NCBI GenBank assembly: GCA_017504945.1
Contig: JAFVQJ010000014.1
Location: 6,373 to 70,372 of the forward strand
Length of the DNA: 64,000 nt
Source: Clostridia bacterium
Lineage (GTDB): Bacteria > Bacillota > Clostridia > Oscillospirales > RGIG5299
Direction of reading: 5' to 3'
Shown: in pieces, positions 1-64,000 of the stretch
Numbering within the stretch: position 1 is the first letter of the stretch
Layout of the letters: every line of letters begins with the position of its first letter
Notes under the pieces: model-generated
The model's database searches: none
What the model was told of the DNA's origin: nothing
The model's input: only the letters and a program-made list of their open reading frames with translations
Translations under genes and position numbers: made by a program

Positions 1-185
1 AGTATCACGCCAGTTCTATTCGCCTGCGGCGAGTTCTATTGCTGCGCAGTGATATTCGGCTCGCGCCGAGTGGTATTCGCTTCGCGAGTTTGAAGGCGAA
101 TAGAATATCACTGAAGCCGCAAGGCTTCAATATCACTATTGCGATAGCAATAATATCACTCTTTGCGAGAGCAAAGAATATCACT
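1..185. repeat. Linker/hairpin array 1 (truncated by window start)
   Basis: ATATCACT occurs at 105-112, 130-137, 153-160 and 178-185 (+). Its reverse-complement form occurs as AGTGATAT 48-55, AGTGGTAT 69-76 and degenerate AGTTCTAT 12-19 and 32-39. Between linkers are short hairpins with unrelated stems: 112-129 (7 bp, loop GCAA), 137-152 (6 bp, GATA), 160-177 (7 bp, GAGA), 56-69 (5 bp, TCGC), 77-87 and 20-32. A central palindrome lies at 75-101. Confidence 0.8.
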
Positions 186-242
186 AAAAAACAGAGAAGA
201 GAGAGTTTCACGGAATTTTGTAACCGTGTTACTCTCTCTTCT
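186..242 (-). terminator. Intrinsic terminator of the minus-strand isomerase/URO-D operon
   Basis: A 12-bp stem (195-206 with 231-242) encloses an inner 5-bp stem (209-213 with 224-228). On the minus strand it is followed by T6 (A-run 186-191 on plus). Confidence 0.7.
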
Positions 243-350
243 ACTTTTATTGCCAGTTTCTCATTTGTATAACAAACGCATCGGGCTATGCCCATACCCT
301 TATTTTATTTCTCCGATAAGGACATCACCCAATAGGCAGAGCCGTTTTTA

Positions 351-1199
351 TCATTTTGAGGTAATTTGGTGAGCAATATCGACCATGCTTTTCAAATACG
401 CCTTGAATATCGGCAAAGGCGCGTTTCGCGGCGGCGCCGCCTCGTAGTTAAACGGGCAGGATAATTCAAGCTCCGAATAGACCTTGCCGAGAGATATCCA
501 GTCAAGCCTTCCGAAGCAGGGCATAAGGTGGTTATCGCCGTGTCCGTCGTTATCGTGAAGATGAAGCGCGCGAATAAGAGCGCCGTGCTTTTTCATCTCA
601 TTTGCGACCGTAAGCTCGGGAAAGACGTTTGCGTGGCCCGCATCGAAGCACATTTTGCAAAAATCGCTGTTTATTTCGCGAATAAGCTCACACACCTTGT
701 CGGGCTTGGCAAGCGAAAAGGAGGGAAAGGGCAGATTTTCAAGGCAAAGCGTTACTCCCTCTTGCTCGGCGGCGATTGCAAGCTCACGCATAAAAACGGT
801 ATTCAATGCTTTTGTTTCAGCTTCCTTGTGCTTTTCAATATCGTCTGTACCGAAGGGCATTATTGGGTGAATTACCATGCATTTTGCTCCGAGCACCCTT
901 GTTCCCTTCAGGGCAAGCTTCATTTTTTCCATGCGCTCGGCGCGCGCCTCCTCGGTGGAGTCGTCGATGGGAATACGCCACGGACCGTGCGTTTGATATA
1001 TCTCAACACCGTGCCTCTTTGCTATCTCGTGCTCAAGCGAAAGCCTTTTTAAAAAATCCTCCTCACAGAGAGAGTAAAGCTCGTCGTTGGTATTGGAAAT
1101 GGTGAAATCGAATGCCGAAATGCCGCATTCCTCAAGTGCTTTATATTTATCCTCTCCCTCAAGGCAGGTAATTCCCCTTGAAACGACAGATACCTTCAT
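351..1199 (-). CDS. Sugar phosphate isomerase/epimerase (xylose isomerase-like TIM barrel)
   Basis: ORF 351..1235 trimmed to ATG 1199 (MKVSVV), which has a purine-rich RBS. HGPW, MVIHP, LCLENL, DAGHAN and HLHDNDG motifs are typical of the AP endonuclease 2/xylose isomerase-like family. Confidence 0.75.
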   Translation of the reverse strand: MKVSVVSRGITCLEGEDKYKALEECGISAFDFTISNTNDELYSLCEEDFLKRLSLEHEIAKRHGVEIYQTHGPWRIPIDDSTEEARAERMEKMKLALKGTRVLGAKCMVIHPIMPFGTDDIEKHKEAETKALNTVFMRELAIAAEQEGVTLCLENLPFPSFSLAKPDKVCELIREINSDFCKMCFDAGHANVFPELTVANEMKKHGALIRALHLHDNDGHGDNHLMPCFGRLDWISLGKVYSELELSCPFNYEAAPPRNAPLPIFKAYLKSMVDIAHQITSK

Positions 1200-1241
1200 A
1201 ACAATCTCTTTTCCTTTCGGTATAGCTTGGCGCACGTCGCC

Positions 1242-2246
1242 TCAGCGCTTGTAAAAATCCTTTGATGCCTTGAAGAAGGCGTCGATATTCTCCCACGGAG
1301 AAGAGGGCGGGATATCACAGCCCGAGGAGAGCAGAAAATTGGGGTAGCGGCTGCATTTTTCCAAAAGCTCCGTTACCGCCTGCGCCATCGAGTCGGGCGT
1401 ACCGCCCGCAAACTGTGCCGCAGGGCTTACGTTTCCCATAATTACCGTGTCGGCAGGCATATTTTTGACCATATACTCCATATCGAGCGCGTCGCCGAAA
1501 TGGTAAGCGGTGGCGCCGAGAAGTGAGAGCGACTCGGTCATATACTGTGCCGAGGCGCCGCAGTTGTGGTAAATAACGGCAAAGCTGTCGCTCCTTACGG
1601 CGTCGATTATCTCTTTGACGTAGGGGTGAGAAAATTCGTCGGCAAGGGAGGGCGACAAAATGCCGGTAAGAGGCTCCGCCATAACTATGCCGTCGGCACC
1701 CGATGCCTTGAACGCTTTTGCATAGCTTATTAAAAATTCGGTTGCCTTTTTCAATACAACTTCAACCTTTTTTGGCTCGTCGAAGCAGTCGAACATAACG
1801 TTGTCAACGCCGATGATCCTGCCCGCAAGCGAAAAGGGACCGATAATTCCCGCAAAAACGGGGCGGTCTGTAATGAGCTTTTTTGCTTTTGCGATCGCGT
1901 CGACATAAATTCCCGTGCGCGCCGCACCTACGGCGGGGACAGAAAGCTCGTTTGCCTCCTTTTCGGAGGCTACGCATCCGCTTATAACTGTGGGGACTTC
2001 GCCGTCGATTATCCTTATCTCACAGCCAAACGCCTCTGCCTCGACCGAGAGGTCCATCATTGAAACGGCGGCAAGGGCGTCGGTGCGGTCTGCCACCGCC
2101 TTCATACCCGCTGCCTGAAGCTCGGCGCTCTTCGTTATCTCGGTAACGGCAGAGCCGATGAGCGAAACCGAAGGAAAGGAGAGTATCGGCATCGGCTTTT
2201 TTTCCTTTTGAGAAAAAGTGCTTTTGAAAAAATCGGTTATATTCAT
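1242..2246 (-). CDS. Uroporphyrinogen decarboxylase (URO-D) family protein, MtaA/CmuA-like
   Basis: 334-aa ORF. Length and motifs (GADGIVMAEP, YHNCG, SSGCDIPP) resemble URO-D-fold methyltransferases by eye. Confidence 0.6.
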   Translation of the reverse strand: MNITDFFKSTFSQKEKKPMPILSFPSVSLIGSAVTEITKSAELQAAGMKAVADRTDALAAVSMMDLSVEAEAFGCEIRIIDGEVPTVISGCVASEKEANELSVPAVGAARTGIYVDAIAKAKKLITDRPVFAGIIGPFSLAGRIIGVDNVMFDCFDEPKKVEVVLKKATEFLISYAKAFKASGADGIVMAEPLTGILSPSLADEFSHPYVKEIIDAVRSDSFAVIYHNCGASAQYMTESLSLLGATAYHFGDALDMEYMVKNMPADTVIMGNVSPAAQFAGGTPDSMAQAVTELLEKCSRYPNFLLSSGCDIPPSSPWENIDAFFKASKDFYKR

Positions 2247-2282
2247 AATGTAGATTCCCTGTCTTTGCTTGATAGATTTAGG

Positions 2283-2870
2283 TTATTTCGCATATCTCAT
2301 CTCGACGGTATTATATCCGTCACCGTCAATGCCGCCGAAAAAATAGTGAAGCTCGAAGCTGTCCGCGTACCATACGAAGTAAAATTTGCCGTCTGTAAAA
2401 GGAAGGTAGCCGTCGTCGGTACCGTATCCTCCGACTCTTTGCATAGTACAGAAGGAGGTCTTTTCATAAATATCGCCGCCGCCGTAAAGCAAAAGCGACT
2501 TTTCGTGCACGACTATTTCGTGCTTGCCGTCATCTGAACGGAAATTATAATATCTGCCGCTTGGAGAAAAAAGAATGACTGCAAACAAAACCAACGAAAT
2601 GCAGATGAAAGCTGACACCGAAAGAAAAACGGACAAGCCCTTCAGAATCTTATTTTTCGCGCGCTTGAAAAACCAAACGGCGAAAGCGGCTAAAACAAGT
2701 GCCACGAAGGGAAATGTAATTATCCACAGTATTTCTTTGGTAGATATGCCGAATAAATACAAATAAACGTTGTAATGCTTTAATACGGAAAGCAAAATAA
2801 ACAGTCCTGCCAAAGCGCTTGCGATAATAAAAGATATTTTGGAAAATTTCGGAAGACTATTATTTTTCAT
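2283..2870 (-). CDS. Membrane protein, unknown function
   Basis: ATG 2870 lies 6 nt after a GGAGG RBS. Several hydrophobic helices are N-terminal and the C-terminal domain looks soluble. Confidence 0.6.
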   Translation of the reverse strand: MKNNSLPKFSKISFIIASALAGLFILLSVLKHYNVYLYLFGISTKEILWIITFPFVALVLAAFAVWFFKRAKNKILKGLSVFLSVSAFICISLVLFAVILFSPSGRYYNFRSDDGKHEIVVHEKSLLLYGGGDIYEKTSFCTMQRVGGYGTDDGYLPFTDGKFYFVWYADSFELHYFFGGIDGDGYNTVEMRYAK

Positions 2871-2895
2871 TTTAATTCCTCCTGGTAAAATATTC

Positions 2896-2940
2896 AAAAC
2901 CCCTTCACGTATACATTATATCATAACGTGAAGGGGTTTT
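2896..2940 (-). terminator. Hairpin terminator after the 585-aa lipoprotein gene
   Basis: 15-bp perfect stem AAAACCCCTTCACGT/ACGTGAAGGGGTTTT with a T-rich tail on the minus strand. Confidence 0.6.
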
Positions 2941-2980
2941 CTATAATATTGTTACAATTTTTTGTAAAATCGTACCGAGT

Positions 2981-4738
2981 TTACGCCATGGGCAAGCCTG
3001 TCTTTGCGTTCATTATGCTGTCAAAGACAAGAGTGCTGTTGGGGAAAGCGTTTCTTATCTCGGTGGAGGAGTTGAAGCTGTAGAAGGTGTCGCCTATGAA
3101 GGAAATGTTGGTGCACAGATCTCCCGACGCCTCAACACAGCTGCCGCCGCCGAAATCACTCGAGCCCATCTGCTTATGGTTATTAAAGAGGAATGAAACG
3201 TTGTTTGCCTCGGTAAGAAGTATCTCGTAGAACTTATTTCCGACAAACTGATTTCCGACAAATGATATGCCGTTTCCTGCCGTCGCCGCATTTGCGTGAG
3301 ATCTTATTACCTTAACGCCGACGGGGTGATTGGTAATGGTGCAGTAGGAAACCGTTCCCTTGTAGCTGTCTATAAAGCACATACCCGTGCGCTGATACGC
3401 CTCGGAAACGCCGATAGAGATGTCGTGCGTATAGGACAAACCGGAGTTTGAAGCACACCAGAGGTCTTTAAGGTTAAAGTCGTAGCAGCCCTCCATATAG
3501 ATAGAGTAGTAGTTATGGCCGTAAAGAAGGTTACCACTCGTATCTACGGCATCGTAGCCGAGGTCGCAGCCGAGGGCGTTCATGGTGATGCCATGGCAGT
3601 TGTTGAAGGTGTAGTCGGTTCCGGATCCCCAAACGGACGAGCTGTTTGTAAAGGAAAGATTGCTGCTTCCGTTTGCAACCAAGAAGCTCTTGTTTCCGTT
3701 GCAAAGGCTTGAATTAAAGGTCATATTGTTGCAATTTACAAGGTTTACAAGAACGTAACAAGCGGTTGAAAAGAAATATTCAAAGCTTGAATTGCTGCAG
3801 TTTGTAAGAGCAAAACCGGTTGCAAGACCGTGGAAGGCAACAGCCGAGACCTTTACGGAGCCGTTTGTGAGAGAAACGAAGGTAGCAGTTTTGAAATGAG
3901 CTATCTGTACAACGTTCATATCGTAAATGCCGAAGGTCGTGCCGTTCCCGTTTATGTAGGTGGTTGCATCTCCGCCTAAAACGAATTCGGTGCGGTTTCT
4001 GCCGCTTCCGATAATATCAACGGGATGAGAGGAGGGGAGCGAGAGAACGGCGTTTACAAAATACTGACCTGCGCCGAAATATATTTTTGTTGCAAAGTTC
4101 ATTGCGGTCTGGATAGCCGCGCTGTCGTCGCTTGCAACACTCAAGCCGTCGTTTGCAACTGCGCCGAACCACTCGGGTCTTACTGCGAAGGAAAGCGCCG
4201 CTTCGGGATCATCGGGATCGGCGATAACGGAAAGGTTGCCAACCGCGCCCGAAAAGATGCGCTTGTTGCCCGCAATTATCTGCGAGCCGTTTTCAAAATA
4301 GAGGTAGGCGGAGTTGCCTAAAATTATTTTGCCGTTTCCTCTGAAGCAGAGGGAAACGTTTGAAGGAATAACAATACTTTCCTCTATCTTGAGCTCGGAG
4401 GAGATAACGAAGCTGCCCTTTTCGTAAACTGCCGCAAGAGCAATACCTTCTCTTAAGAGGATACTGTCGTCGGTAACGCCGTTTCCGCTCGTGTAAAGCA
4501 TTTCATCGGTAATTACCGTAACGCCTGCGGGGATCTTCGTTAAAATTTCGGAGGGAGCCGCCGTAAGCACGGGCATAGATGCGGCGATGCTGTTATAGAG
4601 CTTTATGCCCTCACTGTCGCCCTTTAAAAGCTCGATGCCGTTAACGGAGCTTGTCTGCGGTGCGCCGCAGCCTGCAAATAAGCCGAGGACGAGAACAACA
4701 GAAATTATTAAAGAAATTGCTTTTAAAATCTTTTTCAT
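2981..4738 (-). CDS. Lipoprotein with right-handed parallel beta-helix (pectate-lyase superfamily) domain
   Basis: Signal peptide with lipobox LFAGC. The RPEWFGAVANDG..DDSAAIQTA motif and repetitive N/G/S-rich beta-helix-like sequence support the domain call. Paralog of the next gene. Confidence 0.7.
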   Translation of the reverse strand: MKKILKAISLIISVVLVLGLFAGCGAPQTSSVNGIELLKGDSEGIKLYNSIAASMPVLTAAPSEILTKIPAGVTVITDEMLYTSGNGVTDDSILLREGIALAAVYEKGSFVISSELKIEESIVIPSNVSLCFRGNGKIILGNSAYLYFENGSQIIAGNKRIFSGAVGNLSVIADPDDPEAALSFAVRPEWFGAVANDGLSVASDDSAAIQTAMNFATKIYFGAGQYFVNAVLSLPSSHPVDIIGSGRNRTEFVLGGDATTYINGNGTTFGIYDMNVVQIAHFKTATFVSLTNGSVKVSAVAFHGLATGFALTNCSNSSFEYFFSTACYVLVNLVNCNNMTFNSSLCNGNKSFLVANGSSNLSFTNSSSVWGSGTDYTFNNCHGITMNALGCDLGYDAVDTSGNLLYGHNYYSIYMEGCYDFNLKDLWCASNSGLSYTHDISIGVSEAYQRTGMCFIDSYKGTVSYCTITNHPVGVKVIRSHANAATAGNGISFVGNQFVGNKFYEILLTEANNVSFLFNNHKQMGSSDFGGGSCVEASGDLCTNISFIGDTFYSFNSSTEIRNAFPNSTLVFDSIMNAKTGLPMA

Positions 4739-4752
4739 CGTATTTGCCCTCC

Positions 4753-7700
4753 TTATTCGTTGGTACCGTAGACGTTATTGCCTATCAGGCCGCTCGGATT
4801 TCCGAGATGAGCGTAAAGAGAATTGTCGGTTCCTGCGCCGTTAAAGCGGTTCTGGCAGATCATGATTCCGCTCGAGTTGCCGCCGTTCATACCGTAGCCG
4901 CAGCCCTGGAATACATTGCCTATGAATTTCGCATCGTTAAGGTCGATAAAGTCGATACCTGCGAAGCTGCAACCCTTTATGAGATTGGCGTGAACGAAGG
5001 TCGCCGATCTTGCGGCCAGACCGTTTCTGCTGAGACCTATGCCGGTGGGGAAGCCGATTATCTGGTTGTTGCTTACCGTTTCTCTGCCGGTCGAGCGCTG
5101 AAGATTTATACCGTAGACCGTTTTTGCGGTAGAGGTGCCGGTGTAGGTGATAATGTTGCTATCGATTCTTGAGTCGTAGCAGTCTATGAAATAGATGCCG
5201 CAGCCCGTTCCGACCGAGTTGAAGTTGCAGTTTGTAACGAAGGTGGTCTGGTTTTTGGTAACGAAAACACTTGCATAGGTCATTCTCAGAGTGGTACAGT
5301 TATCTATCTGAATACCGTTTGCAACGCCGTTTGTCTCAAGCTGATCGCAATGGACGAAGGTCGCAGAGTCTGCCGCATTGCAGTTTCTTATAAAGATGAA
5401 CATTGAATATGCGCCTACGTCGATACATCTGTTTACGTTGTTGAATTCGAGGTTATCGAAGCAGCAACCGCCCGCGTAGTCGAAGAAGATAGCGGTGTTA
5501 AGGTTGCTGAAGCTGCAGTTGAATACGTCAACGCGGCTTACGCCGTTGTGTATTCCGTTGTAAACGATGGCGTTGCAGGCACCGCCCGTAATGCCCTCGA
5601 AGCTTATGTTGTCGAAGCGAGCAAAGTAGGATGAGCCGGATCTGTCACCGCCGATAACGGTGGGATCGGTGCAGGTAACTATTTTGAATGCCGTTGTGTT
5701 TACACCTATTTTTATCACTGAAGTCTTATCCTCGGAATGACCGAAAACGGAAAGGTGATTGGAAACGGTTATATCGGAATTTACGTTGTAAACGCCCTCG
5801 GAAAGCAAAACGGGAATTCCGAAATAGGTTGCGGTCTTAATAGCGCTTGCGTCGCAAACGTTATCGTTTACCTTCGCGCCGAACCACTCGGGTCTTATAA
5901 AGGCAAGGTTTGCAAAATTGGTGGTGTTTGCGGTAACGTTTAAGTAAAGGACCTGATTGGTGCCCTGCGTTATAATATCCTTACAGTTGAATACGGGGGT
6001 GGTGCCGTAGAGACAGTAGAGCGACGAGGCCTCGTCAAACATAAGAGTTACGTTTGCGGGGAAGGTGACAGCTCCGTTAAGTCCGTAATAGCCACCCTTG
6101 AAATAGAAGATGTAGTCCTTGCTTGAATCGAGAGAGTTTATAAAGGAATTGAGATTCGTTACGTTGGAGGCTGCGTAGCTTCCTGCCGCTGCAGCCGAAT
6201 CGGCGGGAGTGAGCACCGTTGACATATCAATATAGTCGCTCGATGCCGTTTCACTCATAGTGGGAAGTGAAATTACGTCTGCGGGAGTGGCTGAAGAAAG
6301 ACGCTGAACATAGTTTACGCTTCTGTTTAAGGTGTTGGTGTAAATTATCTCGTCGTCCTCGTCAGAGTCGGTCTCACCCTCGTAGATGATATAGCCTACC
6401 GCGGTAAAGTTTCTCGAAAGCTTATCGCTCGGAATATCGGTAAGAACCGCGGTAAACTGGAGGAAGGCGGGATCGTTGACGTAATATTTTTCAGCAACGA
6501 TGCGAAGATAAGATCTTCCGTTTATCTTTCCGCTCTCGGTTATTTTAAGGCCGGAGGTGTCGGGAAGAAGATCGGTAGGCATTATAAGAGCGCCCGCCTC
6601 TTTAATGGTGTTGTATTTTTCATTTTTGATAAGGTTTACGAGGAAGCGAAGCCCCTGCTTTTGCTCTGCGGAGTGTGAACGGAACTGTGCGCCCACGATA
6701 AAGCCTGCGCGCTCGGCGGTATCCTTCTCTGCGGAGAATGCGGCGGCGTCAAAGCCGTTTATCTTTGAAACGGTTGCCTTCGAGCCTGCGGCAACGGTGC
6801 TCATACCCGCAAAGGTGAGGTATGCCTTACCGTTTTCGTCAACGACGGCGGAAAGGTCGAATTCCGCTACGGCTCCGTTATGTGAATAGGAGAGAGCAAC
6901 GTTGTTGAGCTTAACGGTGTATTTGCCGTTTTCGTTCTTTGTGAATTTTAACTCGCAGGTTGAGTTTTCAAGAACCTTATTTTCAAACAAAAGCTCGGAG
7001 ATGCAAGCGGAAACAACGTCGAGATAAGGGTTGTTTCCTCTGAAGGTAATTGCAAGGGTGGAGTTCTTATCTGAGTTGGGACCGTGGTTTCCGCCGATAA
7101 CGGAGGCGGTAAATGCGGTGGGCTTGGTATTCGAAAGGAAAATTCCGAAATAGCTTGCGTTGGCAACCGATGCCTTTGATGCTCTGAAGCTCAGCGTAAG
7201 ACCGTCAACGGTTACCTTGTCGGAAAGTGAGGTGCCCGCCATGGGAGTGGTGCCCTTGGAGAAATCAAACGATATCTCCTTGCCGTTGTTGGTAACGATA
7301 CCCTGATTGTCGGCATTTGAGGGAGTAAGAGAATCCACATCGATGGTCTTTACAAAGCCGTCAAAGGTTGAGAAGGGAACGCCGTTTACCTTCTTAACGG
7401 TCATATCGTAGGTTCTGTCGTTTCCGTAGGAGTCGGATGCAAAGGAGAGATAGCTGCTGCCGCTTGAGAAAATTGCGGCTGCGCCGCTCATGGTGTTGAG
7501 AAGAGTCTTGGAGCCGCCCGCCTTGGTATAGTAGACCGAAACGTCGCTTCCCGAGATCTCAAAAGAGAAGGTGACCTCGTCGGCGGGAGAGAAGGTAACA
7601 CCTGAAACGTAGGTGTTGTTAGAGGTCGAAACGCCGTTTGCGGAGGTGTAAACGACTATTTTACCGGCATCTGCGCCGGTTTTGCACATAAAGAATTTAA

Positions 7701-8190
7701 TAGAAATACCGCTGTCGTAAAAAACCTTCGAGGCGTAGCCGTGACCGGAAAGGACCGACTTATCATCCGAAAGGTTTATGCTGTGGCCGTAAACGGGAGC
7801 GGCACCGTAACCTGTGTTTGCACAGCTCTCGTTAAGCTCGCCTATGGCCGTCGTGGTGTCCAATACCATATCACCGATAAGAACGGTGGCAGTTATCGGA
7901 TTTGCTGCGGTAAACGGTATCTTTTTAGTGGTGGAAACAGCCATACCGGAATATACGTCGGAGCGGACAAGTAAGCTGCCGTCCGCAGCGATACCGTAAT
8001 CGGTCTGCACGAAAGGTCTGCCCGAAAGACTCTGCTGTGCGCAGATTCCCTTAACGTCGGACATGGGCTGAAACTCCCAACCTGCAGGCAGCTCGTTTGC
8101 CGCAGAAACGGGAGCCGTAACTACTGCGTAGGCAGAAAAAAGAAGCGCCGCCGCAATCGCCACGGAAAGAATTTTTCTGAAAGATCTCAT
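4753..8190 (-). CDS. Large secreted beta-helix protein (pectate-lyase superfamily C-terminal half, lectin-like N-terminal modules)
   Basis: 1145 aa with a signal peptide ending VSA-ANELPAGW. RPEWFGAKVNDN..DASAIKTA motif. GGAGGAG RBS and a consensus promoter lie upstream. Confidence 0.7.
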   Translation of the reverse strand: MRSFRKILSVAIAAALLFSAYAVVTAPVSAANELPAGWEFQPMSDVKGICAQQSLSGRPFVQTDYGIAADGSLLVRSDVYSGMAVSTTKKIPFTAANPITATVLIGDMVLDTTTAIGELNESCANTGYGAAPVYGHSINLSDDKSVLSGHGYASKVFYDSGISIKFFMCKTGADAGKIVVYTSANGVSTSNNTYVSGVTFSPADEVTFSFEISGSDVSVYYTKAGGSKTLLNTMSGAAAIFSSGSSYLSFASDSYGNDRTYDMTVKKVNGVPFSTFDGFVKTIDVDSLTPSNADNQGIVTNNGKEISFDFSKGTTPMAGTSLSDKVTVDGLTLSFRASKASVANASYFGIFLSNTKPTAFTASVIGGNHGPNSDKNSTLAITFRGNNPYLDVVSACISELLFENKVLENSTCELKFTKNENGKYTVKLNNVALSYSHNGAVAEFDLSAVVDENGKAYLTFAGMSTVAAGSKATVSKINGFDAAAFSAEKDTAERAGFIVGAQFRSHSAEQKQGLRFLVNLIKNEKYNTIKEAGALIMPTDLLPDTSGLKITESGKINGRSYLRIVAEKYYVNDPAFLQFTAVLTDIPSDKLSRNFTAVGYIIYEGETDSDEDDEIIYTNTLNRSVNYVQRLSSATPADVISLPTMSETASSDYIDMSTVLTPADSAAAAGSYAASNVTNLNSFINSLDSSKDYIFYFKGGYYGLNGAVTFPANVTLMFDEASSLYCLYGTTPVFNCKDIITQGTNQVLYLNVTANTTNFANLAFIRPEWFGAKVNDNVCDASAIKTATYFGIPVLLSEGVYNVNSDITVSNHLSVFGHSEDKTSVIKIGVNTTAFKIVTCTDPTVIGGDRSGSSYFARFDNISFEGITGGACNAIVYNGIHNGVSRVDVFNCSFSNLNTAIFFDYAGGCCFDNLEFNNVNRCIDVGAYSMFIFIRNCNAADSATFVHCDQLETNGVANGIQIDNCTTLRMTYASVFVTKNQTTFVTNCNFNSVGTGCGIYFIDCYDSRIDSNIITYTGTSTAKTVYGINLQRSTGRETVSNNQIIGFPTGIGLSRNGLAARSATFVHANLIKGCSFAGIDFIDLNDAKFIGNVFQGCGYGMNGGNSSGIMICQNRFNGAGTDNSLYAHLGNPSGLIGNNVYGTNE

Positions 8191-8225
8191 AAGCTCTCCT
8201 CCGAAAAAAATAAATAATTATAATT

Positions 8226-8254
8226 ATTATATAACATTAAAGTATCTTTGTCAA
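8226..8254 (-). promoter_or_regulatory. Sigma-A type promoter for the 1145-aa gene
   Basis: On the minus strand: TTGACA (8254-8249), 17 nt, TATAAT (8231-8226). Confidence 0.55.
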
Positions 8255-8282
8255 ACAAATTCGTCCCATTTGGCGCTTTTGC

Positions 8283-8316
8283 AAAAAAATAAGCGGCCTT
8301 GCAAAAGCAAAGCCGC
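8283..8316 (-). terminator. Intrinsic terminator of the perR-rbr operon
   Basis: Stem GCGGCCTTGC/GCAAAGCCGC (one mismatch), loop AAAA, then T7 on the minus strand. Confidence 0.65.
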
Positions 8317-8331
8317 AAAAAAGCGCTTATT

Positions 8332-8526
8332 TTATCTCATCATTTCCTCTGAAATGATGTCGAGAACCTTATGGTAGCATCCGCCGCAACCGGTGGAGCA
8401 CTTGGTGGTCTTCTGAACGTCGTCAAAGGCGTTTAATACGTCGTCAAATTTATCGTGTGCGTGAAGAGCCTTAACGATATCGTTGTAGCTTACCTTCATA
8501 CAGTTGCAAACGGTGTAGTTTTCCAT
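8332..8526 (-). CDS. BFD-like [2Fe-2S]-binding domain protein
   Basis: 64 aa with a Cys pattern C-x-C ... C-x3-C-x2-C (CNC ... CSTGCGGC) typical of BFD-like domains. Confidence 0.7.
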   Translation of the reverse strand: MENYTVCNCMKVSYNDIVKALHAHDKFDDVLNAFDDVQKTTKCSTGCGGCYHKVLDIISEEMMR

Positions 8527-8566
8527 TTTTATTCTCCTAAAAAATTGATTTAATTTTATTGTGTAA

Positions 8567-9085
8567 TTAATTCTTGCGATAGCGAATTAATTTGGCAGGA
8601 TTTCCGCCAACGATGCTGTAGGGCTCTACGTCCTTTGTTACTACCGAACCTGCCGCCAGAACACTTCCGTCTCCTATATTACAACAACCGGGTGTAATAA
8701 TTACACTCTCTCCTATCCATACATCGTTACCTATGGTAAGAGGAGAAGGGTCTGTTGATCCTTGCAGGCGCATTGGAATATCGGTTCTGTCTATTTTGTG
8801 ATTGACGGTAAATATTTTAAGGTTTTTGGCAATCATTACGTCGTTTCCAATGATAACTCCTTGTGAAATAACGGCGAAATCGCCAACTCCGGAGTTATCA
8901 CCAATTCGCAAATCAGACGCAACAGTTACTCTCTTTCCCCAATTTACACCCTTGCCGACATGGGAAAAAGCGCGCTTTGCAAAAAAGTTTTTTATTGCAT
9001 TTCCCCATTTACAAAGGTTATAGGGGGGTAGTATACGATCCGCAAAGATAAATGCGATCTTGTATAATTTTCTTAAAACTCCCAT
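8567..9085 (-). CDS. Hexapeptide-repeat acyltransferase (LacA/NodL-like O-acetyltransferase)
   Basis: Left-handed beta-helix hexapeptide repeats (IGDNSGVG, IGNDVMI, IGNDVWIG, IGDGSVLAAGSVV) and a GGNPAK tail. Confidence 0.7.
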   Translation of the reverse strand: MGVLRKLYKIAFIFADRILPPYNLCKWGNAIKNFFAKRAFSHVGKGVNWGKRVTVASDLRIGDNSGVGDFAVISQGVIIGNDVMIAKNLKIFTVNHKIDRTDIPMRLQGSTDPSPLTIGNDVWIGESVIITPGCCNIGDGSVLAAGSVVTKDVEPYSIVGGNPAKLIRYRKN

Positions 9086-9123
9086 AATTGCCTCGAACAG
9101 CGAATTCGCTTCTCCTAAAACAA

Positions 9124-9669
9124 TTATTTACCGAAATATCTGTTGTAAAGACCGAGGAAGCCCTTGCCGTGACGAGCCTCGTCCTTGCACATCTCGTGAA
9201 CGGTGTCGTGAATAGCGTCGTAACCGAGCTCCTTGGCTCTTACTGCGAGCTTCTTCTTGCCGTCGCAGGCGCCGTACTCGGCCTCATAGCGCATTTTGAG
9301 GTTCTTCTCGGTGGAATCGGTGAGGACCTCGCCCAAAAGCTCTGCAAATTTTGCAGCGTGCTCTGCCTCGTCGAAGGCGTAGCGGCGGAAAGCCTCTGCA
9401 ACGTCGGGATAACCCTCGCGGTCTGCAACTCTTGACATTGCAAGATACATACCTACCTCGCTGCACTCGCCCTCAAAGTTTGAACGAAGGCCCATGATGA
9501 CTTCCTCGTCAAGACCCTTTGCAACGCCGACTCTGTGCTCGTCAGCCCATACCATTTCCTCAGCCATTTTGTCGAATTTATCTGCGGGAGCCTTGCAGAT
9601 GGGGCATTTTTCGGGAGCTGCGTCTCCCTCGTGAACGTAACCGCAGATCTTGCATACAAATTTTGCCAT
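9124..9669 (-). CDS. rbr: Reverse rubrerythrin (N-terminal rubredoxin plus ferritin-like diiron domain)
   Basis: CKICGY...CPICKA rubredoxin knuckles come first, followed by E..E..H diiron helices. ATG 9669 is preferred over 9678 because of RBS spacing. Confidence 0.75.
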
Positions 9670-9696
9670 AGTGATCATTTCCTTTCAATAATAACT

Positions 9697-10089
9697 TTAA
9701 TTTTTATTTTTTTCTATTTTATTACAGCTTTCGCAAAGCCCCGAAATTATTACCGTAATTCTGTTTACGGCGGCGCCGGGAAATGCCTTTGCCGTTTTTT
9801 CGGTTATATCAATGTCAAAGCTGTTAAAGACGTCGTATATCCTTCCGCATTTACTGCAGGAAAAATGGAGGTGTGAATCGACGTTTCCGTCGAAATGCTC
9901 GGTACCGGCGAGATAGAAGCTTGCGGCGTCGCCGTTTTTGCAAAGCGCCGTGAGGTTTCTGTAAACGGTGGCAAGAGAAATATTGGGAATTTTTTGCTTT
10001 ACCGTTTCATATACCTGCGCTGCGGTGGGGTGATCGCATCTGCCCTTCAAATCGAAAAGTATTGCTTCGCGCTGGTAGGAGTAATTCAT
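9697..10089 (-). CDS. Fur-family metalloregulator, PerR-like
   Basis: 130 aa with a winged-helix N-terminus (ATVYRNL) and CSKC...CESC zinc motifs. It lies directly upstream of rubrerythrin. Confidence 0.75.
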   Translation of the reverse strand: MNYSYQREAILFDLKGRCDHPTAAQVYETVKQKIPNISLATVYRNLTALCKNGDAASFYLAGTEHFDGNVDSHLHFSCSKCGRIYDVFNSFDIDITEKTAKAFPGAAVNRITVIISGLCESCNKIEKNKN

Positions 10090-10115
10090 TGATCATCACA
10101 CTTTCGAATAAAACT

Positions 10116-10128
10116 GATAACTATTATC
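10116..10128. promoter_or_regulatory. Fur/Per-box-like palindrome (candidate autoregulatory operator)
   Basis: GATAA-N3-TTATC palindrome located between the -10 element and the regulator start codon. Confidence 0.4.
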
Positions 10129-10134
10129 GTTTTT

Positions 10135-10163
10135 ATTATACAGTTCTTTTCGCCGTTTGTCAA
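10135..10163 (-). promoter_or_regulatory. Sigma-A type promoter of the perR-rbr operon
   Basis: On the minus strand: TTGACA (10163-10158), 17 nt, TATAAT (10140-10135). Confidence 0.55.
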
Positions 10164-10201
10164 TACCTTTTTTTTAAAAAAACAAAAAAATTTCGCGCCG
10201 T

Positions 10202-10235
10202 AAAAAAATAAGGGAACGGAAGAGCTTCCGTCCCT
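10202..10235 (-). terminator. Intrinsic terminator after degV
   Basis: GGGACGGAAG/CTTCCGT(T)CCC stem followed by T7 on the minus strand. Confidence 0.65.
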
Positions 10236-10244
10236 TTAAACTTC

Positions 10245-11090
10245 TTATTTCTTTATAAAGAGAACACCGAGGCAGTTGGGACCGCAGTGAGTTGCGATGG
10301 TGGAGCTTGCGTGGGTAATTATTATCTCCTCAAAGTAGTTCTTTGCCTTTACCTGCTCGTAGACAGCGCTCTCTATTTCGGGAGCGATGCCCGAGTGAGT
10401 TATAAATATTCTGTGGCGCTCGATAGACTCGAGGTCTGCAAGACGCTCGTCAACATACTGCTTCAAAACGTCGGCAAGATTGCCTCTGTATTTTTTGCAA
10501 ACGCCCATTTTACCGTCCTTTACCTCGATGCAGGGCTTTAATTTCAAGAGATTTGCGCCGAGTGCCGCAACGGTGGAGCATCTGCCGCCCTTTTTCATAT
10601 ATTCGAGGGTGTTTAAAACGAAGGAGGTGTCGACTCTGTCGACGGTATTCTCGATGGCGGCAACTACGTCCTTTACCTCCATGCCGCTCTCAAGAAGCTC
10701 GCACGCCTTGAAAACGAGGTGACCGAATCCTGTTGAGAGGTTTTTCGAGTCGATAACGTAGACGTTTTCAAGCTCGCTTGCCGCAATGGTCGCGTTCTGG
10801 TTGCAGGAGGAAATATGGCTTGAGAGTGAAATGTGAATTACACTTTCCGCCTCCTCCAGAAATTCCTTGAAGGTCTCCTCGTAAACGGCGGGAGAGAGCG
10901 CGCCTGTCTGGGGGAGCTTGCCGGTGGAGTCGGCGTAATCGTAAAGCTCCTTTTGAGTAAATTCGCAGTCTTTTCCCGATCTTTCACCGAGAATTACCCA
11001 TATATTCTGGCTGCGGATATCGTATTTTTCCTTAATTTCGGGAGTGAGATCGAAGCCGCTGTCGGCGGAGATTATCCATTTCTTTTTCAT
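10245..11090 (-). CDS. DegV family fatty-acid-binding protein
   Basis: 281 aa with typical DegV length and an N-terminal IISADSGFDL-type motif. Confidence 0.8.
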   Translation of the reverse strand: MKKKWIISADSGFDLTPEIKEKYDIRSQNIWVILGERSGKDCEFTQKELYDYADSTGKLPQTGALSPAVYEETFKEFLEEAESVIHISLSSHISSCNQNATIAASELENVYVIDSKNLSTGFGHLVFKACELLESGMEVKDVVAAIENTVDRVDTSFVLNTLEYMKKGGRCSTVAALGANLLKLKPCIEVKDGKMGVCKKYRGNLADVLKQYVDERLADLESIERHRIFITHSGIAPEIESAVYEQVKAKNYFEEIIITHASSTIATHCGPNCLGVLFIKK

Positions 11091-11129
11091 TTTAAAAAAT
11101 TCCTTTCAAATTGCGTTTTATATGGAAAA

Positions 11130-11780
11130 TTAAAATTTTATAAGGTCGGGAAGCTCAAGCGGAGCGTGAGCGATGATATCGGCGCCGTTTTCCAAAAGCT
11201 CGGGCTCGTCGCGAAAGCCCCAGGTAACACCCACCGCGGTAACGCCCGCCGCCTTGGCGGTCTTCATATCGGTGCTGCTGTCGCCCACGAAGAAGGCGTT
11301 TTCGGGAGCCGTTTCCGTCCGCTCTAAAATGTGGAGAGCCGCCGCGGGATCGGGCTTGCGCGGAAAGGCGTCAGACTGCCCCATAACGCCGTCGAAAAGG
11401 TCGCCGAAATAGTGAGCGGCGATCATTTTGGTGTTGGGATCGGGCTTGTTTGAAAGCACCCACACGGAAAATCCCTTTGCTTTAAGTGCCGTAACCGCCT
11501 CTTCGATGTTATCGTAGGGAGCGGTCTTGTTAAACTGATTTTTGGTGTATATCCCATTATATATCTTTAAAAGACGGTCGATGCTTTCATCGTCCTTTTT
11601 CCCCTCGGGAAGCACGCCTCTTGCAAGCTCTCTCACGCCGTTTCCCACGAAATAGCGGTATTTTTCGGTCGCATAGCCCGAAAATCCCAAAATGCGAAGA
11701 CTCTCGTTCATCGAGTCGGCAAGATCGGAGAGGGTATTAAGTAAGGTGCCGTCGAGGTCAAAGATTACGGTCTTGTTCAT
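11130..11780 (-). CDS. HAD-superfamily hydrolase (phosphoglycolate phosphatase-like)
   Basis: DLDGTL motif I, an S/T motif II and a GDSSTD motif IV. Confidence 0.75.
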   Translation of the reverse strand: MNKTVIFDLDGTLLNTLSDLADSMNESLRILGFSGYATEKYRYFVGNGVRELARGVLPEGKKDDESIDRLLKIYNGIYTKNQFNKTAPYDNIEEAVTALKAKGFSVWVLSNKPDPNTKMIAAHYFGDLFDGVMGQSDAFPRKPDPAAALHILERTETAPENAFFVGDSSTDMKTAKAAGVTAVGVTWGFRDEPELLENGADIIAHAPLELPDLIKF

Positions 11781-11785
11781 TTACG

Positions 11786-12547
11786 TCAGTCCTTTGATCT
11801 ATATGTGTTTTTTAGCGTTCCTATGCCCGAAACGGTAATTTCCACCGTTTCGCCGTCACGCGCCTCGCCTATTCCGGGAGGAGTACCCGTTGAAACGATA
11901 TCGCCGGGCAAAAGCGTCATAATTCCCGAGGCGAATGATACCAAGGTAGCCGCGTCCCATATCATATCGGCGGTTGTGCCGTGCTGGACGGTAACGCCGT
12001 CCTTTTTCGCGGTTATCTTAAGACTTTTGGTGTCAAGCTCCGTTTCGATAACGGGACCTAACGGGCAATAGCCGTCAAAGCCCTTGGCTCTGGTCCACTG
12101 ACCGTCCTTTTTCTGAAGGACGCGTGCGGTAACGTCGTTCAAAACGGTGTAGCCGAGAATATATTCGCCTATTTTGTCGGGCGAAACGTTTCTACATTCC
12201 TTTTTTATAACGACTGCAAGCTCTGCCTCGTAATCGGTCCTGCCTGCGCTTTTGTAGATAGGCACGTCGTCAAACGGTGCGATAACGGAGGTGGAGGGCT
12301 TAATAAAGAAAAGCGGCTCCGAGGGCTCCTTTTCCGAAAGCTCCTTGGTGTGAGCGCGGTAGTTAAGACCTGCCGCAACTATCTTGCTCGGAGCCGACGG
12401 TGCAAGCAGCTTTATCTCCGAAAGGGGAACGCTTATTCCCAGATAAACCGGGTCGCTCTCAAAGGGAGAGGAGATGACTCTGGCAACGTCGTTTTGCAAA
12501 ACGCCGTATAATATTTCGTTTTTAAATTCAAATCTTACAATTTTCAT
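11786..12547 (-). CDS. Fumarylacetoacetate hydrolase (FAH) family protein
   Basis: 253 aa. GLNYRAH, EAELAVVI and TGTPPG motifs are characteristic of the FAH family. Confidence 0.8.
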   Translation of the reverse strand: MKIVRFEFKNEILYGVLQNDVARVISSPFESDPVYLGISVPLSEIKLLAPSAPSKIVAAGLNYRAHTKELSEKEPSEPLFFIKPSTSVIAPFDDVPIYKSAGRTDYEAELAVVIKKECRNVSPDKIGEYILGYTVLNDVTARVLQKKDGQWTRAKGFDGYCPLGPVIETELDTKSLKITAKKDGVTVQHGTTADMIWDAATLVSFASGIMTLLPGDIVSTGTPPGIGEARDGETVEITVSGIGTLKNTYRSKD

Positions 12548-12556
12548 AATATAAAC

Positions 12557-12585
12557 ATTATACGATATTTCGCCGTTTATTTCAA
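12557..12585 (-). promoter_or_regulatory. Promoter placed for a leaderless or near-leaderless FAH mRNA
   Basis: On the minus strand: TTGAAA (12585-12580), 17 nt, TATAAT (12562-12557). The ATG at 12547 is only 9 nt past the -10 element and has no SD. Confidence 0.45.
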
Positions 12586-12639
12586 GTAGAAATTTTAAGG
12601 AGGCAAAAACGGCAGGGATTTTCCGCTAAAGTCGCGTGC

Positions 12640-13045
12640 CACGGCTTGCACGGATTTTAGGGGTGGGTGAGGTGCGCAACAGTTTAATTTTTTTCTTCGC
12701 TCGAGCCGTGGGGACTACCGTCCTTTTGAAACCTTGCGCATCTTTTGGAAACGCAGCAAAAGAGGGGTAGATGCAAGCGACCAGCCCTCTTTCGCCTTTT
12801 GTGTAAACTTTCCTTTCGCATAAGAAATGCATAGGAAGCTTTTGCTTCCGTATGCTTTTCGCCGAAGCGAAAGGAGCTTTTTGTTTTCCTTTCTCTCGCG
12901 AGCATAGGGGAAACCTCCCCTTAAAAAAGATTCTTTTCTCCCTTTTCTCATCTTTGAGAAAAGGGGAGCCTCGCGGCTCGAGCGGTAAAGCCCCGCGGCT
13001 TGAGCGGAGAAAAACTCCTTAACGGTCTTTTGCGGTAAAAAATTT
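12640..13045 (+). repeat. Hairpin-packed element, copy B1 (direct orientation)
   Basis: Aligns by eye in the same orientation with 14441-14850 and as reverse complement with 14100-14440. Contains hairpins 12906-12921 and 12938-12968 and GC-rich GCGGCTYGAGCGG units at 12973 and 12996. Confidence 0.7.
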
Positions 13046-13180
13046 TTCTCCGATTTTCTGTTTTGCAAAAAATTGCTCTCAAAACCGGAAAAACAGCAAT
13101 TTGTTTTCGGCTTTTTGCACAAATCGTCTGCAGATTTTTATGCAAACTGAACAAAAATGCGGCATTTATGTGAAAACTGC

Positions 13181-13209
13181 TTGATTTTTTATTTGAGCGC
13201 GCATATAAT
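13181..13209 (+). promoter_or_regulatory. Sigma-A type promoter of the 269-aa surface protein gene
   Basis: TTGATT (13181-13186), 17 nt, TATAAT (13204-13209). The 5' UTR carries a TTGCC-GCAA-GGCAA hairpin (13222-13235) and an AAAGGA RBS. Confidence 0.55.
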
Positions 13210-13254
13210 ATATATAATAAATTGCCGCAAGGCAAACAGAAAGGATAAAACACA

Positions 13255-14064
13255 ATGAAAAAGATTTTAGCAATCGCACTTACCCTTACTCTCGTGCTTG
13301 CTCTCGGTCTTTCCGCATCCGCTGCTCTTCCCGCAGGCTGGGTTACCGTAAACGGTACCACTGATGACCAGCACAAAATCAATGCAGACGGTTCTCTCTC
13401 AATGTATTGGGGCGATCCCGCTATCGGTGCAAACCTCACCGTAGGCTACGACGTTTCGGCATTTAACAACAACTACACCGCAACCGTTGAGGCTTATCTT
13501 CCCGAAAAGACCATCATAAGCGGCACTTTCGTTACCGGTGCAAACGTAGTTTCCGTTAAGGCAACCGATCCTGCAAACGGAATGTGGCTCTACGGCTACG
13601 CTCTTAAGGTAATAAATTATGAGGGTCATCCGGCAGGAACTCCCGACAACTTTGCAGCTTGGGGCGGCACCTATTGCGTTATAGAAGGCTTTGACAGCCT
13701 TAATCCTCTTGCAGCTGCTTGTGCATCTTACGCAGACCTCAACATCAAGGCAGGCGATTGGAATACCATAAAGGTTGTCGTTGAAGGCAATAAGGTTTCC
13801 TACTACGTAAACGGCGCTCTTGCAAGTACCAGTGATTCCGTAGCTTCCAGCGGTAATTTCTTCTGCCTTGCAAATAACGGCGACGGCGGAAATCCCGCAT
13901 TCAAGAACCTCGTTATCAAATCCAACAACGGCTCTGTTGCAGACGTTACCGCATTTACCGTTACCAATGCAGGCCCCGCTGACATCGAAGTAGTTGCTAT
14001 CGCAGGCGCAATGATCGTTGCTCTCATGGCAGCAGCTTTCGTTGTAAAGGCTCGCAAGGCATAA
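13255..14064 (+). CDS. Secreted, C-terminally membrane-anchored protein with concanavalin-A-like lectin/glucanase (DUF1080/LamG-like) domain
   Basis: Signal peptide (..SASA-ALPAGW). The KAGDWNTIKVVVEGNKVSYYVNGA motif resembles DUF1080. C-terminal TM helix plus KARKA tail. Own promoter and terminator. Confidence 0.65.
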   Translation: MKKILAIALTLTLVLALGLSASAALPAGWVTVNGTTDDQHKINADGSLSMYWGDPAIGANLTVGYDVSAFNNNYTATVEAYLPEKTIISGTFVTGANVVSVKATDPANGMWLYGYALKVINYEGHPAGTPDNFAAWGGTYCVIEGFDSLNPLAAACASYADLNIKAGDWNTIKVVVEGNKVSYYVNGALASTSDSVASSGNFFCLANNGDGGNPAFKNLVIKSNNGSVADVTAFTVTNAGPADIEVVAIAGAMIVALMAAAFVVKARKA

Positions 14065-14086
14065 GCTTAAATTAACAAAAATAAAA

Positions 14087-14113
14087 GATCCACCCACACG
14101 GGTGGATCTTTTT
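14087..14113 (+). terminator. Intrinsic terminator of the 269-aa gene
   Basis: GATCCACCC-ACAC-GGGTGGATC followed by T5. Confidence 0.75.
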
Positions 14114-14440
14114 CTTTTCACTACGCGTGGGGCACTACTTCGGCTCGAGCCACGGCGGCACCTTTTTCTTTCCACTGCGCGTGGGGAGCCTCTTCCCGCT
14201 CAAGCCGCGGTGGCTCCCATTTTCTCAAAGATGAGAAAATGGGGAAAAGAATCTTTTTAAGGGGAAGGCTCCCCTATGCTCGCGAGAATACAATAATCAC
14301 AATCCGCCTTACGCTTAAGCGAAATGCAAACGTCGCTTCGCGCCCTTTGCTATTTCTTATGCGTAAGGCAAGAACTCACAAAGCCAAAGGCTCTTACCTC
14401 GCTCGCATCTACCCCTCTTTTGGTGCGCGTCCACACTCGG
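14100..14440 (-). repeat. Hairpin-packed element, copy A (inverted orientation)
   Basis: Reverse-complement alignment with 12720-13015. The core 14212-14287 matches about 69 of 76 positions by hand alignment. Hairpins at 14214-14244 and 14260-14275, and two ~50-nt GC-rich units at 14105-14215. Confidence 0.7.
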
Positions 14441-14850
14441 TTTCTTGCCCGAGGGGTGAGGTGAGTGACGCAATACATTGTGTTTTGCAGAGTGTTCCTT
14501 TCGCCTTCACACCTTCGCAGGCGCAAAGCGCCAAGAGGTGTGCGAGTGAAAGGGGATTTTTGCTTTTCTTACTCTCACGAACCGAGGGGAAGCTCCCCCT
14601 CAATAAAGGATTTTCTTTTCCTGTTTCTTGTATCCTTACAAGAAACAGGCGCCCTGCGCGCAGCGGGAAAAAGGTGCCCTTTGCGGCTCGAGCGGCAAAG
14701 CCCCACGCGTAGTGGAAAAAAGGAGACCTTCGCGGCTTGAGCGGTAAAGCCCCGCGCGCAGCGGGAAAAAGGAGCCCCGCGGCTTGAGCGGCAAAGCCCC
14801 ACGCGTAGCGGAGAGAAAAAAGGCGCTACGCGGTCTTTTACGGAAACAGA
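14441..14850 (+). repeat. Hairpin-packed element, copy B2 (direct orientation, internally deleted; three ~48-nt units)
   Basis: 14445-14475 matches 12650-12682 in direct orientation. Hairpins at 14584-14601 and 14620-14649. GCGGCTYGAGCGG at 14683, 14732 and 14779. Together with copy A it forms a ~750-bp imperfect palindrome. Confidence 0.65.
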
Positions 14851-14874
14851 ATAAAACTTAATTACTCTGCACAA

Positions 14875-14910
14875 ACTAAAAAATCCCTTTGCCGAGAGCA
14901 AAGGGATTTT
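14875..14910. terminator. Bidirectional hairpin terminator (serves rnmV on the minus strand)
   Basis: AAATCCCTTTGC-CGAGA-GCAAAGGGATTT flanked by A-run and T-run. Confidence 0.7.
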
Positions 14911-14913
14911 TGA

Positions 14914-15483
14914 TTATTCAATATTGATCTTCGCCGTGTTCAGATACTTCAAAAGCGCGTTTGAGGAAAGCCGAAGCGGAAGTCCGAGCCTCTTTAGAAG
15001 CTCGTGACGGCGACATTCGCTGTTTTCTCTGCCGAAATATCCGAGCTCGTAAAGGCGCGCCTTCGTTAACGGAATAAAATCCCTTACGTCGCGCTCGCTT
15101 TCGCCCTTCGGCAAGGCGTTTAAAAGCGAATCTCTTATTATTTCGCAGTCAATGCCCTCGGCGCCGAGAAGTCCCTCCTTGCCGGGTGCGCTCTTTCGCT
15201 TTTCCTTGCCCTTTACCGACGGCAGATAGGCGTGATACACCTTGCCCTCGGTTATAGAGCCGCCGATATAGGAGCGTATCTTAAAGCCGGCGGCGTCGGG
15301 ATCGGTGAGGATTATAATTCCTCTCTCAACGGCGAGCCTTCTTATATAATCGAGAAGCTCCTTACTTTTGAAGATGCCAAAGCCGCCGCACTCGACTATA
15401 AGGGCGTCGGTAACGGCCTCGAGCTTTATTTTGTCGTATCTTCCCTCAACGACTATTGCCTGACTTATCTCAAGCCTTTGCAT
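14914..15483 (-). CDS. rnmV: Ribonuclease M5 (Toprim domain)
   Basis: 189 aa. IVVEGRYDK and TDPDAAG Toprim motifs plus the C-terminal domain typical of RNase M5. Confidence 0.75.
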   Translation of the reverse strand: MQRLEISQAIVVEGRYDKIKLEAVTDALIVECGGFGIFKSKELLDYIRRLAVERGIIILTDPDAAGFKIRSYIGGSITEGKVYHAYLPSVKGKEKRKSAPGKEGLLGAEGIDCEIIRDSLLNALPKGESERDVRDFIPLTKARLYELGYFGRENSECRRHELLKRLGLPLRLSSNALLKYLNTAKINIE

Positions 15484-16483
15484 CTCTTCTCCTTGCCGCC
15501 GCCCTGCCTATCAGCGCTTCGATACGGGCGCGCTTGTCTATTGATTTGCTTTTTATGTCGCTGTCGCACTCAACGCAGTCGGTAAGACATTCCGAAATAT
15601 AGGAAATGGGAAGATCCTTAACTACCGTCATATATTTTTTGCAGGCAAAGGGAGGGATCTTTGCAATTGCGGCTATCTTTTGAGCGTCCCTTCCCGATAC
15701 GGCGCCCGCCTTTACGGCAAGCAGCTCGGAAAAAGCGCGGTAGACCGACGCGGCGATAACGGTGTCGTCAAGCTTCATTTCGTAAAGCTCGTCGATAAGC
15801 TTAAAAGCCCTTTTGGTATCGTTTGAGATAACCGCCTCGGTAAGCTGCCAGCCCTTGCTGTCAACAGACGGGACGACCATCTCGTCTATATCCTCGCGGC
15901 GAATTTCCGTTCTGTCGCACCGCGCTATAAGCTTGTCGCACTCGTTTTTGATAAGATCCTGCACGGCGGGGAGATAGGAAACGAGAAGCTCGGCGTTTTG
16001 CCTTGAAATATTCTTTTTCGCCGCCGCGAAATAGCGGATTATCCAATCGGTCTGCTCCGCCTCCTTAAGCGGATCGAAGGAGCAGACGACGGCGCCCGTG
16101 TCCTTCTGAAAGCGAGTTACCTCGGAGGCAGTCGCCTTGACGGTGGGCTGTTCCTCGCAGATAATAACGGTGGCGCTGTCGGGCACGCCCTCCTTGGTAA
16201 GATACGCCACTATCTCGTTGGACTTTGCAAGAGAGAGGTCCTTGATAACGGTGAGCTTGCGGCTTGCGGCAAAGGGAAAGGCGGTAACCGACTCGTCAAG
16301 CTCGGCGGCGGTGAGCTTTTTGCCCTCGAATACGGTGAGATCCATCTCCTCGAAGCCGCAAAGTATCTTCCCCTTCACGAGAGAAAGATAGTGGCGCATA
16401 AGGTAGTTTTCCTCGCCCACGAAAAGATAGAGCGGGGCAAATTCACCCGTTTTTATGTGATTTTTAAGGTCATTAAGACTCAT
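15470..16483 (-). CDS. holA: DNA polymerase III delta subunit
   Basis: 337 aa with an N-terminal PLYLFVGEE motif. Conserved comEC-holA synteny. Confidence 0.75.
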   Translation of the reverse strand: MSLNDLKNHIKTGEFAPLYLFVGEENYLMRHYLSLVKGKILCGFEEMDLTVFEGKKLTAAELDESVTAFPFAASRKLTVIKDLSLAKSNEIVAYLTKEGVPDSATVIICEEQPTVKATASEVTRFQKDTGAVVCSFDPLKEAEQTDWIIRYFAAAKKNISRQNAELLVSYLPAVQDLIKNECDKLIARCDRTEIRREDIDEMVVPSVDSKGWQLTEAVISNDTKRAFKLIDELYEMKLDDTVIAASVYRAFSELLAVKAGAVSGRDAQKIAAIAKIPPFACKKYMTVVKDLPISYISECLTDCVECDSDIKSKSIDKRARIEALIGRAAARRRDAKA

Positions 16484-16495
16484 TTTTCAAACCTC

Positions 16496-18562
16496 TTATT
16501 CAAAATAGACCACCGCTTTTTCGCCGTAGGTCATATCGGAAAATTCAATGCCGTAGCCGCTGCTTATCTCCTCGAGATAATTTCTGTAAGCAAGAGAATA
16601 TTCAAAGGTAAAAAGCTTTTTCGTAAAGCTGTAACGCAAAAAATAATCGTCCTTTAAAATTCCCTCACAGATAATTATATCATAAAAGGCGGTTTTGTAA
16701 AGTTCCTTTAACGAAAAACCGTCGGGTAAAACGGCAATATTTTGCTTTTTGCCCTCAATAACAAGGGAAAAACCGCCGTTTGACTCGTAAAAGTAAAGAG
16801 TGAGCGCACCAACCCTTACCGTTTCGGGAGGAGGCGCATTGTCTGTCGGCAGGACGGAGAGAATGCAGTTTGAAAAGCCGTTTGAAATTAGAAATTCCGA
16901 AACGGGAGAGGGAACGTCGGGCGCCGAAAAGGCGTATAAAAAGCTCTCGTTTTCGCTTTTTACCGCAACTGCCTTTATGCCGTTTCCGTAAAACAGCGTG
17001 AGCTTTGCTCTGTCGCTTGCACCCGAGTTAAATATCCCCGCGGAGAGCAAAATGAGCGACAGAGCCGAGCAAACTGCCACGAGACGATATCTTCTTTTAA
17101 AGATAAGAAGGAGCGCCGTTCCGAAGAGCAGGCAGGAGAATATCACGAATATCATAAGCTCGGGCGAGAGATAGAGCCTTGCATTCGGGAGAGAGGCAAT
17201 GAGCCTCGATATCGCGACCAAAAGCTTCATAAGCACGCGGACGATATACGCCGCGAGATCGGAAACTGCCGGAATATAAAAGAGAAAGGAAAGGGCAAGC
17301 AGAAAGACGAAAAGCACCGACACCAAAAATGATGAGAGCAGATTTGCCAAAAGGGAATAGAGCGGAAGATATCCGAAGAACAAAAGCAGGGCGGGAGAGG
17401 TAAAGGCGGCGGCAAAAAGCGAAATAAATACGGGAGAAAGCAGGGCAGACACCGTCTTTTGCACTCTGTATCGTTTTGAAACGGCTTTTGAAACGGAAAA
17501 GACCGCCTTTGAGCCAAGGCAAATACCGAAAACCGCGGAAAATGAGAGAATAAAGGAAACGGAGTAGATAAGAAAAGGATTAAAGGTAAGAAACAAAACG
17601 GCGGTAAATGAAACGGTTGACAAAAGAGAGCTTCTCTTTACGAAAACAAAGGAGAGAGCCATAATAAGACACATAACCGCCGCTCTTACGACCGAGGGAG
17701 TGAGGTCTGCAAAGAAACAGGCAAAGAGTAAAACGGGAATTATTATAAAAAGAGCAGTCTTGCGGGAGGCGCCCAAAAGCTCTGTCAAAAACAGCACGAC
17801 AGAGCATAGCACCGAAATATGAAAGCCCGAAACGGCAAAATAGTGTGAGATACCCGCCGTGCGAAGCGATTCCGAGGCGTCGGTAAGCTCAAGACCGTTT
17901 CCCGTAAGCATTGCGGCGGCAAGCACGCCCTCCTCCGAGCCGACGGCGGCACGGACGGCGTTTACCACGGCGGTGCGAAGAGAAGATATCGCTCTTAACA
18001 GGGGAAGGCTGTCGGTGTCTTTTATCAAAACGCCGTCTGTAAGCAGGCAGCTTATGTAAATTCCCTCCGAGGCAAGAGAGAGCCTTCTTTCGTTCCCCTT
18101 AATGCCAACCGCCTCGGCAACGATTGTATTTCCCACCGAAACGCGCTCAAGAAGGGTGATATCCTCGCTTTCGACCAAAATGCTTCCGAGGGTAACGGCA
18201 CTGTCCCTTACCCTGAAGCTTACGGTTCCGTTTTTATAGACAGGCTCTGATATCACGGTGGCGTTTAAGCTAAAAACGGTGTCGCAAAGCTTATCGCTCT
18301 TTTTCATTTCGCCAAGCGAAATACCGCAAAGGAGCGACGAGATGCAAATTACCGCAAGAGTTACCGAAACAACGGTAAGCCTTGCTCTTTTTGAAATGAA
18401 AAAGAGTGAAAAAAGAAAAATCGCCGCAGAGATTGCGGCGATAATAAAGGCAACTGTGGCGCTTTGCACTGTTAAAAGAGCAATAAGCGGCAGAAAAACT
18501 GCCGCTGTAAAAGCTATAGGATGCTTTATCTTAAACGCTTTATTGCTTATTTGCATAGACAA
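16496..18562 (-). CDS. comEC: ComEC/Rec2 family DNA internalisation channel protein
   Basis: 688 aa polytopic membrane protein with the competence-domain motif SHYFAVSGFHISV. I saw no HxHxDH metallo-beta-lactamase motif. Confidence 0.7.
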   Translation of the reverse strand: MSMQISNKAFKIKHPIAFTAAVFLPLIALLTVQSATVAFIIAAISAAIFLFSLFFISKRARLTVVSVTLAVICISSLLCGISLGEMKKSDKLCDTVFSLNATVISEPVYKNGTVSFRVRDSAVTLGSILVESEDITLLERVSVGNTIVAEAVGIKGNERRLSLASEGIYISCLLTDGVLIKDTDSLPLLRAISSLRTAVVNAVRAAVGSEEGVLAAAMLTGNGLELTDASESLRTAGISHYFAVSGFHISVLCSVVLFLTELLGASRKTALFIIIPVLLFACFFADLTPSVVRAAVMCLIMALSFVFVKRSSLLSTVSFTAVLFLTFNPFLIYSVSFILSFSAVFGICLGSKAVFSVSKAVSKRYRVQKTVSALLSPVFISLFAAAFTSPALLLFFGYLPLYSLLANLLSSFLVSVLFVFLLALSFLFYIPAVSDLAAYIVRVLMKLLVAISRLIASLPNARLYLSPELMIFVIFSCLLFGTALLLIFKRRYRLVAVCSALSLILLSAGIFNSGASDRAKLTLFYGNGIKAVAVKSENESFLYAFSAPDVPSPVSEFLISNGFSNCILSVLPTDNAPPPETVRVGALTLYFYESNGGFSLVIEGKKQNIAVLPDGFSLKELYKTAFYDIIICEGILKDDYFLRYSFTKKLFTFEYSLAYRNYLEEISSGYGIEFSDMTYGEKAVVYFE

Positions 18563-18851
18563 AAGCTATTGCAACGACTGCGGCAACGGCACCTACGCCG
18601 ACCACAGAGATAATGACGTTTGCAACTACCTCACCGGTGCTCATAGCGGGAGCGGAGGAGGTGCTGCTCGAGGTAGAGCTTGAGGCGGAGCCGGAGCTTG
18701 CCGAGCCCGATGATGCGGAGTCTGACGATGCTGCCTCCGAGGAGGTTACCTCAGAAGAAGCGGGTTCAGACGGTTCGCCCTCTGCAAAAGCAACGACGGA
18801 GAGAGTCATTATAACCAAAATCGAAGTGAGTATGATAAGAAATTTTTTCAT
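18540..18851 (-). CDS. Small Ser-rich secreted protein with C-terminal TM anchor
   Basis: Signal peptide (..VAFA-EGE), a ~45-aa S/A/E/T low-complexity tract, and a C-terminal hydrophobic helix. Overlaps the comEC start by 23 nt. Confidence 0.5.
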   Translation of the reverse strand: MKKFLIILTSILVIMTLSVVAFAEGEPSEPASSEVTSSEAASSDSASSGSASSGSASSSTSSSTSSAPAMSTGEVVANVIISVVGVGAVAAVVAIAFVYANKQ

Positions 18852-18925
18852 TTGTTTTGCCTCCGTAAATTTTTACCTTAATATATTAACCTATTTCGGT
18901 GAGAATTTCAACTGTTTTTTAAAAA

Positions 18926-20647
18926 TTAGTTTACCGATCTGCCCTTTAGCGTGGGAGAAAATACCGAATCGGATATCTTTTTCACTCTTTCGCTCTCAAC
19001 GATATCGCAAAGACGCTCCGATATCTGCTTTATCGGAAGCTGGTTTATAAAGTTAAGAAGCGCCTCTCTCATAAATTCGTCGTCGGGATGCTCGGTAAAC
19101 GTTACCGATATCTTTCCGTGAGGAAGAAGGGTAACGGTGAGAAAGCGGACGTTTGACGCCTCGAGAAAGGAAAACCTGAAATTGAGAACGGTATTTCCAT
19201 TCCCGTCACGCAAGACGCTTCCTCTCACCGCAATGTGATATTTTTCGCCTAGGCAGTCGTAGACCGAGCGCTCGGTCGAGTAAAAGCCTACGGGAAAGCG
19301 GTAATCTCTGCCGTTTTCAACAAAGTGGATATAAAAGCGGCGGTTTTTCACCGAAAAAGAAAGCTCTTTTATACCGTCGGTATAATAATTTCTTATTCCG
19401 CCGAGAATAAACGGCATAAGCCCTGCGGGCGAGCTTTTGCCGCCGTTTAAAATATAGCGCTTGCCGTTTAGAGAGGAAAGCTCTTTAGGATATTTCAAAA
19501 GCAGGTGAGGCTTATAATTTTTAAGACCGCGCAGCGTGCGCGCAAGATAAGCGCTTTCGGAAATCGGGCTTTTGCATTTAGGCAAGGAGGAGCCGAAATA
19601 TCGGTTGCAGACAGAATAGAAGGGACCCTGCTGAAAGGTCTCGCCGTTTGCGGCGTTTGCCACTATAATTATTTCATTTTCGGGGTAGATGAGCATATTT
19701 TGCCCAAACATTCCGTTAAACAAAATGCTTTCGGTGCCTCTGCCCGTCCAGATATGGTAGCCGTAATCGAAATCGCCGTTTCCCGTGGGAGAAAGCTTTT
19801 TTGAGGTAGCCTCGCGAAGATAATCGGCGGGAACTATCTGTCTGCCCTCCCATTTTCCGCCGTTCAAAACGAGCAGACCGAGGCGCGCCATATCCTCGGG
19901 AAAGATATATAGCCCGAAGCCGCCGCACTCGATATCCTCGGGGCTTTTTTCCCAATAACAGCCGTTTATTCCGAGCGGCTTGAAAAGACGCTCGCTTGTG
20001 AATTCGGAAAGCGTCTGTCCCGAAACCTCACGGACTATCGCCGAGAGGACATAGCTGTTCATGCTGTTGTAGTCAAACGACCTGCCGAGAGGAAATTTTC
20101 TTGCCGACTCGAAAAACGCCTTTAGCCAGTCCTCCTCGGTAACGGCGCCTATCTCGTTAAAGACCGCTCCCGTGCTCATGGTAAGCAGATGCTTTACCGT
20201 CATATTCCCCGCAGAGAGCCGCAGAAGCGGACCGAGCCTTGAGTAAAGAAGCCGGGAAACCTTGCTGTCAAGCGAAAGCTTGCCGTCGCCTATCAAAATG
20301 CCTATTACGAGAGAAAGCACGCTCTTGCACTCGGAGTGAGTCATTTTCCGCATATTCAGGGAGTAGTCGCCCCACTCCGCGCGGCACACGACCTCGCCTC
20401 CTTTAACGATAAGCACCGATTGCATATCGAGCCTTTCGTTATCGGAAAGCTCCTTTAAAAAGTTGGCAAGGTGTGCGGGTGAAATACCCGACAGTGCGGC
20501 AGGGCGCGCAGGCAGCAAAGAGGGCTTATCGGAGGGGTTGAAATCGGGCTTTTTGGGCACGAAGGGAAAAACTCCCTTGGTGGGATTTTCGGTATCGAGA
20601 AATCTCGTTATAAGCTTAAGCGCGTTTGCCTGAAAAGAAATATCCAT
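18926..20647 (-). CDS. Serine hydrolase, beta-lactamase/transpeptidase-like (class C family)
   Basis: 573 aa with an SxxK motif (SECK) in the expected N-terminal context and an extra C-terminal domain. Confidence 0.65.
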   Translation of the reverse strand: MDISFQANALKLITRFLDTENPTKGVFPFVPKKPDFNPSDKPSLLPARPAALSGISPAHLANFLKELSDNERLDMQSVLIVKGGEVVCRAEWGDYSLNMRKMTHSECKSVLSLVIGILIGDGKLSLDSKVSRLLYSRLGPLLRLSAGNMTVKHLLTMSTGAVFNEIGAVTEEDWLKAFFESARKFPLGRSFDYNSMNSYVLSAIVREVSGQTLSEFTSERLFKPLGINGCYWEKSPEDIECGGFGLYIFPEDMARLGLLVLNGGKWEGRQIVPADYLREATSKKLSPTGNGDFDYGYHIWTGRGTESILFNGMFGQNMLIYPENEIIIVANAANGETFQQGPFYSVCNRYFGSSLPKCKSPISESAYLARTLRGLKNYKPHLLLKYPKELSSLNGKRYILNGGKSSPAGLMPFILGGIRNYYTDGIKELSFSVKNRRFYIHFVENGRDYRFPVGFYSTERSVYDCLGEKYHIAVRGSVLRDGNGNTVLNFRFSFLEASNVRFLTVTLLPHGKISVTFTEHPDDEFMREALLNFINQLPIKQISERLCDIVESERVKKISDSVFSPTLKGRSVN

Positions 20648-20736
20648 TTAAGTCCCTCCCCAAAATTTTCCTTTACTCTATTATACCATCTTTTTCGTTG
20701 CAAAAACCACATAATTTTTTAAATTTTTATAAACCG

Positions 20737-20765
20737 TTATATTTTTTTGTTGCCGCGCATAGCCT
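20737..20765 (+). promoter_or_regulatory. Possible sigma-E-type sporulation promoter for yabP
   Basis: TTATATT (20737-20743), 14 nt, CATAGCCT (20758-20765), compared with my recollection of the consensus ATATT-14-CATACA-T. This is a weak call. Confidence 0.25.
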
Positions 20766-20791
20766 TATAAAAAACGAAAGGAAGAAGCATT

Positions 20792-21070
20792 ATGGTTGAA
20801 GAAAAAAAGATAAAGAAGGCTCACTCGGCGGTGCTTGAATGCCGAAGGAAGCTTACACTCACGGGCGTTTCGGAGGTTGAGGATTTCGATGCGGCGCACG
20901 TTTCGGCGGCAACCGATTACGGAGTGGTAACGGTGCGCGGAAGCGAGCTGAAAATAGGAAAGCTTTCGGTTGAGGCGGGAGAGCTTTCGGTTGAGGGGAA
21001 AATAGAGGCGGTATTTTACAGCGAGGAAGCCGAGGAGAAAAAGAGCTTCCTTTCAAGGCTTTTCAAATAG
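20792..21070 (+). CDS. yabP: Sporulation protein YabP
   Basis: 92 aa with the LTLTGV..V..FD......G.L.I.G..L pattern. Followed by yabQ and divIC as in Bacillus. Confidence 0.75.
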   Translation: MVEEKKIKKAHSAVLECRRKLTLTGVSEVEDFDAAHVSAATDYGVVTVRGSELKIGKLSVEAGELSVEGKIEAVFYSEEAEEKKSFLSRLFK

Positions 21071-21086
21071 CGGAGAGCAAAAATAA

Positions 21087-21548
21087 ATGACTCACACCGT
21101 TTTCGGCGAAAGCGCCGTTATAATACAAAGCGTGATATTCGGTCTTATTGCGGGACTTTTGTTTGAGCTTTTTCGCTCGCTTCGCTCGGTCACGCCGACA
21201 AACGCCGCTCTGGTGGCGCTTGAGGACGTTGTCTTTTGGATCATCTTTGCCTTTTCGTCGGTGGTCTTTTTCGTGAAGATATACTCGGGCAGGCTCGAGC
21301 TTTTTCCCGTTTTTGCCGTGCTTTCGGGATTTTTGCTTTTCTATTCTCTTTTCGGAAGACTCGGCACCCGTCTGCGAACGAGAGCCGTTTTGCCTCTTAA
21401 ACGGCGTATTGCGCGTTTTTTGCAAAAGAAAAGAACAAGAGAAAAGAAACAAAAGGGCAAATCTTTGAATATTTTCAACAAAATTAAAAGAAAAGTAATT
21501 TTTTTTAAAAAAAGCTCTTCCAAAAAACCGAAAAATGATATAAAATGA
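21087..21548 (+). CDS. yabQ: Spore cortex biosynthesis protein YabQ
   Basis: Small polytopic membrane protein at the conserved position after yabP, with a basic tail. Confidence 0.65.
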   Translation: MTHTVFGESAVIIQSVIFGLIAGLLFELFRSLRSVTPTNAALVALEDVVFWIIFAFSSVVFFVKIYSGRLELFPVFAVLSGFLLFYSLFGRLGTRLRTRAVLPLKRRIARFLQKKRTREKKQKGKSLNIFNKIKRKVIFFKKSSSKKPKNDIK

Positions 21549-21597
21549 TATACGGAAAAATTTGAACGCATCTTAAACGGGAAGGGAGCGGCTTTTC

Positions 21598-21879
21598 GTG
21601 TTTGGCAAGGCGGCTGTAAAAAAGCTGATACAGATAGTAGCCATAGCCTTTTTGGCGGTAATGGTCTTTACCGTTATAAAGGGCACGGTCGACGTTGCCG
21701 AAAAGCAGTCGGAGATAGAGGACCTTAAGGCTATCTACCTCTCACTCGAAAACGAAAAGGCGGAGCTTTCCGATCTTCTCACGGCAGACGAGCGCGACAT
21801 TATCGAGCGCTACGCCCGTATGAAGTATAACTACTCCTATCCTGGTGAGACCGTTTATAACGACATCACAAAAAGATAA
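21598..21879 (+). CDS. divIC: Septum formation initiator family protein (DivIC/FtsB)
   Basis: 93 aa, GTG start. One TM helix plus a coiled coil, ending with a YARMKYNY..PGE-type motif. Confidence 0.65.
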   Translation: MFGKAAVKKLIQIVAIAFLAVMVFTVIKGTVDVAEKQSEIEDLKAIYLSLENEKAELSDLLTADERDIIERYARMKYNYSYPGETVYNDITKR

Positions 21880-21907
21880 ATTATTTTTCGGAGGCAATTT
21901 TTTCTTT

Positions 21908-22276
21908 ATGGTTTTGGAAATCGGACAGATTCAAGAGGGTAAGGTTACCGGCATAACCAAATTCGGCGTTTTCGTAGCGCTCGATTCAACCACCACGGGT
22001 ATGGTGCATATCTCGGAGGTGTCGAAGGATTACGTTAAGGATCTTAACGACTACGTCAAGGTAGGCGACACCGTAAGAGTAAAGGTAATAGGCAACGAAA
22101 AGGGAAAGATATCACTTTCGATGTCGAAGGCGATTCCCGAGGTTAAAAAGACAGAGTCGTTTGAGGATATGCTTTTGAAATTCAAGCAGAGAAGCGACGA
22201 TAAAATGTCTGATCTTAAGCGCTCAACCGATTCAAAGCGTGGCGGCGGAAGAAGCAGGGGCTCTAAAAAGTTTTGA
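21908..22276 (+). CDS. yabR: S1 RNA-binding domain protein (YabR-like)
   Basis: The EGKVTGITKFGVFVAL...GMVHISE S1 motif starts at ATG 21908. Synteny with yabP-yabQ-divIC. Confidence 0.75.
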   Translation: MVLEIGQIQEGKVTGITKFGVFVALDSTTTGMVHISEVSKDYVKDLNDYVKVGDTVRVKVIGNEKGKISLSMSKAIPEVKKTESFEDMLLKFKQRSDDKMSDLKRSTDSKRGGGRSRGSKKF

Positions 22277-22279
22277 CAT

Positions 22280-22315
22280 AAACCGTTATACCGCGCGGTA
22301 TAACGGTTTTGTTTT
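22280..22315 (+). terminator. Intrinsic terminator after yabR
   Basis: AAACCGTTATACC/GGTATAACGGTTT stem followed by a T-rich tail. Confidence 0.65.
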
Positions 22316-22346
22316 AGGGAAGATTATTGCAAAAGGAGTGTTTACC

Positions 22347-23255
22347 GTGAAAAAGGCGGCAGTTATAGGCGGCGGTCCCGCAGGGCTTACGGCGGCGCTC
22401 TATCTTGCTCGTGCAGGAATAGAGGCTTTCGTTTTCGAGGGGAATTTTGCGGGCGGAAAAATGAACGATACCCCCGAAATAGAAAATTATCCCGGATTTT
22501 TGTCGGTCTCGGGCTTCGAGCTTTCCGAAAGCATTTCAAGGCAGGCGCAGAGCGCGGGCGCGGTGCTTGTTTCCGAGGCGGTAACCGATATAAAGAAGGA
22601 GGGAAAGGGATTTATTCTCACCTCCCATTCGGGTGAAAACCTCTTTGACGCGGTGGTTTACGCCGCAGGCACCGAAAAGAGAAGGCTCGGAATTGCTGGC
22701 GAGGAGAAATTTTTCGGAAGAGGCATCTCCTATTGCGCTCTTTGCGACGGCGGCTTTTACAAGGGTAAAACGGTATTCGTAATAGGCGGCGGAAACACCG
22801 CCGTGAGCGACGCGATATATCTTTCAAGGCTTTGCAAGCAGGTGTTTTTGGTCCACAGAAGAGATGAATTTCGCGCCGAAAAGCATCTTACCTCATTGGC
22901 AAGGAAAATTGAAAATATAACGCTGCTTCTCTCTGCCGTGCCTACCGAGATAAAGGGCGACAAAAGGGTAAGCGCGATAGTAATCAAGGATAAGAACGGC
23001 GAAAGAGAATACGCGACCGACGGAGTATTTACCGCAATCGGCGCAGATCCCGTAACGGCGCTTTTAAAGCCGTTTGGAGTAACCGACGGAAGCGGCTATA
23101 TAATTGCGGACCGTGAGGGAGTAACCTCGGTTGAGGGTCTTTTTGCGGCGGGCGACGCTGTGGCGAAGAAATGTCGCCAGATAGCAACCGCCGTGGGCGA
23201 CGGAGCCGCCGCGGCAACGTCCGCAACGGAATATCTCGAGAGATTGGAGGAATAA
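22347..23255 (+). CDS. trxB: Thioredoxin-disulfide reductase
   Basis: GTG 22347 follows an AAAGGAG RBS. GGGPAG FAD motif, CALC redox centre and GGGNTA NADPH motif. Confidence 0.85.
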   Translation: MKKAAVIGGGPAGLTAALYLARAGIEAFVFEGNFAGGKMNDTPEIENYPGFLSVSGFELSESISRQAQSAGAVLVSEAVTDIKKEGKGFILTSHSGENLFDAVVYAAGTEKRRLGIAGEEKFFGRGISYCALCDGGFYKGKTVFVIGGGNTAVSDAIYLSRLCKQVFLVHRRDEFRAEKHLTSLARKIENITLLLSAVPTEIKGDKRVSAIVIKDKNGEREYATDGVFTAIGADPVTALLKPFGVTDGSGYIIADREGVTSVEGLFAAGDAVAKKCRQIATAVGDGAAAATSATEYLERLEE

Positions 23256-23258
23256 GCT

Positions 23259-24395
23259 GTGAATTTTATAAACGCGAAAATATTTGACGGCGAAAAGATG
23301 ATCGAAAAGGGCTACCTTTCATTTTCAAACGGCGTAATAACCGCCGTGGGAGAGATGAAGGATTTTGAGGGAGAGGGAACCGATATGACGGGAAAATTCA
23401 TTTTCCCCGGTCTTATCGACGCCCACACCCACATCGGTATGTGGGGCGACTCGCTCGGCTTTGAGGGCGACGACGGCAACGAGGATACCGACCCGATAAC
23501 TCCCCATCTTCTCGGAAGCGACGGCGTAAAGATATTCGACCGCTGCTTTTCAGAGGCGCTCGAGGCGGGTGTGACCACGGTGCTTACGGGTCCGGGAAGC
23601 GCAAATCCCGCAGGCGGCATCTACGCGGTATATCAAACGGCGGGCGCGCCCGACGGACGCTTATATAAGGAATATGCAGGTCTTAAGATCGCCTTCGGTG
23701 AAAATCCCAAGGGCTGTTATAAGGGCAAGGAGAGAGGTCCCGTTACCCGAATGGCAACGGCGGCGCTCCTTCGCGAGATGCTTGAAAAGGCAAAGAGATA
23801 CGAAAATGACTGCAAAAAGGCTGAAGCGGATAGCGAGCTTGACGCTCCCGACTACGATATAAAGCTTGAGACGGTTTCGAGGGTAATGAGGGAAAGACTT
23901 CCCGTTTTTGCCCACGCCCATCAGGCAGAGGATATACTCTCCGCAATAAAGCTTGCAAAGGAATTTTGCTTAAACCTCGTTATCGTTCACGGAACAGACG
24001 GTGCGGCGGTAAAGGATATCCTTGCAAGAGAGAAAATATCGGTGCTTTCGGGTCCCGTTCTTTGCGACAGAAGCAAGCCCGAGTTAAAAAGCCTTTCGCC
24101 CAAAACGGCGGGAGAGCTTAACCGTGCGGGAGTTAAAACGGCAATAATAACCGACCACCCCGTTATTCCCATACAGTATCTGCCTCTTTGCGCCGCGGTT
24201 TCGGTAAAGCACGGGCTTGACAAAATCGAAGCCTATAAGGCGCTTACCTCAAATCCCGCAGAGATTTGCGGCATAGAGAAAAAGGGCAGACTCAAGGAGG
24301 GCTTCGATGCCGATATCGCCGTATTTTCGGGCGATCCGCTCGACGTTATGACCTCCTGCGAGCAGGCTTACATAAAAGGAAATAAGGTGCTTTAA
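23259..24395 (+). CDS. Amidohydrolase family metallo-hydrolase
   Basis: 378 aa with a DAHTHIG metal-binding motif and C-terminal DADIAVF. Confidence 0.7.
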   Translation: MNFINAKIFDGEKMIEKGYLSFSNGVITAVGEMKDFEGEGTDMTGKFIFPGLIDAHTHIGMWGDSLGFEGDDGNEDTDPITPHLLGSDGVKIFDRCFSEALEAGVTTVLTGPGSANPAGGIYAVYQTAGAPDGRLYKEYAGLKIAFGENPKGCYKGKERGPVTRMATAALLREMLEKAKRYENDCKKAEADSELDAPDYDIKLETVSRVMRERLPVFAHAHQAEDILSAIKLAKEFCLNLVIVHGTDGAAVKDILAREKISVLSGPVLCDRSKPELKSLSPKTAGELNRAGVKTAIITDHPVIPIQYLPLCAAVSVKHGLDKIEAYKALTSNPAEICGIEKKGRLKEGFDADIAVFSGDPLDVMTSCEQAYIKGNKVL

Positions 24396-24399
24396 AATA

Positions 24400-24430
24400 A
24401 CGGCTTCGCCATATCGGCGAAGCCGTTTAC
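24400..24430 (+). terminator. Intrinsic terminator after the amidohydrolase gene
   Basis: ACGGCTTCGCC-ATAT-(C)GGCGAAGCCGT followed by TTT. Confidence 0.6.
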
Positions 24431-24557
24431 GGTAATTTGAGTCGTCCCGATTAAGAATTTTGAGCCGTTTACCCTTATTTTACAATATAAAACTTGCTTT
24501 TGGAGATAAAATATTGTAAAATAGATTATTATTAAATTACCGAATGGGAGATATATT

Positions 24558-25328
24558 ATGTTTAAGAAATTATTTTTGATTTTAACCGCGCTTATGCTTG
24601 TCTGCGGTCTTGCCGCATGTAACGGCGATAACGGCGGAGATCCCTCGAGCGATCCCGCATCGTCCGTCGTTTCGATAACGCTTGATGCAGATCAGGAAAC
24701 TGCGTTTGACGATTTTCTTTCCGCTATTTCGGTAAGAGGCTCGTATATGGACGTTTTGATAAAGAGAGATTACACCGAGGGCGACGTTACCTTGAATACC
24801 GAGCTCTCCTTCTTTCAGCCGCAGGGCCCCGGCTACTTTACCTTCGGTAAGGTAACGAAGAAAAACGGCGAGATATTCTTAAAGGAGCATTTCGGCGGTA
24901 CCACCAACTACACCTACTCCTGCGGCGACGATTTCGTTACCATTGCATCTACCGGCTTTGCAGGTCCCATACTCGAGAGAATTGCCTACGACGAGGTGGC
25001 TCACACCAGAATAAAGCTCGAGGGCGACTTCGATTACGAGGAACTTACAATTACCGCCTTCTCTCACAGCTATGCTGACGGCATTTTGAAGGTAGATATC
25101 ACCTTTGCCGAGGCGCGTGACGGCGAGCTTTTGAAGGAATACGGCAGCGAGGGCGAATACTACGCCAAGGATATTAACTTAAAGGCGGAAATAAACGATT
25201 CCGAAACTATCGTTCTCGAGGAGATAACCTACACTCTCGTCAAGGTGTCTGACGGCAGCAGCGTAAGCTGTAAGATAGTAACCGAAACGGTGCCCGATGC
25301 TGTTAAGGGAGTACCCGAGGCAGTTTGA
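24558..25328 (+). CDS. Lipoprotein, unknown function
   Basis: Lipobox GLAAC after a signal peptide. GGGAG RBS. Confidence 0.6.
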   Translation: MFKKLFLILTALMLVCGLAACNGDNGGDPSSDPASSVVSITLDADQETAFDDFLSAISVRGSYMDVLIKRDYTEGDVTLNTELSFFQPQGPGYFTFGKVTKKNGEIFLKEHFGGTTNYTYSCGDDFVTIASTGFAGPILERIAYDEVAHTRIKLEGDFDYEELTITAFSHSYADGILKVDITFAEARDGELLKEYGSEGEYYAKDINLKAEINDSETIVLEEITYTLVKVSDGSSVSCKIVTETVPDAVKGVPEAV

Positions 25329-25365
25329 TTTTCCTGCTTAAATTCTTGATTTATTGGAGATAATT

Positions 25366-26490
25366 ATGGTTGAATTCGACGAACTCAGACTAACACTCGT
25401 TAATATGAAGGAAGAGCTTTCAATGCTCGGCACCGCCATCGGCATAGACAAGGTCAAGGCGGAGATAGAGCGTCTTGAAAAGCAAACTGCCGACGAATCC
25501 TTCTGGCAGAATATGGAGGAGGGTCAAAAGACGCTAAAGCTCCTCAAGAATATGAAGGATAAGCTTTTGGAATACGAAAATCTTTGCAAGATGTACGACG
25601 ACGCCTTTGCCTTCGTTGAGCTTTGCATAGAGTTTGACGACGAGGGCGAGCTTCCCGCCGTCAAGAAGGCTGTTGAGGATTTTGAGAAGGAATACGAAAA
25701 GCAAAAGCTTTCAACTCTTCTTTCGGGCGAATACGATAACAGCAACGCCATCATCACCTTCCACGCGGGTGCGGGCGGCACCGAGGCGCAGGACTGGGCG
25801 GAGATGCTTTACAGAATGTATACCCGCTTTGCAGAGAGAAGCGGCTTTGATTACAAGATACTTGACTACACCGACGGCGACGAGGCGGGAATAAAGAGCG
25901 CGAGCATACTCATCGAGGGTCAGAACGCCTACGGCTTTTTGAAGAGCGAGGCGGGAATTCACCGTCTTGTCCGCGTTTCTCCCTTCGATTCCTCGGGAAG
26001 AAGACACACCTCCTTTGCATCGGTTGACGTTATGCCCGAGATCGACGACTCGGTTGAGGTAGACATAAAGCCCGACGATATAAAGGTGGATACCTACCGC
26101 TCGAGCGGTGCGGGCGGTCAGAAGGTCAACAAGACCGACTCCGCCGTAAGAATTACCCATATTCCCACGGGAATAGTCTGCGCCTGTCAGGTTGAGCGAA
26201 GCCAGCATCAGAACCGCGAGGTCGCAATGAGAATGCTGCGCTCAAAGCTCATCGAGATAAAGGAAAGAGAGCATCTTGAAAAGATAGAGGATATAAGAGG
26301 CACCCACAAGGATATTGCCTGGGGCAGCCAGATACGCTCCTACGTCTTTATGCCCTACACTCTTGCAAAGGACCACAGAACAGATTTTGAAATGGGCAAC
26401 ATCAACGCCGTTATGGACGGCGAGATAGACGGCTTTATAAACGCCTATCTCCAGATGGAAAACCATAAGAAAATAGGCAAGGCGGAATAA
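25366..26490 (+). CDS. prfB: Peptide chain release factor 2 (single frame, no programmed frameshift)
   Basis: SPF and GGQ motifs. ATG 25366 lies 5 nt after GGAGA. The ORF is uninterrupted through the usual frameshift region. Confidence 0.9.
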   Translation: MVEFDELRLTLVNMKEELSMLGTAIGIDKVKAEIERLEKQTADESFWQNMEEGQKTLKLLKNMKDKLLEYENLCKMYDDAFAFVELCIEFDDEGELPAVKKAVEDFEKEYEKQKLSTLLSGEYDNSNAIITFHAGAGGTEAQDWAEMLYRMYTRFAERSGFDYKILDYTDGDEAGIKSASILIEGQNAYGFLKSEAGIHRLVRVSPFDSSGRRHTSFASVDVMPEIDDSVEVDIKPDDIKVDTYRSSGAGGQKVNKTDSAVRITHIPTGIVCACQVERSQHQNREVAMRMLRSKLIEIKEREHLEKIEDIRGTHKDIAWGSQIRSYVFMPYTLAKDHRTDFEMGNINAVMDGEIDGFINAYLQMENHKKIGKAE

Positions 26491-27374
26491 TGGAACTTCA
26501 AACAAGACTTCTTGAAAAGCTTCTCAATGCGGTAAAGGGCGCCTTTTCGGGCACCTCGTTGCCGTTTATGAGAAAGGGTCAGGAGCGTCTTGGCGCTTTG
26601 GGAGTCCGCTCCCTTGGCGACAGCGTTTTCTTTACTTCGGAAAAATTTGAAAATTTCGAGGCGGCGTTTGCCTGCCCTATTGATGCAAAAAGCGATATCG
26701 CGGTGCTTTACCTTCACGGCGGCGCCTACGTTTCGGGCGGCATAAGCTATGCAAAAAGCTTCGGCGGCGCTCTTGCGGCGTTGCTTTTTGCACCCGTTTT
26801 GTGCGTAAACTACCGAAAGGCTCCCGAGCATCCATACCCCGCCGCCCTTGAGGACGCCTTCGCGGCGTATCTCCGATTAAGAGAAGCATACCCGAATAAG
26901 AGAATTGCCGTTATAGGCGAGTCTGCCGGCGGCGGACTTTCCCTTGCGCTCGGTCTTAAAATAAAGGAGCAAAAGGGAATAATGCCCGACCTTTTTGCAG
27001 TTATCTCGCCGTGGAGCGACCTTTCCTTTTCGGGCGTTTCCTATATGACAAACACCAAGACAGATCCCACCTTAAACGAGGAGAGCCTTAAGCACTTTGC
27101 AAGCCTCTATATCGCGAATGACGACCCGAAAAATCCATTTATCTCCCCGATATACGGCGATTTCAGCGGCTTTCCGCCCGTTCTTATCATTGCGGGCACC
27201 GAGGAGCTTTTGCACTCCGACAGCCTGCTTACCGCATCGGCGCTCATTAAGAGCGGCGTAAAGCACGAGCTTTATCTCGAGAAGGGAATGTGGCACGTTT
27301 ATCCCCTTTATCCCACTCCCGAGGCAGAGCGCGCAAAAGAAAAGATTAAGGAATTTGTATTTAATGAAGGATAA
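26490..27374 (+). CDS. Alpha/beta hydrolase, family IV (HSL-like) esterase
   Basis: HGGAY oxyanion motif and GESAGG nucleophile elbow. The start overlaps the prfB stop (TAATG). Confidence 0.75.
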   Translation: MELQTRLLEKLLNAVKGAFSGTSLPFMRKGQERLGALGVRSLGDSVFFTSEKFENFEAAFACPIDAKSDIAVLYLHGGAYVSGGISYAKSFGGALAALLFAPVLCVNYRKAPEHPYPAALEDAFAAYLRLREAYPNKRIAVIGESAGGGLSLALGLKIKEQKGIMPDLFAVISPWSDLSFSGVSYMTNTKTDPTLNEESLKHFASLYIANDDPKNPFISPIYGDFSGFPPVLIIAGTEELLHSDSLLTASALIKSGVKHELYLEKGMWHVYPLYPTPEAERAKEKIKEFVFNEG

Positions 27375-28647
27375 CCGACAGTCTAAAAACTGGATGAAGC
27401 TCGATAACGCGGCAAAGATATATCCTGCCTCACGCTCGGGGGGCTGGATGGCCACCTTTCGCCTTTCTGCGTCGCTTACCGAGGAGATAGACCCCGTTAT
27501 TCTCGCGGCGGCAGAGGAGAGAACGGCAAGGAGATTTCCCTCCTTTTGTCTGCGACTTCGCCGCGGTTTCTTTTGGTATTATCTTGAAACGATAGACACT
27601 CCGCCCATACCGGAAAAGGACGTTAAAAACCCCTGTGCAAACTTCGATTTTGAAAAAACGGGCGGATATTGCTTTCGCGTCCGCTACCACGAAAACCGAA
27701 TAGCGCTCGAGTTTTTCCACGTTATAACCGACGGCACGGGAGGTCTTGTATTTTTAAAAACGCTCGTTGCAGAATATCTCGAGCTTAAATACGGCGTTAA
27801 GATACCGCGCGGCGACGAAATACTCGATTGCAACGAGGCTCCGCGTCCCGAGGAGCTTGAGGACTGCTATCTTAAGCACGCCCGCAAGGTAAGACTCAAG
27901 AGAAGGGACGAAAGCTCTTATCGCCAAAAGGGCGAAAAAGAGGAAAAGGGAATAATAAACGTCGTTACCGCCATTACCGAAACGGAAGGGCTTCTCAAAA
28001 AGGCAAAGAGCTGCGGAGCAACCGTTACCGAGTATTTAACGGCGCATCTTATTGCGGCTTACCGCACCGTTCAGCTCACCGAGAAAAAGAAGAGCGAGCG
28101 CATAAAGCCGATAAAGATATGCATTCCCGTAAATTTAAGAAGGTTTTACGGCGCAAAGACTCTTCGCAACTTTGCCGAATTCGTAAACGTGGGCATTGAC
28201 TGCCGTCTCGGCGAATATGAATTTAACGAGATAATAAAGACCGTCCATCATCAGATGGGGCTTTATATTAACGAAAAATATTTAAACAGCAAAATTTCGG
28301 CAAACGTCGGCGACGAGAGAAACGCCCTCGTGAGAGTGGTGCCGCTCTTTATAAAGGATATGGTCCTGAAGATCGCCTTCAAGAAGAACGGCGACAGAAC
28401 GTCGGCAACGACGCTCTCAAATCTCGGAAGGATAGTCTTGCCCGACGAGATGTCGCGCTATATTACCCGATTTGACTTTATGCTCGGTGCCCTTTCGAAA
28501 AATCCGTCGGCATTTGCAACGGTGAGCTACGGAGAAAGCACCGTGATAAATATGGTCCGCTCGATAGTCGAGGCGGACGTTGAAAGAGAATTCTGCCGCC
28601 GTCTTGTTAAGGACGGAATTCACATCAAGGTAGAAAGCAACAGATAG
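27364..28647 (+). CDS. Condensation-domain-like acyltransferase (HxxxDG motif; AATase/WS-DGAT/PapA5-like)
   Basis: HVITDGTGG catalytic motif at about residue 120. ATG 27364 is preferred on RBS spacing. Overlaps the esterase 3' end. Confidence 0.6.
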   Translation: MKDNRQSKNWMKLDNAAKIYPASRSGGWMATFRLSASLTEEIDPVILAAAEERTARRFPSFCLRLRRGFFWYYLETIDTPPIPEKDVKNPCANFDFEKTGGYCFRVRYHENRIALEFFHVITDGTGGLVFLKTLVAEYLELKYGVKIPRGDEILDCNEAPRPEELEDCYLKHARKVRLKRRDESSYRQKGEKEEKGIINVVTAITETEGLLKKAKSCGATVTEYLTAHLIAAYRTVQLTEKKKSERIKPIKICIPVNLRRFYGAKTLRNFAEFVNVGIDCRLGEYEFNEIIKTVHHQMGLYINEKYLNSKISANVGDERNALVRVVPLFIKDMVLKIAFKKNGDRTSATTLSNLGRIVLPDEMSRYITRFDFMLGALSKNPSAFATVSYGESTVINMVRSIVEADVEREFCRRLVKDGIHIKVESNR

Positions 28648-28657
28648 AGGTGAGGAA

Positions 28658-29365
28658 ATGAGCTATTGCGTAAACTGCGGAGTTGAGCTTGCAAACACCG
28701 AAAAAAGCTGTCCGCTTTGCAACACTCCCGTAATAAATCCCGTTTCTCCGTGGAAGGAGCCCGAAAAAAAGCCCTATCCCGAGAGGATAGACAACATAAT
28801 GAAAAAGATAGACTTCAAGTTCGGCGTGCGCCTTGCATCTCTTTTGCTTATTCTCCCCGCCGCCGTTACCGTTTTGTGTAATATTGCGGTAAACCGTAAG
28901 CTTGATTGGTCGCTTTACGTCGTCGGAGCGCTTGCCTGCCTATTCGTCTACGTTCTGCTTCCGCTTCTTTTTAAAAGACACCGCCCCTATCTCTTCGTGG
29001 TTATGAACACGGTGGCGACCTCCGTTTACGTTGCTATGATAGCGTGGTTAAACGGCGGCTTTAATTGGTATTTCGAGCTTGCGGCGCCTGTTATCTGCAT
29101 CACCTTTGCCGCCGCGATGATACTCACCTTCGTCTACGGTAAAAAGAATGTGGCGCCTCTTCACAAGGTTGCAACGACCTCGCTTGTTATCGGAGCCGTT
29201 GCGGTGGCTGTGGAAACGGCAGTCGACCTCTTCGTTTTCGAAAAGGTGCTTTTTCACTGGTCGCTTTACGTTATGATAGTCTGTGCCGTATTTGCTGCCG
29301 CCTTTGCTCTTTTGCAAAGCAAAAGACAGTGGAAGGAAGAAATAAGAAAAAGGCTTTTTTATTAA
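28658..29365 (+). CDS. Zinc-ribbon polytopic membrane protein, unknown function
   Basis: N-terminal CVNCG...CPLC zinc ribbon followed by ~5 hydrophobic helices. Confidence 0.6.
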   Translation: MSYCVNCGVELANTEKSCPLCNTPVINPVSPWKEPEKKPYPERIDNIMKKIDFKFGVRLASLLLILPAAVTVLCNIAVNRKLDWSLYVVGALACLFVYVLLPLLFKRHRPYLFVVMNTVATSVYVAMIAWLNGGFNWYFELAAPVICITFAAAMILTFVYGKKNVAPLHKVATTSLVIGAVAVAVETAVDLFVFEKVLFHWSLYVMIVCAVFAAAFALLQSKRQWKEEIRKRLFY

Positions 29366-29390
29366 AATATGCAAAATAAAATCCACCCTC

Positions 29391-29418
29391 TGCGTACCTG
29401 CCATAGAGCAGGTACGCA
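29391..29418 (+). other. 11-bp perfect hairpin at the operon 3' end (no T-tract)
   Basis: TGCGTACCTGC-CATAGA-GCAGGTACGCA. Confidence 0.6.
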
Positions 29419-29622
29419 ACGAAATTTGCCCTTTCGGGCAAGTGAAATCGCTTTGCGGTGAAATATTTGCTCCGCAAATGTGAAATGTCCGCTTGCGCGG
29501 ACGTGGGCAAATTTCATTTCACATCGAGCAAGGCGAGATATTTCACAATGTGCGGTAGCACATTATTTCACGTTTTGCGGAAGCAAAACATTTCACTATA
29601 TGCATTTGTGTCTTCAAATGCA
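29419..29622. repeat. Linker/hairpin array 2
   Basis: GTGAAAT at 29442, 29458 and 29480 (plus CGAAAT at 29420), then the reverse complement ATTTCAC at 29516, 29540, 29565 and 29590 (spacing 24/25/25). Hairpins: 29426-29441 (loop TTTC), 29465-29479, 29487-29502 (TTGC), 29547-29564 (GGTA), 29572-29589 (GGAA) and 29601-29622. Confidence 0.8.
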
Positions 29623-29697
29623 GTGCTTCGTATGTATTAACTAAAGGCTACAACAAAATTATTATCTGTTGACTAAACAAAAAAGTTAACACAAAAT

Positions 29698-29728
29698 GAG
29701 CCTTCTCCCACAGGAGAAGGCTTTTTTA
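29698..29728 (+). terminator. Intrinsic terminator (+ strand)
   Basis: GAGCCTTCTCC-CACA-GGAGAAGGCT followed by T6. Confidence 0.7.
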
Positions 29729-29792
29729 CATTCCGCGCTACATATAAAGAGGACAGAGAACGCAAAGCATCCTCTGTCCTCCTGTCGGTCGG

Positions 29793-29833
29793 TATAAAAA
29801 GGCACTTATGGCGGTTTTGTCATAAGTGCCTTT
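29793..29833 (-). terminator. Intrinsic terminator of the Cys-rich small ORF
   Basis: AAAGGCACTTATG/CATAAGTGCCTTT 13-bp stem followed by TTTTTA on the minus strand. Confidence 0.65.
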
Positions 29834-29845
29834 GCGTTGCTTTTG

Positions 29846-30049
29846 TCATAGTAAGGACTGGGGGATTTCTGTTTTGTTAATTGTTTTGCTTTTTGAATCA
29901 AATTCGGGGAAACAAAGCAAAAAGTAGTCGCATTCGTCGCAACAGCATTCAAATCCTTGCTCTCCGTTGCCAAGACAAACGGCAGGCTCTCCGGGCGTAA
30001 GTTCTACTCCGGTAATGTCTATGATCTTTTCTTGCATATTCTTGTTCAT
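29846..30049 (-). CDS. Small cysteine-rich protein (six Cys including a CCC-x2-C cluster), unknown function
   Basis: 67 aa. GGGGGG RBS 5 nt upstream. Own promoter, leader and terminator. Confidence 0.55.
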   Translation of the reverse strand: MNKNMQEKIIDITGVELTPGEPAVCLGNGEQGFECCCDECDYFLLCFPEFDSKSKTINKTEIPQSLL

Positions 30050-30070
30050 AGATTCCCCCCATCAGCATAT

Positions 30071-30229
30071 AAAAAAGTGCGCCCCAAAAGGGACGCACCG
30101 AAAAAATGCTTCCCCTTAGTTTGTTGTCACACAAATGCTCTCCCAACGAAGGTATGAGGAAAAGGAGAAAACACTTTTTACCAAAAGTATTTTCCCTTCG
30201 TTGGTTAGAATATATGCAATTTGTGTGAC
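30071..30229 (-). promoter_or_regulatory. Structured 5' leader: 104-nt rod hairpin plus intrinsic terminator (candidate riboswitch/attenuator or sRNA)
   Basis: P1 30126-30136/30219-30229 (11 bp), P2 30143-30152/30195-30204 (10 bp), P3 30167-30178/30183-30194. P3 contains a G-U pair on the minus-strand RNA that would be a C-A mismatch on plus. Terminator GGTGCGTCCC-TTTT-GGGGCGCAC followed by T6 at 30099-30071. Confidence 0.55.
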
Positions 30230-30235
30230 GAGTAT

Positions 30236-30264
30236 ATTTTACCACATCTCTGTCGGTTTGTCAA
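30236..30264 (-). promoter_or_regulatory. Consensus sigma-A promoter driving the leader
   Basis: On the minus strand: TTGACA (30264-30259), 17 nt, TGgTAAAAT extended -10 (30241-30236). The predicted TSS falls at the base of P1. Confidence 0.6.
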
Positions 30265-30322
30265 TAAAGCTTGAGGATTTGACAAAACTTTGGTGTCTTT
30301 AATTAAATCAGTGCTTGTCAAG

Positions 30323-30356
30323 AAAAAAAGACGAGGAATTTTTGCAATTCTTCGTC
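30323..30356 (-). terminator. Intrinsic terminator of the marR-ABC operon
   Basis: GACGAAGAATT/AATTCCTCGTC stem (one mismatch) followed by T7 on the minus strand. Confidence 0.6.
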
Positions 30357-30433
30357 CTTTTCCTGTTGGTAGGTATTTTGATTTTTATACTGCTCTATCG
30401 CAGATCCCCCTCGGGGGTGGATTTATTTTTTGT

Positions 30434-32269
30434 TTAGGTTTCGATTCCGGCGAACTGATCCATATAGAGCTTGCGGTAGTAGCCGCCCTTCTGAAGAAGC
30501 TCCTCGTGGTTGCCCGATTCGCATATCCTGCCGCCGTCGAGGACGATTATCTTGTCAACGTCGCGTATCGTCGAAAGACGGTGAGCTATAATGAGGCTCG
30601 TTCTGTCCTTCATAAGATTAAGCATAGCCTCCTGTATGTGAAGCTCGGTGGTGGTATCGACGGAGCTTGTCGCCTCGTCGAGAATGAGTATCTTGGGGTC
30701 GGCGATTATCGCTCTCGCGATGGAGAGGAGCTGACGCTGTCCCGCAGAGAGATTTGCGCCCGACTCGGAGAGAACGGTGTCGTAGCCGTCGGGCAGCTTG
30801 CTTATAAAGCTGTGGGCGTTTGCAAGACGTGCGGCGGCGATTATCTCCTCGTCGGTGGCGTCCTCTCTGCCGTATTTTATGTTGTTTTTAACGGTGTCGG
30901 AGAAAAGGACGGTGTCCTGCAAAACTATTGCAATGTTTTTGCGAAGCTCCGCCTTGGGAAAATCAAATAAATCGGTGCCGTCGACGGTTATCGAGCCGCC
31001 CTGAATATCGTAAAAGCGGGTGAGCAGATTTACAACGGTGGTCTTTCCGGCGCCCGTTTTACCCACTATCGCAATGCGATTGCCTTTGTTTACGTGAATA
31101 TCGAAATCGTTAAGCACCGGCTCGCCCTCCTTGTAGGCAAAAGCCACGTGTGAAAAGTCAAGCTCGCCGTCTACCTTGGCGTCGCTCTTTCCCTCGTCGG
31201 CTTCAAGGGGTGAGTCCATAACGGCGAAGATACGCTCCGCGCCCGCAATAGCTGTCTGAATGGTTGCCCACTGGTTTCCAAGCTCGTTTATCGGGCGGGT
31301 AAACTGCTTCGAATAGAGTAAAAACGACTGTATAACGCTAAGCGGCATACCCGATGAAACTGAGAAAAATCCGCCTGCCGCCGCAATGAGAATATAGTTT
31401 AAGTTTCCGAGGGTATTCATTATCGGACCCATCATACCGCCGAGGAGCTGTGCCGTTACGGCGGTGTTTTTGAGATTGTCGGCGCTTAAGTCAAAATCGG
31501 CTATCTCGCTGTCCTCAAGCGAATAGGCGGCAACGGTGCGGTATTCGGTAATTGCCTCCTCGCTTATGCCGTTTAATTCTCCGTTTAACGCCTGCTGACG
31601 CTTGAAGTATTTCCTCATGACCTTGCCCATAAGAAGAGTTGCCATAAAGGAGAGGGGAACGGTTATAAAGGAGATGAGTGTCATCTGCCAATTGAGAATA
31701 AACATTACCGTAAGCACGCCCGTTATCGTAAGCACGCCCGAAACGACGACGGTAAGCGACATCGAAATGGTGTTTGAAACGGTCTCAACATCGTTGGTCA
31801 TACGGCTCATTATGTCGCCGTGACGGTGGGTATCGAAGAATTTTACGGGGAGCCTTGCAAGGTGATTGAAAAGGTCCCTTCTCATATCGCGGACGGTGTT
31901 TCTTGCAAGACGGACGGCGATAAGCCCCTGAATAAAGGTAAAGAGTGAGTTTACGATATAGGCCGCCGCCAGAAGTCCCACGTAGATAAAGAGCTTGTTG
32001 AAATCAACTCTTTCGCCCTCCAGAATGTCGAGCACGTCGACAGAGATGCCCTGAAAATAGGGGGCGGCAAGACCTGCAAGAGAAATGAAAACAACCGAAA
32101 CGAAGAGCCCCAAAAGGAGATATTTGCTTTTTCCGATGTATTTTATAAGACGGGAAACGGTGCCCTTGGCGTCCTTCGGCTTTTCAAAGGGCATTCCGTG
32201 GCGCATAGGACCGCCGCCTCTGCCGGGCGGATGCATCTGAACGCCCTGCGGTTTTCTGTTATCTGCCAT
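30434..32269 (-). CDS. ABC exporter, fused permease/ATPase (MdlB/MsbA-like)
   Basis: Start set at MADNRKP (32269), overlapping the upstream stop. Walker A GKTGAGKTT, signature LSAGQRQ, Walker B ILILDEA. Confidence 0.85.
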   Translation of the reverse strand: MADNRKPQGVQMHPPGRGGGPMRHGMPFEKPKDAKGTVSRLIKYIGKSKYLLLGLFVSVVFISLAGLAAPYFQGISVDVLDILEGERVDFNKLFIYVGLLAAAYIVNSLFTFIQGLIAVRLARNTVRDMRRDLFNHLARLPVKFFDTHRHGDIMSRMTNDVETVSNTISMSLTVVVSGVLTITGVLTVMFILNWQMTLISFITVPLSFMATLLMGKVMRKYFKRQQALNGELNGISEEAITEYRTVAAYSLEDSEIADFDLSADNLKNTAVTAQLLGGMMGPIMNTLGNLNYILIAAAGGFFSVSSGMPLSVIQSFLLYSKQFTRPINELGNQWATIQTAIAGAERIFAVMDSPLEADEGKSDAKVDGELDFSHVAFAYKEGEPVLNDFDIHVNKGNRIAIVGKTGAGKTTVVNLLTRFYDIQGGSITVDGTDLFDFPKAELRKNIAIVLQDTVLFSDTVKNNIKYGREDATDEEIIAAARLANAHSFISKLPDGYDTVLSESGANLSAGQRQLLSIARAIIADPKILILDEATSSVDTTTELHIQEAMLNLMKDRTSLIIAHRLSTIRDVDKIIVLDGGRICESGNHEELLQKGGYYRKLYMDQFAGIET

Positions 32270-34007
32270 CGGTCTCATCTCCCTTCTTGAGCTGAGAGTT
32301 ATATATGGTTTGATAAGCCTCGCAGCTCTCAAGCAGCCTTTCGTGGTTGTCGTTGCCTACTATCGTGCCGTTTTCGAGAATTATTATTCTGTCGGCGGTC
32401 ATAACGGTGGCAACGCGCTGTGCTACCATAATGACGGTGGTGTCGGAAAGCTCTTTTTTGAGTGCTTTTCGGAGGCGCGCGTCGGTCGAGAGGTCGAGTG
32501 CCGACATAGAGTCGTCCATTATCATTATCTCGGGGCATCTTATAACGCCTCGCGCAATGGAAACGCGCTGACGCTGACCGCCCGAGAGCTTCATGCCCTT
32601 TTCGCCCACGTCGCTCTCAATACCCTCCTCAAACGAGTCGATAAACTCCTTTGCCTGCGCCACGGTTATTGCTCTTTCTATCTCCGCGTCGCTTGCATCG
32701 GGCTTTCCCTGAAGGATATTGTGACGTATCGAGCCCGAGAAGAGCTCTGTCTTTTGAGAAACCACGGAAATGCGCTTGCGAAGAGCGGCGAGGGTGTATT
32801 CCTTAACGTTTACTCCGTCGACGAATACCTCACCCTCGGTTGCATCGTAAAAGCGGGGAATAAGGTTTATAAGAGAGGTCTTTCCGCTTCCCGTTGCTCC
32901 CATTATCGCAACAGTTTCGCCCCTTTTAACGTCAAACGAGATGTTTGAAAGCACCGGCTCGCCCGACGACGAGGGATAGGCAAAGGTTACGTTTTTAAAT
33001 GAAACGGTACCCCTTTCGGTGCCCTCGGTTACGGTGCCGTCCTTGATAACGGGCTCGGTGTCGAGCACCTCGTTTACACGTCTTACCGAGGCAAAGGCTC
33101 TCGTTATGTGCTGTGCCATATTGCCTACCATAATAAACGACATAAGCACCATTGTAAGATAGGTCATCGCCGACATTATAGCGCCTACCTTCATATTGCC
33201 CGCATCGACCTCAAAGCCGCCCACGGTGATGACCGCAACGACGGTGAGATTCATTATTATCATAATGATAGGCATCATAAAGGTGAGTATCTTCTGAACG
33301 CGGTATGAGGTGTTTACAAGGTCGACGTTTGCTTCATCAAAGCGCTTTATCTCGTGCTCCTCGCGGACGTACGCCTTAACGACTCTTGCGCCCGTTACGT
33401 TTTCCTGCACCACGTTGTTTACTTTATCGAGCTTTTTCTGCACGACAGAAAAAAGCGGAGTGGCTTTGCGAAGAAAGAGGAAAAAGGTAAGAAGCAAAAG
33501 AGGGCAGGCGATGGCGAGAATAAGACCGAAATCGCCCGACATGGTAATAAGCATATAAAGTCCGCCGACAAGCATAAAGGGCGAGCGTATAAACATACGA
33601 AGCGCCATCGTTACGAAATCTGTGACCATGGTTATATCGTTTGAAAGACGGGTAACGAGCGAGCCGGTGGTAAATTTGTCGGTCTGCTCAAAAGAGAGAT
33701 GCATAATTTTGCCAAACGCCTTTTTGCGAAGGTCGCGTCCGAAGCTCTGCGAAGCCTTTGCCGCGAAAAAGGAGGAAGACATTCCGCCCATTGCGCCAAG
33801 TAACCCCAAAAGAAGCATAAGACCGCCTATCGAAAGCACCGTTTCAAGCTTTTCGGTGCCGCTTAAGAGGGGATTGTTTATGCCCTCGTCGACTATCCTG
33901 CTCATAAGATTGGGAAGCTGAAGGTCGCAAATAACCTCGACCATCATGGCAAGAGGCGAGAGGATCGCCCAGAACCAATATTTTTTAAGACCCTTAAATA
34001 TTTTCAT
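32259..34007 (-). CDS. ABC exporter, fused permease/ATPase (MdlA-like heterodimer partner)
   Basis: Walker A GATGSGKTS, signature LSGGQRQ, Walker B IMIMDDS, and a six-TM N-terminal half. Confidence 0.85.
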   Translation of the reverse strand: MKIFKGLKKYWFWAILSPLAMMVEVICDLQLPNLMSRIVDEGINNPLLSGTEKLETVLSIGGLMLLLGLLGAMGGMSSSFFAAKASQSFGRDLRKKAFGKIMHLSFEQTDKFTTGSLVTRLSNDITMVTDFVTMALRMFIRSPFMLVGGLYMLITMSGDFGLILAIACPLLLLTFFLFLRKATPLFSVVQKKLDKVNNVVQENVTGARVVKAYVREEHEIKRFDEANVDLVNTSYRVQKILTFMMPIIMIIMNLTVVAVITVGGFEVDAGNMKVGAIMSAMTYLTMVLMSFIMVGNMAQHITRAFASVRRVNEVLDTEPVIKDGTVTEGTERGTVSFKNVTFAYPSSSGEPVLSNISFDVKRGETVAIMGATGSGKTSLINLIPRFYDATEGEVFVDGVNVKEYTLAALRKRISVVSQKTELFSGSIRHNILQGKPDASDAEIERAITVAQAKEFIDSFEEGIESDVGEKGMKLSGGQRQRVSIARGVIRCPEIMIMDDSMSALDLSTDARLRKALKKELSDTTVIMVAQRVATVMTADRIIILENGTIVGNDNHERLLESCEAYQTIYNSQLKKGDETDGR

Positions 34008-34488
34008 TTTTTACCGCTCCTCCCTCCGTGCTGATAAGTATTTTTCGGAGAATATCCTCCGTAAAGCGCTTTTCCTCATCGGAAAGCACCGATATCATCG
34101 CCGCTTCCTTCTTTATGAGAAGCTCGAAGATCTCCCTGTCTGCCGCCACGCCCTTTTCGGTGAGCGAAACGTAGCATTTTCGGGCGTCAACGCTGTCCTT
34201 TTCTCTTGTAATAAGACCCTCTTGCTCCATTTTCAAAAGAGTTATGCTCATCGTGGGAGCCGTTACCTTGCAAAAGGCGGCAAGCTCGCGCTGTGTTACA
34301 CGCTCGCCCTCCTTGAGATGAGAGAGTATAAACAAAACGTGGCGCATTCCGCAGCCGAGCCCGAGCCTGCGACACTCCTCGTCCATAGAGCTGCTGAAGG
34401 TGCGGTGTATGTTTCTTATAAGCATGGGAATATTCATATTCTTCGGCGGCGGCACGAGCTTCTGCCGAGCGATGCTTTTATCCTTCAA
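33994..34488 (-). CDS. MarR family transcriptional regulator
   Basis: 164 aa winged-HTH protein, first gene of the ABC operon, overlapping the next gene. Confidence 0.75.
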   Translation of the reverse strand: MKDKSIARQKLVPPPKNMNIPMLIRNIHRTFSSSMDEECRRLGLGCGMRHVLFILSHLKEGERVTQRELAAFCKVTAPTMSITLLKMEQEGLITREKDSVDARKCYVSLTEKGVAADREIFELLIKKEAAMISVLSDEEKRFTEDILRKILISTEGGAVKNENI

Positions 34489-34506
34489 AATGCTTCCTCC
34501 TTAAAA

Positions 34507-34555
34507 TTAGTTAGAAAACTAACAATTATTATACCACAAAAAAGCTGCTTGTCAA
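34507..34555 (-). promoter_or_regulatory. marR operon promoter with adjacent palindromic operator
   Basis: On the minus strand: TTGACA (34555-34550), 16 nt, TGgTATAAT (34533-34528), then a GTTAG-N4-CTAAC palindrome (34510-34523). Confidence 0.5.
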
Positions 34556-34726
34556 TAAAGTGAGAGCAATTTTCACAAAAAGGTCAGGGGAGAGGTAAAA
34601 GCGGCGGTATTCTCTGCGAAAATTCGCGCCTTCACAGCTTTTTTACAGAATTATTATTGTTTTTTCCTTTAAAATGTTTTATAATAAGATGATGACTTAT
34701 ATATTTAAGCGAACGCAGGTGCCTTT

Positions 34727-35446
34727 ATGCTTGAATTCTTGCAAAGATTTTTTGAAAATCTCGGAATGACCTTCGGCTCGACGGTTGTCGAGTTTCTCTA
34801 TAATCTCATATATATTTTGCCGATAGTAATAATATCGCTCACTCTTCACGAGCTTTTTCACGCCCTTGCCTCGCATCTGCTGGGCGACCCCACTGCGAAA
34901 AACGAGGGAAGGCTCACTTTAAATCCCTTAAAGCATATCGACCCACTTGGCTTTATTATGATAGTTTTGTTCGGCTTTGGCTGGGCAAAGCCCGTGCCGG
35001 TAAGACTTCAGTGGTTTGAAAAGCCAAAAAGAGATTTTGCACTCACCGCCGCGGCGGGACCTGCCGCAAACCTTCTTCTCGCACTTTTCGGAGTTATACT
35101 TTACGGAATTGCGCTTGCGTTGGGCGAGCTTACTAAGATAAACGCGGCAACGCTTTACTTTTTGTCGTTTTCATTTTATTTTATTCACATAAACGTGGGA
35201 CTTGCCCTTTTTAACCTTATTCCCGTGCCGCCGCTTGACGGCTCCCGAATAATTATGAGCTTTTTGCCAAACAGAATTTATTTTAACGTCCTCAAATACG
35301 AGAGAGTGATAATGATAGCGCTGTTTATCGTAATTGCGCTCGGCATTTTCGACGGACCGTTAAACTATCTTATCAACACGGTAGCCTCGCCGCTTTTCGC
35401 GTTGGGGAGTGAGCTTGGCATATTTATTATCAAAATATTCTCGTAA
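34727..35446 (+). CDS. Site-2 protease family (M50-like) membrane metalloprotease
   Basis: HELFHAL HExxH motif inside a TM helix and a NLIPVPPLDG motif. Confidence 0.75.
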   Translation: MLEFLQRFFENLGMTFGSTVVEFLYNLIYILPIVIISLTLHELFHALASHLLGDPTAKNEGRLTLNPLKHIDPLGFIMIVLFGFGWAKPVPVRLQWFEKPKRDFALTAAAGPAANLLLALFGVILYGIALALGELTKINAATLYFLSFSFYFIHINVGLALFNLIPVPPLDGSRIIMSFLPNRIYFNVLKYERVIMIALFIVIALGIFDGPLNYLINTVASPLFALGSELGIFIIKIFS

Positions 35447-35459
35447 AGGAGAGTGAAAA

Positions 35460-36212
35460 ATGGTTTTATCGTATCAGATAGGCGACTTTGCAGGCCCTCT
35501 TGACCTGCTTCTTACCCTCATTGCAAAAAATAAAATAGACATTTTCGATATTCCCATTTCGCTCGTCCTCGAGCAGTATTACGAGTATATCGACAAAATG
35601 AAGGAGGAAAAGCTTGAGGTTACCGCCGAGTTTCTGGCGATGGCGGCAGAGCTTGTCTATATAAAATCGCGGATGATGCTCCCCGTTCCCGAGGACGAGG
35701 AGGAGGGCGAGGACCCGAGAGAGCGTCTTGTGAGAATGCTTCTCGAGTACAAGCGCTACAAGGAGGTAATGGGCGATTTCGCTCGCGTTTCGGAGGGCTG
35801 GGTGCTTTCCTATACCAAGCAGCCCGATCCGCCTCCCGCAAAGATAGACTACACCTTCACACACGAAACGGAAGAGCTTTCCGAGGCTTATTTGAGGCTA
35901 TATATGGCGCAGGGCAGAAAGGCTCCGCCGCCGGTAACCTCCTTTAAGGGCATAGTGGGAAGACAGCCCGTTTCCGTCTATTCGAGAGTTATGGCAATAC
36001 TTCGCAAGCTCTACGGAAGGGCGAAAATGAAGTTTTCCGAGCTTTTTTCGGGCGCGAGATCGAGAAGCGAGGTGGTCGCCACCTTTTTGGCAGTTTTGGA
36101 AATGTCGAAGGGCAACACCGTTATCGTTGACGGCGAGGGCGAAAACTGCACCGTAAAGCTTGCAAAGGAAAAAAAGTCATCACGGTTTAAAAAGAGTGAA
36201 AACGGAGAATAA
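35460..36212 (+). CDS. scpA: Segregation and condensation protein A
   Basis: FAGPLDLLLTLI motif. Followed by scpB. Confidence 0.85.
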   Translation: MVLSYQIGDFAGPLDLLLTLIAKNKIDIFDIPISLVLEQYYEYIDKMKEEKLEVTAEFLAMAAELVYIKSRMMLPVPEDEEEGEDPRERLVRMLLEYKRYKEVMGDFARVSEGWVLSYTKQPDPPPAKIDYTFTHETEELSEAYLRLYMAQGRKAPPPVTSFKGIVGRQPVSVYSRVMAILRKLYGRAKMKFSELFSGARSRSEVVATFLAVLEMSKGNTVIVDGEGENCTVKLAKEKKSSRFKKSENGE

Positions 36213-36214
36213 TT

Positions 36215-36793
36215 ATGGATATAAACGAGTTAAAGGGCATACTCGAAAGCGTTATTTTTGCAGTGGGTGACGCCGTCTCGGCGTCCTTCCTTGCCGACGT
36301 AACGGGAACCTCTCCCAAGGAGGTAAACGAGGCGCTTTCTCTTCTTGCCGCAGAGCTTCTTGAGAGCGGCAGAGGCATTCGCCTTGCCAAAATGGAGGAT
36401 AAATATCAGCTTTGCACCAAGGAGCAAAACGGCGATTACGTTAAAAGAGCGCTTCAGGGCAGAAAAAATTCACCCCTTTCAAACGCCGCTCTTGAGGTGC
36501 TTGCGATAATTGCCTACAATCAGCCCACCACCAAGGCTTACGTCGAGCAGATAAGAGGCGTTGAGTCGGGACAGGTAATAGCAAACCTCGTCTCGAAGGA
36601 GCTTATTGAGGAAAAGGGCAGGCTCGACGCCCCCGGCAGACCTATCCTCTACGCCACCACCACCGAGTTTTTGAGATGCTTTAAGATAAAAAGTCTTTCG
36701 GAGCTTCCCGAGCTTCCCGTCATCGGCGGCGATAACGAGACTCTCTTCGTGCAAGAGGTAATTCCCGGCACGGAGGACGTAGCCGAAAACTGA
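36215..36793 (+). CDS. scpB: Segregation and condensation protein B
   Basis: LE.V.F..G..V and LE.LAIIAYNQP..K..V..IRGV motifs. Confidence 0.85.
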   Translation: MDINELKGILESVIFAVGDAVSASFLADVTGTSPKEVNEALSLLAAELLESGRGIRLAKMEDKYQLCTKEQNGDYVKRALQGRKNSPLSNAALEVLAIIAYNQPTTKAYVEQIRGVESGQVIANLVSKELIEEKGRLDAPGRPILYATTTEFLRCFKIKSLSELPELPVIGGDNETLFVQEVIPGTEDVAEN

Positions 36794-36812
36794 TTTTTGG
36801 GGGTATTTCCCT

Positions 36813-37415
36813 TTGGAGATTTTTTTAACCGTGCTTGCGGTTTTGGGGATAACGGTCGCGGCGTTGCTGCTTATCGCTGTCATAATAATTCTCTTTTGCT
36901 ACTGTAAGCTGCATTTCAGCTATTCCGAGGAAAAGGGAGTATATCTTGCGGTAGAAACAGCAAAAATAAGAATTACTCTTTTACCGAAAAAGGAAAAAAA
37001 GAAAAAGCGCGAGAAAAAGAAAAATGAGAAAAAGGAAAGTAAGCTCTCGTCGCTTGTCCCGAAGGATAATAAAAGCAGGCTGTTGCTTATTTTCGAGCTT
37101 TTGAAATGCATATCTCTTAAATTCAAGCTTTTCAAATTCGATTTTTATCTTCTCTACGGCACGGGTGATGCCGCCAAGACGGCTATCGACATCGGCAAGA
37201 TGCACGCCTTTTTCGGCTCCTTCTTCGGCGCGGCACAAAATATTATCTACGTAAATAAGCCCGAAATAGTTTTAACTCCCGAATATCTTGAAAAAACGGT
37301 AAAGATACAAACGGAAATAATTCTGGGCCTTAAAATAACGTCGGCGCTCGGTACTTTGATAAGATGGTACAGAGCAGCCGTGAAATTCAGTAAAAAGGAA
37401 AGTGAAACGAAATGA
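36813..37415 (+). CDS. ytfI: DUF2953-like sporulation membrane protein (YtfI-like)
   Basis: N-terminal TM helix and a Lys-rich tract. Positioned directly upstream of ytfJ as in Bacillus. Confidence 0.5.
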   Translation: MEIFLTVLAVLGITVAALLLIAVIIILFCYCKLHFSYSEEKGVYLAVETAKIRITLLPKKEKKKKREKKKNEKKESKLSSLVPKDNKSRLLLIFELLKCISLKFKLFKFDFYLLYGTGDAAKTAIDIGKMHAFFGSFFGAAQNIIYVNKPEIVLTPEYLEKTVKIQTEIILGLKITSALGTLIRWYRAAVKFSKKESETK

Positions 37416-37795
37416 GCGAACCTATTTCTTCAATTTTGGGAACCACTATGCAGAATATCAAGGAGATGGTGGATGTTAACACCATCATCGGCGAGCCCAT
37501 AACCGCACCCGACGGAAGCATTATAATCCCCGTTTCCAAGGTTGCCTTCGGCTTTGCCTCGGGCGGCAGCGAGTTTGCCGCAAAGAACGATAAAATGCCC
37601 TTCGGCGGCGGCGCGGGCGCAGGCGTGAACATCACACCCATTGCCTTTCTCGTTATTGCAAACGGCAACGTAAGACTTTTGCAGATAGGCGAGTGCTCGG
37701 GAAGCCTTGACAGACTTATCTCGATGATACCCGATATAGCCGATAAGGTAAAAGACTTTATTCCCTCGAAGAAGGACGACGAGGAGCTTTATTAA
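37412..37795 (+). CDS. ytfJ: Sporulation protein YtfJ (GerW family)
   Basis: IIGEPI...DG..IIPVSKV.FGF..GG motif. Confidence 0.75.
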   Translation: MSEPISSILGTTMQNIKEMVDVNTIIGEPITAPDGSIIIPVSKVAFGFASGGSEFAAKNDKMPFGGGAGAGVNITPIAFLVIANGNVRLLQIGECSGSLDRLISMIPDIADKVKDFIPSKKDDEELY

Positions 37796-37819
37796 AGGCT
37801 CCGCTACATAGGTGACGTT

Positions 37820-38320
37820 ATGAAAAATCAAAGGGTACAGCTTACCTTTTTTGCCGTCGCGCTGGTTTTTGCGGCGGCGTCGGCGCTCTGCGGAATTGCG
37901 GCGTTCTTCTTTGTGGTGCCCCGCGCGGCAATGCTTGCCTTTATAATTCCCACGGCGGTGCTTTGCGTTATCGCGGCGGTGTCTGCCGTGAAAAACAGAG
38001 GAGCTTATAACAAAAAAATTCTGCAGTACGTTGATATTGCGCTCTTTTTCCTGCTCGCCGCAGTAGTTTTGTGGGCGGGAATAAACCACTTTTTATTTGC
38101 CGACGTCATTGCGGGCGGCTCCGCCGTCTCGCTTCCCGACGGATACCATCTGGTAAGCCGCGGCGAGATAGTTGCAAATATCACCAAGGCGCAGTTTATT
38201 GAGATATCGCTTGCCGAGATAAAGCTCATAATGAGCGAGTGCGCGGCGTTTTCGTTTATTGCGGCGTTTTTGTTTAAAATAAGCGCAAATTATTTGAAAA
38301 GATCGGGTTCTCCCGTTTAA
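37820..38320 (+). CDS. Membrane protein, unknown function
   Basis: 166 aa with four hydrophobic helices. Confidence 0.5.
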   Translation: MKNQRVQLTFFAVALVFAAASALCGIAAFFFVVPRAAMLAFIIPTAVLCVIAAVSAVKNRGAYNKKILQYVDIALFFLLAAVVLWAGINHFLFADVIAGGSAVSLPDGYHLVSRGEIVANITKAQFIEISLAEIKLIMSECAAFSFIAAFLFKISANYLKRSGSPV

Positions 38321-38346
38321 AGAGATAAAAGCGGAGGAAGAAAAAA

Positions 38347-39264
38347 TTGCCTATTAAAATAAACAACGAGCTTCCCGCCAAGGAAAGACTTGAGGCGGAA
38401 AATATTTTCGTTATGACGGAAAAAAGAGCGGAAAAACAGGATATCCGCCCCTTAAAAATTGCATTTTTAAATCTTATGCCCACCAAGATCGACACCGAAA
38501 CGCAGTTTATGCGCCTGCTCGGAAACACTCCTCTTCAGGTGGATATAGAGCTTTTACAGATGAAGAGCCACGTTTCGAAAAACACGTCGGCAGAGCATCT
38601 TATGAAGTTTTATAAATGCTTCGATGACGTTAAAAACGAAAAGTACGACGGACTTATAGTAACCGGTGCGCCGGTAGAGAATATGCCGTTTGAGGAGGTC
38701 GACTATTGGAAGGAGCTTACCGAGATATTCGACTGGGCGGAGCATAACGTCTATTCCTCTCTCTTCGTTTGCTGGGGCGCGCAGGCGGCACTCAACTACT
38801 ATTACGGCGTGCCGAAATATCCCCTTCCCGAGAAGATGTTCGGCATCTTTCCCCATAAGCGACTTTCCTATAAAAACCCCCTTATGCGCGGCTTTGACGA
38901 GGTGTTTTTGGCACCTCACTCACGTCATACCGAGGTAAAAAGGGAGGATATCGAAAGCAAAAAGGGTCTTAAGATACTTGCCGAATCGGAGCTTGCGGGC
39001 GTTTACATCGTCGAGGGCAAAAAGGGCAGACAGATATTCGTAACGGGCCACTGCGAGTACGATTACGATACTCTCTCCAAAGAGTATTTCAGAGACGTTG
39101 ATAAGGGACTTCAGATAAAGATACCCTATAATTATTTTCCGAACGACGACCCGTCGAAGAAGCCGCCGCTTACCTGGCGAAGCCACGGAAGCCTGCTCTT
39201 CTCCAACTGGTTAAACTATTTCGTATATCAGGCAACGCCGTATGACCAGACCAAGATTCGTTAA
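38347..39264 (+). CDS. metA: Homoserine O-acyltransferase (MetA family)
   Basis: TTG start. PIKI..ELPA...[17 protein letters not shown] and VCWGAQA motifs. Confidence 0.85.
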
Positions 39265-40165
39265 AATTTCAAAACGGATCGCAAGCGCCGCAATCTGCGT
39301 GGCGCTAATGCTTCTTTGCGCCTCCTGCACCAAGGCTCAAAGGGTATCGGACGGTATGAAAAGCCTATACGCCACCTTAAAGGATGTGCAGTCGGCAGAG
39401 TACAGAAAGAGCGTTTTCGCTGTTATGCACACCTCGCGCGGAAGCTACGAGATGGAATACGAGATCATCTCGGCGCATATCGCAAACGGCAACAGCGTAA
39501 ACGAGATATCGGCGCGCCAGATGGATAAAGAGGTAAGTCTTACCTCTTTCTCAAACGGAGGCTACACCTTCACTCCTCTTTATTCCGATTTTTACGTAAA
39601 AAGAGCGGCGCAGACGGTATCGCTCGAGTCGCTCGTGCCTTATCCCGAAAAGAGCTTTGGTTCGGTAAGGAGCGGCTTTTACGAGAGCCGTCCCGCTTAC
39701 GAGGCAAAGAGCAGCTCCGAGAATTTAAGGGCATACACCGCCGCGCAGCTTATAGGCTGTGTGAATTTCGCCGACTTCACGGGGCTAGACTGGGATGACG
39801 CCGACTTCGGCGAAATGACCTTTTTTATCTCAAGCGACAGCAAAACGCCGTTTTTCGCAATTTGCGGCAGCTTTTCCTTTGAGGAAAAGGACGTCAGCGT
39901 TGATTATACGGTGGAGTTCGATCTTATTTCGGTAAACAGCCTCGAGGACGTTGTATTTCCGCTCGAGGAGGGCAAGCTCGAAGAGGTCTTGCTATATTCC
40001 GACTTTATAAAAACGCTTGAGCCGATAGCTCCGCTTATAACGCAGAGTCAGTGGGCGGTGCTTTTGGGATATACCCCCGAAAACGAGTTTGATTTTTACT
40101 CGTTTGAGTTTGACGAATACGCTTACCCTCTCTACTGGGAGGAGTTCTTTGACGTGATACTTTAA
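39242..40165 (+). CDS. Lipoprotein, unknown function
   Basis: Lipobox LCASC. Overlaps the metA 3' end by 23 nt. Confidence 0.55.
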
Positions 40166-40166
40166 G

Positions 40167-40200
40167 AAACGCCCGCGAGGGCGTTTTTCGGCTTTTAATT
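40167..40200 (+). terminator. Intrinsic terminator
   Basis: AAACGCCC-GCGA-GGGCGTTT followed by a T-rich tail. Confidence 0.65.
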
Positions 40201-40310
40201 TGGAAAAAGTGAGCAAAATTTGACAAATCTCTTTACATAACAGATTAAAAGTGTTAAAATAATAGATACGCAAAATATATTTAATTTATAATATACGGAG
40301 GACTAAAACT

Positions 40311-43300
40311 ATGGCAAGAAAAATGAAGACCATGGACGGAAATACAGCTGCCGCCCACGTCAGCTACGCCTTCACCGAGGTTGCGGCGATCTACCCCATC
40401 ACCCCCTCGTCTGTTATGGCTGAGCTTACCGACAGCTGGTCTGCCAACGGTCAGAAAAACATCTTCGGTCAGGAAGTAAAGGTTGTTGAAATGCAGTCCG
40501 AGGCAGGTGCCGCAGGCGCCGTTCACGGCTCTCTTTCCGCAGGTGCTTTAACCACCACCTTCACCGCATCTCAGGGACTTTTGCTCATGATCCCCAATAT
40601 GTATAAGATCGCGGGCGAGCTTCTCCCCGGCGTTATCCACTGCTCCGCAAGAGCTTTGGCTACCCACGCACTTTCGATCTTCGGCGACCATTCCGACGTT
40701 ATGGCTTGTCGCCAGACCGGCTTTGCAATGCTCGCTTCCTCAAATCCCCAGGAGGTTATGGACCTCGGCGCAGTAGCGCATCTTTCCGCAATCAAGGGAA
40801 GAGTTCCTTTCCTTCACTTCTTCGACGGCTTCCGCACCTCTCACGAGATACAGAAGATCGAGGTATGGGATTACAAGGATCTCGCAGATATGGTAGATAT
40901 GGATGCCGTTAACGCATTCCGTAAGACCGCTTTAAACCCCGAGCGTCCCATAATGAAGGGCTCTGCACAGAACCCCGACATCTTCTTCCAGGCAAGAGAA
41001 GCCTGCAACCCCTATTACGATGCACTTCCCGCAGTCGTTGAGGAGTATATGGGCAAGGTAAACGAGAAGCTCGGAACCGACTACAAGCTCTTTAACTACT
41101 ACGGCGCACCCGATGCAGAGAAGGTCATCGTTGCAATGGGCTCCGTTTGCGACACCGCAGAGGAGACCATCGACTATATGCTTGCAAAGGGAGAGAAGGT
41201 AGGTCTTGTCAAGGTAAGACTTTACAGACCCTTCGTAAGCTCCAAGTTCGTTGCGGCTCTTCCCAAGACCGTTAAGAAGATAGCCGTTCTTGACAGAAGC
41301 AAGGAGCCCGGCTCGATAGGCGAGCCCCTCTACCTCGACGTTATGACCGCACTTAATCGCGAGGGCGTTAAGGTCGACACCGTCGTAGGCGGACGTTACG
41401 GCCTCGGCTCGAAGGACACCACTCCCGCTTGCATCGTTGCGGCATACAGAAACCTCGATGCAGCCGCTCCCAAGAACGACTTCACCGTCGGTATAGTCGA
41501 CGACGTTACCGGTCACTCCCTCGATATGAGCGAGAATCCCGATACCGCACCCGCAGGCACCATCTCCTGCAAATTCTGGGGTCTTGGCGGCGACGGCACC
41601 GTCGGTGCAAACAAGAACTCCATTAAGATAATCGGCGACCATACCGATATGTATGCACAGGCATACTTCGCATACGACTCAAAGAAGACCGGCGGCGTTA
41701 CCATCTCTCACCTCCGCTTCGGTAAGTCACCCATCAAATCCACCTATTACGTCACCAAGGCAGACTTCGTTGCTTGCCACAACCCCTCTTACCTCGGCCG
41801 TTACGATATGGTATCCGACGTTAAGAAGGGCGGTACCTTCCTCCTTAACTGTCAGTGGAGCGCAGAGGAGCTTGAGGCTCATCTCCCCGCAGACGTAAAG
41901 AGATATATCGCGGAAAACGATATCAACTTCTACACCGTTAACGCTATCGAGAAGGCTCGCGAGATAGGTCTTGGCAAGAGAACCAACACCATTTTGCAGT
42001 CTGCATTCTTTACCCTTGCAAACATCATTCCCATGGACGATGCTATCAAGTTCATGAAGGAAGCCGCATACAAGTCGTTTGCCAAGAAGGGCGACGAGAT
42101 CGTCAACCAGAACTACAAGGCTATCGACGCAGGTAAGGATGCTATCGTTAAGATAAACGTTCCCGCAGAGTGGAAAAACGCAAAGGACGAGCCCGTTGTT
42201 GCCGAGATAAAGACCGACGATGAGGTGCTCAAATCCTTCGCAGAGACCATTCTTATGCCCGTTAACGCTCAGAAGGGCGATACCTTACCCGTATCCACCT
42301 TCGTAAAGTCGGTTGACGGTATGTTCCCCAACGGACTCTCCGCCTTCGAGAAGAGAGGCGTTGCCGTTGACGTTCCCACCTGGATCCCCGAAAACTGTAT
42401 CCAGTGTAACCAGTGTGCTATAGTTTGCCCCCACGCCGCAGTACGTCCCTTCGTTCTTTCGGCGGCAGAGCTTGAGGCGGCACCCGCAGGCTACAAGGCA
42501 AAGAAGATGAACGGCAAGGGCGTTGAGGAGTACAGCTTCTCCATCACCGTTTCTCCCCTCGATTGTATGGGTTGCGCACTTTGCGCAAAGGCTTGTCCCT
42601 CCAAGAATAAGGCTCTCGTAATGAAGCCTATCGGCGACGAGCTTAAGGAGCAGGCTTCCTTCGATTACGCAGTTGCAAAGATTTCCGATAAAGAGCTTCC
42701 CTTCGACGTTAACACCGTTAAAGGCAGCCAGTTCAAGCAGCCCCTCCTTCAGTTCTCCGGCGCTTGCGCAGGCTGTGTTGAGCCCATCTATGCAAAGCTC
42801 ATCACCCAGCTCTTCGGCGACAGAATGTATATCGCCAACGCAACCGGCTGCTCTTCCATCTGGGGCGGCAGCGCACCCTCCACTCCTTACTGCAAGAATA
42901 AGAAGGGTCACGGTCCCGCTTGGGCAAACTCTCTCTTTGAGGATAACGCAGAATACGGTCTCGGTATGTTCGTAGGTCAGAAGCAGCTTCGCGAAAGACT
43001 TAAGGGCTACGTAACCGAGCTTGAAGCAACGGCTTGCAACGAGGCAGTTAAGGCAGCTTGCGCAGATTATCTTGCAACCTATGAGGACAGCAAGACAAAC
43101 GCCGCGGCATCCGAGAAGCTCGTTGAGGCTTTGAAGGCTTGCGCTTGCGAAAACGACCTTAAGAAGAACATTCTCGAAAACAGCGAATACCTCTCCAAGA
43201 AGTCCGTTTGGATCTTCGGTGGCGACGGTTGGGCATACGATATCGGCTTCGGCGGTCTTGACCACGTTATCGCATCGGGTGAGAACGTAAACATCATGGT

Positions 43301-43847
43301 ATTCGATACCGAGGTCTATTCCAACACCGGCGGTCAGGCTTCCAAGGCATCGCAGACCGGTCAGCAGGCACTCTTTGCCGCAGGCGGTAAGGCGATGGGC
43401 AAAAAGGACCTCGCCGCTATCGCGATGAGCTACGGCAACGTTTACGTTGCACAGATCGGTATCGGTGCAAACGTTCAGCAGACTCTTAAGGCTCTTATCG
43501 AGGCTGAAAGCTACGACGGTCCCTCCATCATCATCGGCTACGCTCCCTGCGAGATGCACGGTGTTAAGGGCGGTATGACCAACTCTCAGTCGGAGATCAA
43601 GAACGCCGTTGAGGCAGGCTACTGGCACCTCTTCCGCTACGATCCCAGAGCTGCGGCTGAAGGAAAGAATCCCTTCACCCTCGACTCCAAGGAGCCTACC
43701 GGAAATTATAAGGACTTCATCAGAAACGAGGTCCGCTACACCGCACTCGAGCGCGCATTCCCCGAGAGAGCAGAGGTTCTCTTCGAGAAGGCAGAGCAGA
43801 GAGCAAAGGATAAGTACGAAAGACTTTCCAAGAAAGCCTCCGAATAA
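40311..43847 (+). CDS. nifJ: Pyruvate:ferredoxin (flavodoxin) oxidoreductase
   Basis: 1178 aa. N-terminal MDGN.A.A...Y motif, two CxxCxxCxxxCP ferredoxin motifs and a GGDGW TPP motif. Confidence 0.9.
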   Translation: MARKMKTMDGNTAAAHVSYAFTEVAAIYPITPSSVMAELTDSWSANGQKNIFGQEVKVVEMQSEAGAAGAVHGSLSAGALTTTFTASQGLLLMIPNMYKIAGELLPGVIHCSARALATHALSIFGDHSDVMACRQTGFAMLASSNPQEVMDLGAVAHLSAIKGRVPFLHFFDGFRTSHEIQKIEVWDYKDLADMVDMDAVNAFRKTALNPERPIMKGSAQNPDIFFQAREACNPYYDALPAVVEEYMGKVNEKLGTDYKLFNYYGAPDAEKVIVAMGSVCDTAEETIDYMLAKGEKVGLVKVRLYRPFVSSKFVAALPKTVKKIAVLDRSKEPGSIGEPLYLDVMTALNREGVKVDTVVGGRYGLGSKDTTPACIVAAYRNLDAAAPKNDFTVGIVDDVTGHSLDMSENPDTAPAGTISCKFWGLGGDGTVGANKNSIKIIGDHTDMYAQAYFAYDSKKTGGVTISHLRFGKSPIKSTYYVTKADFVACHNPSYLGRYDMVSDVKKGGTFLLNCQWSAEELEAHLPADVKRYIAENDINFYTVNAIEKAREIGLGKRTNTILQSAFFTLANIIPMDDAIKFMKEAAYKSFAKKGDEIVNQNYKAIDAGKDAIVKINVPAEWKNAKDEPVVAEIKTDDEVLKSFAETILMPVNAQKGDTLPVSTFVKSVDGMFPNGLSAFEKRGVAVDVPTWIPENCIQCNQCAIVCPHAAVRPFVLSAAELEAAPAGYKAKKMNGKGVEEYSFSITVSPLDCMGCALCAKACPSKNKALVMKPIGDELKEQASFDYAVAKISDKELPFDVNTVKGSQFKQPLLQFSGACAGCVEPIYAKLITQLFGDRMYIANATGCSSIWGGSAPSTPYCKNKKGHGPAWANSLFEDNAEYGLGMFVGQKQLRERLKGYVTELEATACNEAVKAACADYLATYEDSKTNAAASEKLVEALKACACENDLKKNILENSEYLSKKSVWIFGGDGWAYDIGFGGLDHVIASGENVNIMVFDTEVYSNTGGQASKASQTGQQALFAAGGKAMGKKDLAAIAMSYGNVYVAQIGIGANVQQTLKALIEAESYDGPSIIIGYAPCEMHGVKGGMTNSQSEIKNAVEAGYWHLFRYDPRAAAEGKNPFTLDSKEPTGNYKDFIRNEVRYTALERAFPERAEVLFEKAEQRAKDKYERLSKKASE

Positions 43848-43857
43848 TAATAAAAAC

Positions 43858-43892
43858 GAGATCCCATCTGTGAAAGCAGATGGGATCTTTTT
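43858..43892 (+). terminator. Intrinsic terminator after nifJ
   Basis: GAGATCCCATCTG-TGAAAG-CAGATGGGATCT followed by T5. Confidence 0.75.
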
Positions 43893-43930
43893 ATTTATTA
43901 AAACTTTTTTAAATATTTTTTCGAAAAAAC

Positions 43931-43959
43931 TTTACTATATTCGACAAATATGTTATAAT
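43931..43959 (+). promoter_or_regulatory. Extended -10 promoter of nhaC
   Basis: TTTACT, 17 nt, TATAAT, with the -10 embedded in AAATATGTTATAAT. Confidence 0.45.
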
Positions 43960-43993
43960 TCAGTCAAATACTTTACAGAAAAGGATGTTAATT

Positions 43994-45541
43994 ATGGTTG
44001 GTACTTTTTGGGCATTCGTGCCTGCGATAGTAGCCATCGTTTTGGCACTCGTGTCAAAGCAGGTCTACGTATCGCTCTTCATCGGTATCCTTACCGGTGC
44101 GCTTATGTACACCGGCGGCAATCCCTTGCAGGCTCTCGGTACTCTTTATACCGCAATGAGCGATGCTATCGGCGGAAACGCGCCTATCCTCGTTTTTCTC
44201 GTAGTGCTAGGCATTTTTGTAATACTTATGCAGAAATCCGGCGGCTCGAGAGCATACGGCGATTGGGCAAGAAAGAAGATAAGCTCCAAGAGCGGCGCCT
44301 TGGCTGCAACAGCAGGTCTTGGCTGTCTTATTTTCGTTGACGACTATTTCAACTGCCTCACCGTCGGCTCCGTTATGCGTCCCGTAACCGACAAGTTCAA
44401 GGTATCGCACTCCAAGCTCGCTTGGATAATCGACTCCACCGCGGCTCCCATCTGCATAATCGCTCCCATTTCCTCTTGGGCGGCGGCTGTTTCGGGTCAG
44501 CTCGATGGCAACGGCTTTACCGTATTTATCCAGACCATTCCCTTTAACGTTTACGCTATACTCACCATTATAATGGTATTTGCATTCTGCTTCCTCAAGC
44601 TCGACTTCGGCAAAATGAAGAAAAACGAGCTTATTGCAGAGTCCACCGGCGACCTCAACGCAGGAGAGACCGATCTCCCCACCGATGAGGACACTTCGAT
44701 AATTTCAAACCCCAACGGCAAGGTACGTCATCTTATAATCCCCGTTATCATTCTCATCGCCTGCTGCGTAGGCGGAATGATCTATTCAGGCTTCTTCTAC
44801 GATTGGGAGACCTACACCTACGGCACTGCCGTTCAGTCTGCAAACGTTATTGAGGCCTTTGCAAACTGCGATGCAGGCACCTCGCTCGCTATCGGCTCAA
44901 CGGTTGCGCTTGTCCTCGTTATGATCTACTATATGGCAACCAAGACCATCAGTTTCAAAGAGATAACCGACAGCTTCACCCAGGGCTTCAAAACTATGGT
45001 TCCCGCAATTCTCATTCTCACCTTTGCATGGACCATTTCCTCTATCATGGGCGCAAAGGGCGGCTATCTCGATGCCAAGGCATTCGTTGAGGCAAATATG
45101 GCTGCAATTCCCGCAACCGTTACCGCCTTCTTCCCCGCAATATTCTTTGTTTTGGCTTGCGGCATAGCCTTTGCTACGGGTACCTCTTGGGGCACCTTCG
45201 GCGTTTTGGTTCCCGTTGCCGTTGCAATACTCGGCGGAAGCGGAACTCAGGTTTTCCTCACCGTTTCGGCAACGCTTGGCGGCGCAGTATTCGGCGACCA
45301 CGTTTCGCCCATCTCCGATACCACTATCCTCTCCTCCACGGGCGGCAACTGCAACCATCTTGACCACGTAAGGACACAGCTTCCCTATGCGGGTCTTATT
45401 GCGGGAATCGCCTTCGTTTCCTACATCGTTGCAGGCTTTATGACCTCCTTCGGCTCGTTGGTAACCTGCCTCGTTATGTGGGCGGTAGCACTTGCTATCT
45501 TTGCGGCTGTGGTCATCATTATGAAGGTAAAAAAGAAATAA
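43994..45541 (+). CDS. nhaC: Na+/H+ antiporter NhaC family
   Basis: About 12-TM protein. ATG 43994 is preferred (AAAGGA RBS 9 nt upstream). Confidence 0.75.
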   Translation: MVGTFWAFVPAIVAIVLALVSKQVYVSLFIGILTGALMYTGGNPLQALGTLYTAMSDAIGGNAPILVFLVVLGIFVILMQKSGGSRAYGDWARKKISSKSGALAATAGLGCLIFVDDYFNCLTVGSVMRPVTDKFKVSHSKLAWIIDSTAAPICIIAPISSWAAAVSGQLDGNGFTVFIQTIPFNVYAILTIIMVFAFCFLKLDFGKMKKNELIAESTGDLNAGETDLPTDEDTSIISNPNGKVRHLIIPVIILIACCVGGMIYSGFFYDWETYTYGTAVQSANVIEAFANCDAGTSLAIGSTVALVLVMIYYMATKTISFKEITDSFTQGFKTMVPAILILTFAWTISSIMGAKGGYLDAKAFVEANMAAIPATVTAFFPAIFFVLACGIAFATGTSWGTFGVLVPVAVAILGGSGTQVFLTVSATLGGAVFGDHVSPISDTTILSSTGGNCNHLDHVRTQLPYAGLIAGIAFVSYIVAGFMTSFGSLVTCLVMWAVALAIFAAVVIIMKVKKK

Positions 45542-45554
45542 TTATCCTGTAAAA

Positions 45555-45588
45555 TAAAAAAACAGCACCGAGCGGTGCTGTTTTTTTA
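45555..45588. terminator. Bidirectional terminator between convergent nhaC and the GH4 gene
   Basis: AACAGCACC-GAGC-GGTGCTGTT flanked by A7 and T7. Confidence 0.75.
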
Positions 45589-45593
45589 TTTTA

Positions 45594-46889
45594 TCAGTCG
45601 TAAACGGGGAGCCAATCCTTGTGAGCCTCGATGAGATCGTCGCAAAGCGATCTGATATCGTCAAGCGAAAGCTCTGCCTTGGTGTGCGGATCGAGATAAG
45701 CCGCCATATAAACGTCCGCTCTCTTGTGGCTTACCGCCGCCTTTATCGTCATAAGCTGAACGTCGATATTTGTGTTGCAAAGGGCGGCAAGCTGAATGGG
45801 AAGCTCGCCCACGAAGCAGGGATTTATGCCGTTGTTATCGACCATTATCGGAACCTCAACGCAGGCGTTTCCGTTTAGGTTGGTAATAAGCCCCGTGTTT
45901 AAAACGTTGCCGTGTATCCTGCAGGGAACGCCCGTTTCACACGCCTCTATTATGCGCGAGCCGTATTCCTTCGAGCGGGTATGAGTTACCTCGCTGCCGT
46001 TGTATATCTCCTCCCACTGCTTTTTCCAGCCTGCTATCTGGCTCACACAGCGGCGGGGATATTCGTCGAGCGGAATATTGTATTTTTCAATAAGCTCGGG
46101 ATATTTATCCTTTATATAATAGGGGTGATATTCCGCGGTATGCTCGCTCGACTCGGTGTTGTAATATCCGAAGCGGTTCATCATATCAAGACGTACGAGG
46201 TCGCCCTTCGGCATTTTCTCGTTAAAGCGCTCCTTTAATTCGGGGTAAAGGTCAACGCCGTTTTTGTCCTTAAGCTCAAGCAGCCAAGCCATATGGTTTA
46301 TGCCCGCTATCTTCCAATCGGCGTCGTTTAATTTCGGCATATCGAGCGATCTTGCAAGATCGGGAACGCAGGACTGGACAGAGTGGCAAAGTCCCACCGT
46401 TTTTATCTTGGTGTATCTCTGCATATAGCCGGTGAGGATAGCCATGGGGTTGACGTAGTTTAGAAGAAGAACGTCTGGACATACCTTTTCCATAATTTCG
46501 GCGTATTTTTTCATTACCTCGATGGTGCGAAGTCCTCTGAAAATGCCGCCTATGCCGAGCGTGTCGGCAATGGTCTGACGAAGCCCGTATTTTTTGGGTA
46601 TTTCAAAATCGGTAACGGTGCAGGGCTCGTAGCCGCCTACCTGAATGGCGTTGATTATGTAATTTGCATCGGTAAAGGCTGAAACGGGGTCGAGATGCTT
46701 TTCTATTTTAACGGTGGGATTGTATCTGTCGCGAAGCGCCGAAATGACGGCGTATGACTCGCCGAGCCTTTCCTCGTCGATATCGTAGAGCGCTATCTCG
46801 AAATCCTTGAGATTTTCACTCAGCATACAGTCGCCCAAGACGTTTTTTGCAAAAACGGTGGAGCCTGCGCCCAAAAAGGTTATTTTCAT
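45594..46889 (-). CDS. Glycoside hydrolase family 4 (alpha-galactosidase/alpha-glucosidase, NAD- and Mn-dependent)
   Basis: Start at MKITFLGAGS (Rossmann motif). GLCHS and INH motifs. Confidence 0.8.
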   Translation of the reverse strand: MKITFLGAGSTVFAKNVLGDCMLSENLKDFEIALYDIDEERLGESYAVISALRDRYNPTVKIEKHLDPVSAFTDANYIINAIQVGGYEPCTVTDFEIPKKYGLRQTIADTLGIGGIFRGLRTIEVMKKYAEIMEKVCPDVLLLNYVNPMAILTGYMQRYTKIKTVGLCHSVQSCVPDLARSLDMPKLNDADWKIAGINHMAWLLELKDKNGVDLYPELKERFNEKMPKGDLVRLDMMNRFGYYNTESSEHTAEYHPYYIKDKYPELIEKYNIPLDEYPRRCVSQIAGWKKQWEEIYNGSEVTHTRSKEYGSRIIEACETGVPCRIHGNVLNTGLITNLNGNACVEVPIMVDNNGINPCFVGELPIQLAALCNTNIDVQLMTIKAAVSHKRADVYMAAYLDPHTKAELSLDDIRSLCDDLIEAHKDWLPVYD

Positions 46890-46987
46890 TTTGATATCTC
46901 CTTTTGACGTTATAAAAAGATTATAGCATTTTAAAAAGAAAAATGCAATATTTAAAATGACCTCTGCCAAGACAGAGGTCATTGTTT

Positions 46988-49138
46988 TTATTTTGAAATA
47001 AAGGTCGCGGTGCCGCCGTAGAGATACTGCTGTGCCGAAGCGCCTAAAAGCGCGGCGTCGTCAGCGGCGGTGCGATCGCAGTCAAGACCGTTTATGATAT
47101 CGGCAAAATATGCGATAAAGAGGTCTCCGTTTACCGTTATCCTCTGCCCCTTAAGGCTTGCTACCGACTCTGAAACGGTGAGTCTTACGGTGTTGTAGTT
47201 TACCTTTTCAAGAGCCGTTACGGTGTAGCCGTCAAGCGAGATATCCTTTTTGTCGGGGCTTATTGCAAGCATGGGGAAGCACTCTCCGCCGAAGGTAACG
47301 TCAACAGTATTGTTGCCCGACTTTACCGCGGTGGCGTTTATATCGGGAATAAACTGAAGGAAATCCATTTCGATGGAGCCGCCCGATGACGAGGGCTTGT
47401 AAATGAGAAGTATATCGGTCATATTTCCCGCTATCTGCTCGCTTGAGAGGGGAAGGAGGTAAACGCCTGCGCCGTTTATCTTTATCTCTTTACTCTGCGT
47501 TACACCCTCCGCGGTTTTATACTGACAGTATAAAACGCCCTTTGCATCGTTTGCAACGCTTACTACCGCCTGATTGTAGCAGTAGCCGTTTATGGGAAGA
47601 GTAAGGAGCGTTGCTGCCGTTTTGCCCTCTGCGGTAAGAATTGCCTTTCCGCCCGAAACGTTGAAGCTACCGGTGTGGGCAACAAAGCCCTCGCCGTTTC
47701 CGTCCTTATTAAAGGAGAACCTCGTGCGGTATTCGGTGAGATATTTCGTGGTATTGCCCGAAATTACGGTGCCGCCCAAATTTCCCTGCTCGCCCAAATT
47801 TCCGTAGAACTTCGTCTTGCCGCCGTTTGCTCTTTCGGGAGAAAAGAAGAAGTTATCGGTGAGGAAAATATTGTCTTTGCCGTTTTTGTTGTAAAGGATC
47901 ACGTCGAAATTATAGCCCGCGTTTTTGGTTCTTCTCATATTTCCGTAGAAGAGGTTACGGGAAAGAGTTATCGAATCGTGAGCCTGCGGATCGGGAAGCT
48001 GCATAAAGAGTATGCCGCCCGAATCGTTGTGGTGAAGAACGTTGTCGATGAAGTTGATGTGATTGCAGGCGTATTCAAAGTCGAAGCCGCAACCGTCGTT
48101 TTCGCCGAGATTGTATTCATAGGCAAATTCGCAGTTTGAAACGGTAACGTTGTCAACGTCTCCGAGGAAGCTGCCGCAGGTGCCGCCGAAGAAGGTGTAA
48201 TTCTCGCTGCCACCCATAAGCCTTGCTCTGTTTACCGTTATATTTTTGCAGTTTGCCGAAAAACGCACGATGCCGCCGTAGGAGCCGGTATTGATAACGT
48301 CGTGGATATTTACGTTATCCATACGGATTCCCTCAATGCCGACGACGGCGTTATCCATAACCACGTTGTATATCTCAACGTCGGAAAAGATCTTGCTGCT
48401 GTGGCCCGAGAAGCGAATTGCCGTTGCAAGAAGCCATTCGCCCGCGCCGCCGCCCGTGGGCTCGACCTTCATCGAGTTTTTGTTTACCTTGGGAAGATCG
48501 CCCTTGGGAAGATCGCCAAGCTCGTTCATCTTGTCAACGCTGCCGCCGTTTTCCGTTGCAAGCTGACGGAGTATCTCGTCGCACCAGATCTCCGCGATGT
48601 CGCAGTTTCTGATAATGAGCCCCTTGTTTTCAGCCGACATCTCCTCTCTTACGTAGATGCCGAGGTAGGCGTTTCGAAGGTCAAGCTCTTCAACGATGAT
48701 GTTGGTGTTGGCGTTGAGCTTTTCAAACTCGCTGTCGCCTCCGCCGAAAACGTTGATATCGGAGATGAGCAGACAGATATCGTTGATGGTATTGTTAAGC
48801 TTGATGATAGGCTTGGGAGCCTTTTTGTCGCCGTAGGAGGAAACGGTAACGGGATTTTTCTCGTCGCCGCCGCCGTATATCTCAAGGCGCTCGTTCCACA
48901 CGTCGCCGCGCTTTAAAAGGACCTTGTCGCCGGGCTGTAAAACGAGGCTGTTTATCTTCTCAAAGCTTTTCCATGCGCTTCCCTTCGAGGTGCCGCTGTT
49001 TGAGTCGTTACCCGAGGACGAGCTGATATAATAGGTGGTTCCCGCAGATGAGCACGAGGTCGACATTATCATCACTCCAAGCAAGGTAGAAATAAGTAAA
49101 ATTGCCGAAAGAAAAAGCGAAATGAATCTTTTTTGCAA
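46988..49138 (-). CDS. Secreted right-handed parallel beta-helix protein (polysaccharide lyase/hydrolase-like)
   Basis: Proposed TTG start at 49138 (LQKRFISLF.. signal or lipoprotein-like ..STSC). YYISSSSGNDSNSGTS N-terminal motif typical of beta-helix enzymes. Confidence 0.6.
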   Translation of the reverse strand: MQKRFISLFLSAILLISTLLGVMIMSTSCSSAGTTYYISSSSGNDSNSGTSKGSAWKSFEKINSLVLQPGDKVLLKRGDVWNERLEIYGGGDEKNPVTVSSYGDKKAPKPIIKLNNTINDICLLISDINVFGGGDSEFEKLNANTNIIVEELDLRNAYLGIYVREEMSAENKGLIIRNCDIAEIWCDEILRQLATENGGSVDKMNELGDLPKGDLPKVNKNSMKVEPTGGGAGEWLLATAIRFSGHSSKIFSDVEIYNVVMDNAVVGIEGIRMDNVNIHDVINTGSYGGIVRFSANCKNITVNRARLMGGSENYTFFGGTCGSFLGDVDNVTVSNCEFAYEYNLGENDGCGFDFEYACNHINFIDNVLHHNDSGGILFMQLPDPQAHDSITLSRNLFYGNMRRTKNAGYNFDVILYNKNGKDNIFLTDNFFFSPERANGGKTKFYGNLGEQGNLGGTVISGNTTKYLTEYRTRFSFNKDGNGEGFVAHTGSFNVSGGKAILTAEGKTAATLLTLPINGYCYNQAVVSVANDAKGVLYCQYKTAEGVTQSKEIKINGAGVYLLPLSSEQIAGNMTDILLIYKPSSSGGSIEMDFLQFIPDINATAVKSGNNTVDVTFGGECFPMLAISPDKKDISLDGYTVTALEKVNYNTVRLTVSESVASLKGQRITVNGDLFIAYFADIINGLDCDRTAADDAALLGASAQQYLYGGTATFISK

Positions 49139-49498
49139 TGCGATCTTTCCTTTCCGAATGTTAATAAATGAATTATAACAGAAAAAAATATCAAAAACAA
49201 GGGCAAAAAAGCAAATGAGCAATTTTTTAACATAAAGAGCAATAAAGTGTAAAAAACTCGAATGGCGGCAAGGGGGTATGCCGCACAAAACAAGACGCGG
49301 TGACAAATTGGTAAATAATGGTAAACGCTATAGCAAAGCAAAAGGAGAGTTATGCCATATTGCATAAAAATCGGGGCAAAAAGGCAAGAAAGCTATGGCT
49401 TTATCAGTAGCATAAAAAGAGGAAAATCAGTTTGGTATTTTGTAAAAATATGGTAAAATTCAGTTCACAGTAAAAAAATTGTGAAAGAGTGGTAGATT

Positions 49499-50269
49499 AT
49501 GCAAAAATTCAAGGTAGTTATTCTCGACGACAGCACGACCTTCAGAAATCAAATGTCAATAGAGCTTCACCGAAAGGGAATAGAGGTGGTGGGAGCCAGC
49601 GGCAACGGCGAGGAGGGAGTTAAGCTGATAAGAGAGGAGCGTCCCGACGTCGTTGTTACCGACATACTTCTTTCGGGCATCGACGGCATAGGCGTTATCA
49701 AAAGGGTAAAGGAGGAAAACCTTCGCCGCGCACCGGTATTTATAATTGCAACAAAGCTCTCGAGCGATTATCTTATGAAGGAGGCAAACGTTCTCGGAGT
49801 GGGATACTATCTTTTAAAGCCGTTTGACGCCGAAACGCTCTGCGAGAGGATCGAGAAGCTTATGGGAGCAAGGCAGGGAAAGGAGATAACGGAAATTGAA
49901 TCGGCGTTTACGGGTGAGATAGAGCGCGAGGTCACCGATTGCATTCTGGAGCTCGGTATTCCCGCCCATATTAAAGGATATTATTACATAAGAACGGCAA
50001 TAATTATGTCGGTTGAAAATCCCGAGCTGCTCCACGCGGTAACGAAGATACTATATCCCACCATTGCAAAGAAGTTTCAAACGACGCCCTCGCGCGTTGA
50101 ACGCGCAATACGCCACGCGATAGAGGTATCGTGGGAGAGAGGCGATATTGAAAAGCTGCAGTCGGTGTTCGGCTACACCGTTTCGGTAAACAAGGGAAAG
50201 CCCACAAATTCGGAGTTTATCGCCCTTCTTGCCGATAAATTAAGACTAAAGCATAAAATAGCGGTTTAA
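49499..50269 (+). CDS. spo0A: Sporulation master regulator Spo0A
   Basis: Receiver domain (ILDD...D) plus a Spo0A-specific C-terminal domain (KGY.Y...[19 protein letters not shown]). Confidence 0.9.
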
Positions 50270-50275
50270 GAAGCT

Positions 50276-50306
50276 CCCGTCGGAATATCCGACGGGATTT
50301 TTTTGT
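50276..50306 (+). terminator. Intrinsic terminator after spo0A
   Basis: TCCCGTCGG-AATAT-CCGACGGGA followed by T7. Confidence 0.8.
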
Positions 50307-50364
50307 TGCAATGAAAAGTGAAATATGATATTATATAACCATAAAAAGATCGGAGAAAGAAGAA

Positions 50365-50715
50365 ATGAAAAGCATAAACGGAAGATCTCTCGTTTTTTCG
50401 GCTGTGTTTTTTCTCATAATTTCAGTTTTGCCCGTGGCAATGATAAAGCTCATAGGCTTTTTGTTTACGGACGAGGTGGCCTCGGTGCTTTTGCAGCTTA
50501 CAGACTCGTTTACCGTCCCGCCCTTTGCAGTTTCGCTTTTACTTGCGGCGATATTTTATCTTTTCAATGCAAAAAAAGAAGCTCGAAAATGGCAAAAGGC
50601 GGTTTTTTATCCTGTGTTTTGCCTTATCTCTTTTGCGGTATCGCTTCTTCTGACCACCGTTAACGGCGTGCCCGTTTTCGTGGTCTTAAAGGCGGCTGTG
50701 GAGGTGTTTATATGA
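50365..50715 (+). CDS. Small membrane protein, unknown function
   Basis: 116 aa with 3-4 hydrophobic helices. Overlaps the next gene by 4 nt. Confidence 0.5.
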   Translation: MKSINGRSLVFSAVFFLIISVLPVAMIKLIGFLFTDEVASVLLQLTDSFTVPPFAVSLLLAAIFYLFNAKKEARKWQKAVFYPVFCLISFAVSLLLTTVNGVPVFVVLKAAVEVFI

Positions 50716-52130
50716 AAAAGGCGGCATTGATAATTATCTCTCTTGTTCTTCTCTTTTCGCTCTTTTCGGGCTGTGCCGTTAACAGCGGCATAAGCGGCTT
50801 TTCCGAAAAAGGAGAAAGCTTTTTTGCGGGCTTCGGAAAGTGCGAGATAAAAATACCCGATTACGAGCCCTTGTATATTGCCGGTTACCGAAACGGCTAC
50901 GAAATAACGGGGGTGCTTGACCCGCTTTATTCCCGTGCAGTTGCCCTTTCGGTGGGCGGTAAAACAATCGTTGCCGTCGCAGTCGATTGCGTGGGACTTG
51001 TTTCCGGCACGGTAAATGATATAAAGCGCGAAATGAAAAAGAACCCCTTGCTTTCAGAGGTTGAAATAACGGTAAGCGCCACCCACACTCACGCGGGAAT
51101 CGATACGATGGGTCTTTGGGGAAAAGTCGCAGAGGACGGTAAAAGCCCCGCTTTTATGGAAGCGGTAAAGGCGTCTGCGGTGGCTGCGGCGGTTGCGGCT
51201 GCTTCCGATATGAGAGAGGGAAGCCTTTATTTTTCAAAGGCCTCGGTAAAGGAGCTCCTTTACGATTCAAGAATGCCAAAGGCTTATGATGAAAACGTCT
51301 ATCAGATAAGATTTGAGCCGAGTGACGGCGTTGCGGGCTTTCGCATAATAAATCTCGGGGCGCACGCCGAGGCGCTTCGCTCTGAAAACACCCTCGCAAG
51401 TCCCGATTATCCCGCACACACGGGCAAATATATCTTCGAAAAAACGGGTGACGAATATATTTATTTCGCAGGGGCGCTCGGAGGTCTTATCTATACGAAA
51501 ATGCAAAAGGACGCAAACGGCGTCGAGCTTGCCCCAACCGAAAACGTGAAGAAAACGGGAGAAAGGATAGGGGCGGCGCTCCTTTCGGTAACGGAGGAAA
51601 GGAAGCTTTCTCCGACCCTTTCCTTTGCAACGGTGTCGGTGACGCTTCCGATTGAAAACAACACCTTCGTTGCCCTTCGTGCCCTCGGAGTTCTCGAAAA
51701 CGAGTTTGTTTACAACGGCGCGGGCAAGCTCGGAGTGTCGGCAAAAAGCAGACTTTCGCTTTTGAGAATAGGGGAGGTAACGGCGGCGTTGGTTCCCGGA
51801 GAGCTTTTCCCCGAGCTTGCCTACGGACTTCCCGAATTCACCGAGTTTTATCCGGTGAACGGACGTGTTAAAAACCCAAAAACCTTCAAGGAGATTTTAA
51901 ATACCGACGAATTTCTCGTTTTCGGTCTTACCGACGACGAAATAGGGTATATCGTGCCGCCCAATGATTTTCTTCTTCACGAAAGCTCTCCCTATCTGGA
52001 GGAGGCGCGTGACGGCTACGGCAGAAATCATTACGAGGAAACGAATTCGCTTTCTCCACACACCGCGGGGCTTATTGCAAAAGCCCTTGAAGAGCTTGCG
52101 GCATCGCCCTTTATGAGTAAAAGAGGCTGA
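50712..52130 (+). CDS. Lipoprotein, neutral/alkaline ceramidase-like N-terminal domain
   Basis: Lipobox FSGC. The IAGY...G..DPLY.RA and SATHTHAG motifs resemble the ceramidase family. Confidence 0.5.
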   Translation: MKKAALIIISLVLLFSLFSGCAVNSGISGFSEKGESFFAGFGKCEIKIPDYEPLYIAGYRNGYEITGVLDPLYSRAVALSVGGKTIVAVAVDCVGLVSGTVNDIKREMKKNPLLSEVEITVSATHTHAGIDTMGLWGKVAEDGKSPAFMEAVKASAVAAAVAAASDMREGSLYFSKASVKELLYDSRMPKAYDENVYQIRFEPSDGVAGFRIINLGAHAEALRSENTLASPDYPAHTGKYIFEKTGDEYIYFAGALGGLIYTKMQKDANGVELAPTENVKKTGERIGAALLSVTEERKLSPTLSFATVSVTLPIENNTFVALRALGVLENEFVYNGAGKLGVSAKSRLSLLRIGEVTAALVPGELFPELAYGLPEFTEFYPVNGRVKNPKTFKEILNTDEFLVFGLTDDEIGYIVPPNDFLLHESSPYLEEARDGYGRNHYEETNSLSPHTAGLIAKALEELAASPFMSKRG

Positions 52131-52171
52131 TAAACCCGAAAAATTTTCATTTGTCCACGTTTTTTCAATGG

Positions 52172-52199
52172 TTGAAATTCACAAAAAATATGTTATAAT
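52172..52199 (+). promoter_or_regulatory. Extended -10 promoter of the 618-aa lipoprotein gene
   Basis: TTGAAA, 16 nt, TATAAT, within AAATATGTTATAAT. Confidence 0.5.
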
Positions 52200-52220
52200 G
52201 AAACCAAAGGAGATGATATT

Positions 52221-54077
52221 ATGAAAAAGCTATTTGCTTTATTGGTTGGGCTTACAATGGTCGCTGTCACGGCGGCGTGCACAGTTACCGAGGGCGGAAG
52301 CTCTCTTCCCGTTGGCTCCGAAGCCTCGTCGGAGGCAGGCTCCTCGGGGGTAGCTTCTTCAGAGGTATCGTCGTCTGAGGTAAATTCGTCGGCTTCAAGC
52401 GGAAGCGGCGGCTCCGAGCTTGAGGTAAAAAGCAGCTTCTCCACTCCCGAGGAGATGGGCGCGCATATCGTAAGATGCTTTAACGAAAAGCGCTTTGATA
52501 TTCTCGCAAGCTCCTTTCCCGAATGGAAATACGATCCGTCGGGCTATCCCGATTTCACAACCACGCCCGTAACGGCGGATTACTCGGCGCTCTCGACGCT
52601 AAAAGGGATAACTGCCTCTTATGAGATAGTGAAGAAAGATGGGAACGACGGTTATATTTGCCTTGCCTTAAACGTTCCGGACCCGAAGGATACAAGTCTT
52701 TTCATCGGAGAAAATAAAATAATAATTGAATATCTTTACGATAACGACAGCGAAAGCTATGTGAAGGGCTTTGCTTACAGAAAAGCCGTTGACGGCATTG
52801 ATCTTGAAAAAATTCTCGGAGAAGATTTCTGGAGCTTTGATTTTCTCGTTAATTTTACCGATTCGGCGGAATTTGAGTCGATAGATGAAATTTCTCCCAT
52901 TGCAATAATGATTATAGTAAGTCAGGAGATAGGCGTGGAATACGGGGTTGACGAGATAAACGCCGCGGTTTACAAATATTTCGGTGTAAGCGGCTTTTAT
53001 AAAGAGGAAGGCGGGAAGATAGTCGACCGAAACGGCAATGAGTTTGCCTGGACGGGCCCCGGCGGCTCCTACGGCATAGCATACGGCGGCGCTGGATATT
53101 ACTCGTATTCCGTTTCGGGAGATACCGTAAAAATAATGGTCTTAGACACCTCCGACCCGCTGGGACTGTTTATCGGCGGAGGCTGTGAATATACAATAAA
53201 GCTTGTTCAGGACGGCTATAACGTAATTTCTGCCGAAAAGCTTTCGGCTGCCGACGTTATTTTAACGGTAAAAAGCTATTTTTCCACTCCAAAGGAAATG
53301 GGAGATTATATCGTAAGATGCTTTGATGAAAAGCGCTTTGATATTCTTGCAAAGGCGTTTTCGCCAAGCTATGACATTTACGATTATTCGGTGCTTTCCT
53401 CGCTTGACGGTATCGAGGTATCGTATGAGGTCAAAGCCGCAGATGATTACTACGCGACGGTTTACCTGATGCTGAACGTTCCCGATCCGAAAAATACCGC
53501 AATGATTGCGGGAATGAATAAAATAACGCTTAATCTGCACAATTACGGCGACGGTTTTTACCTGTTGGCCGCAACGAGAGAGCCAAACGAGCCGGTTGAT
53601 CTTGCGGCGGCGCTTGGCGTGTCGCACGTGTGGGATACCATTCCTTTTACCGAATTTTTGGATCACACCAAGCTAAAAACCTTTGATTCCACCGCAGAGC
53701 TTACAATTAACGATATAGAATCGGCGATTTGCTACTTGATTGACAATCCGGATAATCTCGATAAGGTAAACAACGCCATTTATGAATATTTCGGCATTGA
53801 AAACTATTGCAGTATGGAAAACGGCTTGATTGTTGACAAAAACGGTATGGAGTTCCTCGGCGTTGGTCTTACGATTACCGGAATAAACTCAAGCCGCGGT
53901 GCATCGTATTACTCTTACACCACCTCGGGCAAGATGGTTACGATAAGAATTTTGGCAACCCTTGACCCGCTTGGATTATTCCTCGATGAGTTTGTTGACT
54001 ATACGGTAGAGCTTTCTGAAAACAGCTACAGAATAATCTCCGCGGTGTCAGTTCCCGTAACCGAGCTTTTAAATTAA
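52221..54077 (+). CDS. Lipoprotein with an internal tandem duplication (~275 aa x 2), unknown function
   Basis: Lipobox TAAC and a Ser-rich linker. The two halves share FSTP.EMG..IVRCF.EKRFDILA, NVPDPK.T, YYSY..SG..V.I..L...DPLGLF and Y.IISA. Confidence 0.65.
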   Translation: MKKLFALLVGLTMVAVTAACTVTEGGSSLPVGSEASSEAGSSGVASSEVSSSEVNSSASSGSGGSELEVKSSFSTPEEMGAHIVRCFNEKRFDILASSFPEWKYDPSGYPDFTTTPVTADYSALSTLKGITASYEIVKKDGNDGYICLALNVPDPKDTSLFIGENKIIIEYLYDNDSESYVKGFAYRKAVDGIDLEKILGEDFWSFDFLVNFTDSAEFESIDEISPIAIMIIVSQEIGVEYGVDEINAAVYKYFGVSGFYKEEGGKIVDRNGNEFAWTGPGGSYGIAYGGAGYYSYSVSGDTVKIMVLDTSDPLGLFIGGGCEYTIKLVQDGYNVISAEKLSAADVILTVKSYFSTPKEMGDYIVRCFDEKRFDILAKAFSPSYDIYDYSVLSSLDGIEVSYEVKAADDYYATVYLMLNVPDPKNTAMIAGMNKITLNLHNYGDGFYLLAATREPNEPVDLAAALGVSHVWDTIPFTEFLDHTKLKTFDSTAELTINDIESAICYLIDNPDNLDKVNNAIYEYFGIENYCSMENGLIVDKNGMEFLGVGLTITGINSSRGASYYSYTTSGKMVTIRILATLDPLGLFLDEFVDYTVELSENSYRIISAVSVPVTELLN

Positions 54078-54090
54078 AACCCACAAATTT

Positions 54091-54120
54091 AACCGCAGGC
54101 AGAAGCCTGCGGTTTGAATT
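54091..54120 (+). terminator. Intrinsic terminator
   Basis: AACCGCAGGC-AGAA-GCCTGCGGTT followed by TGAATTT. Confidence 0.6.
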
Positions 54121-54228
54121 TGTGAAAATCAGTAAAAAAGTTGCTGAAAATGGAAAATTGCGGTTGTCTTTTAAACAGAATTGTGATATACTTTTATATT
54201 ATAATAAATATGAAAGGGAGGCGTGATT

Positions 54229-54924
54229 TTGGCGATATCAACAGAGAAGGAATTTCGGCACGAGCTGAAATACTTTGTGAACAATTCAGATATCTGGCAG
54301 CTCAAAAACAGACTGCGCTTCGTTATGCAAAAGGATAAAAACGTTTCGCAAGACGGGCGCTACAAAATAAAGAGCCTTTATTTTGATAACGTCTATAACG
54401 ACGCCCTCGTTGAAAAGCTCGACGGTATTTCCGACCGCGAAAAGTTCCGAATAAGGACCTATAACGATGACGACAGCTTTATAAGGCTTGAAAAAAAGCT
54501 CAAGCACAACGGCCTTAACGAAAAGGTAAGCGCACGGCTCACTCGCGAGCAGGTAGAGCTCATAATGAAGGGCGACTACGATTGGCTCAAGGCGAGCGAC
54601 AATAATTTATTGGCGGAATTTTACTATAATTTGCGCGTTAAGGGTTTAAGACCCAAAACAATAGTGCAATATATAAGAGAACCTTATATTTACCGCTACG
54701 GCAACGTAAGAGTCACGATAGACAGCGACGTGCGAACGGGTCTTAACAACACCGACCTTTTCGATAAAAGCATTCTCACCGTCCCCGTGCTCGAAACGGG
54801 CAAGACGATACTCGAGATAAAATACGACGAGTATTTGCCCGATATAATAAAAACGATCACCCAAGTCGGCTCGCGCGAGCGCACACAGGCTTCGAAATAC
54901 GCCGCATGCCGCATATATTTATAA
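54229..54924 (+). CDS. VTC-domain (CYTH-like polyphosphate polymerase domain) protein
   Basis: FRHELKY N-terminal motif and EIKY. Start is uncertain: TTG 54229 is 7 nt after AAGGGAGG, and GTG 54223 is the alternative. Confidence 0.65.
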   Translation: MAISTEKEFRHELKYFVNNSDIWQLKNRLRFVMQKDKNVSQDGRYKIKSLYFDNVYNDALVEKLDGISDREKFRIRTYNDDDSFIRLEKKLKHNGLNEKVSARLTREQVELIMKGDYDWLKASDNNLLAEFYYNLRVKGLRPKTIVQYIREPYIYRYGNVRVTIDSDVRTGLNNTDLFDKSILTVPVLETGKTILEIKYDEYLPDIIKTITQVGSRERTQASKYAACRIYL

Positions 54925-54939
54925 AAAGAGGTTAGAAAA

Positions 54940-55623
54940 ATGGTTTACGCAGCATCATTCGCAGATATCTTTAAAAACAGCTTTCTCAATAACTTTGAGA
55001 GCATCGATCCTTGGCAGATAGCTCTTGCATTTGCCGCCTCGCTCCTTTTGGGCATAGGCATCTTCTTCGTCTATAAGCATACCTTTGCGGGCGTGCTCTA
55101 TTCAAAGAGCCTCGGCTTTTCCTTCATAATGCTCGCTCTCGTTACCACCCTCGTAATTATGGCGGTATCGTCCAATATGGTTCTTTCACTCGGTATGGTC
55201 GGTGCGCTCTCTATCGTCCGCTTCCGCTCCGCCATCAAGGAGCCTGTAGACATTGCCTTTATCTTCTGGGCACTTGCGGTAGGTATCGTTAACGGCGCAG
55301 GCCTTGTAGGTCTTTCCGTTGCAGGCTCGGTAATAATCGGCGCAACGGTTATCATCTTCGCAAACTTCAAAACGAAATATCATCCCTACGTTCTCGTCAT
55401 CGACCTTGAGCCCGAATACGACGAGGCAAAGATAAATGCATTACTCAAGGCGAAATGCAAGAAATTTTCCGTTAAATCGAAAACTCTCGGTCAGAACGGT
55501 GCAGATATGACCGTTGAGGTAAGACTCGAGGAAAAGGACCTCAAGATAGTAAACGAGCTCAACCGCTTCTCCTTCGTAAGAAATGCGGCGCTCATCAGCT
55601 TCAACGGAGATTACGCAGGCTAA
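54940..55623 (+). CDS. DUF4956-like membrane protein
   Basis: Three TM helices with an LSIVRFRSAIKEP motif. Conserved partner of VTC/CotH genes. Confidence 0.6.
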   Translation: MVYAASFADIFKNSFLNNFESIDPWQIALAFAASLLLGIGIFFVYKHTFAGVLYSKSLGFSFIMLALVTTLVIMAVSSNMVLSLGMVGALSIVRFRSAIKEPVDIAFIFWALAVGIVNGAGLVGLSVAGSVIIGATVIIFANFKTKYHPYVLVIDLEPEYDEAKINALLKAKCKKFSVKSKTLGQNGADMTVEVRLEEKDLKIVNELNRFSFVRNAALISFNGDYAG

Positions 55624-55648
55624 TTTGAATTTTAAGGGGAAACGAAAG

Positions 55649-58600
55649 TTGAAAAAGTTTTCATCTGTAATTAAAAAGGCAGTGTCGGCGCTTTTGGCGG
55701 CGGCAATGCTGCTTTGCGTTTCCTGCGGTAGCGTTGGCTCGGTCATTACGGGCGCCATTCTCGATAAGGAGATATACGTGAGCGAATTTATGGCGCTCAA
55801 TACCTCCACCATCATTGATATGGACGGCGACCCCGAGGACTGGATCGAAATTAAAAACAATACCGATAAGGATATAAACCTTAAGGGTTATACTCTTTCC
55901 GACGATCCCGAAAAGCCTTATAAATGGGAATTTCCCGATTGCACCGTCAAGGCAAACGGTCATATCATCGTATTTGCCTCGGGCAAAAATAAAGAGATAA
56001 ACGGCGAGCTTCACACCAACTTTGCCCTTTCTTCATCGGGCGAGAGAATAATTCTCACAACCGACAGCGGCAGAGTAGTGTCCGATATCGAATACGGCAA
56101 GCAAAACGCCGATATCTCAACGGGCGTTTTTGAGGAAAACGGCAAAAGAAAGCTCGTGAACTTCTATGAAGCGACTCCCGGTCTTGAAAACGCGGGCGAT
56201 TATATCGACGTCGGCGCGGTCATCGAGCAGTCTGACTTCACTCTCGCGATAAACGAGATAACCCCAAGAAATGCATACAGCCACTACACCCAGAGCGGCA
56301 CCTACGAGCAGTGGGTGGAGATAATAAACAAATCGAGCGGCGACGTTAAGATATCCGAATATTATCTTTCGGACGACGCCGAAAAGCTGCTCAAATACCG
56401 TTTGCCCGACGTTACCTTGAAGGCGGGCGAGGTAATAGTGATATTCATTACCGGCGAAGCCGCGTCCTATGCGGATATAGGCGAATATCACACCAATTTC
56501 TCAATGAGTGCAGAGGAAAACGTGATTTTCCTTTCTCATATTTCGGGCGCGATAGCCGACTCGGCAGAGATATCTGCCGATATGCGCAAAAACAACAGCT
56601 ACGGCAGAAGCCCCGACGATTTTGACAAGTGGGTGTACTTTGCACGTCCCACTCCCAATAAGCCCAATACAACGGAACAGTTCGAAACTTTAACAAAGGC
56701 GGCGGAGTTAAACTCTTCGTCGCTTATTGTAACTGAGGTGTCAACTGCAAACGTTTCGGGATTGCAGCTTACAAACAAGACCTACGGTAAAAAATACGGT
56801 CTTGTTTACTCTTTTATGTATTACGCCGACTGGATAGAGCTCTATAACCCCACAGATAAGGAGATCTCTCTTTCCGACTATATGCTCGGCAACGATAAAT
56901 CGCTTCTCACCACCTTCGCCCTCTTGCCCGACTATAAGATAGGCGCAGGCGAATATAAGGTCATCTTCATAGGTCTTGAGGAGGATTATTACGTTAAGAA
57001 AAGTCAAGAGATAGGCTCAATACTTCACCTTTCCGCAGAGGGCGACACCGTTTTTCTCGTTGAGAAGGAGAGCGGCGAGGTAGTCGATTTTATGGACACC
57101 GGCAGGCAGTTTGACTACGTAACCGTTGGCAGAAAGGGAATGACCGACTCTGCCGCCTACTATTTCCAAAAGGCAACGCCCGGTGAGGAAAATATCTATG
57201 AGGGCGTAAACAAGGTGAGCCGTCAGCCCGAGTTTTCACATGACGGCGGTCCCGTTGAGGCAGGCACCGTTATAACTCTTAAGGCTCCCACCGACAGTGC
57301 AAAGATATACTACACCACCGACGGCAGTATGCCAAACGCCACCTCGAAGATTTATACCGACGGTATAAAAATAGACAAGACCACCGTTATAAGAGCGGTA
57401 GCGCTCGAGGAGGGCAAGCTCGTTTCGATAGACGTTACCCGCACCTTCTTCGTAAACTTCAACCATAAGGTCGCGGTGCTTTCGGTCGCGGGCGATCCCG
57501 ATGGCTTCTACAATAAAGAATACGGCCTTTTCGGCTATCCCTACGATGGCGTTTCCACTACTCACGGCGGCTATATAACCAAGCTCAAAAACAGAGGACT
57601 AAAGAGTGTTAAGACATCGGGCAGCATTGAATTTTATAAGGACGGCAACTTAAACCTTCAGCTCGATGCAGAGCTTTCACTCTTCGGTCAGTACAGCCTC
57701 GTTACCGATCAGAAATCCTTTAAGGTCGAGCTTAAGAGTAAATACGGAATCGACGAGATAAATTATCCCCTCATTGAGACCAACGAGGTAACGGTTTATA
57801 ACGATTTCGTGCTCCGTCAGGGCGGCTACCCCGACAGCTCGCGCACCAGAATTTTGGACCTCACCTTTGCAAGGCTTGCAAAGACCTCGATAGATATCGA
57901 CGTTATGGACGGTATCCCCGTAGTAGTCTATATAAACGGCGAATACCACGGCATCTACAATCTCCGCGAGAGATTTGACGTTGACTATATAGTAAATCAC
58001 TTCGGCGCAGACCCCGAAAACGTCGATATGATAAAGGGCAACAAAACGATACTTTACGGCTCGCTTGCCGACTACAACGCCCTCAAGAGCTACGTTACCA
58101 CTCACGACCTTCGCGTGCCCGAATATTACGAATACGTTTGCTCGCAGGTCGATATCGAGAGCCTTATGAACTGGTGGGCGATGGAGAGCTTCCTCGTAAA
58201 CACCGACTCGGGAAACATCAAATTCTTCCGCGATAAAGAAAACGGCAAGTGGCGGTGGTTCCTGTTTGATCTCGACTGGTCTCTCTTTGGCTCAAACTAC
58301 ACCGGAAAATACGATATGCTCAAGCAATTTGCCTTCGATCCGAAGGGCCACGGCATAGGCAACGGCTTTGAAACGTGGCTTATGTGCGGCCTCGTTGAAA
58401 ACGAGGATTTCAGAGAGCGCTTTATCCACAATTATATGTACGTTATCCACTACGTTTTCGAGGAAGATCGCGTAAGCGATACGGTGGACTATCTTGCCTC
58501 GCTTATCGAGGAGGAGATCCCCAACCACATCGAAAGATGGAAGACCAACAACGAAAACTACGCAAATAACGAATACCGCTCCTCGCCCGGTTCACTTTCG

Positions 58601-58789
58601 GGCTGGAAAAATGCGGTAGAGGGCATAAAGACACGTATTGAAAAGAGAAAGCCCTACGCGCTTAAGGAGATAAAAAACTTCTTTAAGCTAACCGATAAGC
58701 AAATGGAGTATTACGCCACCTACGATATAAACGGTGAGCCCTACGTGCTTTACGATATGCACGGAAATCCCGTAACGGCGGAGGGGTAA
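55649..58789 (+). CDS. CotH kinase family protein with three lamin-tail-domain (LTD) repeats and a chitobiase/Fn3-associated module; lipoprotein
   Basis: TTG 55649 follows GGGGAAA. Lipobox VSCG. LTD motifs occur three times (ISEFMA...DWIEIKN, INEITP...WVEIIN, VTEVST...DWIELYN). IYYTTDGS.P module. CotH-like C-terminal half. Confidence 0.7.
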   Translation: MKKFSSVIKKAVSALLAAAMLLCVSCGSVGSVITGAILDKEIYVSEFMALNTSTIIDMDGDPEDWIEIKNNTDKDINLKGYTLSDDPEKPYKWEFPDCTVKANGHIIVFASGKNKEINGELHTNFALSSSGERIILTTDSGRVVSDIEYGKQNADISTGVFEENGKRKLVNFYEATPGLENAGDYIDVGAVIEQSDFTLAINEITPRNAYSHYTQSGTYEQWVEIINKSSGDVKISEYYLSDDAEKLLKYRLPDVTLKAGEVIVIFITGEAASYADIGEYHTNFSMSAEENVIFLSHISGAIADSAEISADMRKNNSYGRSPDDFDKWVYFARPTPNKPNTTEQFETLTKAAELNSSSLIVTEVSTANVSGLQLTNKTYGKKYGLVYSFMYYADWIELYNPTDKEISLSDYMLGNDKSLLTTFALLPDYKIGAGEYKVIFIGLEEDYYVKKSQEIGSILHLSAEGDTVFLVEKESGEVVDFMDTGRQFDYVTVGRKGMTDSAAYYFQKATPGEENIYEGVNKVSRQPEFSHDGGPVEAGTVITLKAPTDSAKIYYTTDGSMPNATSKIYTDGIKIDKTTVIRAVALEEGKLVSIDVTRTFFVNFNHKVAVLSVAGDPDGFYNKEYGLFGYPYDGVSTTHGGYITKLKNRGLKSVKTSGSIEFYKDGNLNLQLDAELSLFGQYSLVTDQKSFKVELKSKYGIDEINYPLIETNEVTVYNDFVLRQGGYPDSSRTRILDLTFARLAKTSIDIDVMDGIPVVVYINGEYHGIYNLRERFDVDYIVNHFGADPENVDMIKGNKTILYGSLADYNALKSYVTTHDLRVPEYYEYVCSQVDIESLMNWWAMESFLVNTDSGNIKFFRDKENGKWRWFLFDLDWSLFGSNYTGKYDMLKQFAFDPKGHGIGNGFETWLMCGLVENEDFRERFIHNYMYVIHYVFEEDRVSDTVDYLASLIEEEIPNHIERWKTNNENYANNEYRSSPGSLSGWKNAVEGIKTRIEKRKPYALKEIKNFFKLTDKQMEYYATYDINGEPYVLYDMHGNPVTAEG

Positions 58790-58790
58790 T

Positions 58791-59816
58791 ATGCTAAAAA
58801 AGCAGAAGATTGCGGTCGTGGCGGTAATTGCCGTTTTTATCCTCGTTTTAACGGTTGGATTTTTCGCATTTTCCGGTACCAACGAGATAATCATTGCCGA
58901 ATTCAGCGGCAAAAAGGTGCTTCTCGGCGACTATGACTGCTTTATCGAGTTTAACCGTCGCATAGAGATAAGAGAAAAGCGCGATTATATTCTGAAAAGC
59001 CTTAAATTCTCTCATTATCTTGCCAAAAAAGAGGTGAGAATAACAGAAGAGGATATCAATAAGGCTTATGCCGAGCTTGCAAAGGAATACTTCGGTGAAA
59101 AAGAAAATTTTACAGATTATTACATTCCGATTGCAAAATCCGCAAAAATAGATTATAATAGTTTAAAGGAATCGTTAAGATACTACGCCGGCGCAGTCGC
59201 CGCGACCAACGCCTTTAAGAATTACGCCAAAGCGCAGTTTGAGGCGCAGGATAAGACGGCGGATGACTACAATCCCGAGCTCGACGGCTTTACCTTTGCC
59301 CTCGAAAAAGAGGCGGTAAAGGAGCAGGCGGCAATCGTTACCTCCTTTGCCGAATCGAAAAACGAGTTTGGCGTTTCGAACTACGAAAAGCACTACGATT
59401 GCTTCGTTGCCTTTGCGGCGGCGGCAAGCAAATTCGAAACGGTGCAGTCGATAGCTCTCTACAAGGGTATCGACGAGCTCTATGGCAAGGAAGCCGATAT
59501 AACCGAGCTTGAGGCGTATCTTGAAACGATATTCGGCGGAATAAGACGTATCGACGGCTACGAGGGTATCCTCACCGATATGAACGCCACCGAATTTGAA
59601 TTTTTCGCGCAGGCGAGAAAATTTTACCGCAACGTCTACGTTTACGAGCAGCTCACGAAGGGGTATTTTTCAGAGAAATACCATCTTAAAAAGACGGCGG
59701 GAACTCTTCCCGAGGGCGTTGAAACACTTGAGGACTACGCCGCCTATATTCTCATCGACACGGCGCTTAAGTGCAAGGTGGTAACCACCGATTTTGAATG
59801 GAACAATCAGAAATAA
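58791..59816 (+). CDS. Membrane-anchored protein, unknown function
   Basis: N-terminal TM helix. The start lies 1 nt after the CotH stop. Confidence 0.5.
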   Translation: MLKKQKIAVVAVIAVFILVLTVGFFAFSGTNEIIIAEFSGKKVLLGDYDCFIEFNRRIEIREKRDYILKSLKFSHYLAKKEVRITEEDINKAYAELAKEYFGEKENFTDYYIPIAKSAKIDYNSLKESLRYYAGAVAATNAFKNYAKAQFEAQDKTADDYNPELDGFTFALEKEAVKEQAAIVTSFAESKNEFGVSNYEKHYDCFVAFAAAASKFETVQSIALYKGIDELYGKEADITELEAYLETIFGGIRRIDGYEGILTDMNATEFEFFAQARKFYRNVYVYEQLTKGYFSEKYHLKKTAGTLPEGVETLEDYAAYILIDTALKCKVVTTDFEWNNQK

Positions 59817-59835
59817 AGATAAAAGGATGAAAAAA

Positions 59836-60981
59836 ATGACGTCAAAGGAAAGCGAAAAAATCTTCGGCAACGAAAAATCCGTAGCAAGACTCGGCATCAT
59901 TGCTCTTGAGGGCACCGAGGAGCTTGCAAAAAAGATCGACTATTATCTTACCAACTGGTCGGATAATCTCGATGAGCCCGTTGAAACCTTTTTGATCGAG
60001 GCAAGCTGTCCCCGTTTCTCTTCGGGTGATGCAAAGGGCATAATCAAGCAGCCGGTAAGAGGTCTTGACCTTTACATTCTCGTGGACGTAGCCAACTACA
60101 GCTGCACCTACAATATGTTCGGATTTGAGAATAATATGTCGCCCGACGATCACTATCAGAACCTCAAGAGAATAATTCAGGCGGTTTCGGGCAAGGCGCA
60201 CAGAATAAACGTAATTATGCCGGTGCTTTACGGCGGACGTCAGCACAGAAGAAACTACCGCGAGTCGCTCGACTGCGCCGTAGCCCTTCAGGAGCTTCAG
60301 GCAATGGGCGTTTCAAACGTCCTCACCGTCGACGCGCACGACCCCAAGGTAAACAACGCCGTTCCCCTCATGGGCTTTGATAACATTATGCCCGTTTACC
60401 AGACTCTTAAGACCATCTTCCGCACCGTGCCCGACATCAACTTTGATAAGGATCACTTTATGGTAGTAAGCCCCGACGAAGGCGCCATAAACCGCAATAT
60501 GTATTACGCATCGGTCTTGGGCGTTGATCTCGGTATGTTCTATAAAAGGCGTGACTATTCCAGAATAGTAAACGGCAGAAACCCCATCGTTGCCCACGAA
60601 TACCTCGGAAACTCGGTTGAGGGTAAGGACGTATTTATCGCCGACGATATGATATCCTCGGGCGAGTCAATGCTCGACCTTGCCTATGAGCTTAAAAAGC
60701 GCAAGGCAAACAAGATCTTCTCATACGTAACCTACGGCTTCTTTACCAACGGTCTCGAGAAATTCGATAAGGCGTATGCCGACGGCGTTCTTTCGGGCGT
60801 TTACGCAACCAACCTCACCTACCGTATGCCCGAGCTTCTCGAAAGACCCTGGTTCCACGAGGTAGACGTTTCGAAGTACCTTTCCTATTATATAGCGTCT
60901 CTTAATCACGACCTTTCCATCGGTAAGGTAATAGATCCCCACCAGAAGATAAAAGCGCTTCTTGAGAAAAATAAGAAATAA
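59836..60981 (+). CDS. prs: Ribose-phosphate pyrophosphokinase (long form)
   Basis: LTVDAHD and ADDMISSGES (PRPP-binding loop) motifs. ATG 59836 is 8 nt after AAAAGGA. Confidence 0.7.
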   Translation: MTSKESEKIFGNEKSVARLGIIALEGTEELAKKIDYYLTNWSDNLDEPVETFLIEASCPRFSSGDAKGIIKQPVRGLDLYILVDVANYSCTYNMFGFENNMSPDDHYQNLKRIIQAVSGKAHRINVIMPVLYGGRQHRRNYRESLDCAVALQELQAMGVSNVLTVDAHDPKVNNAVPLMGFDNIMPVYQTLKTIFRTVPDINFDKDHFMVVSPDEGAINRNMYYASVLGVDLGMFYKRRDYSRIVNGRNPIVAHEYLGNSVEGKDVFIADDMISSGESMLDLAYELKKRKANKIFSYVTYGFFTNGLEKFDKAYADGVLSGVYATNLTYRMPELLERPWFHEVDVSKYLSYYIASLNHDLSIGKVIDPHQKIKALLEKNKK

Positions 60982-60995
60982 TAAATAAGAAAAAC

Positions 60996-61030
60996 GATCC
61001 CGCCATTTTGGCGGGATCTTTGCTTTTTGT
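60996..61030 (+). terminator. Intrinsic terminator after prs
   Basis: GATCCCGCC-ATTTT-GGCGGGATC followed by TTTGCTTTTT. Confidence 0.7.
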
Positions 61031-61058
61031 TTACGATGCGGAGGTTTTTTCATAAAAA

Positions 61059-61087
61059 TTGCCGTTTGTAAAAAAATATGTTATAAT
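61059..61087 (+). promoter_or_regulatory. Extended -10 promoter of the sigma factor operon
   Basis: TTGCCG, 17 nt, TATAAT, within AAATATGTTATAAT. Confidence 0.4.
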
Positions 61088-61158
61088 AATAAAAAACTTC
61101 TCTTTTTGGGTAGCATTTTTAGAAAAAACCGTAGTATATAGGTGAAGGGGGAATTGAA

Positions 61159-61716
61159 ATGACGGACGAACGAATAATAGAGCTGTTTTTTGAACGCTCG
61201 GAAACGGCAATTTCGGAGCTTGAGAAAAAATACGGCAAGCTTCTTTATGCGGTATCAAATAACGTTCTTAATGATAGCGAGGACGCGCGCGAGTGCGTAA
61301 ACGACACCTATCTTGCAACATGGAACGCCATTCCGCCAACAAACCCCAATCCGTTGGTTGCCTTTGTTTGCAAAATTACGCGCAACCTTTCGCTTAAAAG
61401 GCACAGACAAAATGCCGCAAAAAAGAGAAACAGCGCTTATGACCTTTCTCTTTCGGAGATTGGCGATTTTGTTTCTGCAAAGGAAAACGTTGAGGCGGAA
61501 AACGAAAGAAAAGAGCTTTTGGCGGCGGTTGAAGGCTTTTTGAAAACGCTTTCAACCGAAAACCGAGTGATCTTTATGCGCCGCTACTGGTTTTTCGACA
61601 GCTATGCCGACATCTCCAAAAGGGTGGGAATTTCGGAAAAGAACGTTTCTGTCCGGCTTGTAAGGCTGCGCGACCAACTGCGTAGCTATTTAAAGGAAAG
61701 AGAGGTAATAATATGA
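61159..61716 (+). CDS. RNA polymerase sigma-70 family (ECF-type) sigma factor
   Basis: 185 aa with region 2 (DSEDA.ECVNDTYL..W) and a region 4 HTH (SYADISKRVGISEKNVSVRL.R.R). Confidence 0.8.
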   Translation: MTDERIIELFFERSETAISELEKKYGKLLYAVSNNVLNDSEDARECVNDTYLATWNAIPPTNPNPLVAFVCKITRNLSLKRHRQNAAKKRNSAYDLSLSEIGDFVSAKENVEAENERKELLAAVEGFLKTLSTENRVIFMRRYWFFDSYADISKRVGISEKNVSVRLVRLRDQLRSYLKEREVII

Positions 61717-62594
61717 ATAACAAGGAATTTTTAAGCTCGCTTAACGAAATTGAAGCGAAATTTATTGAAGAAGCCGCCGATTACAAGGCAAAAAATAACC
61801 GAAATACCCTTGTGAGATGGATTTCGATTGCGGCTTGTATCTGCCTTGTTGCCACCGCGATAGGATATGCCTTTTTGGGTAAGCCGAAAATAATACAAGG
61901 AACCTTTGAATTAACACCGAGTGAGAATTTGATTTACACATCAAATTCTGAAAACTTGTCTTTTTCTAAACGCCATGACTCCTATGAGGAGTGGGAAAAG
62001 ATTGCAATAGAGCTCGGACAAACTTTACTGAGATTTGAGGTGGTCGGTGAGAGCTTCAATACTTTTGAAAACGATTATATGGATACCGAAATATTATCAA
62101 GATGTGCAACGCTTACTCCTGTTAAAATAAAAGAAATATATCATCTTGGAAAAGATTCAACGTTAAAAGTCGGAGATATAATTTATTTATCGTTAAAATA
62201 CATCTATGTAGACGAAGATGTTCGTAACGCCTGCTATTCCGCTATACACCGTGAAGAAAAAAGCACCGCCGGCAAAATCAAAGTTGGCAATTATATTCAT
62301 TGGGGCGGAGACCCACAGCGCACAAATTTCGTTTTTCTCAAAATAGGAGAAGAATATTTTGCAAGTGTATCTCTTGGTTATCTTAGGAGGAGAAACAACG
62401 AGGAAACATGGGACAGCAGTTACGTATGTGATTTTGAAAAAGACGGCATAAAATTTCAATTTTATCAGGAAGTTACCGATGCGGGTCCCATGCCTCTCAC
62501 AGAGGAGATAAACCGCGAAAACTACACCCCGTATTATCTGACTCTCTACGACGGCTTTATAGAAAAATACGGCAACAAGGAAATTCATTCGTAA
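61713..62594 (+). CDS. Single-pass membrane protein, putative cognate anti-sigma factor
   Basis: Overlaps the sigma stop by 4 nt. Short cytoplasmic N-terminus (..IEAKFIEEA..), one TM helix and an extracytoplasmic domain. Confidence 0.5.
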   Translation: MNNKEFLSSLNEIEAKFIEEAADYKAKNNRNTLVRWISIAACICLVATAIGYAFLGKPKIIQGTFELTPSENLIYTSNSENLSFSKRHDSYEEWEKIAIELGQTLLRFEVVGESFNTFENDYMDTEILSRCATLTPVKIKEIYHLGKDSTLKVGDIIYLSLKYIYVDEDVRNACYSAIHREEKSTAGKIKVGNYIHWGGDPQRTNFVFLKIGEEYFASVSLGYLRRRNNEETWDSSYVCDFEKDGIKFQFYQEVTDAGPMPLTEEINRENYTPYYLTLYDGFIEKYGNKEIHS

Positions 62595-62603
62595 CAAAAC
62601 AAA

Positions 62604-62640
62604 AATCCCCGCCTCAAACGAGGCGGGGATTTCGTTTATT
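62604..62640 (+). terminator. Intrinsic terminator
   Basis: AATCCCCGCCTC-AAAC-GAGGCGGGGATT followed by a T-rich tail. Confidence 0.7.
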
Positions 62641-62704
62641 TGCACAAATGAAAAGGGCGGATTTTATGCACAGTGCCGAAATTTTGCCTGCCGATATAAA
62701 TTTA

Positions 62705-62733
62705 TTGACGGGCGGTGGGTAGTATGCTACAAT
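62705..62733 (+). promoter_or_regulatory. Sigma-A type promoter upstream of the 198-aa gene
   Basis: TTGACG, 17 nt, TACAAT. Leaves a ~115-nt 5' UTR. Confidence 0.45.
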
Positions 62734-62848
62734 GGAAATGGAGAAATCTTACTCAAATTTTTGAAATGGTTAAGTCCAATGGGTCGTTTGGAAAATGAAG
62801 AATAATCAATATTACAAAATTTAGTTAAAGAAAAGAGTCATAGCAAAT

Positions 62849-63445
62849 ATGAAAAAGATAATAATAAGCACGGTTTCAGCGGTACTGATACTTTTGATTC
62901 TTTTTACCGTTATTATTTTTACAAATCCCGTAAACGTTACTACGGTGAAGCTTTATATGATCTCAAAGCAAAGTTTTATTCAAAAAGAAACATTTGAAGA
63001 ATATAAACAATCACTCGATACCGTAGTCGAATTTATTGAGGGTTATCGGGATAAGGTGCCTGAAAACGGAAGAATATATTTCGGAATAGAAAGTAGTGTT
63101 TTGAAAAACAAATATATATCGCTTCGTTCAGACGAAGAAAGCATAAAAATAACGCTTACCGACGCGCAACACCAAGCTTTTACAGACGTTTCCGATTTAT
63201 TCTACGATTTCGGCGGCTACGTAGAAACAATATATTTTTACTCCGACGGAACGATATGGTTTTCAAATTTTAAATATCGTGAGGATATCGTTTATTCACC
63301 GAACAAAAGACCGAGTAAATTTCACAGCGAAAACGTAACCGGTGTGCCGGTGGTTCATAAAATGGATTCCGATTGGTATACAATATCGCTTTCGGGCAGC
63401 TTTTGGGATTTGATCAAAGCATTGGTTTCAAATACCTTTAAATAA
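62849..63445 (+). CDS. Membrane-anchored protein, unknown function
   Basis: 198 aa with an N-terminal TM helix. Confidence 0.5.
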   Translation: MKKIIISTVSAVLILLILFTVIIFTNPVNVTTVKLYMISKQSFIQKETFEEYKQSLDTVVEFIEGYRDKVPENGRIYFGIESSVLKNKYISLRSDEESIKITLTDAQHQAFTDVSDLFYDFGGYVETIYFYSDGTIWFSNFKYREDIVYSPNKRPSKFHSENVTGVPVVHKMDSDWYTISLSGSFWDLIKALVSNTFK

Positions 63446-63489
63446 TTTTCTCTCCCCAAAGTTACCAAATATAAATTTATCCGCTAATA

Positions 63490-63528
63490 AAATCCCCGCC
63501 TTTTTCGAGGCGGGGGGTCATTTTTTTA
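63490..63528. terminator. Bidirectional terminator between convergent genes
   Basis: CCCCGCC/GGCGGGG stem followed by T7. Confidence 0.55.
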
Positions 63529-64000
63529 TTTATGGTCGTTTTTTCTTATTTCCGCGCGCTTTATCTTGCCCGATATGGTCTTGGGAAGCTCGTCGACGAA
63601 TTCGATGATCCTCGGATATTTGTAGGGCGCGGTGGTGCGCTTGACGTGGTCCTGAAGCTCTTTCTTAAGCTCGTCGGAGGGGGTGTATCCCTTTGCGAGA
63701 ATTATAGTCGCCTTAACTATCTGACCTCTTACGGGGTCGGGGACCGCGGTGATCGCCGTTTCCAAAACGGCGGGATGCTCAAGCAGCGCCGATTCTACCT
63801 CGAAGGGACCTATGCGATAGCCCGAGGACTTAATAACGTCGTCGGTCCTGCCGACAAACCAGAAATAGCCCTCTTCGTCAAACCAGGCGACGTCGCCGGT
63901 GTGATAATATCCGTCGTACATAACGGAGGAGGTCTTTTCCTCGTCGTTTGCATAGCCCGTGAAAAGTCCGTAGGGATGCATTTCAGTCATATCAATACAA
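63526..64000 (-). CDS. AMP-forming acyl-CoA synthetase, C-terminal part (gene continues beyond the window)
   Basis: [26 protein letters not shown] and [10 protein letters not shown] motifs. The reading frame stays open to the window edge. Confidence 0.85.

Follow-up and report, generated by a model that had tools for sequence, protein, structure and literature searches.

Judged from its sequence, the hairpin array at the left end of the 64,000-nt window (the whole stretch of DNA analysed here) is one copy of Gut-1 (Rfam RF01706), a catalogued and functionally unexplained motif of gut Clostridia. The family was known, and this array, array 1, is a further member of it. The Gut-1 element as delimited here is a noncoding, modular, multicopy repeat of ~200–240 bp, and within this family array 1 looks like a movable, multicopy hairpin-array DNA element, not a one-off structure. 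When the whole window was searched with cmscan, the tail half of array 1 matched the Rfam Gut-1 model with 42.2 bits (100–186, − strand, E = 6.7e-5) and the head half with 41.7 bits (11–81, + strand, E = 8.7e-5), both below the curated RF01706 gathering score of 50 bits; the covariance model found matches on all four halves of two elements in the window. In the 2010 seed alignment, rows BAAZ01000095 and BAAZ01025322 read ..GUUAUAUUCGCC..GUGAUAU..CAGUUUGACCGGCGAAUAUAAUAUCAC.., and array 1 reads CAGTTCTATTCGCC..GTGATAT..GAGTTTGAAGGCGAATAGAATATCAC, such that its linker, start, and centre are as in Gut-1 seed members in a comparison made by eye and carrying no score. Shared with the family are the variable tandem hairpins with GUGAAAU or GUGAUAU linkers, the seed flanks (start CAGUUNUAUUCGCC or CAAYGAAAU, centre GGCGAAUA.AAUAUCAC), the occurrence in metagenomes of gut Clostridia, and a position bounded upstream by a stop codon and terminator and downstream by a reversed stop. 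Moreover, array 1 has the layout by which Gut-1 is recognised, at least three tandem hairpins with A-U and U·G closing pairs and with GAA or GAU between them; the UG closing pair is present in 13 of 13 elements (pair counts, with which cmscan alignments and RNA folds agree). The original prediction had held that the array matches no described family and had named a match to a described repeat family as evidence against itself; such a match was in part found, in Gut-1, with the scores above and with a seed that shares the linker and centre.

Gut-1 was originally reported from 43 hits as "human gut only" and was filed as an sRNA with the entry "RNA? Y" (Weinberg et al. 2010, PMC2864571). The family now occurs in MAGs from ruminant, pig, chicken, and human gut, and whereas it is filed as an sRNA, the present data suggest a dispersed DNA element. 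In addition, the Rfam model comprises three head hairpins only, without the long-range pairing P1, the tail, or the outer hairpin; Rfam Gut-1 is only the head of a larger polar element, and that head is enclosed by covarying long-range pairing. The features of both elements in the window are as follows.

1–11, + strand: 3′ arm of the outer hairpin, AGTATCACGCC; the 5′ arm GGCGTGATACT and loop CTTAACGG lie before the window start (L001 and L002 extend the locus)
10–111, + strand: head module, four short GC-rich hairpins with linkers GTTCTAT, GTTCTAT, GTGATAT, and GTGGTAT; modelled in part by Rfam Gut-1
15–24, + strand: 5′ arm of P1, TCTATTCGCC, doubling as the 5′ arm of hairpin h1 (RNAalifold, pair counts)
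19–33, + strand: hairpin h1, TTCGCC-TGC-GGCGAG; paired change to TTGCC/GGCAA in L080
38–50, + strand: hairpin h2, AT-TGC-TGC-GCA-GT
54–71, + strand: hairpin h3, AT-TCGGC-TCGC-GCCGA-GT (sequence and pair counts)
75–88, + strand: hairpin h4, AT-TCGC-TTC-GCGA-G
95–104, + strand: centre, which is the 3′ arm of P1, GGCGAATAGA; same centre in the 2010 seed
105–185, + strand: tail module, ATATCAC(T) four times, at 105, 130, 153, and 178; Rfam match on the − strand
112–129, 137–152, and 160–177, + strand: tail hairpins of 6–7 bp with loops GCAA, GATA, and GAGA
193–246, − strand: terminator of the minus-strand AP_endonuc_2 operon, a long hairpin then a T-run, just outside the tail
29391–29628, + strand: second Gut-1 element (array 2), linker GTGAAAT/ATTTCAC (Rfam and R1 matches)
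29392–29417, + strand: its outer hairpin
29416–29522, + strand: its head
29421–29430 with 29506–29515, + strand: its P1
29516–29596, + strand: its tail
29601–29620, + strand: its distal hairpin

The coordinates, stems, and loops first reported for array 1 are all present in the sequence, and its loops do read G..A on the outward strand in both halves. On the + strand, the 9-mer AATATCACT has exact copies at 104, 129, 152, and 177; the − strand carries one at 48 and a further copy, with a single mismatch, at 69. AGTTCTAT is found at 12 and 32. A 64-kb sequence read on both strands should contain about 0.5 exact 9-mers; six were found, five of them within 140 bp. The claim that the array runs off the window start holds for part of the outer hairpin, but barely, the upstream extension (L001) adding only the ~20 missing bases, which are the 5′ arm and loop of this 11-bp hairpin. 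The outer hairpin, or another perfect hairpin in its place, is present in L127–L134, and a terminator scan flagged it as terminator-like, with 14 pairs followed by GTTCTATTCG. The element has a fixed polarity, running from outer hairpin through head and centre to tail. Its two halves had been taken for mirror images and are not equivalent: head stems are short and GC-rich and are joined by a degenerate GTNNTAT, and the tail has longer stems and well-kept ATATCAC linkers. Across the family, tails consist of three or four longer hairpins, each preceded by ATATCAC and capped by a G..A loop, and the centre has an invariant core, GGCGAATA.A, in dispersed copies. A custom covariance model, R1, scores 118.2 bits over the head of array 1 (10–111).

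A central palindrome that had been placed at 75–101 is without conservation in relatives; the conserved pairing is instead P1, in which 15–24 pairs over 10 bp with 95–104, enclosing the head alone and covarying in 73 relatives. All 10 of its pairs change on both sides among 73 sequences, its N position reads CG in 5, AU in 5, UA in 2, and GU in 1 of 13 elements, with none broken (RNAalifold), and its 130 cells include four G·U and no other noncanonical pairs. Because the 5′ arm of P1 is also that of h1, the two pairings compete. Within the head, the h2 pair at A4 columns 55/89 is UA 45, CG 16, GC 6, and AU 3 times, and the h4 stem TCGC/GCGA is swapped in relatives for TTGC/GCAA, GCCC/GGGC, or GGGC/GCCC. 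Double changes affect 14 of 41 pairs among 13 relatives, and 96.4% of cells are paired, as compared with 86.0 ± 0.9% in shuffles for the 13 relatives and with 72.6 ± 0.6% for the 73. These values bear out the idea that hairpin-forming ability is kept while stems change; the further idea that the stems are free-form did not survive, as the same hairpin modules recur at other loci.

The stems are almost entirely Watson–Crick. Among 198 distinct hairpins with 1173 pairs, 98% are of this kind (1151 Watson–Crick, 6 G·T, 9 A·C, and 7 other), and whereas model-fitted alignments give a small G·U excess, this unbiased count gives 6 G·U to 9 A·C; as a guide to the strand, the two comparisons thus point in different directions. 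The loops are in general GNA or GNNA on the outward strand; 106 of the 198 are triloops, mostly GNA on that strand with a C-G closing pair. When folding was compared with shuffled sequence, as originally proposed, the hairpins of the right half (102–186) stood out on either strand with DNA or RNA parameters (z = −5.3 to −5.6, 0/200), but those of the left half (11–86) were not significant by folding energy alone (z = −0.25 to −2.2); the left-half hairpins are supported by conservation and by paired changes in relatives. In one relative, L133, a new palindrome has arisen inside a loop.

Several more familiar readings were rejected. The ORFs overlapping array 1 (5..295, 39..272, and 163..372) are repeat artefacts and the period is not a multiple of 3, in agreement with the earlier view of the array as noncoding. 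TRF returned only fragments of period 20 or 25 with 73–80% matches, not a simple tandem repeat. CRISPR arrays have direct repeats of 24–48 bp, unique spacers of about that length, and one orientation, whereas here the conserved unit is 7–9 bp, the "spacers" are palindromic, and the orientation flips; no Rfam CRISPR match reached threshold in the window. Plasmid iterons or centromere repeats are contradicted by the variable 16–25 bp spacing, the chromosomal multicopy context, and the lack of a plasmid match. A phage origin was likewise discarded, the three-linker pattern giving no mirrored pairs in viral contigs. The sole match in the phage collection is a partial one to an unverified faecal scaffold, on which a full element again sits beside an ordinary gene.

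The two elements in 64 kb are part of a larger set. The second scores 69.3 bits against Rfam Gut-1 (29417–29491, + strand), above the 50-bit threshold, 41.6 bits in its other half (29511–29598, − strand), and 52.7 bits against R1. Copies of 29388–29628 at ≥99% identity have at least five different left flanks. At locus L138 the site is empty and the terminator hairpin is intact; in the window, the loop of a terminator hairpin of the L138 type holds ~1 kb of DNA, array 2 included, between CCCTC repeats. Examined for MITE features (TIRs, duplication, and empty site), this ~1-kb segment is absent from L138 and has CCCTC flanks, but is composite, and the insertion could be a larger element of another kind in which a Gut-1 array happens to lie. 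Copies of the array-1 type with other flanks occur in L128, L130, L133, and L134, and duplicated copies occur within L057 and within L111. In L125 the flanking gene is 99% identical and array 1 is missing; there the difference from the window is a complex replacement with no clean target-site duplication, and comparison of relatives yielded neither a clean target-site duplication nor an empty site for array 1 itself. When orthologues were sought through the 282-aa protein encoded beside the array, those at 99% identity were followed directly by ones at 55%. In other genomes, 74 covariance-model matches share a conserved architecture and compensatory changes.

Read depth also suggests multiple copies. 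In run X9, of unrecorded type, fragments of array 1 of 31–44 nt (95–137) have depths of 85–113 and the flanking gene one of 7.3. A fragment of array 2 (29511–29545) has 118.6 versus 7–10. From these ratios we suggest ~12–16 copies of given modules in one sample. Array fragments are found at high depth in metatranscriptome contigs as well, which are unstranded. Run X9 likewise shows high depth over the arrays and has even coverage of the flanking gene (7.3×), so the excess is more simply explained by copy number.

Each element sits with its head at the 3′ end of a transcription unit, reading the same way as that unit and coming immediately behind a hairpin or terminator. A convergent gene often lies opposite the tail; in L027, L260, and L057, the downstream gene facing the tail is codirectional instead. 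In all 16 tRNA-adjacent copies, tallied by hand together with orientation, the order is tRNA, its terminator, and head, in the same direction, with the head 29–62 nt after the tRNA. Both window copies follow a codirectional gene. At the tail end, array 1 lies just distal to the terminator of the minus-strand operon (193..246), as had been noted; L129, L131, and L132, which are orthologous copies, retain this terminator together with the right flank. No sigma-70-like promoter was predicted in or beside either array. In the orientation met by an incoming polymerase, a lenient scanner flagged two tail hairpins, as well as the outer hairpin, as terminator-like; the hairpins end in AUAUUCUAUU or GUUCUAUUCG, with no run of U, and for want of proper U-tracts any terminator activity is speculative.

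With moderate confidence, we interpret the Gut-1 element as dispersed, nonautonomous repeat DNA comparable to REP/BIME/REPIN or BOX, with a possible further part in backup termination. Such DNA would spread by transposition or recombination. The heptamer beside each hairpin would be the recognition site of the acting protein, probably on extruded or single-stranded DNA, and maintenance of the perfect stems could take place in the DNA itself, with template switching within palindromes as one example. The element probably has a second role, in backup termination or insulation in both directions: an RNA polymerase entering either half would make RNA hairpins of 9–10 bp followed by AUAUU. This role would make it tolerable at 3′ ends. 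The mechanisms first proposed were an RNA sponge, a binding array for an ssDNA or cruciform protein, and footprints of hairpin processing; the location behind terminators, the mobility, and stems in which G·U is not in excess lead us to lean toward a DNA-level element over an RNA sponge. Against this stands the partner gene, which was not found: the ORFs between paired copies in L021 and L057 encode housekeeping functions (PEPCK, NAD synthase, a phosphatase, and a methyltransferase), with no transposase, recombinase, or other partner among them. Furthermore, the same architecture extends across several Clostridia families, which fits a host function or an RNA no less than a selfish element.

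The strongest alternative, possible though on balance rather improbable, is a structured noncoding RNA as classified by Weinberg et al. Here the head-to-tail strand would be transcribed, either from a promoter that went unrecognised or by polymerases reading on from the upstream gene or tRNA operon. The head would fold into a P1-closed multihairpin junction and the tail into GNRA-capped hairpins; the RNA would bind a protein through its repeated single-stranded GAA/GAU or AUAUCAC, or act as a 3′ trailer controlling processing or stability. Beyond the Rfam classification and "RNA? Y" (PMC2864571), the strong covariation, P1 included, speaks for it, as does the strict co-orientation with the upstream tRNA or gene. 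So do several features confined to or better on the head-to-tail strand: the invariant A-U and U·G pairs closing the head stems, the G·U tolerated in P1, an RNA fold more stable by 3–11 kcal/mol, and the GNRA-type tail loops. The first three of these also count against our preferred reading. However, the head loops on this strand are U..C, which is no known stable RNA loop, and across the 198 variable stems G·U is no commoner than A·C (6 vs. 9 in 1173 pairs), which would be unusual for a selected RNA helix. The element also follows intrinsic-terminator-like hairpins, with no predicted promoter, and its copies behave like mobile DNA. The high-depth fragments in metatranscriptome contigs are in keeping with an RNA, but those contigs carry no strand information, and the depth in run X9 is more simply a matter of copy number.

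It is unlikely that the element arose where it stands, between transcription units, as an immobile backup terminator or insulator working in both directions. Polymerases escaping the primary terminator would then meet a series of hairpins with weak U-rich tails. In line with this, the element is located behind terminators, in the space between convergent units, and behind tRNA operons with high transcription; each half presents its longest-stem orientation to an incoming polymerase; and the outer hairpin and two tail hairpins carry terminator-like flags. Nevertheless, spread is needed to explain both the presence or absence among strains and the near-identical copies at loci that are unrelated, the tails AUAUU and AAAU are poor U-tracts, the tail faces a codirectional gene in L027, L260, and L057, and P1 and the strictly conserved heptamer are left unexplained.

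We give a still lower probability to a double-stranded DNA binding array of the iteron, centromere, or roadblock/replication-barrier type, with the heptamers as sites and the palindromes as spacers. It would account for a strictly conserved 7–9-mer repeated three to four times in each of two opposed orientations, and the heptamer may also resemble ribbon-helix-helix heptads (WATCACW) and ParB/Noc half-sites (GTGAAAC, GGGAAAT). Yet the irregular heptamer spacing of 16–25 bp means that the sites are not in helical phase, the spacers are under a pairing constraint with strand-specific loops that a double-stranded spacer would not need, and the element has many copies per genome and no match in plasmid records. 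Finally, chance low-complexity sequence or meaningless local tandem duplication, suggested only by the left half folding no better than shuffles, is refuted by the 74 matches elsewhere with their architecture and paired changes, by the genome scan, in which pattern matches from other taxa form no hairpins, and by the viral scan, which shows no paired mirror layout; its probability is negligible.

Gut-1 has been in Rfam since 2010 as an orphan "sRNA" without function, and the present facts turn it into testable alternatives. It is strictly tied to the 3′ ends of transcription units, above all of tRNA operons, and it is multicopy and strain-polymorphic. If Gut-1 is mobile, it would mark strain-level variation in abundant uncultured gut Clostridia and would supply ready-made terminators; should it prove to be an RNA, it would be a widespread tRNA-linked transcript.

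Elements with a comparable organisation are known. The ends of Tn7, Mu, and Tn402 carry several transposase-binding sites in opposed orientation and generate 5-bp duplications, and Tn7 inserts after glmS in fixed orientation. Gut-1 is like them in its three to four short sites in opposed orientation, its unequal ends, its fixed orientation beside a conserved gene, and the 5-bp direct repeat at the array-2 insertion, though this repeat flanks a larger composite segment. In contrast, the conserved Gut-1 site is only 7–9 bp, its variable spacers are palindromic, it has no known transposase, and the termini of the GTGATAT subfamily break the TG..CA rule. Among structured intergenic repeats, which include ERIC, Correia, and RUP, the BOX elements of Streptococcus pneumoniae (boxA-boxB(n)-boxC) resemble Gut-1 in being modular, polar, intergenic, highly structured, and dispersed, with a variable number of internal units. 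They share no sequence similarity with it, the Gut-1 units being 16–25 bp with a heptamer and mini-hairpin each, and to our knowledge BOX has not been described as strictly attached to terminators or to the 3′ ends of tRNAs.

REP/BIME/REPIN sequences, which are associated with RAYT transposases (Bertels & Rainey 2011, PMC3116915; PMC3337134), are likewise short palindromes outside genes, in which a short conserved motif adjoins the stem, and are arranged in opposed units, multicopy, located at 3′ ends and between convergent genes, nonautonomous, and probably active as hairpins. Among the genes checked near a few Gut-1 copies, all housekeeping, there was no RAYT, the single-copy Y1 HUH transposase that REP sequences flank, and the hosts are Firmicutes, whereas those of REP are Proteobacteria. 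In addition, REP consists of one palindrome repeated tens to hundreds of times per genome and array 1 of several different hairpins that are ordered and polar. The head and tail of Gut-1 share the heptamer only, their stems differ, and the 10-bp P1 is the sole long-range inverted repeat; as the halves are not mutually complementary, there is no long hairpin of the REPIN type. As a tentative extension, about which we are more doubtful than about a dispersed DNA repeat as such, Gut-1 may represent a hitherto unrecognised, structure-maintained class of mobile elements of Clostridia that homes 3′ of terminator hairpins, especially behind tRNA operons, in fixed orientation, mobilised by a putative protein reading the heptamer and mini-hairpin on single-stranded DNA. 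It would then be the Firmicutes counterpart of REPIN–RAYT, with ordered arrays of different hairpins and two-way terminators of its own.

Both halves of array 1 (window 1-185) match the Gut-1 family (Rfam RF01706) in a permissive Rfam scan, and the claim of the original prediction that this repeat matches no described family was therefore wrong. The matches score 42.2 bits at 100-186 (-) and 41.7 bits at 11-81 (+), both below the RF01706 gathering score of 50 bits, with E values of ~7-9e-5 over the whole window. A second element, array 2 (29417-29598), shares the layout of array 1 with the linker GTGAAAT/ATTTCAC and, over its left half, matches Gut-1 fully at 69.3 bits. Moreover, the Gut-1 seed alignment (Weinberg et al. 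2010, PMC2864571, supplementary file 95) includes GUGAUAU-linker members whose printed flanks run as in the window, with the start ..GUUAUAUUCGCC, the centre CAGUUUGACCGGCGAAUAUAAUAUCAC and a mirrored AUAUCAC half. Array 1 is a new member of the known Gut-1 family that scores under the Rfam threshold. Gut-1 was described from 43 representatives in human gut metagenomes as probably an RNA with unknown function, and nothing further is said of it (PMC2864571).

The earlier description of the sequence at 1-185 is borne out by reading it, and the structural insight behind that description was right: the feature is real. Its components are as follows.

Repeat units of array 1
104, 129, 152 and 177 (+) and 48 (-): exact copies of AATATCACT
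69 (-): copy of AATATCACT with one mismatch
Right-hand hairpins: TGAAGCC/GGCTTCA, TATTGC/GCAATA and TCTTTGC/GCAAAGA, with loops GCAA, GATA and GAGA, respectively
Left-hand units (four): AGTTCTAT, AGTTCTAT, AGTGATAT and AGTGGTAT, each leading into a short, GC-rich hairpin

The expectation that folding would exceed dinucleotide shuffles held for the right half (z = -5.3 to -5.6; 0 of 200 shuffles as good on either strand, with DNA or RNA parameters) and not for the left half (z = -0.25 to -2.2), whose reality is supported instead by its conservation in relatives. The proposed central palindrome at 75-101 is peculiar to the window copy and is not conserved. The overlapping open reading frames are artefacts, and a coding function was rejected.

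An alignment of 13 GTGATAT-type elements, combined with inspection of further loci, defines a polar element whose parts follow a fixed order.

Parts of the element, in order
Part 1: outer hairpin of 10-12 bp, variable in sequence, often A6-stem-T6
Part 2: CAGTTNTAT or CAAYGAAAT
Part 3: head, in which partly degenerate linkers (GT..TAT) join 3-4 short GC-rich hairpins
Part 4: centre, GGCGAATANA or equivalent
Part 5: tail of 3-4 longer hairpins, a well-kept ATWTCAC before each, ending ATWTCACT

RNAalifold identifies a long-range helix, P1, that joins the start of the head to the centre (window 15-24, TCTATTCGCC, with 95-104, GGCGAATAGA). The sole variable P1 position in the 13 elements covaries (CG 5, AU 5, UA 2, GU 1, 0 broken), and by eye P1 recurs with quite different sequences in array 2 (GAAATTTGCC/GGCAAATTTC) and in elements at other loci: L111 (GAAATTCGCC/GGCGAATTTC), L057 and L016 (GAAATAAATCC/GGATTTATTTC), L033 (AAATTCGTTCC/GGAACGAATTT) and L260 (AAATTAATCC/GGATTAATTT). 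Because its 5' arm is shared with hairpin 1, P1 and hairpin 1 compete. With the structure given by hand (P1, h2-h4, t1 and t2), 96.4% of cells in the 13-element alignment are paired, against 86.0 +/- 0.9% in shuffles (reached by 0 of 500), and 14 pairs changed on both sides, against 7.8 +/- 1.6; sliding the partners by 1-3 columns lowers pairing to 29-47% of cells. With a covariance model built on the head, 74 matches were found in 99 sources, GTGAAAT-type heads among them. In their alignment, which is fitted to the model and hence favourable, 96.4% of cells are paired (against 72.6 +/- 0.6%), all 10 P1 pairs changed on both sides and the covariation score is 0.529 against 0.140; slid controls, which keep relatedness, are yet far lower, at 31-50%.

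The published reading of Gut-1 is a non-coding RNA. Several features favour RNA: on the head-to-tail strand the linker adds an invariant A-U and U·G to every head stem (13 of 13), RNA folds better by 3-11 kcal/mol and the tail loops are GNRA-like, and P1 contains 4 G·U and 0 other non-Watson-Crick pairs among 130 cells of the 13-element alignment. In 198 distinct hairpins flanked by exact linkers, however, 1151 pairs are Watson-Crick, against 6 G·T, 9 A·C and 7 others, so the stems are approximately perfect palindromes without wobble excess on either strand. Such stems are unlike RNA helices as these are usually selected, and fit either selection acting on both strands or a mutational mechanism by which one arm is copied from its partner. 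Their loops comprise 106 triloops and 73 tetraloops, of the form T..C in the Rfam orientation (TTC 35, TGC 23, TTGC 11, TTT 10, TAC 9, TTAC 8, TAAC 7), which on the outward strand reads GNA/GNNA with the middle base free. Mini-hairpins of the type d(C-GNA-G) are unusually stable as DNA, which offers a lead only. The arrays stand at high depth in RNA-labelled contigs, which are assembled without strand information, and copy number accounts for at least part of that depth. We consider the RNA reading possible but rather unlikely.

Public contigs of the same organism (L001 and L002) extend the locus beyond the window start, where array 1 gains only ~20 bases; these form the loop and 5' arm of its outer hairpin, GGCGTGATACT-CTTAACGG-AGTATCACGCC, whose 11-bp stem is perfect. 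Outside this hairpin lies a 109-aa gene transcribed toward the element, and the opposite flank holds the terminator that ends the minus-strand AP_endonuc_2 (sugar phosphate isomerase-like) operon; array 1 thus sits between convergent transcription units, as does array 2. The annotation of the seed members places a stop codon ahead of them and a reversed stop behind, the same convergent setting (PMC2864571 seed alignment). No sigma-70-like promoter was predicted in or beside either array.

Attachment to 3' ends is polar. Both window heads lie downstream of a co-directional protein gene, and the window contains no tRNA genes; in an ARAGORN search of 60 loci, combined with head positions from the covariance model, all nearby tRNA genes (16 of 16) lie upstream of the head and in the same direction. 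They are separated from it by 29-62 nt (33-37 nt in most cases), and the intervening sequence reads ..CCA-GAAAAAA-hairpin-TTTTTT-CA..; three more tRNAs, at 200-380 nt, are also co-directional. Since tRNA genes make up far less than 1% of genomes of this kind, this association and its polarity are strong. The tail side is not always convergent, a co-directional gene following in L027, L260 and L057. An insulator evolved in place appears improbable.

Further features were observed at individual loci. The gene just after the tail in L027 (223-420) and L260 (366-480) resembles by eye a four-helix-bundle protein of the 23S rRNA intervening-sequence type, in unrelated loci, and may be a coincidence. 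In L111 (4294-5183), a short ORF that by eye is leucine-rich-repeat protein-like lies between two near-identical elements, both of which have a terminator of their own. A tRNA-Ala precedes the first copy and a tRNA-like 3' fragment (gggttcgaatccc) lies ~60 nt past the second, a layout resembling a small island.

The element is dispersed in many copies. Fragments of array 1 (95-137) reach a depth of 85-113 in a run that covers the flanking gene evenly at 7.3, and an array 2 fragment (29511-29545) reaches 118.6 against 7-10. Eight contigs matched one tail unit in a metagenome scan. In four of them the right flank is that of the window, two of these having different left flanks; the remaining four lie in unrelated contexts. 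The break coincides precisely with the base of the outer hairpin. L057 and L111 each carry two near-identical copies a few kb apart. Strains also differ. In L125, whose flanking gene is 99% identical, a DUF218 gene region replaces array 1; no clean duplication was found at array 1. At the array 2 site, L138 (GCA_965319465.1) has only an intact bidirectional terminator, AAAATAAAATCCACCC-TCG-GGGGTGGATTTATTTTTT, between the same two genes, and in the window ~1 kb (29391-30410) flanked by CCCTC repeats occupies the loop of this terminator hairpin. At least five different left flanks of the type A-tract plus GC arm precede copies of 29388-29628 (≥99% identity), a pattern that suggests insertion into terminator loops. 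In other array 2 copies similarity starts only at 29417, behind intact terminators, so the array proper and the outer hairpin are separable modules. A new 17-nt perfect palindrome (ACACAAT-TGC-ATTGTGT) within the hairpin 2 loop of the otherwise conserved L133 copy (alignment columns 166-182) shows how new hairpins can arise.

Other sequence features accompany these sites. Between the same two flanking genes, L125 (3869-4943) carries the DUF218 gene and unrelated hairpins where L001 (10869-11218) carries array 1 with its hairpins, the breakpoints lying just past the AP_endonuc_2 stop codon and at the base of the outer hairpin. The ~1-kb segment (window 29386-30412 versus L138 1228-1262) has a CTGC-(C/G)ATAGA-GCAG-type hairpin at both ends. 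Nested beside array 2 is a 688-bp insertion (29629-30316) with an 8-bp direct repeat, CAGTGCTT (29621-29628 and 30309-30316), imperfect terminal inverted repeats (TTAAYTAAAGRC) and a 98-aa ORF (29949..30245, -) with no Pfam match. It also carries, at 30264-30236 (-), a sequence like a strong promoter (TTGACA-17-TAAAAT with TG). The insertion is missing from the copy of the element in a pig-gut metatranscriptome contig. A hairpin module, GCATTTGTG..CAAATGCAGTGCTT (window 29601-29628, L125 4835-4860 and the left flank of the L129 element), recurs at unrelated intergenic sites in the same species group and looks like another dispersed mini-repeat. The GC-rich intergenic 49-nt tandem repeat at 14657-14812 (3.2 copies, 82% matches) is unlike the Gut-1 arrays and has no Rfam match.

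The pattern GTGAWAT-N9-18-GTGAWAT-N9-18-GTGAWAT, scanned in one genome per species, occurs at ≥119 loci. Among the matches listed, most come from gut metagenome-assembled genomes (human, ruminants, pig and chicken) labelled Clostridia, Oscillospiraceae, Acutalibacteraceae, Ruminococcus, Christensenellaceae, Eubacteriales or Roseburia; GTGAWAT copies almost always precede ATWTCAC copies, the opposite order almost never occurring, and inserts are self-complementary in 87 of 127 linker clusters. A duplex protein-binding array seems very unlikely. The remaining listed clusters, from other phyla, have zero self-complementary inserts and provide a built-in chance control, and chance is negligible as an explanation. 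The same three-linker pattern gave no mirrored linker pairs in viral contigs and was not found in plasmid records; a phage collection gave a single match, an unverified faecal scaffold with a complete variant element.

Collectively, a known family with a polar modular architecture and P1, paired changes, 3'-end and tRNA attachment, multi-copy dispersal and strain polymorphism is read most economically, with about an even chance of being right, as a non-autonomous dispersed DNA element. The heptamer beside each mini-hairpin would be the recognition site of a putative protein; no partner was found among the genes between paired copies in L021 and L057. Two-way backup termination would be a likely side effect, because a lenient scan flags the outer hairpin and two of the tail hairpins, read in the incoming orientation, as terminator-like. 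The anatomy of head, P1 and tail, the 3'-end and tRNA rule and mobility are additions that make the old orphan motif Gut-1 testable, as an element that may work like REP/BIME/REPIN or BOX.

Follow-up and report, generated by a model that had tools for sequence, protein, structure and literature searches.

Within the 64-kb stretch of DNA analysed here (the window), three diverged, hairpin-rich segments lie around a single gene that is transcribed against its neighbours, and the question is what these segments are. A reading of the sequence alone had left two answers side by side: an old insertion or inversion cassette delimited by inverted repeats, or a structured RNA or DNA element duplicated locally. 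In our best reading, which we hold to be on balance the probable one, the three segments belong to a composite type of intergenic repeat, non-coding and densely folded, that forms a dispersed, multi-copy family of the BOX/MITE-like kind. The family was previously undescribed, and its host is an uncultured gut Clostridia lineage.

Three homologous copies in the window

The three segments, named B1, A and B2, had been proposed to be mutually similar, and blastn, an inverted-repeat search, a degenerate core pattern and a covariance model (R1) all agree. Within the 64-kb window the blastn matches reached E values of 1e-43 and 2e-13: positions 12746-12988 matched the reverse complement of 14193-14433 with 76.5% identity over 247 nt (E 1.6e-43), and 12866-13007 matched 14545-14695 with 68.6% identity over 153 nt (E 2e-13). 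The repeat search returned the inverted arms 12908-12970/14212-14274, 87% identical over 63 nt, a value that fits the core match of 69 of 76 positions counted earlier by hand. Matches to the 27-nt core pattern fell at exactly these three places in the window (0.01 expected), and model R1 likewise found exactly three cores, at 12812-12972 (+), 14210-14368 (-) and 14497-14655 (+). The sense referred to below as B is the plus strand for B1 and B2 and the minus strand for A. The copies and their parts are as follows:

12615-13066, plus strand: copy B1, of the B1 subtype, solo and full-length (blastn; R1 core 158 bits; fold z = -6)
14113-14433, minus strand: copy A, of the A subtype, with a truncated 5' end (blastn; R1 183 bits)
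14113-14209, minus strand: units of copy A
14210-14368, minus strand: core of copy A
14369-14433, minus strand: 5' domain of copy A
14427-14445, no strand assigned: head-to-head junction of A and B2, with the same sequence in loci L098 and L099b and in many spurious ORFs
14441-14850, plus strand: copy B2, B2 subtype (blastn; R1 119 bits)
14445-14475, plus strand: T-like motif of copy B2
14497-14655, plus strand: core of copy B2
14651-14820, plus strand: units of copy B2
14821-14850, plus strand: 3' end of copy B2

Some details of the sequence-only reading had to be redrawn. An element is indeed present at 12640-13045, but its true extent is wider, about 12615-13066, with the left end placed by alignment to the ends of the copies at L097 and L098. 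The alignment of 12650-12682 with 14445-14475 is short and ambiguous, because the start of B2 aligns equally well to 12761-12784. A and B2 do form a head-to-head pair, but their core identity is only about 60%, so the imperfect palindrome that had been described is a strongly imperfect one. The peptide ARIYPSFGARPHSVSCPRGEVSDA, which is this junction read as an ORF, was found in P0025-P0036.

Modular architecture of the element

The element consists of three modules: a terminal motif T, variable tandem units of 49 nt and an asymmetric core. In copy B1 they are arranged as follows:

12646-12680, plus strand: motif T (TTGCACGGATTTTAGGGGTGGGTGAGGTGCGCAAC), the same as the terminal inverted repeats of the L098 composite and the 3' end of the L097 copy
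12690-12713, plus strand: 5' arm, a reversed unit that pairs with 12991-13014 (inverted repeats, MFE structure, inspection)
12812-12972, plus strand: core, 160 nt conserved (covariance model R1, RNAalifold, pair counts)
12812-12874, plus strand: long hairpin Px of the core
12895-12902, plus strand: palindrome CTCGCGAG of the core
12906-12921, plus strand: hairpin Hd of the core
12940-12966, plus strand: hairpin He of the core
12967-13014, plus strand: 3' unit, which doubles as the 3' arm of the closing helix (repeat search)
13005-13066, plus strand: terminal AT-rich hairpin (arms 13005-13024 and 13033-13052) and T-rich run, terminator-like (inverted repeat, inspection)

Motif T is about 35 nt long, contains the palindrome GGGTGCGCACCC and, among the window copies, is kept only at the left end of B1. 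With positions 12600-12720 as query, blastn matched L097 (78% over 100 nt) and also both ends of L098. A G-quadruplex in motif T was considered and rejected, as the motif has only three G-tracts.

The tandem 3' units measure 49-54 nt and number 1 in B1, 2 in A and 3.2 in B2 (Tandem Repeats Finder period 49, score 210, for B2). The 49-nt units are GC-rich and lie in opposite orientation on the two sides of the element, which therefore acquires a long closing stem; in B1 this helix (12690-12713/12991-13014) comprises 24 bp with 3 G-U pairs on the plus strand. A second strain has a different unit number at its orthologous rnmV locus (P0036), and a lone unit stands upstream of the L091 gene. The asymmetric core spans about 250 nt, of which a conserved part of 160 nt holds four helices.

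A dispersed family rather than a local duplication

The proposal that the element had been duplicated locally did not survive comparison with other loci, as each window copy resembles copies at unrelated loci far more than it resembles its neighbours. Among the window copies, core identities were 75% (B1-A), 60% (A-B2) and 58% (B1-B2), against 98% for A-L099b, 92% for A-L098a, 98% for B2-L097 and 90% for B2-L098b. Because the A and B2 cores thus have their nearest relatives at unrelated loci, the three segments are not local duplicates; moreover, the L097 copy that is 98% identical to the B2 core sits in another MAG. Copies were found in five unrelated intergenic contexts, namely the window and the following four loci:

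L091: copy after a DUF1080 paralogue; short form of 190 nt
L097: copy beside tRNA synthetase genes; no enclosed gene
L098: complete A+B2 composite between cpYpsA-like and M24 peptidase genes; no enclosed gene
L099: copies on both sides of a lipoprotein gene, in direct orientation; the B2 half of L099b truncated

Core pieces were also present at 7-11x the depth of their flanks in all four gut metagenomes, with depth counted at a likeness of at least 96%:

Run X2: flanks 17-20, core 147
Run X3: flanks 15-19, core 156-194
Run X4: flanks 46-49, core 444-543
Run X5: flanks 38-41, core 331-409

Further depth comparisons gave similar ratios. The ratio of core to flank depth is constant across samples, and we therefore argue that the copies share one genome.

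These copies fall into at least three subtypes (B1, A and B2), accompanied by forms with a truncation or an internal deletion. The solo copies measure 190-450 nt. The head-to-head A+B2 composite, of about 700 nt, is recurrent, and its complete form at L098 is bounded by inverted ends made of motif T and a unit: its two ends agree at 57 of 60 nt, which gives terminal inverted repeats of about 60 nt, and then at 75% over 222 nt through the units.

A purely local origin, by triplication or by decay of protein genes with no wider family behind it, would account for three copies within 2.3 kb and for the ORFs of 135-157 aa that cross them. We regard it as highly improbable, since closer relatives stand at other loci and in another MAG, the cores exceed their flanks in depth as given above, and the ORFs have no Pfam match and vary in frame and ends between copies. 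The same instability of the spurious ORFs bears out the earlier judgement that the element is non-coding, and in our best reading it has no coding capacity. Gene callers nevertheless turn these repeats into 'hypothetical proteins' of 100-220 aa, of which 19 clusters are present in the protein collection; the 157-aa spurious ORF was found there by exact look-up, and one cluster appears in NCBI as IJD95_01900. The repeats also interrupt assembly, and contigs of the gut lineage stop there, as the ends of L002, L095, L096 and L097 show.

Beyond these loci, blastn in distant mode returned no match to the motif-T-bearing B1 copy among phages and plasmids, and pattern scans of viral contigs, motif T included, returned no match to the element. 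The strict core pattern CTCNCGANCNNAGGGGANNCNNCCCCT gave a single chance match in metagenome contigs, inside a coding sequence (L083); this pattern is too strict and would miss the L091 copy. No paper matching characteristic sequence strings of the element was found in the literature.

The enclosed gene and the cassette explanation

The following features surround and include the gene between B1 and A:

13049-13254, plus strand: upstream region of the gene, kept in the gene family and 70% identical to the L091 upstream region
13181-13209, plus strand: promoter TTGATT-17-TATAAT (promoter scan, 10/12)
13255-14064, plus strand: DUF1080 gene (PF06439, E 3.6e-9), with predicted signal peptide and C-terminal membrane anchor
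14083-14112, no strand assigned: bidirectional intrinsic terminator common to the gene (+) and copy A (-) (scan of both strands, 13 pairs)
14879-14911, no strand assigned: terminator of the rnmV-like gene, behind B2 (minus-strand scan, 15 pairs)

The PF06439 domain (DUF1080) is 3-keto-disaccharide hydrolase-like and lectin-fold, and this match together with the predicted signal peptide and anchor agrees with the description of the product as secreted, tail-anchored and lectin-like. Equally sound was the statement that this is the sole plus-strand gene between 351 and 20647, as 13255-14064 is the only long plus-strand ORF there once antisense shadows are set aside. B1 is flanked by divergent promoters, one at 12585-12557 (-) and one at 13181-13209 (+). 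At the terminator of the rnmV-like gene, inspection showed a plus-strand T-run, ATTTTTGATT, and we read this site as terminating the plus strand too.

In the exported DUF1080 family, the upstream region, signal peptide, membrane anchor and terminator are near-identical as DNA, and the middles diverge. When the FAH protein was compared with genome contigs, the best match had only 51% identity, and none of the 80 loci had rnmV, HAD, DegV or DUF1080 nearby.

The arrangement raises the explanation that the copies mark the two ends of a gene cassette that moves or recombines, either a mobile insertion cassette or a composite transposon, with the 2.3-kb block inserted between FAH and rnmV. Mobile insertion cassettes consist of two inverted repeats that flank coding sequence(s) in 0.7-3 kb, with no transposase (PMC6199540), and B1 and A do bracket the DUF1080 gene in inverted orientation, the sole plus-strand gene within a 20-kb minus-strand block. 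In addition, two direct copies bracket the lipoprotein gene in L099, a contig of run X18 joins a B2-type 3' end directly to position 13049, the start of the conserved upstream region of the gene family, and the gene's homologues have entirely different neighbours in each of the genomes examined. Nevertheless, seven of the eight homologue loci examined lack the element (L084-L090, L093), and L097 and L098 carry elements with no enclosed gene. The two bracketing copies come from different subtypes, with no more than 75% identity between them. They are inverted in the window, those at L099 are direct, and motif T is absent from the gene side of B1 and from A altogether. By inspection, no target-site duplication flanks the block, and neither an inversion nor an excision joint was seen in eight metagenome runs. 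Taken together, we consider the cassette explanation unlikely.

The invertible form of this idea, put forward in the sequence-only reading, found no support: the arms are about 76% identical, no recombinase or transposase was seen among the 25 window ORFs scanned, and no B1/A inversion joint occurred in the eight runs, a check that covered their contigs and that rare forms could escape. The gene block may, for its part, be an old insertion.

Returning to the dispersed repeat family, its own mobility is something that we infer from the distribution of the copies. As DNA, the family would have reached about 8-11 sites in each genome, and at least one other MAG as well, carried by a trans-acting enzyme or by recombination; if an IS mobilises it, the transposase gene would be flanked by TTGCRCGGATTTTTGGGGTGGGTGGGRTGCGCACCC. 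No transposase linked to motif T was present in the sequence searched, and inspection revealed no recognisable target-site duplication at the ends of the L098, L097 and B1 copies. The window itself would then hold one solo copy (B1) and one composite (A+B2), which may have arrived independently on either side of the exported-protein gene.

Strand-specific fold and a possible RNA

The earlier description of a hairpin-packed, repeated element is borne out by folding scores and by the other copies, and covariation shows that the structure is under constraint. B1 folds much better than its shuffles on both strands (z = -6.0 and -7.0), the GC content of the copies being 48-56% against 47.9% in the window. 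The core is not a simple palindrome; it has four local covarying helices. In the core alignment, which was fitted to the structure and represents only 3-4 independent lineages, 11 of 29 pairs had changed on both sides and 98.1% of cells were paired, against 0-1 covarying pairs in slid controls. Helix He was the strongest case, with 7 of 11 pairs covarying and 100% pairing. Fourteen G-U cells lie on one strand, the B sense, and would be A-C mismatches on the opposite strand, and the B-sense strand folds more stably than the antisense in 9 of 10 copies. High conservation extends to the stretches that separate the helices (UCUCGCGAGCAUAGGGGA and CCCCUUAAAAAGAUUCUUUUC). Covariation with G-U pairs on one strand, which is also the more stable one, is the pattern expected of a functional single-stranded RNA, or of single-stranded DNA.

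Because the helices covary strand-specifically, a second explanation stays alive, namely that each copy encodes a structured non-coding RNA, new in kind, about 300-450 nt long and transcribed in B sense, with several paralogues per genome. In such an RNA several hairpins and CU-rich single strands would sit within the long closing helix, and each copy would end at the terminator behind it. The covariation, the G-U cells, the better B-sense fold and the conserved sequence between the helices speak for it, and so does the presence of a terminator or terminator-like hairpin after every copy in B sense. Bidirectional terminators end A, B2 and the L091, L097 and L098b copies, and B1 and L099a have terminal hairpins of their own followed by T-runs (scan; inspection). 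The terminal hairpin of B1 (13005-13066) was not flagged by the terminator scan; it is also drawn in a weak Rfam alignment, and its T-run was seen by inspection. Moreover, a metatranscriptome contig (X26; 319 nt, depth 4) covers a related copy from one arm to the other.

Other observations weigh against RNA genes. Scanning found no sigma-70-type promoter within or just upstream of A or B2, and by scan and inspection the copies have no conserved one, either internally or in the sequence preceding them; A directly adjoins B2 in a head-to-head arrangement with no room for promoters. Truncated, internally deleted and unit-expanded forms are common. RNA runs matched the window sequence in low-depth, unstranded contigs at a level like that of the neighbouring mRNA, for which DNA carry-over is a possible source. 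The covariation comes from the few lineages and the structure-fitted alignment mentioned above, DNA elements that depend on hairpins covary too, and there is no Rfam match. We therefore treat RNA genes as a possible but doubtful explanation. Doubtful in a slightly greater degree is a bolder proposal, in which the core and closing helix would constitute a large structured RNA of a new class (about 300-450 nt), or a structured single-stranded DNA, with about 10 paralogues per genome. It would be read on one strand and be linked genetically to exported-surface-protein genes, controlling their expression or exchange, and the MITE-like features would be secondary.

A riboswitch or leader was rejected, since the three copies have three contexts and B1 lies upstream of both flanking promoters. 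Retron and CRISPR readings were rejected as well, and so were the template and variable repeats of a DGR, given that there is no reverse transcriptase and the repeats lie outside coding sequence.

As members of a dispersed repeat family, the copies may each be pictured as a series of stable hairpins and T-runs, with an intrinsic terminator inside or directly next to it, placed between convergent or divergent units. Given this combination of hairpins, terminators and position between transcription units, a local effect would most likely be exerted on RNA, as a block to read-through, an insulation of neighbours and possibly a stabilisation of 3' ends. Judged from sequence features, the element probably affects the termination or insulation of neighbouring transcripts.

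Comparison with known systems

The family is an unusually large, modular bacterial interspersed repeat with strand-specific helix covariation, and it offers a good case for asking whether such repeats are selfish DNA only or act as regulators or insulators at the RNA level.

Large structured RNAs of gut and rumen Firmicutes such as ROOL, GOLLD, raiA, OLE and Gut-1 are comparable in having several hundred nucleotides, many hairpins and a function that is not known. The element differs from them in being multi-copy, modular and often truncated, and it had no cmscan match to any of the five (Rfam 15, E up to 10); over positions 12000-15500 that search gave only weak terminator-like matches, far below gathering scores. 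At Rfam gathering thresholds the whole window contained only Gut-1, at 29417-29491, elsewhere than the element.

The bcr repeats (bcr1-bcr18) of the Bacillus cereus group are interspersed sequences of 100-400 bp, of which some are mobile and some are transcribed and have a conserved RNA-like secondary structure. Both they and the element are interspersed-repeat families of Firmicutes, but lineage and sequences differ. Integron attC sites are imperfect palindromes of 55-140 bp at the 3' end of promoterless cassettes, adjoining intI; the element is 190-700 nt long, its gene has its own promoter, and the window showed no integrase. One published list of mobile elements includes the bcr repeats (PMC6199540).

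According to one source (PMC3733652), REP/BIME sequences are palindromic units of 20-40 bp with a conserved GTAG or CGTC tag, high in copy number and associated with RAYT. The units of the element are 49 nt long and not simple palindromes, some have GTAG and others GCAG, and no Y1 transposase was seen in the window. We conclude that the element does not belong to this class.

MITEs, among them the Correia elements of Neisseria, RUP and ERIC, share with the element a non-coding, base-paired sequence, terminal inverted repeats (57/60 nt in L098; arms of 24 bp in B1) and multi-copy dispersal in intergenic positions, here in five contexts and at 7-11x depth. Co-transcribed MITEs can supply terminators, promoters or RNase targets, or serve as such themselves (PMC3049150). 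The element departs from them in being larger (190-700 nt as against less than 200-300 bp) and not AT-rich (48-56% GC), with an interior that is not a simple palindrome; in the sequence searched, neither a target-site duplication nor a matching transposase was found.

The pneumococcal SPRITE repeats resemble the element as a family with terminator-like members that possibly act as such (PMC3049150), but each is a single hairpin of about 18 bp with a U-tract. The element has ten times that size, and it has terminators only at its end or directly next to it.

BOX elements of Streptococcus pneumoniae are built as A-B(n)-C, with lengths of 67-637 bp, terminal inverted repeats, extensive folding, transcription and spurious ORFs (PMC3049150). 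No sequence relationship between BOX and the element is seen or expected, and the element is about 10 copies per genome strong compared with about 125 for BOX. Its 49-nt units flank a large asymmetric core with four covarying helices, it forms head-to-head composites, and neither a cognate IS nor a target-site duplication is known for it. What the two have in common is architecture, not homology: inverted-repeat end modules around an internal module whose tandem number varies from copy to copy and from strain to strain (PMC3049150), lone and truncated modules, and a multi-copy, intergenic sequence of several hundred base pairs with extensive predicted folding and spurious ORFs.

Three copies of a non-coding element around a DUF1080 gene

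The region 12300-15300 holds three related non-coding segments, B1, A and B2, in the order B1, gene, A (inverted) and B2. The elements and their neighbours are as follows:

11786-12547, minus strand: FAA-hydrolase gene (FAH)
12585-12557, minus strand: FAH promoter (promoter scan, 11/12)
12615-13066, plus strand: B1; core at 12812-12972
13181-13209, plus strand: promoter of the enclosed gene (promoter scan, 10/12)
13255-14064, plus strand: enclosed gene, for a PF06439 (DUF1080) protein with signal peptide and C-terminal membrane anchor
14083-14112, both strands: strong bidirectional terminator, at which A stops
14113-14433, minus strand: A; core at 14210-14368
14441-14850, plus strand: B2; core at 14497-14655
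14879-14911, both strands: strong bidirectional terminator, at which B2 stops
14914-15483, minus strand: rnmV-like Toprim/DUF4093 gene, followed by holA and comEC

With blastn under sensitive scoring, 12746-12988 aligned with the reverse complement of 14193-14433 (76.5% over 247 nt, E 1.6e-43) and 12866-13007 with 14545-14695 (68.6% over 153 nt, E 2e-13). A repeat search recovered the same arms (I1-I4), together with a family of 49-55-nt units (D1-D3) on the 3' side of each copy; at 14657-14812, Tandem Repeats Finder counted 3.2 units with a 49-nt period. A 27-nt degenerate pattern for the core, expected 0.01 times, matched at B1, A and B2 only, and the covariance model of the 160-nt core, from which the core coordinates are taken, found exactly three cores in the whole window. 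B1 folded far better than its shuffles on both strands (z = -6.0 and -7.0). As blastn, repeat searches, core pattern, covariance model and folding all agree, the three-copy observation of the sequence-only reading, with A inverted relative to B1, is confirmed. The elements had no Rfam match at E up to 10.

Gene calls agree with the earlier claim that the DUF1080 gene is the sole real plus-strand gene in 351-20647, every other real gene there lying on the minus strand. The divergent promoters of this gene and of FAH have B1 between them, so that it belongs to neither transcription unit.

The DUF1080 genes themselves form a mosaic family (window 13049-13330 and 13972-14112; locus L091 4812-5079 and 5652-5799; loci L093, L094 and L086). 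Their membrane-anchor codons are about 93% identical in DNA, the proteins overall only 31-36% identical; the signal peptide and some 200 nt of upstream region are likewise conserved, and some loci (L091-L094, L086) have the terminator in common. The anchor region is 6-7 times as deep as its flanks; at single-copy depth, the contig of a paralogue has 13094-13123 and the sequence from 13984 on in common with the window. This pattern suggests gene conversion, or swapping of the central portion while the ends stay fixed. A further DUF1080-like paralogue with a different C-terminus (L091 3794-4699) lies upstream of the P0012 gene; after it come a terminator of similar kind and a lone repeat unit, GCTCGAGCCGTGGGG.

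A covarying core

RNAalifold on seven copies predicted a core with three solid helices and one weaker. The model-guided alignment used for counting pairs comprised 11 copies, 10 of them distinct; in it, 98.1% of core cells were standard pairs and 11 of the 29 core pairs showed two-sided changes, in an alignment fitted to the structure and drawn from only three or four independent lineages. Helix He (B1: 12940-12966) was 100% paired and covaried at 7 of its 11 pairs; when partners were slid by 1-3 columns as a control, covarying pairs dropped to 0-1 and pairing to 41-62%. The element strand (B sense: plus for B1 and B2, minus for A) held 14 G-U cells and folded better than its complement in nine of ten copies. 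Elements acting as single-stranded-DNA hairpins would be expected to show the same covariation pattern.

Dispersal and subtypes

In gut-metagenome contigs over the region, element pieces were many times deeper than single-copy flanks, and many element-bearing contigs continued into unrelated sequence. Counted at 96% likeness or more in four samples, the core/flank depth ratio was 7-11 in all four: 147 against 17-20 in X2, 156-194 against 15-19 in X3, 444-543 against 46-49 in X4 and 331-409 against 38-41 in X5. Because the ratio is constant over samples of differing abundance, we infer extra copies in one genome.

Gene callers place a spurious 157-aa ORF over A/B2 (14239-14712), present in the protein collection and in ENA assemblies. 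A search with it retrieved 19 clusters of like spurious ORFs with varying ends and frames, and the repeat copy at L097 1-349 carries a 115-aa ORF annotated by NCBI as 'hypothetical protein IJD95_01900'. The differing frames and ends bear out the non-coding nature of the repeat. Further copies came from three spurious-ORF loci and from the loci of DUF1080 homologues:

L091/L092: short form of 190 nt, immediately behind the terminator that follows a DUF1080 paralogue of 36% identity
L097: copy adjoining glutamyl- and glutaminyl-tRNA synthetase genes
L098: complete A+B2-type composite, between cpYpsA-like and M24 peptidase genes
L099: two copies in direct orientation, flanking a lipoprotein gene on either side

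In the core identity matrix, A is 98% identical to L099b and 92% to L098a (separate copies within loci carry suffixes), against 75% to B1 and 60% to B2; B2 is 98% identical to L097 and 90% to L098b, against 58% to B1 and 60% to A. The three window copies are thus three subtypes and were not duplicated in place; local duplication, or a decayed gene, is contradicted by this matrix and by the 7-11-fold depth. That the elements are cassette ends or parts of a composite transposon is improbable. Exported-protein genes are bracketed both in the window and at L099, and all DUF1080 homologues lie at different genomic positions, but the elements are absent from seven of eight homologue loci, two element loci have no enclosed gene, the bracketing copies differ in subtype, and excision or inversion joints were not seen in contigs of eight metagenome runs. 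Thus, of what the sequence-only reading proposed, the structured non-coding repeat stands, and local duplication and, on present evidence, the inversion cassette do not.

Modular anatomy

Comparison of all copies yielded a modular plan. First come a terminal extension with the roughly 35-nt terminal motif T (B1: 12615-12680) and a reverse-oriented unit (B1: 12690-12713), next a 5' domain and the conserved core of 160 nt, and last the forward units, numbering from 1 to more than 3, with motif T in reverse closing complete copies. The outer ends of the L098 composite form long terminal inverted repeats: 57 of 60 nt agree, and the match then continues at 75% over 222 nt. Within the window, motif T is retained at the left end of B1 only, and in another strain (P0036) the orthologous rnmV locus has a B2-type copy with fewer units that ends in motif T; these differences indicate that element ends evolve quickly. 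The head-to-head A/B2 junction (14427-14445) recurs with the same sequence in L098, L099b and many spurious ORFs, so the composite is a unit that itself multiplied. GC content is 48-56% in the copies and 47.9% in the window.

In another sample (L002 11217-11510), A runs past 14427 as a full-length 5' domain, B2 is not joined, and a segment of about 270 nt follows; it has 26-nt inverted repeats at its ends (GGGGTAATAAGTGTAATTCGAGTACG ... CGTGCTCGAATTGCTCTTATTACCCC) and resembles a small MITE of another kind. Runs X1-X6 and X27 show the same continuation as a loose end at 14427. We read it as a structural variant or, alternatively, as a near-identical copy at another genomic site.

Other features of the window

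An array of about 25-nt units, each AATATCACT plus a short hairpin, was detected by Tandem Repeats Finder at 7-190; together with similar arrays at L091 9063-9247 (82%) and L093 3218-3370 (80%), it makes up a second family of intergenic repeats in this lineage. Non-coding 62607-62813, which contains a terminator and then promoter-like TTGACG...TACAAT ahead of another exported-protein gene starting at 62849, is 88% identical to L091 8220-8427, 3' of fusA. Gut-1 RNA (RF01706; 29417-29491, 69.3 bits, E 9e-12) is the window's sole Rfam family, adjoined by a 25-nt tandem repeat (29538-29603); 30072-30197 is 74% alike to L087 686-810. Minus-strand ORFs 4753-8190 and 2981-4738 (1145 and 585 aa) had no Pfam match at E 1e-5.

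Possible role and classification

Read in B sense, every copy has a terminator at its end. That of A, B2 and the L091, L097 and L098b copies belongs to the neighbour and is bidirectional, while B1 (13005-13066) and L099a finish in a hairpin and T-run of their own. In the opposite sense, the units read as small GC hairpins followed by T-runs, and the composites of the window and L098 both lie between convergent genes. These predicted features make a role as read-through barrier or insulator plausible, and, as the copies end at terminators, a local consequence would likely be at the RNA level. The strand-specific covariation, the terminators 3' of copies and a 319-nt metatranscriptome contig carrying a related copy could also point to a family of structured RNA genes, but with copies lacking promoters, frequent truncations, and RNA evidence that is weak and unstranded, we consider this rather unlikely. 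Discrete transcripts in stranded RNA data would make the family considerably more interesting.

The element is dispersed, occurs as subtypes, as truncated and expanded forms and in composites, has long terminal inverted repeats, and lacks coding capacity and a promoter of its own; this combination places it among composite interspersed repeats, and its distribution suggests mobility. What defines BOX elements and MITEs is summarized in PMC3049150. The element differs from MITEs in being neither AT-rich nor small; inspection of the ends of the L098, L097 and B1 copies showed no recognizable target-site duplication, and 25 window ORFs included no transposase, so we file it as a new family of this general kind and not as a proven MITE. 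Most likely, then, these elements are a previously undescribed family of composite interspersed repeats, like the pneumococcal BOX and MITE-like mosaics.

Follow-up and report, generated by a model that had tools for sequence, protein, structure and literature searches.

A high-copy non-coding repeat of uncultured gut Clostridia has the Gut-1 RNA as its left half

Results

An array of linkers and hairpins behind a DUF6320 gene

The array examined here (hereafter array 2) lies in a window of 64,000 nucleotides, the whole stretch of Clostridia DNA that was analyzed, between a gene for a DUF6320 membrane protein (28658-29365, + strand) and, in convergent orientation, a minus-strand ORF of 67 amino acids and two ABC transporter genes. 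An initial annotation, made from the letters of the window, had already placed it between convergent transcription units, and all seven heptamers and all the hairpins that it listed were recovered, far beyond chance expectation. GTGAAAT is found at 29442, 29458 and 29480, preceded by CGAAAT at 29420, and the reverse complement ATTTCAC at 29516, 29540, 29565 and 29590 (spacing 24/25/25). On both strands of the 64-kb window the heptamer occurs 16 times, against 8.66 ± 2.95 in shuffles, and seven of the 16 occurrences are packed into 155 nt, where by our own arithmetic about 0.02 would be expected. The minimum free energy (MFE) of a 241-nt stretch, compared with shuffles for each of the two strands, is -104.9 kcal/mol (z = -8.4) and -102.7 kcal/mol (z = -9.6). 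The heptamer counts and the folding energies on both strands rule out chance palindromes.

Array 2 is the core of an element of about 200 nt and of fixed design, in which a leading hairpin, H0, is followed by four linkers of the GTGAAAT type and their short hairpins, by a centre, and by four ATTTCAC linkers and their longer hairpins. H0 (29391-29418, + strand) has a perfect 11-bp stem (29391-29401 with 29408-29418) and no T-run. Side A (+ strand) carries the linkers L1 to L4, formed by CGAAAT and the three GTGAAAT words, and the hairpins H1 (29426-29441; perfect stem 29426-31/29436-41), H2 (29449-29457), a small CG-CTTTG-CG hairpin that had been overlooked, and H3 (29465-29479; perfect stem 29465-70/29474-79); H4 (29487-29502; GTCCGC-TTGC-GCGGAC, perfect stem 29487-92/29497-502, + strand) follows. 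Side B (29511-29598), which resembles Gut-1 when read on the minus strand, carries the four ATTTCAC linkers, R1 to R4, and the hairpins H5 (29523-29539), H6 (29547-29564; perfect stem 29547-53/29558-64) and H7 (29572-29589; perfect stem 29572-78/29583-89). The last hairpin, H8 (29601-29622, + strand; TGCATTTG-TGTCTT-CAAATGCA, perfect stem 29601-08/29615-22), is part of the unit and is kept in two related copies (L087 and L088). H5, at first regarded as a degenerate unit, is a hairpin that contains a tandem G.A/A.G mismatch (ATC-GA-GC...GC-GA-GAT) and is seen again in related copies. Taking an intrinsic terminator as a G+C-rich hairpin followed by a T-run, we found no T-run after any of the hairpins H0 to H8 of array 2, and a terminator scan gave only marginal matches in the array (29491-29508 and 29441-29426).

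A second copy of the family, array 1, occupies positions 1-186 (+ strand) of the window, with the words GTTCTAT, GTGATAT and GTGGTAT and, inverted, ATATCAC. Its H0 lies just to the left of the window start, a full copy being present in L126, and the array is enclosed by a split terminator (AAAAAAACGGCTTTGCC ... GGCAGAGCCGTTTTT).

The left half is the Gut-1 RNA

Positions 29417-29491 (+ strand), in side A, match the Rfam family RF01706, the Gut-1 RNA, with 69.3 bits (gathering score, 50; E = 9.2e-12 over the whole window). Three other matches to RF01706 stay under the gathering score, those of side B (29598-29511, - strand; 41.6 bits, E = 1e-6 in a local search) and of the two halves of array 1 (11-81, + strand, 41.7 bits; 186-100, - strand, 42.2 bits), each with E at or below about 1e-4 over the window. 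No RNA family beyond Gut-1 was found in the region, the other Rfam matches being weak and sub-threshold. A match to a known repeat or ncRNA family was among the outcomes that the initial annotation had named as refuting its proposal; the left half does belong to a curated Rfam family, and the array is not of an unknown kind. The claim of a family of elements, rather than a chance cluster of palindromes, is borne out by the Rfam matches and by the related copies. Array 2 is one copy of a high-copy, non-coding repeat of about 335 bp of uncultured gut Clostridia, and the left half of this repeat is the Gut-1 RNA. The hosts are Clostridia, Eubacteriales, Acutalibacteraceae and Oscillospiraceae MAGs from the gut of pig, ruminants, horse and human; one-sided arrays occur in Akkermansia.

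The Gut-1 motif was published by Weinberg and co-authors, who rated it a likely RNA (Weinberg et al., 2010, Genome Biol 11:R31; PMC2864571). Its consensus has the same grammar as the left half, with (G)UGAAAU linkers between three variable hairpins, and the 2010 seed alignment includes GUGAUAU-type members, like array 1 (PMC2864571). Moreover, the unmodelled flanks of the seed show the same composite of a tRNA, a terminator, a GUGAUAU half and an AUAUCAC half. As published, Gut-1 is only one half of the present element (PMC2864571); absent from its description are the inverted half, H0, the long-range helix (a:a'', see below), the word families and the high copy number, as well as the placement at terminator loops and tRNA genes and the differences in presence or absence. 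A literature search on the heptamer, on Gut-1 and on MITEs at terminators returned nothing relevant, and no later paper naming Gut-1 in the full-text collection searched.

Words, loops and pairing across the family

About 60 related copies were compared; the counts of architecture and loops come from 37 canonical elements found in MAGs or viral contigs. The 37 elements have a fixed architecture in common, and the four-plus-four design of array 2 is identical in two other assemblies; the array is not, as the initial annotation had it, one of variable copy number. Six word pairs were found (GTGAAAT/ATTTCAC, ATGAAAT/ATTTCAT, GTGATAT/ATATCAC, GCGATAT/ATATCGC, TCGATAT/ATATCGA and ATGAAGT/ACTTCAT). 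The linker word varies by subfamily and is always reverse-complementary between the two halves of an element; within an element one 7-nt word is used at all linkers, inverted across the halves, and the core pattern of the words is NYGAWRT. This agrees with the earlier formula in which any word serves, provided that it is repeated and switches polarity, and with the view that arrays 1 and 2 follow a common grammar and differ in their linker words. The flip in linker and loop polarity between the halves, also noted at the outset, is general in the 37 elements, with the loops C-TTC-G, C-TGC-G and C-TCC-G in the GTGAAAT half and C-GAA-G, C-GCAA-G, C-GTTA-G and C-GTAA-G in the ATTTCAC half.

Although the stem sequences differ, 886 of the 942 symmetric hairpin positions are Watson-Crick pairs, and a C:G closing pair is present in 226 of 261 hairpins; what the hairpins conserve is structure only. 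The stems had been called unrelated, but a comparison of copies gives a distinct signature for every position; the sixth hairpin, for example, begins with AATG and finishes with CATT. The 942 pairs include 17 G:T against 10 A:C (6 against 9 in an earlier count), so that no strand signal comes from G.U pairs. The summed spacing of side A is constant, at 11+13 or 9+15 nt.

Segment a (GAAATTTGCCC; 29421-29431, + strand), which consists of linker L1 and the 5' arm of H1, and segment a'' (GGGCAAATTTC; 29505-29515, + strand), which is a copy of the H1 3' arm with the L1 complement, are the two strands of a long-range 11-bp helix with strong covariation. Across 21 distinct elements both sides change in 10 of 12 pairs, 90.9 % of the cells are paired, and the covariation score was reached by none of 500 shuffles; the L1 part of the helix covaries as well (GAAAT/ATTTC, GAGAT/ATCTC, TAAAT/ATTTA and GATAT/ATATC). 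In addition, MFE and RNAalifold folding pairs the linkers of one half with those of the other. Single-linker changes are mostly uncompensated in the partner half, the compensated cases being L056 (GTGAAGT/ACTTCAC) and, under an assumed nested register, L3:R2 of L356; linker-to-linker pairing therefore rests on the matching of words at the level of the family, which would also be explained by a co-evolving protein or by an inverted duplication. The a:a'' helix and the linker ladder are mutually exclusive unless a pseudoknot is formed.

The H0 position holds a hairpin in every canonical copy, and in about half of the aligned copies this hairpin, having both an A-run and a T-run, forms a bidirectional terminator; H0 and the sequence 3' of R4 are often terminators themselves. 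In one copy (L270) everything between the direct repeats a' and a'' is absent. Widely separated halves were found only in L092 (490 bp apart), where they enclose tandem repeats; cargo-carrying relatives were rejected, as this sole widely separated pair encloses no gene.

The unit sits in the loop of a host terminator

In the genome of the window, the unit sits in the loop of the bidirectional terminator of the DUF6320 gene, and a 688-bp cassette landed later inside the unit. A conspecific contig (L003) encodes a protein identical to that of 28658-29365 and lacks a block of 1,022 bp (29390-30411, + strand); its empty site is an intact bidirectional terminator, AAAATCCACCC-TCG-GGGGTGGATTTATTTTTT, the arms of which are 1,022 nt apart in the window. 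There, the A-run and the 5' arm (AAAATCCACCC+T; 29378-29389) are severed by the insertion from the loop remnant, 3' arm and T-run (CGGGGGTGGATTTATTTTTT; 30412-30431). The L003 difference could be a deletion and not an insertion. The initial annotation had asked whether the array belongs to the 3' UTR of 28658-29365; that it is simply a native 3' UTR is at odds with the absence of the block from the L003 contig. The annotation had also taken 29391-29418 for a hairpin at the gene's 3' end; this hairpin arrived with the insert, and the real terminator is split between 29378-29388 and 30413-30431.

The Gut-1 unit proper, of about 334 bp, is made up of 29390-29620 and 30309-30411, and carries the nested 688-bp cassette (29621-30308, - strand), with an 8-bp direct repeat, CAGTGCTT, at 29621-29628 and 30309-30316. 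Within the cassette are a promoter, a leader that includes a terminator, and a Cys-rich ORF of 67 amino acids (29846-30049). Contigs of X25 and X28 skip the cassette, L087 lacks it, and metatranscriptome contigs show the unit joint that skips the 688 nt. The right tail of the unit (30309-30411, + strand) has a terminator-like hairpin (30330-30356), and the unit end, TACTGCTCTATCGCAG, repeats the left end (CTGCG...ATAGAGCAGGTA) imperfectly and in inverted orientation. The terminal inverted repeats are only short and imperfect (CTGCG..ATAGAGCAG and CTGCTCTAT..CGCAG); a possible target duplication in the window (ATCCACCCT versus ATCCCCCT) is ambiguous, and none is evident in L087.

L087, a sheep-gut genome, has a 337-bp piece that is 96.7 % identical to the joined segments 29389-29620 and 30309-30413; its flanks are unrelated, and it lies again inside a terminator loop. 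In the MFE structure of this copy with its flanks (-159.1 kcal/mol, z = -12.4), the host terminator stem (15 bp, then a U-run) closes around the folded insert, and the split terminator is predicted from such folding to preserve termination. Split terminators also enclose array 1 and the L030 copy, and further contigs have other flanks that end in an A-run and a stem arm just before 29387-29392.

Copy number and genomic placement

The metagenome depth of the element is 30-60 times that of its flanks; in four pig-gut DNA runs, contig depth was 305-3,036 over 29394-29535 against 11-50 in the flanks, an excess that may come in part from other species in the samples. Contig ends often fall inside the arrays. 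Two copies are present in the 64-kb window, at least nine copy-bearing contigs in the MAG JAZTZP01, and Gut-1 copies are also present in IMG/VR viral contigs. The copies are always intergenic, at the 3' ends of genes or tRNA operons and beside or inside bidirectional terminators, and they always have the same orientation with respect to the gene or tRNA upstream. Directly behind a co-oriented tRNA gene, at 36-71 nt, are 15 of the 37 copies (34 tRNA genes in the 313 kb examined); these copies lie downstream of an intact terminator and not in its loop. Metatranscriptome contigs join the element to the upstream terminator, and in assembled contigs, which carry no strand information, the depth of the element relative to its flanks is the same in RNA as in DNA. 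No transposase, integrase or other mover was found beside any copy examined, nor a consistent neighbour gene among them; the neighbours are ordinary genes, and those that separate two direct copies in L035 and L060 encode a histidine phosphatase, a pyrophosphatase, a methyltransferase and an LRR protein.

Discussion

Comparison with known systems

Several known kinds of array were considered and rejected for array 2. CRISPR arrays, in which direct repeats of 23-50 nt would alternate with unique, non-palindromic spacers and be accompanied by cas genes, do not fit a repeat of 7 nt with palindromic 'spacers'; the only CRISPR match was to CRISPR-DR28 (18.6 bits, E = 1.7), and no cas genes were found near the array. 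A type III toxin-antitoxin RNA (ToxI-like, with near-identical tandem repeats of about 36 nt that lie upstream of the gene for a toxin endoribonuclease) was likewise rejected: the units of the array are not alike in sequence, and the neighbouring genes encode a DUF6320 protein, a hydrolase and ABC transporters. A tRNA-like element was also rejected. The heptamer word presumably resembles the half-sites of Rex, CRP and ParB-type operators; a reading as a double-stranded operator was set aside, since the repeat has half-sites only and never a palindromic full operator site.

REP and BIME elements of Enterobacteria are high-copy extragenic palindromes that lie at the 3' ends of genes, in opposite orientations and in mosaics, and are associated with RAYT transposases. 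The Gut-1 repeat resembles them in being high-copy, palindromic, extragenic, 3' of genes and a mosaic of opposite orientations. However, in REPs the palindrome is conserved and the linkers vary, whereas in the Gut-1 repeat the stems differ, both among the hairpins of one copy and from copy to copy, and conservation is confined to the linkers, the closing pair and the loop type. Compared with the conserved palindrome, 5' tetranucleotide and RAYT gene that define REPs, no GTAG-type tetranucleotide was seen in the repeat and no RAYT gene near its copies. With MITEs, with the insertion sequences IS1397 and ISKpn1, which target REP loops, and with class C group II introns, which target terminators, the repeat shares its small size (a unit of about 335 bp), the lack of an ORF, its multi-copy state and its insertion into hairpin loops, and with MITEs also the existence of filled and empty (L003) sites and of near-identical copies in unrelated flanks (L087). 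Unlike MITEs, it has weak terminal inverted repeats, an ambiguous target duplication and an interior that is an ordered array of hairpins and linkers, not a simple long hairpin, and no parent element, whether a related autonomous element or a transposase, was found among the neighbours of the copies examined. Finally, the sponge RNAs CsrB/RsmZ and 3'ETS-leuZ also repeat a short single-stranded motif between hairpins of arbitrary sequence, and many Gut-1 copies lie in tRNA trailers; unlike these RNAs, the repeat has a motif that varies between copies, no promoter and a high copy number.

A self-folding repeat and its alternatives

At roughly even odds (a probability of about 0.5), we read the element as a mobile-like, self-folding intergenic repeat that is tolerated by terminators. 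Mobility is suggested by the empty L003 site, the L087 copy in unrelated flanks, the contigs with other flanks, the split terminators and the viral copies. The element would act single-stranded, as read-through RNA or as DNA, and the single strand would collapse into a compact multi-junction fold of nine local hairpins and long-range pairing, the latter being the a:a'' helix and/or the linker-to-linker pairing. Such a fold would join the two ends of the element, so that the split arms of the host terminator could still close around it; with the arms still closing, terminator loops and tRNA 3' flanks would be harmless landing places, in which copies may persist and accumulate.

That the element is instead a functional RNA, an sRNA or a processed 3' trailer of tRNA or mRNA transcripts, whose four single-stranded GUGAAAU linkers, kept separate by inert hairpins, would bind and titrate either a complementary RNA or an RNA-binding protein that is multimeric, as in CsrB/RsmZ or the 3'ETS-leuZ sponge, is in our view rather unlikely. 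The rating of the motif as a likely RNA (PMC2864571), the strong conservation of structure only together with the covarying long-range helix, the fixed orientation 3' of transcription units, including, in 15 of 37 copies, highly transcribed tRNA genes, and the metatranscriptome contigs joined to the upstream terminator all speak for it. However, there is no space for a promoter between the H0 T-run and L1, an intrinsic terminator is often immediately upstream, the G.U pairs are few and without strand bias, and the RNA-to-flank depth ratio is that of DNA; the opposite polarity of the two halves and the tens of copies, with presence or absence between strains, also count against it, as does a linker word that differs between subfamilies, even inside this genome, and is thus a poor fit to a single protein partner. 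A module useful to the host at 3' ends, like the REPs and BIMEs of E. coli, might act as a two-way insulator, a back-up terminator or a block to 3'-exonucleases after strongly expressed units, or perhaps as a topoisomerase or nucleoid-protein site. The constant intergenic position at 3' ends, by or within bidirectional terminators, the frequent terminators at H0 and after R4, the pseudo-dyad design, which would serve both directions, and the mosaic of oppositely oriented palindromes, which recalls BIMEs, would suit this role, but the internal hairpins have no U-runs, a conspecific strain lacks the element at the window locus, and the matched linker words and the a:a'' helix are left unexplained; we consider it unlikely.

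The 7-bp words could also be sites for a protein on double-stranded DNA, iterons in inverted arrays with which their putative binding protein would co-evolve, as in a miniature element fused from two multi-site transposon ends, the palindromes being secondary. A subfamily-specific word that is identical at all eight positions and inverted between halves, its core NYGAWRT, the constant summed spacing of side A and the behaviour of the element as a mobile unit are in keeping with such sites. We nonetheless find this quite improbable, because the perfect palindromes, the C:G-closed G(N)NA loops and the covarying 11-bp helix point to single-stranded folding, the words are not at the outer ends of the mobile unit, and no cognate protein gene was seen among the neighbours of the copies examined. 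Very improbable, in turn, is an invertible switch, in which inversion of side A, with a and a'' serving as 11-bp inverted repeats, would give a uniform array of eight ATTTCAC units: the two repeats do flank side A, and inversion would yield such an array, but the same configuration is found in all 37 elements, no strand-switch joint at a/a'' was seen in the contigs of eight runs, from which a rare form could escape, and an invertase would have a very short segment, of about 75 bp, to act on.

Implications

The reading of the element as a mobile-like repeat can be taken further, as a tentative proposal to which we give a lower probability. Gut-1 would then be half of an undescribed kind of mobile element that lands in hairpins, and not an sRNA gene, and its grammar, any word four times and the reverse complement four times, would encode a self-zipping fold of single-stranded DNA or RNA that enables both movement and host termination. 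The fold would be one of stacked junctions, the hairpins between the words being conserved only as structure, and the targets would be terminator loops, tRNA trailers and the element's own first hairpin, the last suggested by the direct repeat a'/a'' and by the L270 copy that lacks the intervening part.

Gut-1 has been in Rfam since 2010 without host, context or function; it now has hosts, abundant uncultured gut Clostridia, a complete anatomy and a genomic behaviour. If mobile, the repeat would represent an unknown hairpin-targeting route of transposition in a major group of gut bacteria and would often be the reason why metagenome assemblies break. Should it be a working RNA instead, the link to tRNA operons hints at where and when Gut-1 is made. 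Under either reading, that the same arbitrary word is required in both halves is a concrete and testable structural hypothesis.

Results

Array 2 contains the Gut-1 RNA motif

The linker words of array 2 (29391-29622) lie where the initial annotation put them (GTGAAAT at 29442, 29458 and 29480; ATTTCAC at 29516, 29540, 29565 and 29590), every hairpin named there is a perfect stem, and the surrounding genes are indeed convergent: a DUF6320/zinc-ribbon membrane protein gene (28658-29365, plus strand) on the left and, on the right, a minus-strand 67-aa ORF followed by two ABC exporters. Upstream of the DUF6320 gene, a 430-aa ORF (27355-28647) matched no NCBIfam family and resembled alcohol acetyltransferase (AATase) only weakly, below threshold. 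The window contains the word GTGAAAT/ATTTCAC 16 times (8.66 ± 2.95 in shuffles), with 7 of the 16 occurrences packed into 155 nt, and array 2 folds far more stably than its own shuffles (z = -8.4 and -9.6, one per strand).

An Rfam scan of the window returned a single above-threshold match, 'Gut-1 RNA' (RF01706), at 29417-29491 on the plus strand (69.3 bits; gathering score 50). The consensus of RF01706 (CAaUGAAAU, hairpin, GUGAAAU, hairpin, GUGAAAU, hairpin, UGAAAU) is the grammar that the initial annotation had described. The right half of array 2 (41.6 bits, minus strand) and array 1, a second copy at the window start with another linker word (11-186; 41.7 bits on the plus and 42.2 bits on the minus strand), score below the gathering score; elsewhere in the window no match to RF01706 was found. 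Gut-1 was described by Weinberg and co-authors, whose seed alignment includes GUGAUAU-type members and, in flanks outside the model, a tRNA 3' end, a terminator and an AUAUCAC array (Weinberg et al., 2010; PMC2864571). A full-text literature search found no later paper naming Gut-1. Thus, the family proposed from the sequence is genuine, but not new, as it is already an Rfam motif; Gut-1 is an orphan motif, and neither the whole element nor its grammar and genomic behaviour appears in those parts of the published description available to us.

A two-sided element with a fixed plan

Three GTGAAAT words spaced by 12-22 nt were found at 120 loci or more in 185,579 species-representative genomes; the matches listed, many of which sit at contig ends, come mostly from MAGs of gut Clostridia, Eubacteriales, Acutalibacteraceae, Oscillospiraceae and Ruminococcaceae, with several from Akkermansia. 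The same succession of a plus-strand and a minus-strand array recurs in more than 20 loci. A canonical set of 37 two-half elements, a few from viral contigs, follows a common plan: hairpin H0; CA and linker L1, then H1, L2, H2, L3, H3 and L4 (side A); H4; a short centre; and R1, H5, R2, H6, R3, H7 and R4 (side B). Side A hairpins measure 9-15 nt, H2 and H3 usually totalling 24 nt, and side B hairpins 17-18 nt; H6 has the position-specific signature AATG...CATT, and H5 is frequently ATC-GA-NC...GN-GA-GAT, with a tandem G.A mismatch. Two further assemblies of the same organism carry an identical array 2, which is therefore not a variable-copy array. One-sided GTGAAAT arrays were seen in four Akkermansia MAGs (L009, L013, L059 and L074), and behind one of these arrays comes another whose linkers read CGAGATT; in a Clostridia MAG (L011) the array linkers are (A)TGATG, and a further locus (L092) has an ATGAAAT and an ATTTCAC array 490 bp apart, with tandem repeats in between.

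The space between linkers is fully taken up by hairpins. In linker-delimited segments in which 60 % or more of the positions pair, Watson-Crick pairs account for 886 of 942 symmetric positions, with differing stem sequences; the same 942 positions hold 17 G:T and 10 A:C, so that wobble pairs are uncommon and neither strand is marked by them. Of 261 hairpins, 226 are closed by C:G. Across related elements, the loops are G(N)NA (GAA, GCA, GCAA, GTAA, GTTA) on the ATTTCAC-bearing strand of both halves, which bears out the proposed polarity switch. The most stable DNA mini-hairpin loops are C:G-closed GNA and GNNA, and in RNA the GNRA type is stable; we note this only as a lead.

Elements with other linker words came up when metagenomes were scanned with H1 (AAATCCCTTGCGGGATTT) as the anchor and the linkers left free. 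With array 1, six pairs were found (GTGAAAT/ATTTCAC, ATGAAAT/ATTTCAT, GTGATAT/ATATCAC, GCGATAT/ATATCGC, TCGATAT/ATATCGA and ATGAAGT/ACTTCAT), the dominant words of the two halves being exact reverse complements in each subfamily; the idea of one grammar with differing words thus holds. Both MFE folding and RNAalifold predict pairing of side A with side B linkers in a 'ladder' of four-way junctions. Mutations in single linkers are mostly uncompensated in the other half, and hence word matching holds at the subfamily level.

Segment a (29421-29431; L1 and the 5' arm of H1) is complementary to a'' (29505-29515), the 11 nt directly before R1. Pairing in this helix amounts to 90.9 % over 21 distinct elements, with both-sided changes in 10 of 12 pairs; the covariation score is 0.53 (shuffles, 0.20), a value that none of 500 shuffles attained, and shifting the partner by one column reduces pairing to 52-61 %. 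Covariation extends to the L1 part (GAAAT/ATTTC, GAGAT/ATCTC, TAAAT/ATTTA, GATAT/ATATC). The helix competes with H1, since a'' is a repeat of the 3' arm (a') of that hairpin. In one metagenome contig with an H1 match (L270; SAMEA3663248__coassemble_115), the copy lacks all sequence between direct repeats a' and a'' (CAACGAAATAAATCCC-TTGC-GGGATTTATTTC-ATTTCAC, then side B), H1 is a single long hairpin and the element a one-sided array; this form either arose by deletion between the 7-bp repeats or represents a state preceding insertion of side A.

Gut-1 units are repeated and several lie within split terminators

In contigs from four pig-gut DNA runs containing the locus, depth over 29394-29535 is 305-3,036, against 11-50 in the flanks, which points to tens of near-identical Gut-1 copies in the community; side B reaches 3-10 times the flanks. 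A contig encoding an identical DUF6320 protein (L003; GCA_965319465.1) is devoid of 29390-30411, and its empty site is one bidirectional terminator, AAAATCCACCC-TCG-GGGGTGGATTTATTTTTT; in the loop of that terminator, the window carries 29390-30411, a block of 1,022 bp. A sheep-gut MAG (L087) carries a 337-bp piece 96.7 % identical to 29389-29620 joined to 30309-30413, with unrelated flanks and again within a bidirectional terminator (AAAAACGAAAGCAC ... GTGCTTTCGTTTTT), whose stem closes around the insert in the predicted fold. Contigs of other runs join the Gut-1 unit of array 2 to different flanks ending in an A-run and a stem arm, and split terminators also bracket array 1 and the copy at another locus (L030). 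No transposase or integrase was found among the neighbours of the copies examined.

The array 1 unit (1-356, about 360 bp; 5900-6300 in L126; array proper 11-186) extends beyond the start of the window, and H0 of this copy (GCGTGATACTC-TTAAC-GGAGTATCACGC) lies just outside. It is found between an AP-endonuclease-family and a DUF3221-like gene, in a bidirectional terminator split into AAAAAAACGGCTTTGCC ... GGCAGAGCCGTTTTT, the latter at about 340-356. Arrays with real hairpins are also present on six predicted viral contigs (IMG/VR), as full two-half elements in L135, L178, L182 and L247 and as one-sided arrays in L154 and L222.

The nested cassette (29621-30308; 688 bp), which interrupts the Gut-1 unit of array 2 (29390-29620 and 30309-30411), is flanked by an 8-bp direct repeat, CAGTGCTT. 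On its minus strand we predict a near-consensus promoter (30264-30236) and, with a long hairpin and a terminator (30099-30076), a leader some 180 nt in length, ahead of the 67-aa Cys-rich ORF (...CLGNGEQGFECCCDECDYFLLCFPE...; 29846-30049), for which no Pfam or NCBIfam match was found. With a DNA depth 2-6 times that of the flanks, the cassette too must be repeated, and it resembles a second small mobile unit that carries a regulated peptide gene. Positions 29653 and 29849 are joined on opposite strands in DNA contigs of three runs (X1, X3 and X4) and in one X26 contig (labelled 'RNA?'), suggesting either an alternative arrangement or that part of the cassette exists elsewhere as an inverted copy.

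Association with tRNA genes

Fifteen of the 37 canonical elements have a co-oriented tRNA gene or tRNA operon ahead of them and begin 36-71 nt past its 3' end, with CCA, an A-run, H0 and a T-run in between; in the 313 kb of these loci there are no more than 34 tRNA genes. One H0 (AGCACTTGC...GCAAGTGCT) stands behind different tRNA genes in different MAGs and a viral contig, indicating that H0 travels with the element. The left-hand unit is co-directional in an estimated 21 or more of 27 copies checked, upstream tRNA genes counted (left-hand orientation was mixed in a crude ORF scan), and the right-hand gene has either orientation. The copy on viral contig L247 lies directly behind a tRNA-Ser gene. 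At two loci (L060, 4186-5210; L035, 94-3150), two direct copies of H0 and element enclose 0.5-2.5 kb of ordinary genes; a tRNA gene precedes the first copy at both, and a tRNA-like 3' fragment (gcgggttcgaatccc) follows the second in L060.

Discussion

The Gut-1 motif is the left half of an element with two inverted halves in a fixed architecture, hairpins conserved in structure only and matched but arbitrary words. The element has a covarying long-range helix, a high copy number and an association with tRNA genes; one filled/empty site pair and a near-identical copy in another terminator loop were found, and we infer that the Gut-1 unit is or was mobile. It would act as a folded single strand, and its compact fold, as modelled, may keep the split host terminator working, which would explain where copies survive.

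Three other readings, not mutually exclusive, were considered. The element is present in metatranscriptome contigs, in some of them with the upstream terminator attached, and in X26 its depth is 115-158 against about 3 in the flanks (assembled contigs, no strand information); the element-to-flank ratio equals that in DNA, and a true sponge-like RNA seems unlikely to us. That the repeated unit is a BIME-like host module appears somewhat less probable still. The matched linker words would fit pairing, a co-evolving protein or an origin by inverted duplication; we give least credence to the reading as a protein-binding iteron array.

A mobile Gut-1 unit is our preferred reading. The left half was described as the Gut-1 motif; the complete element, with its grammar and genomic behaviour, goes beyond the portions of that description at hand.
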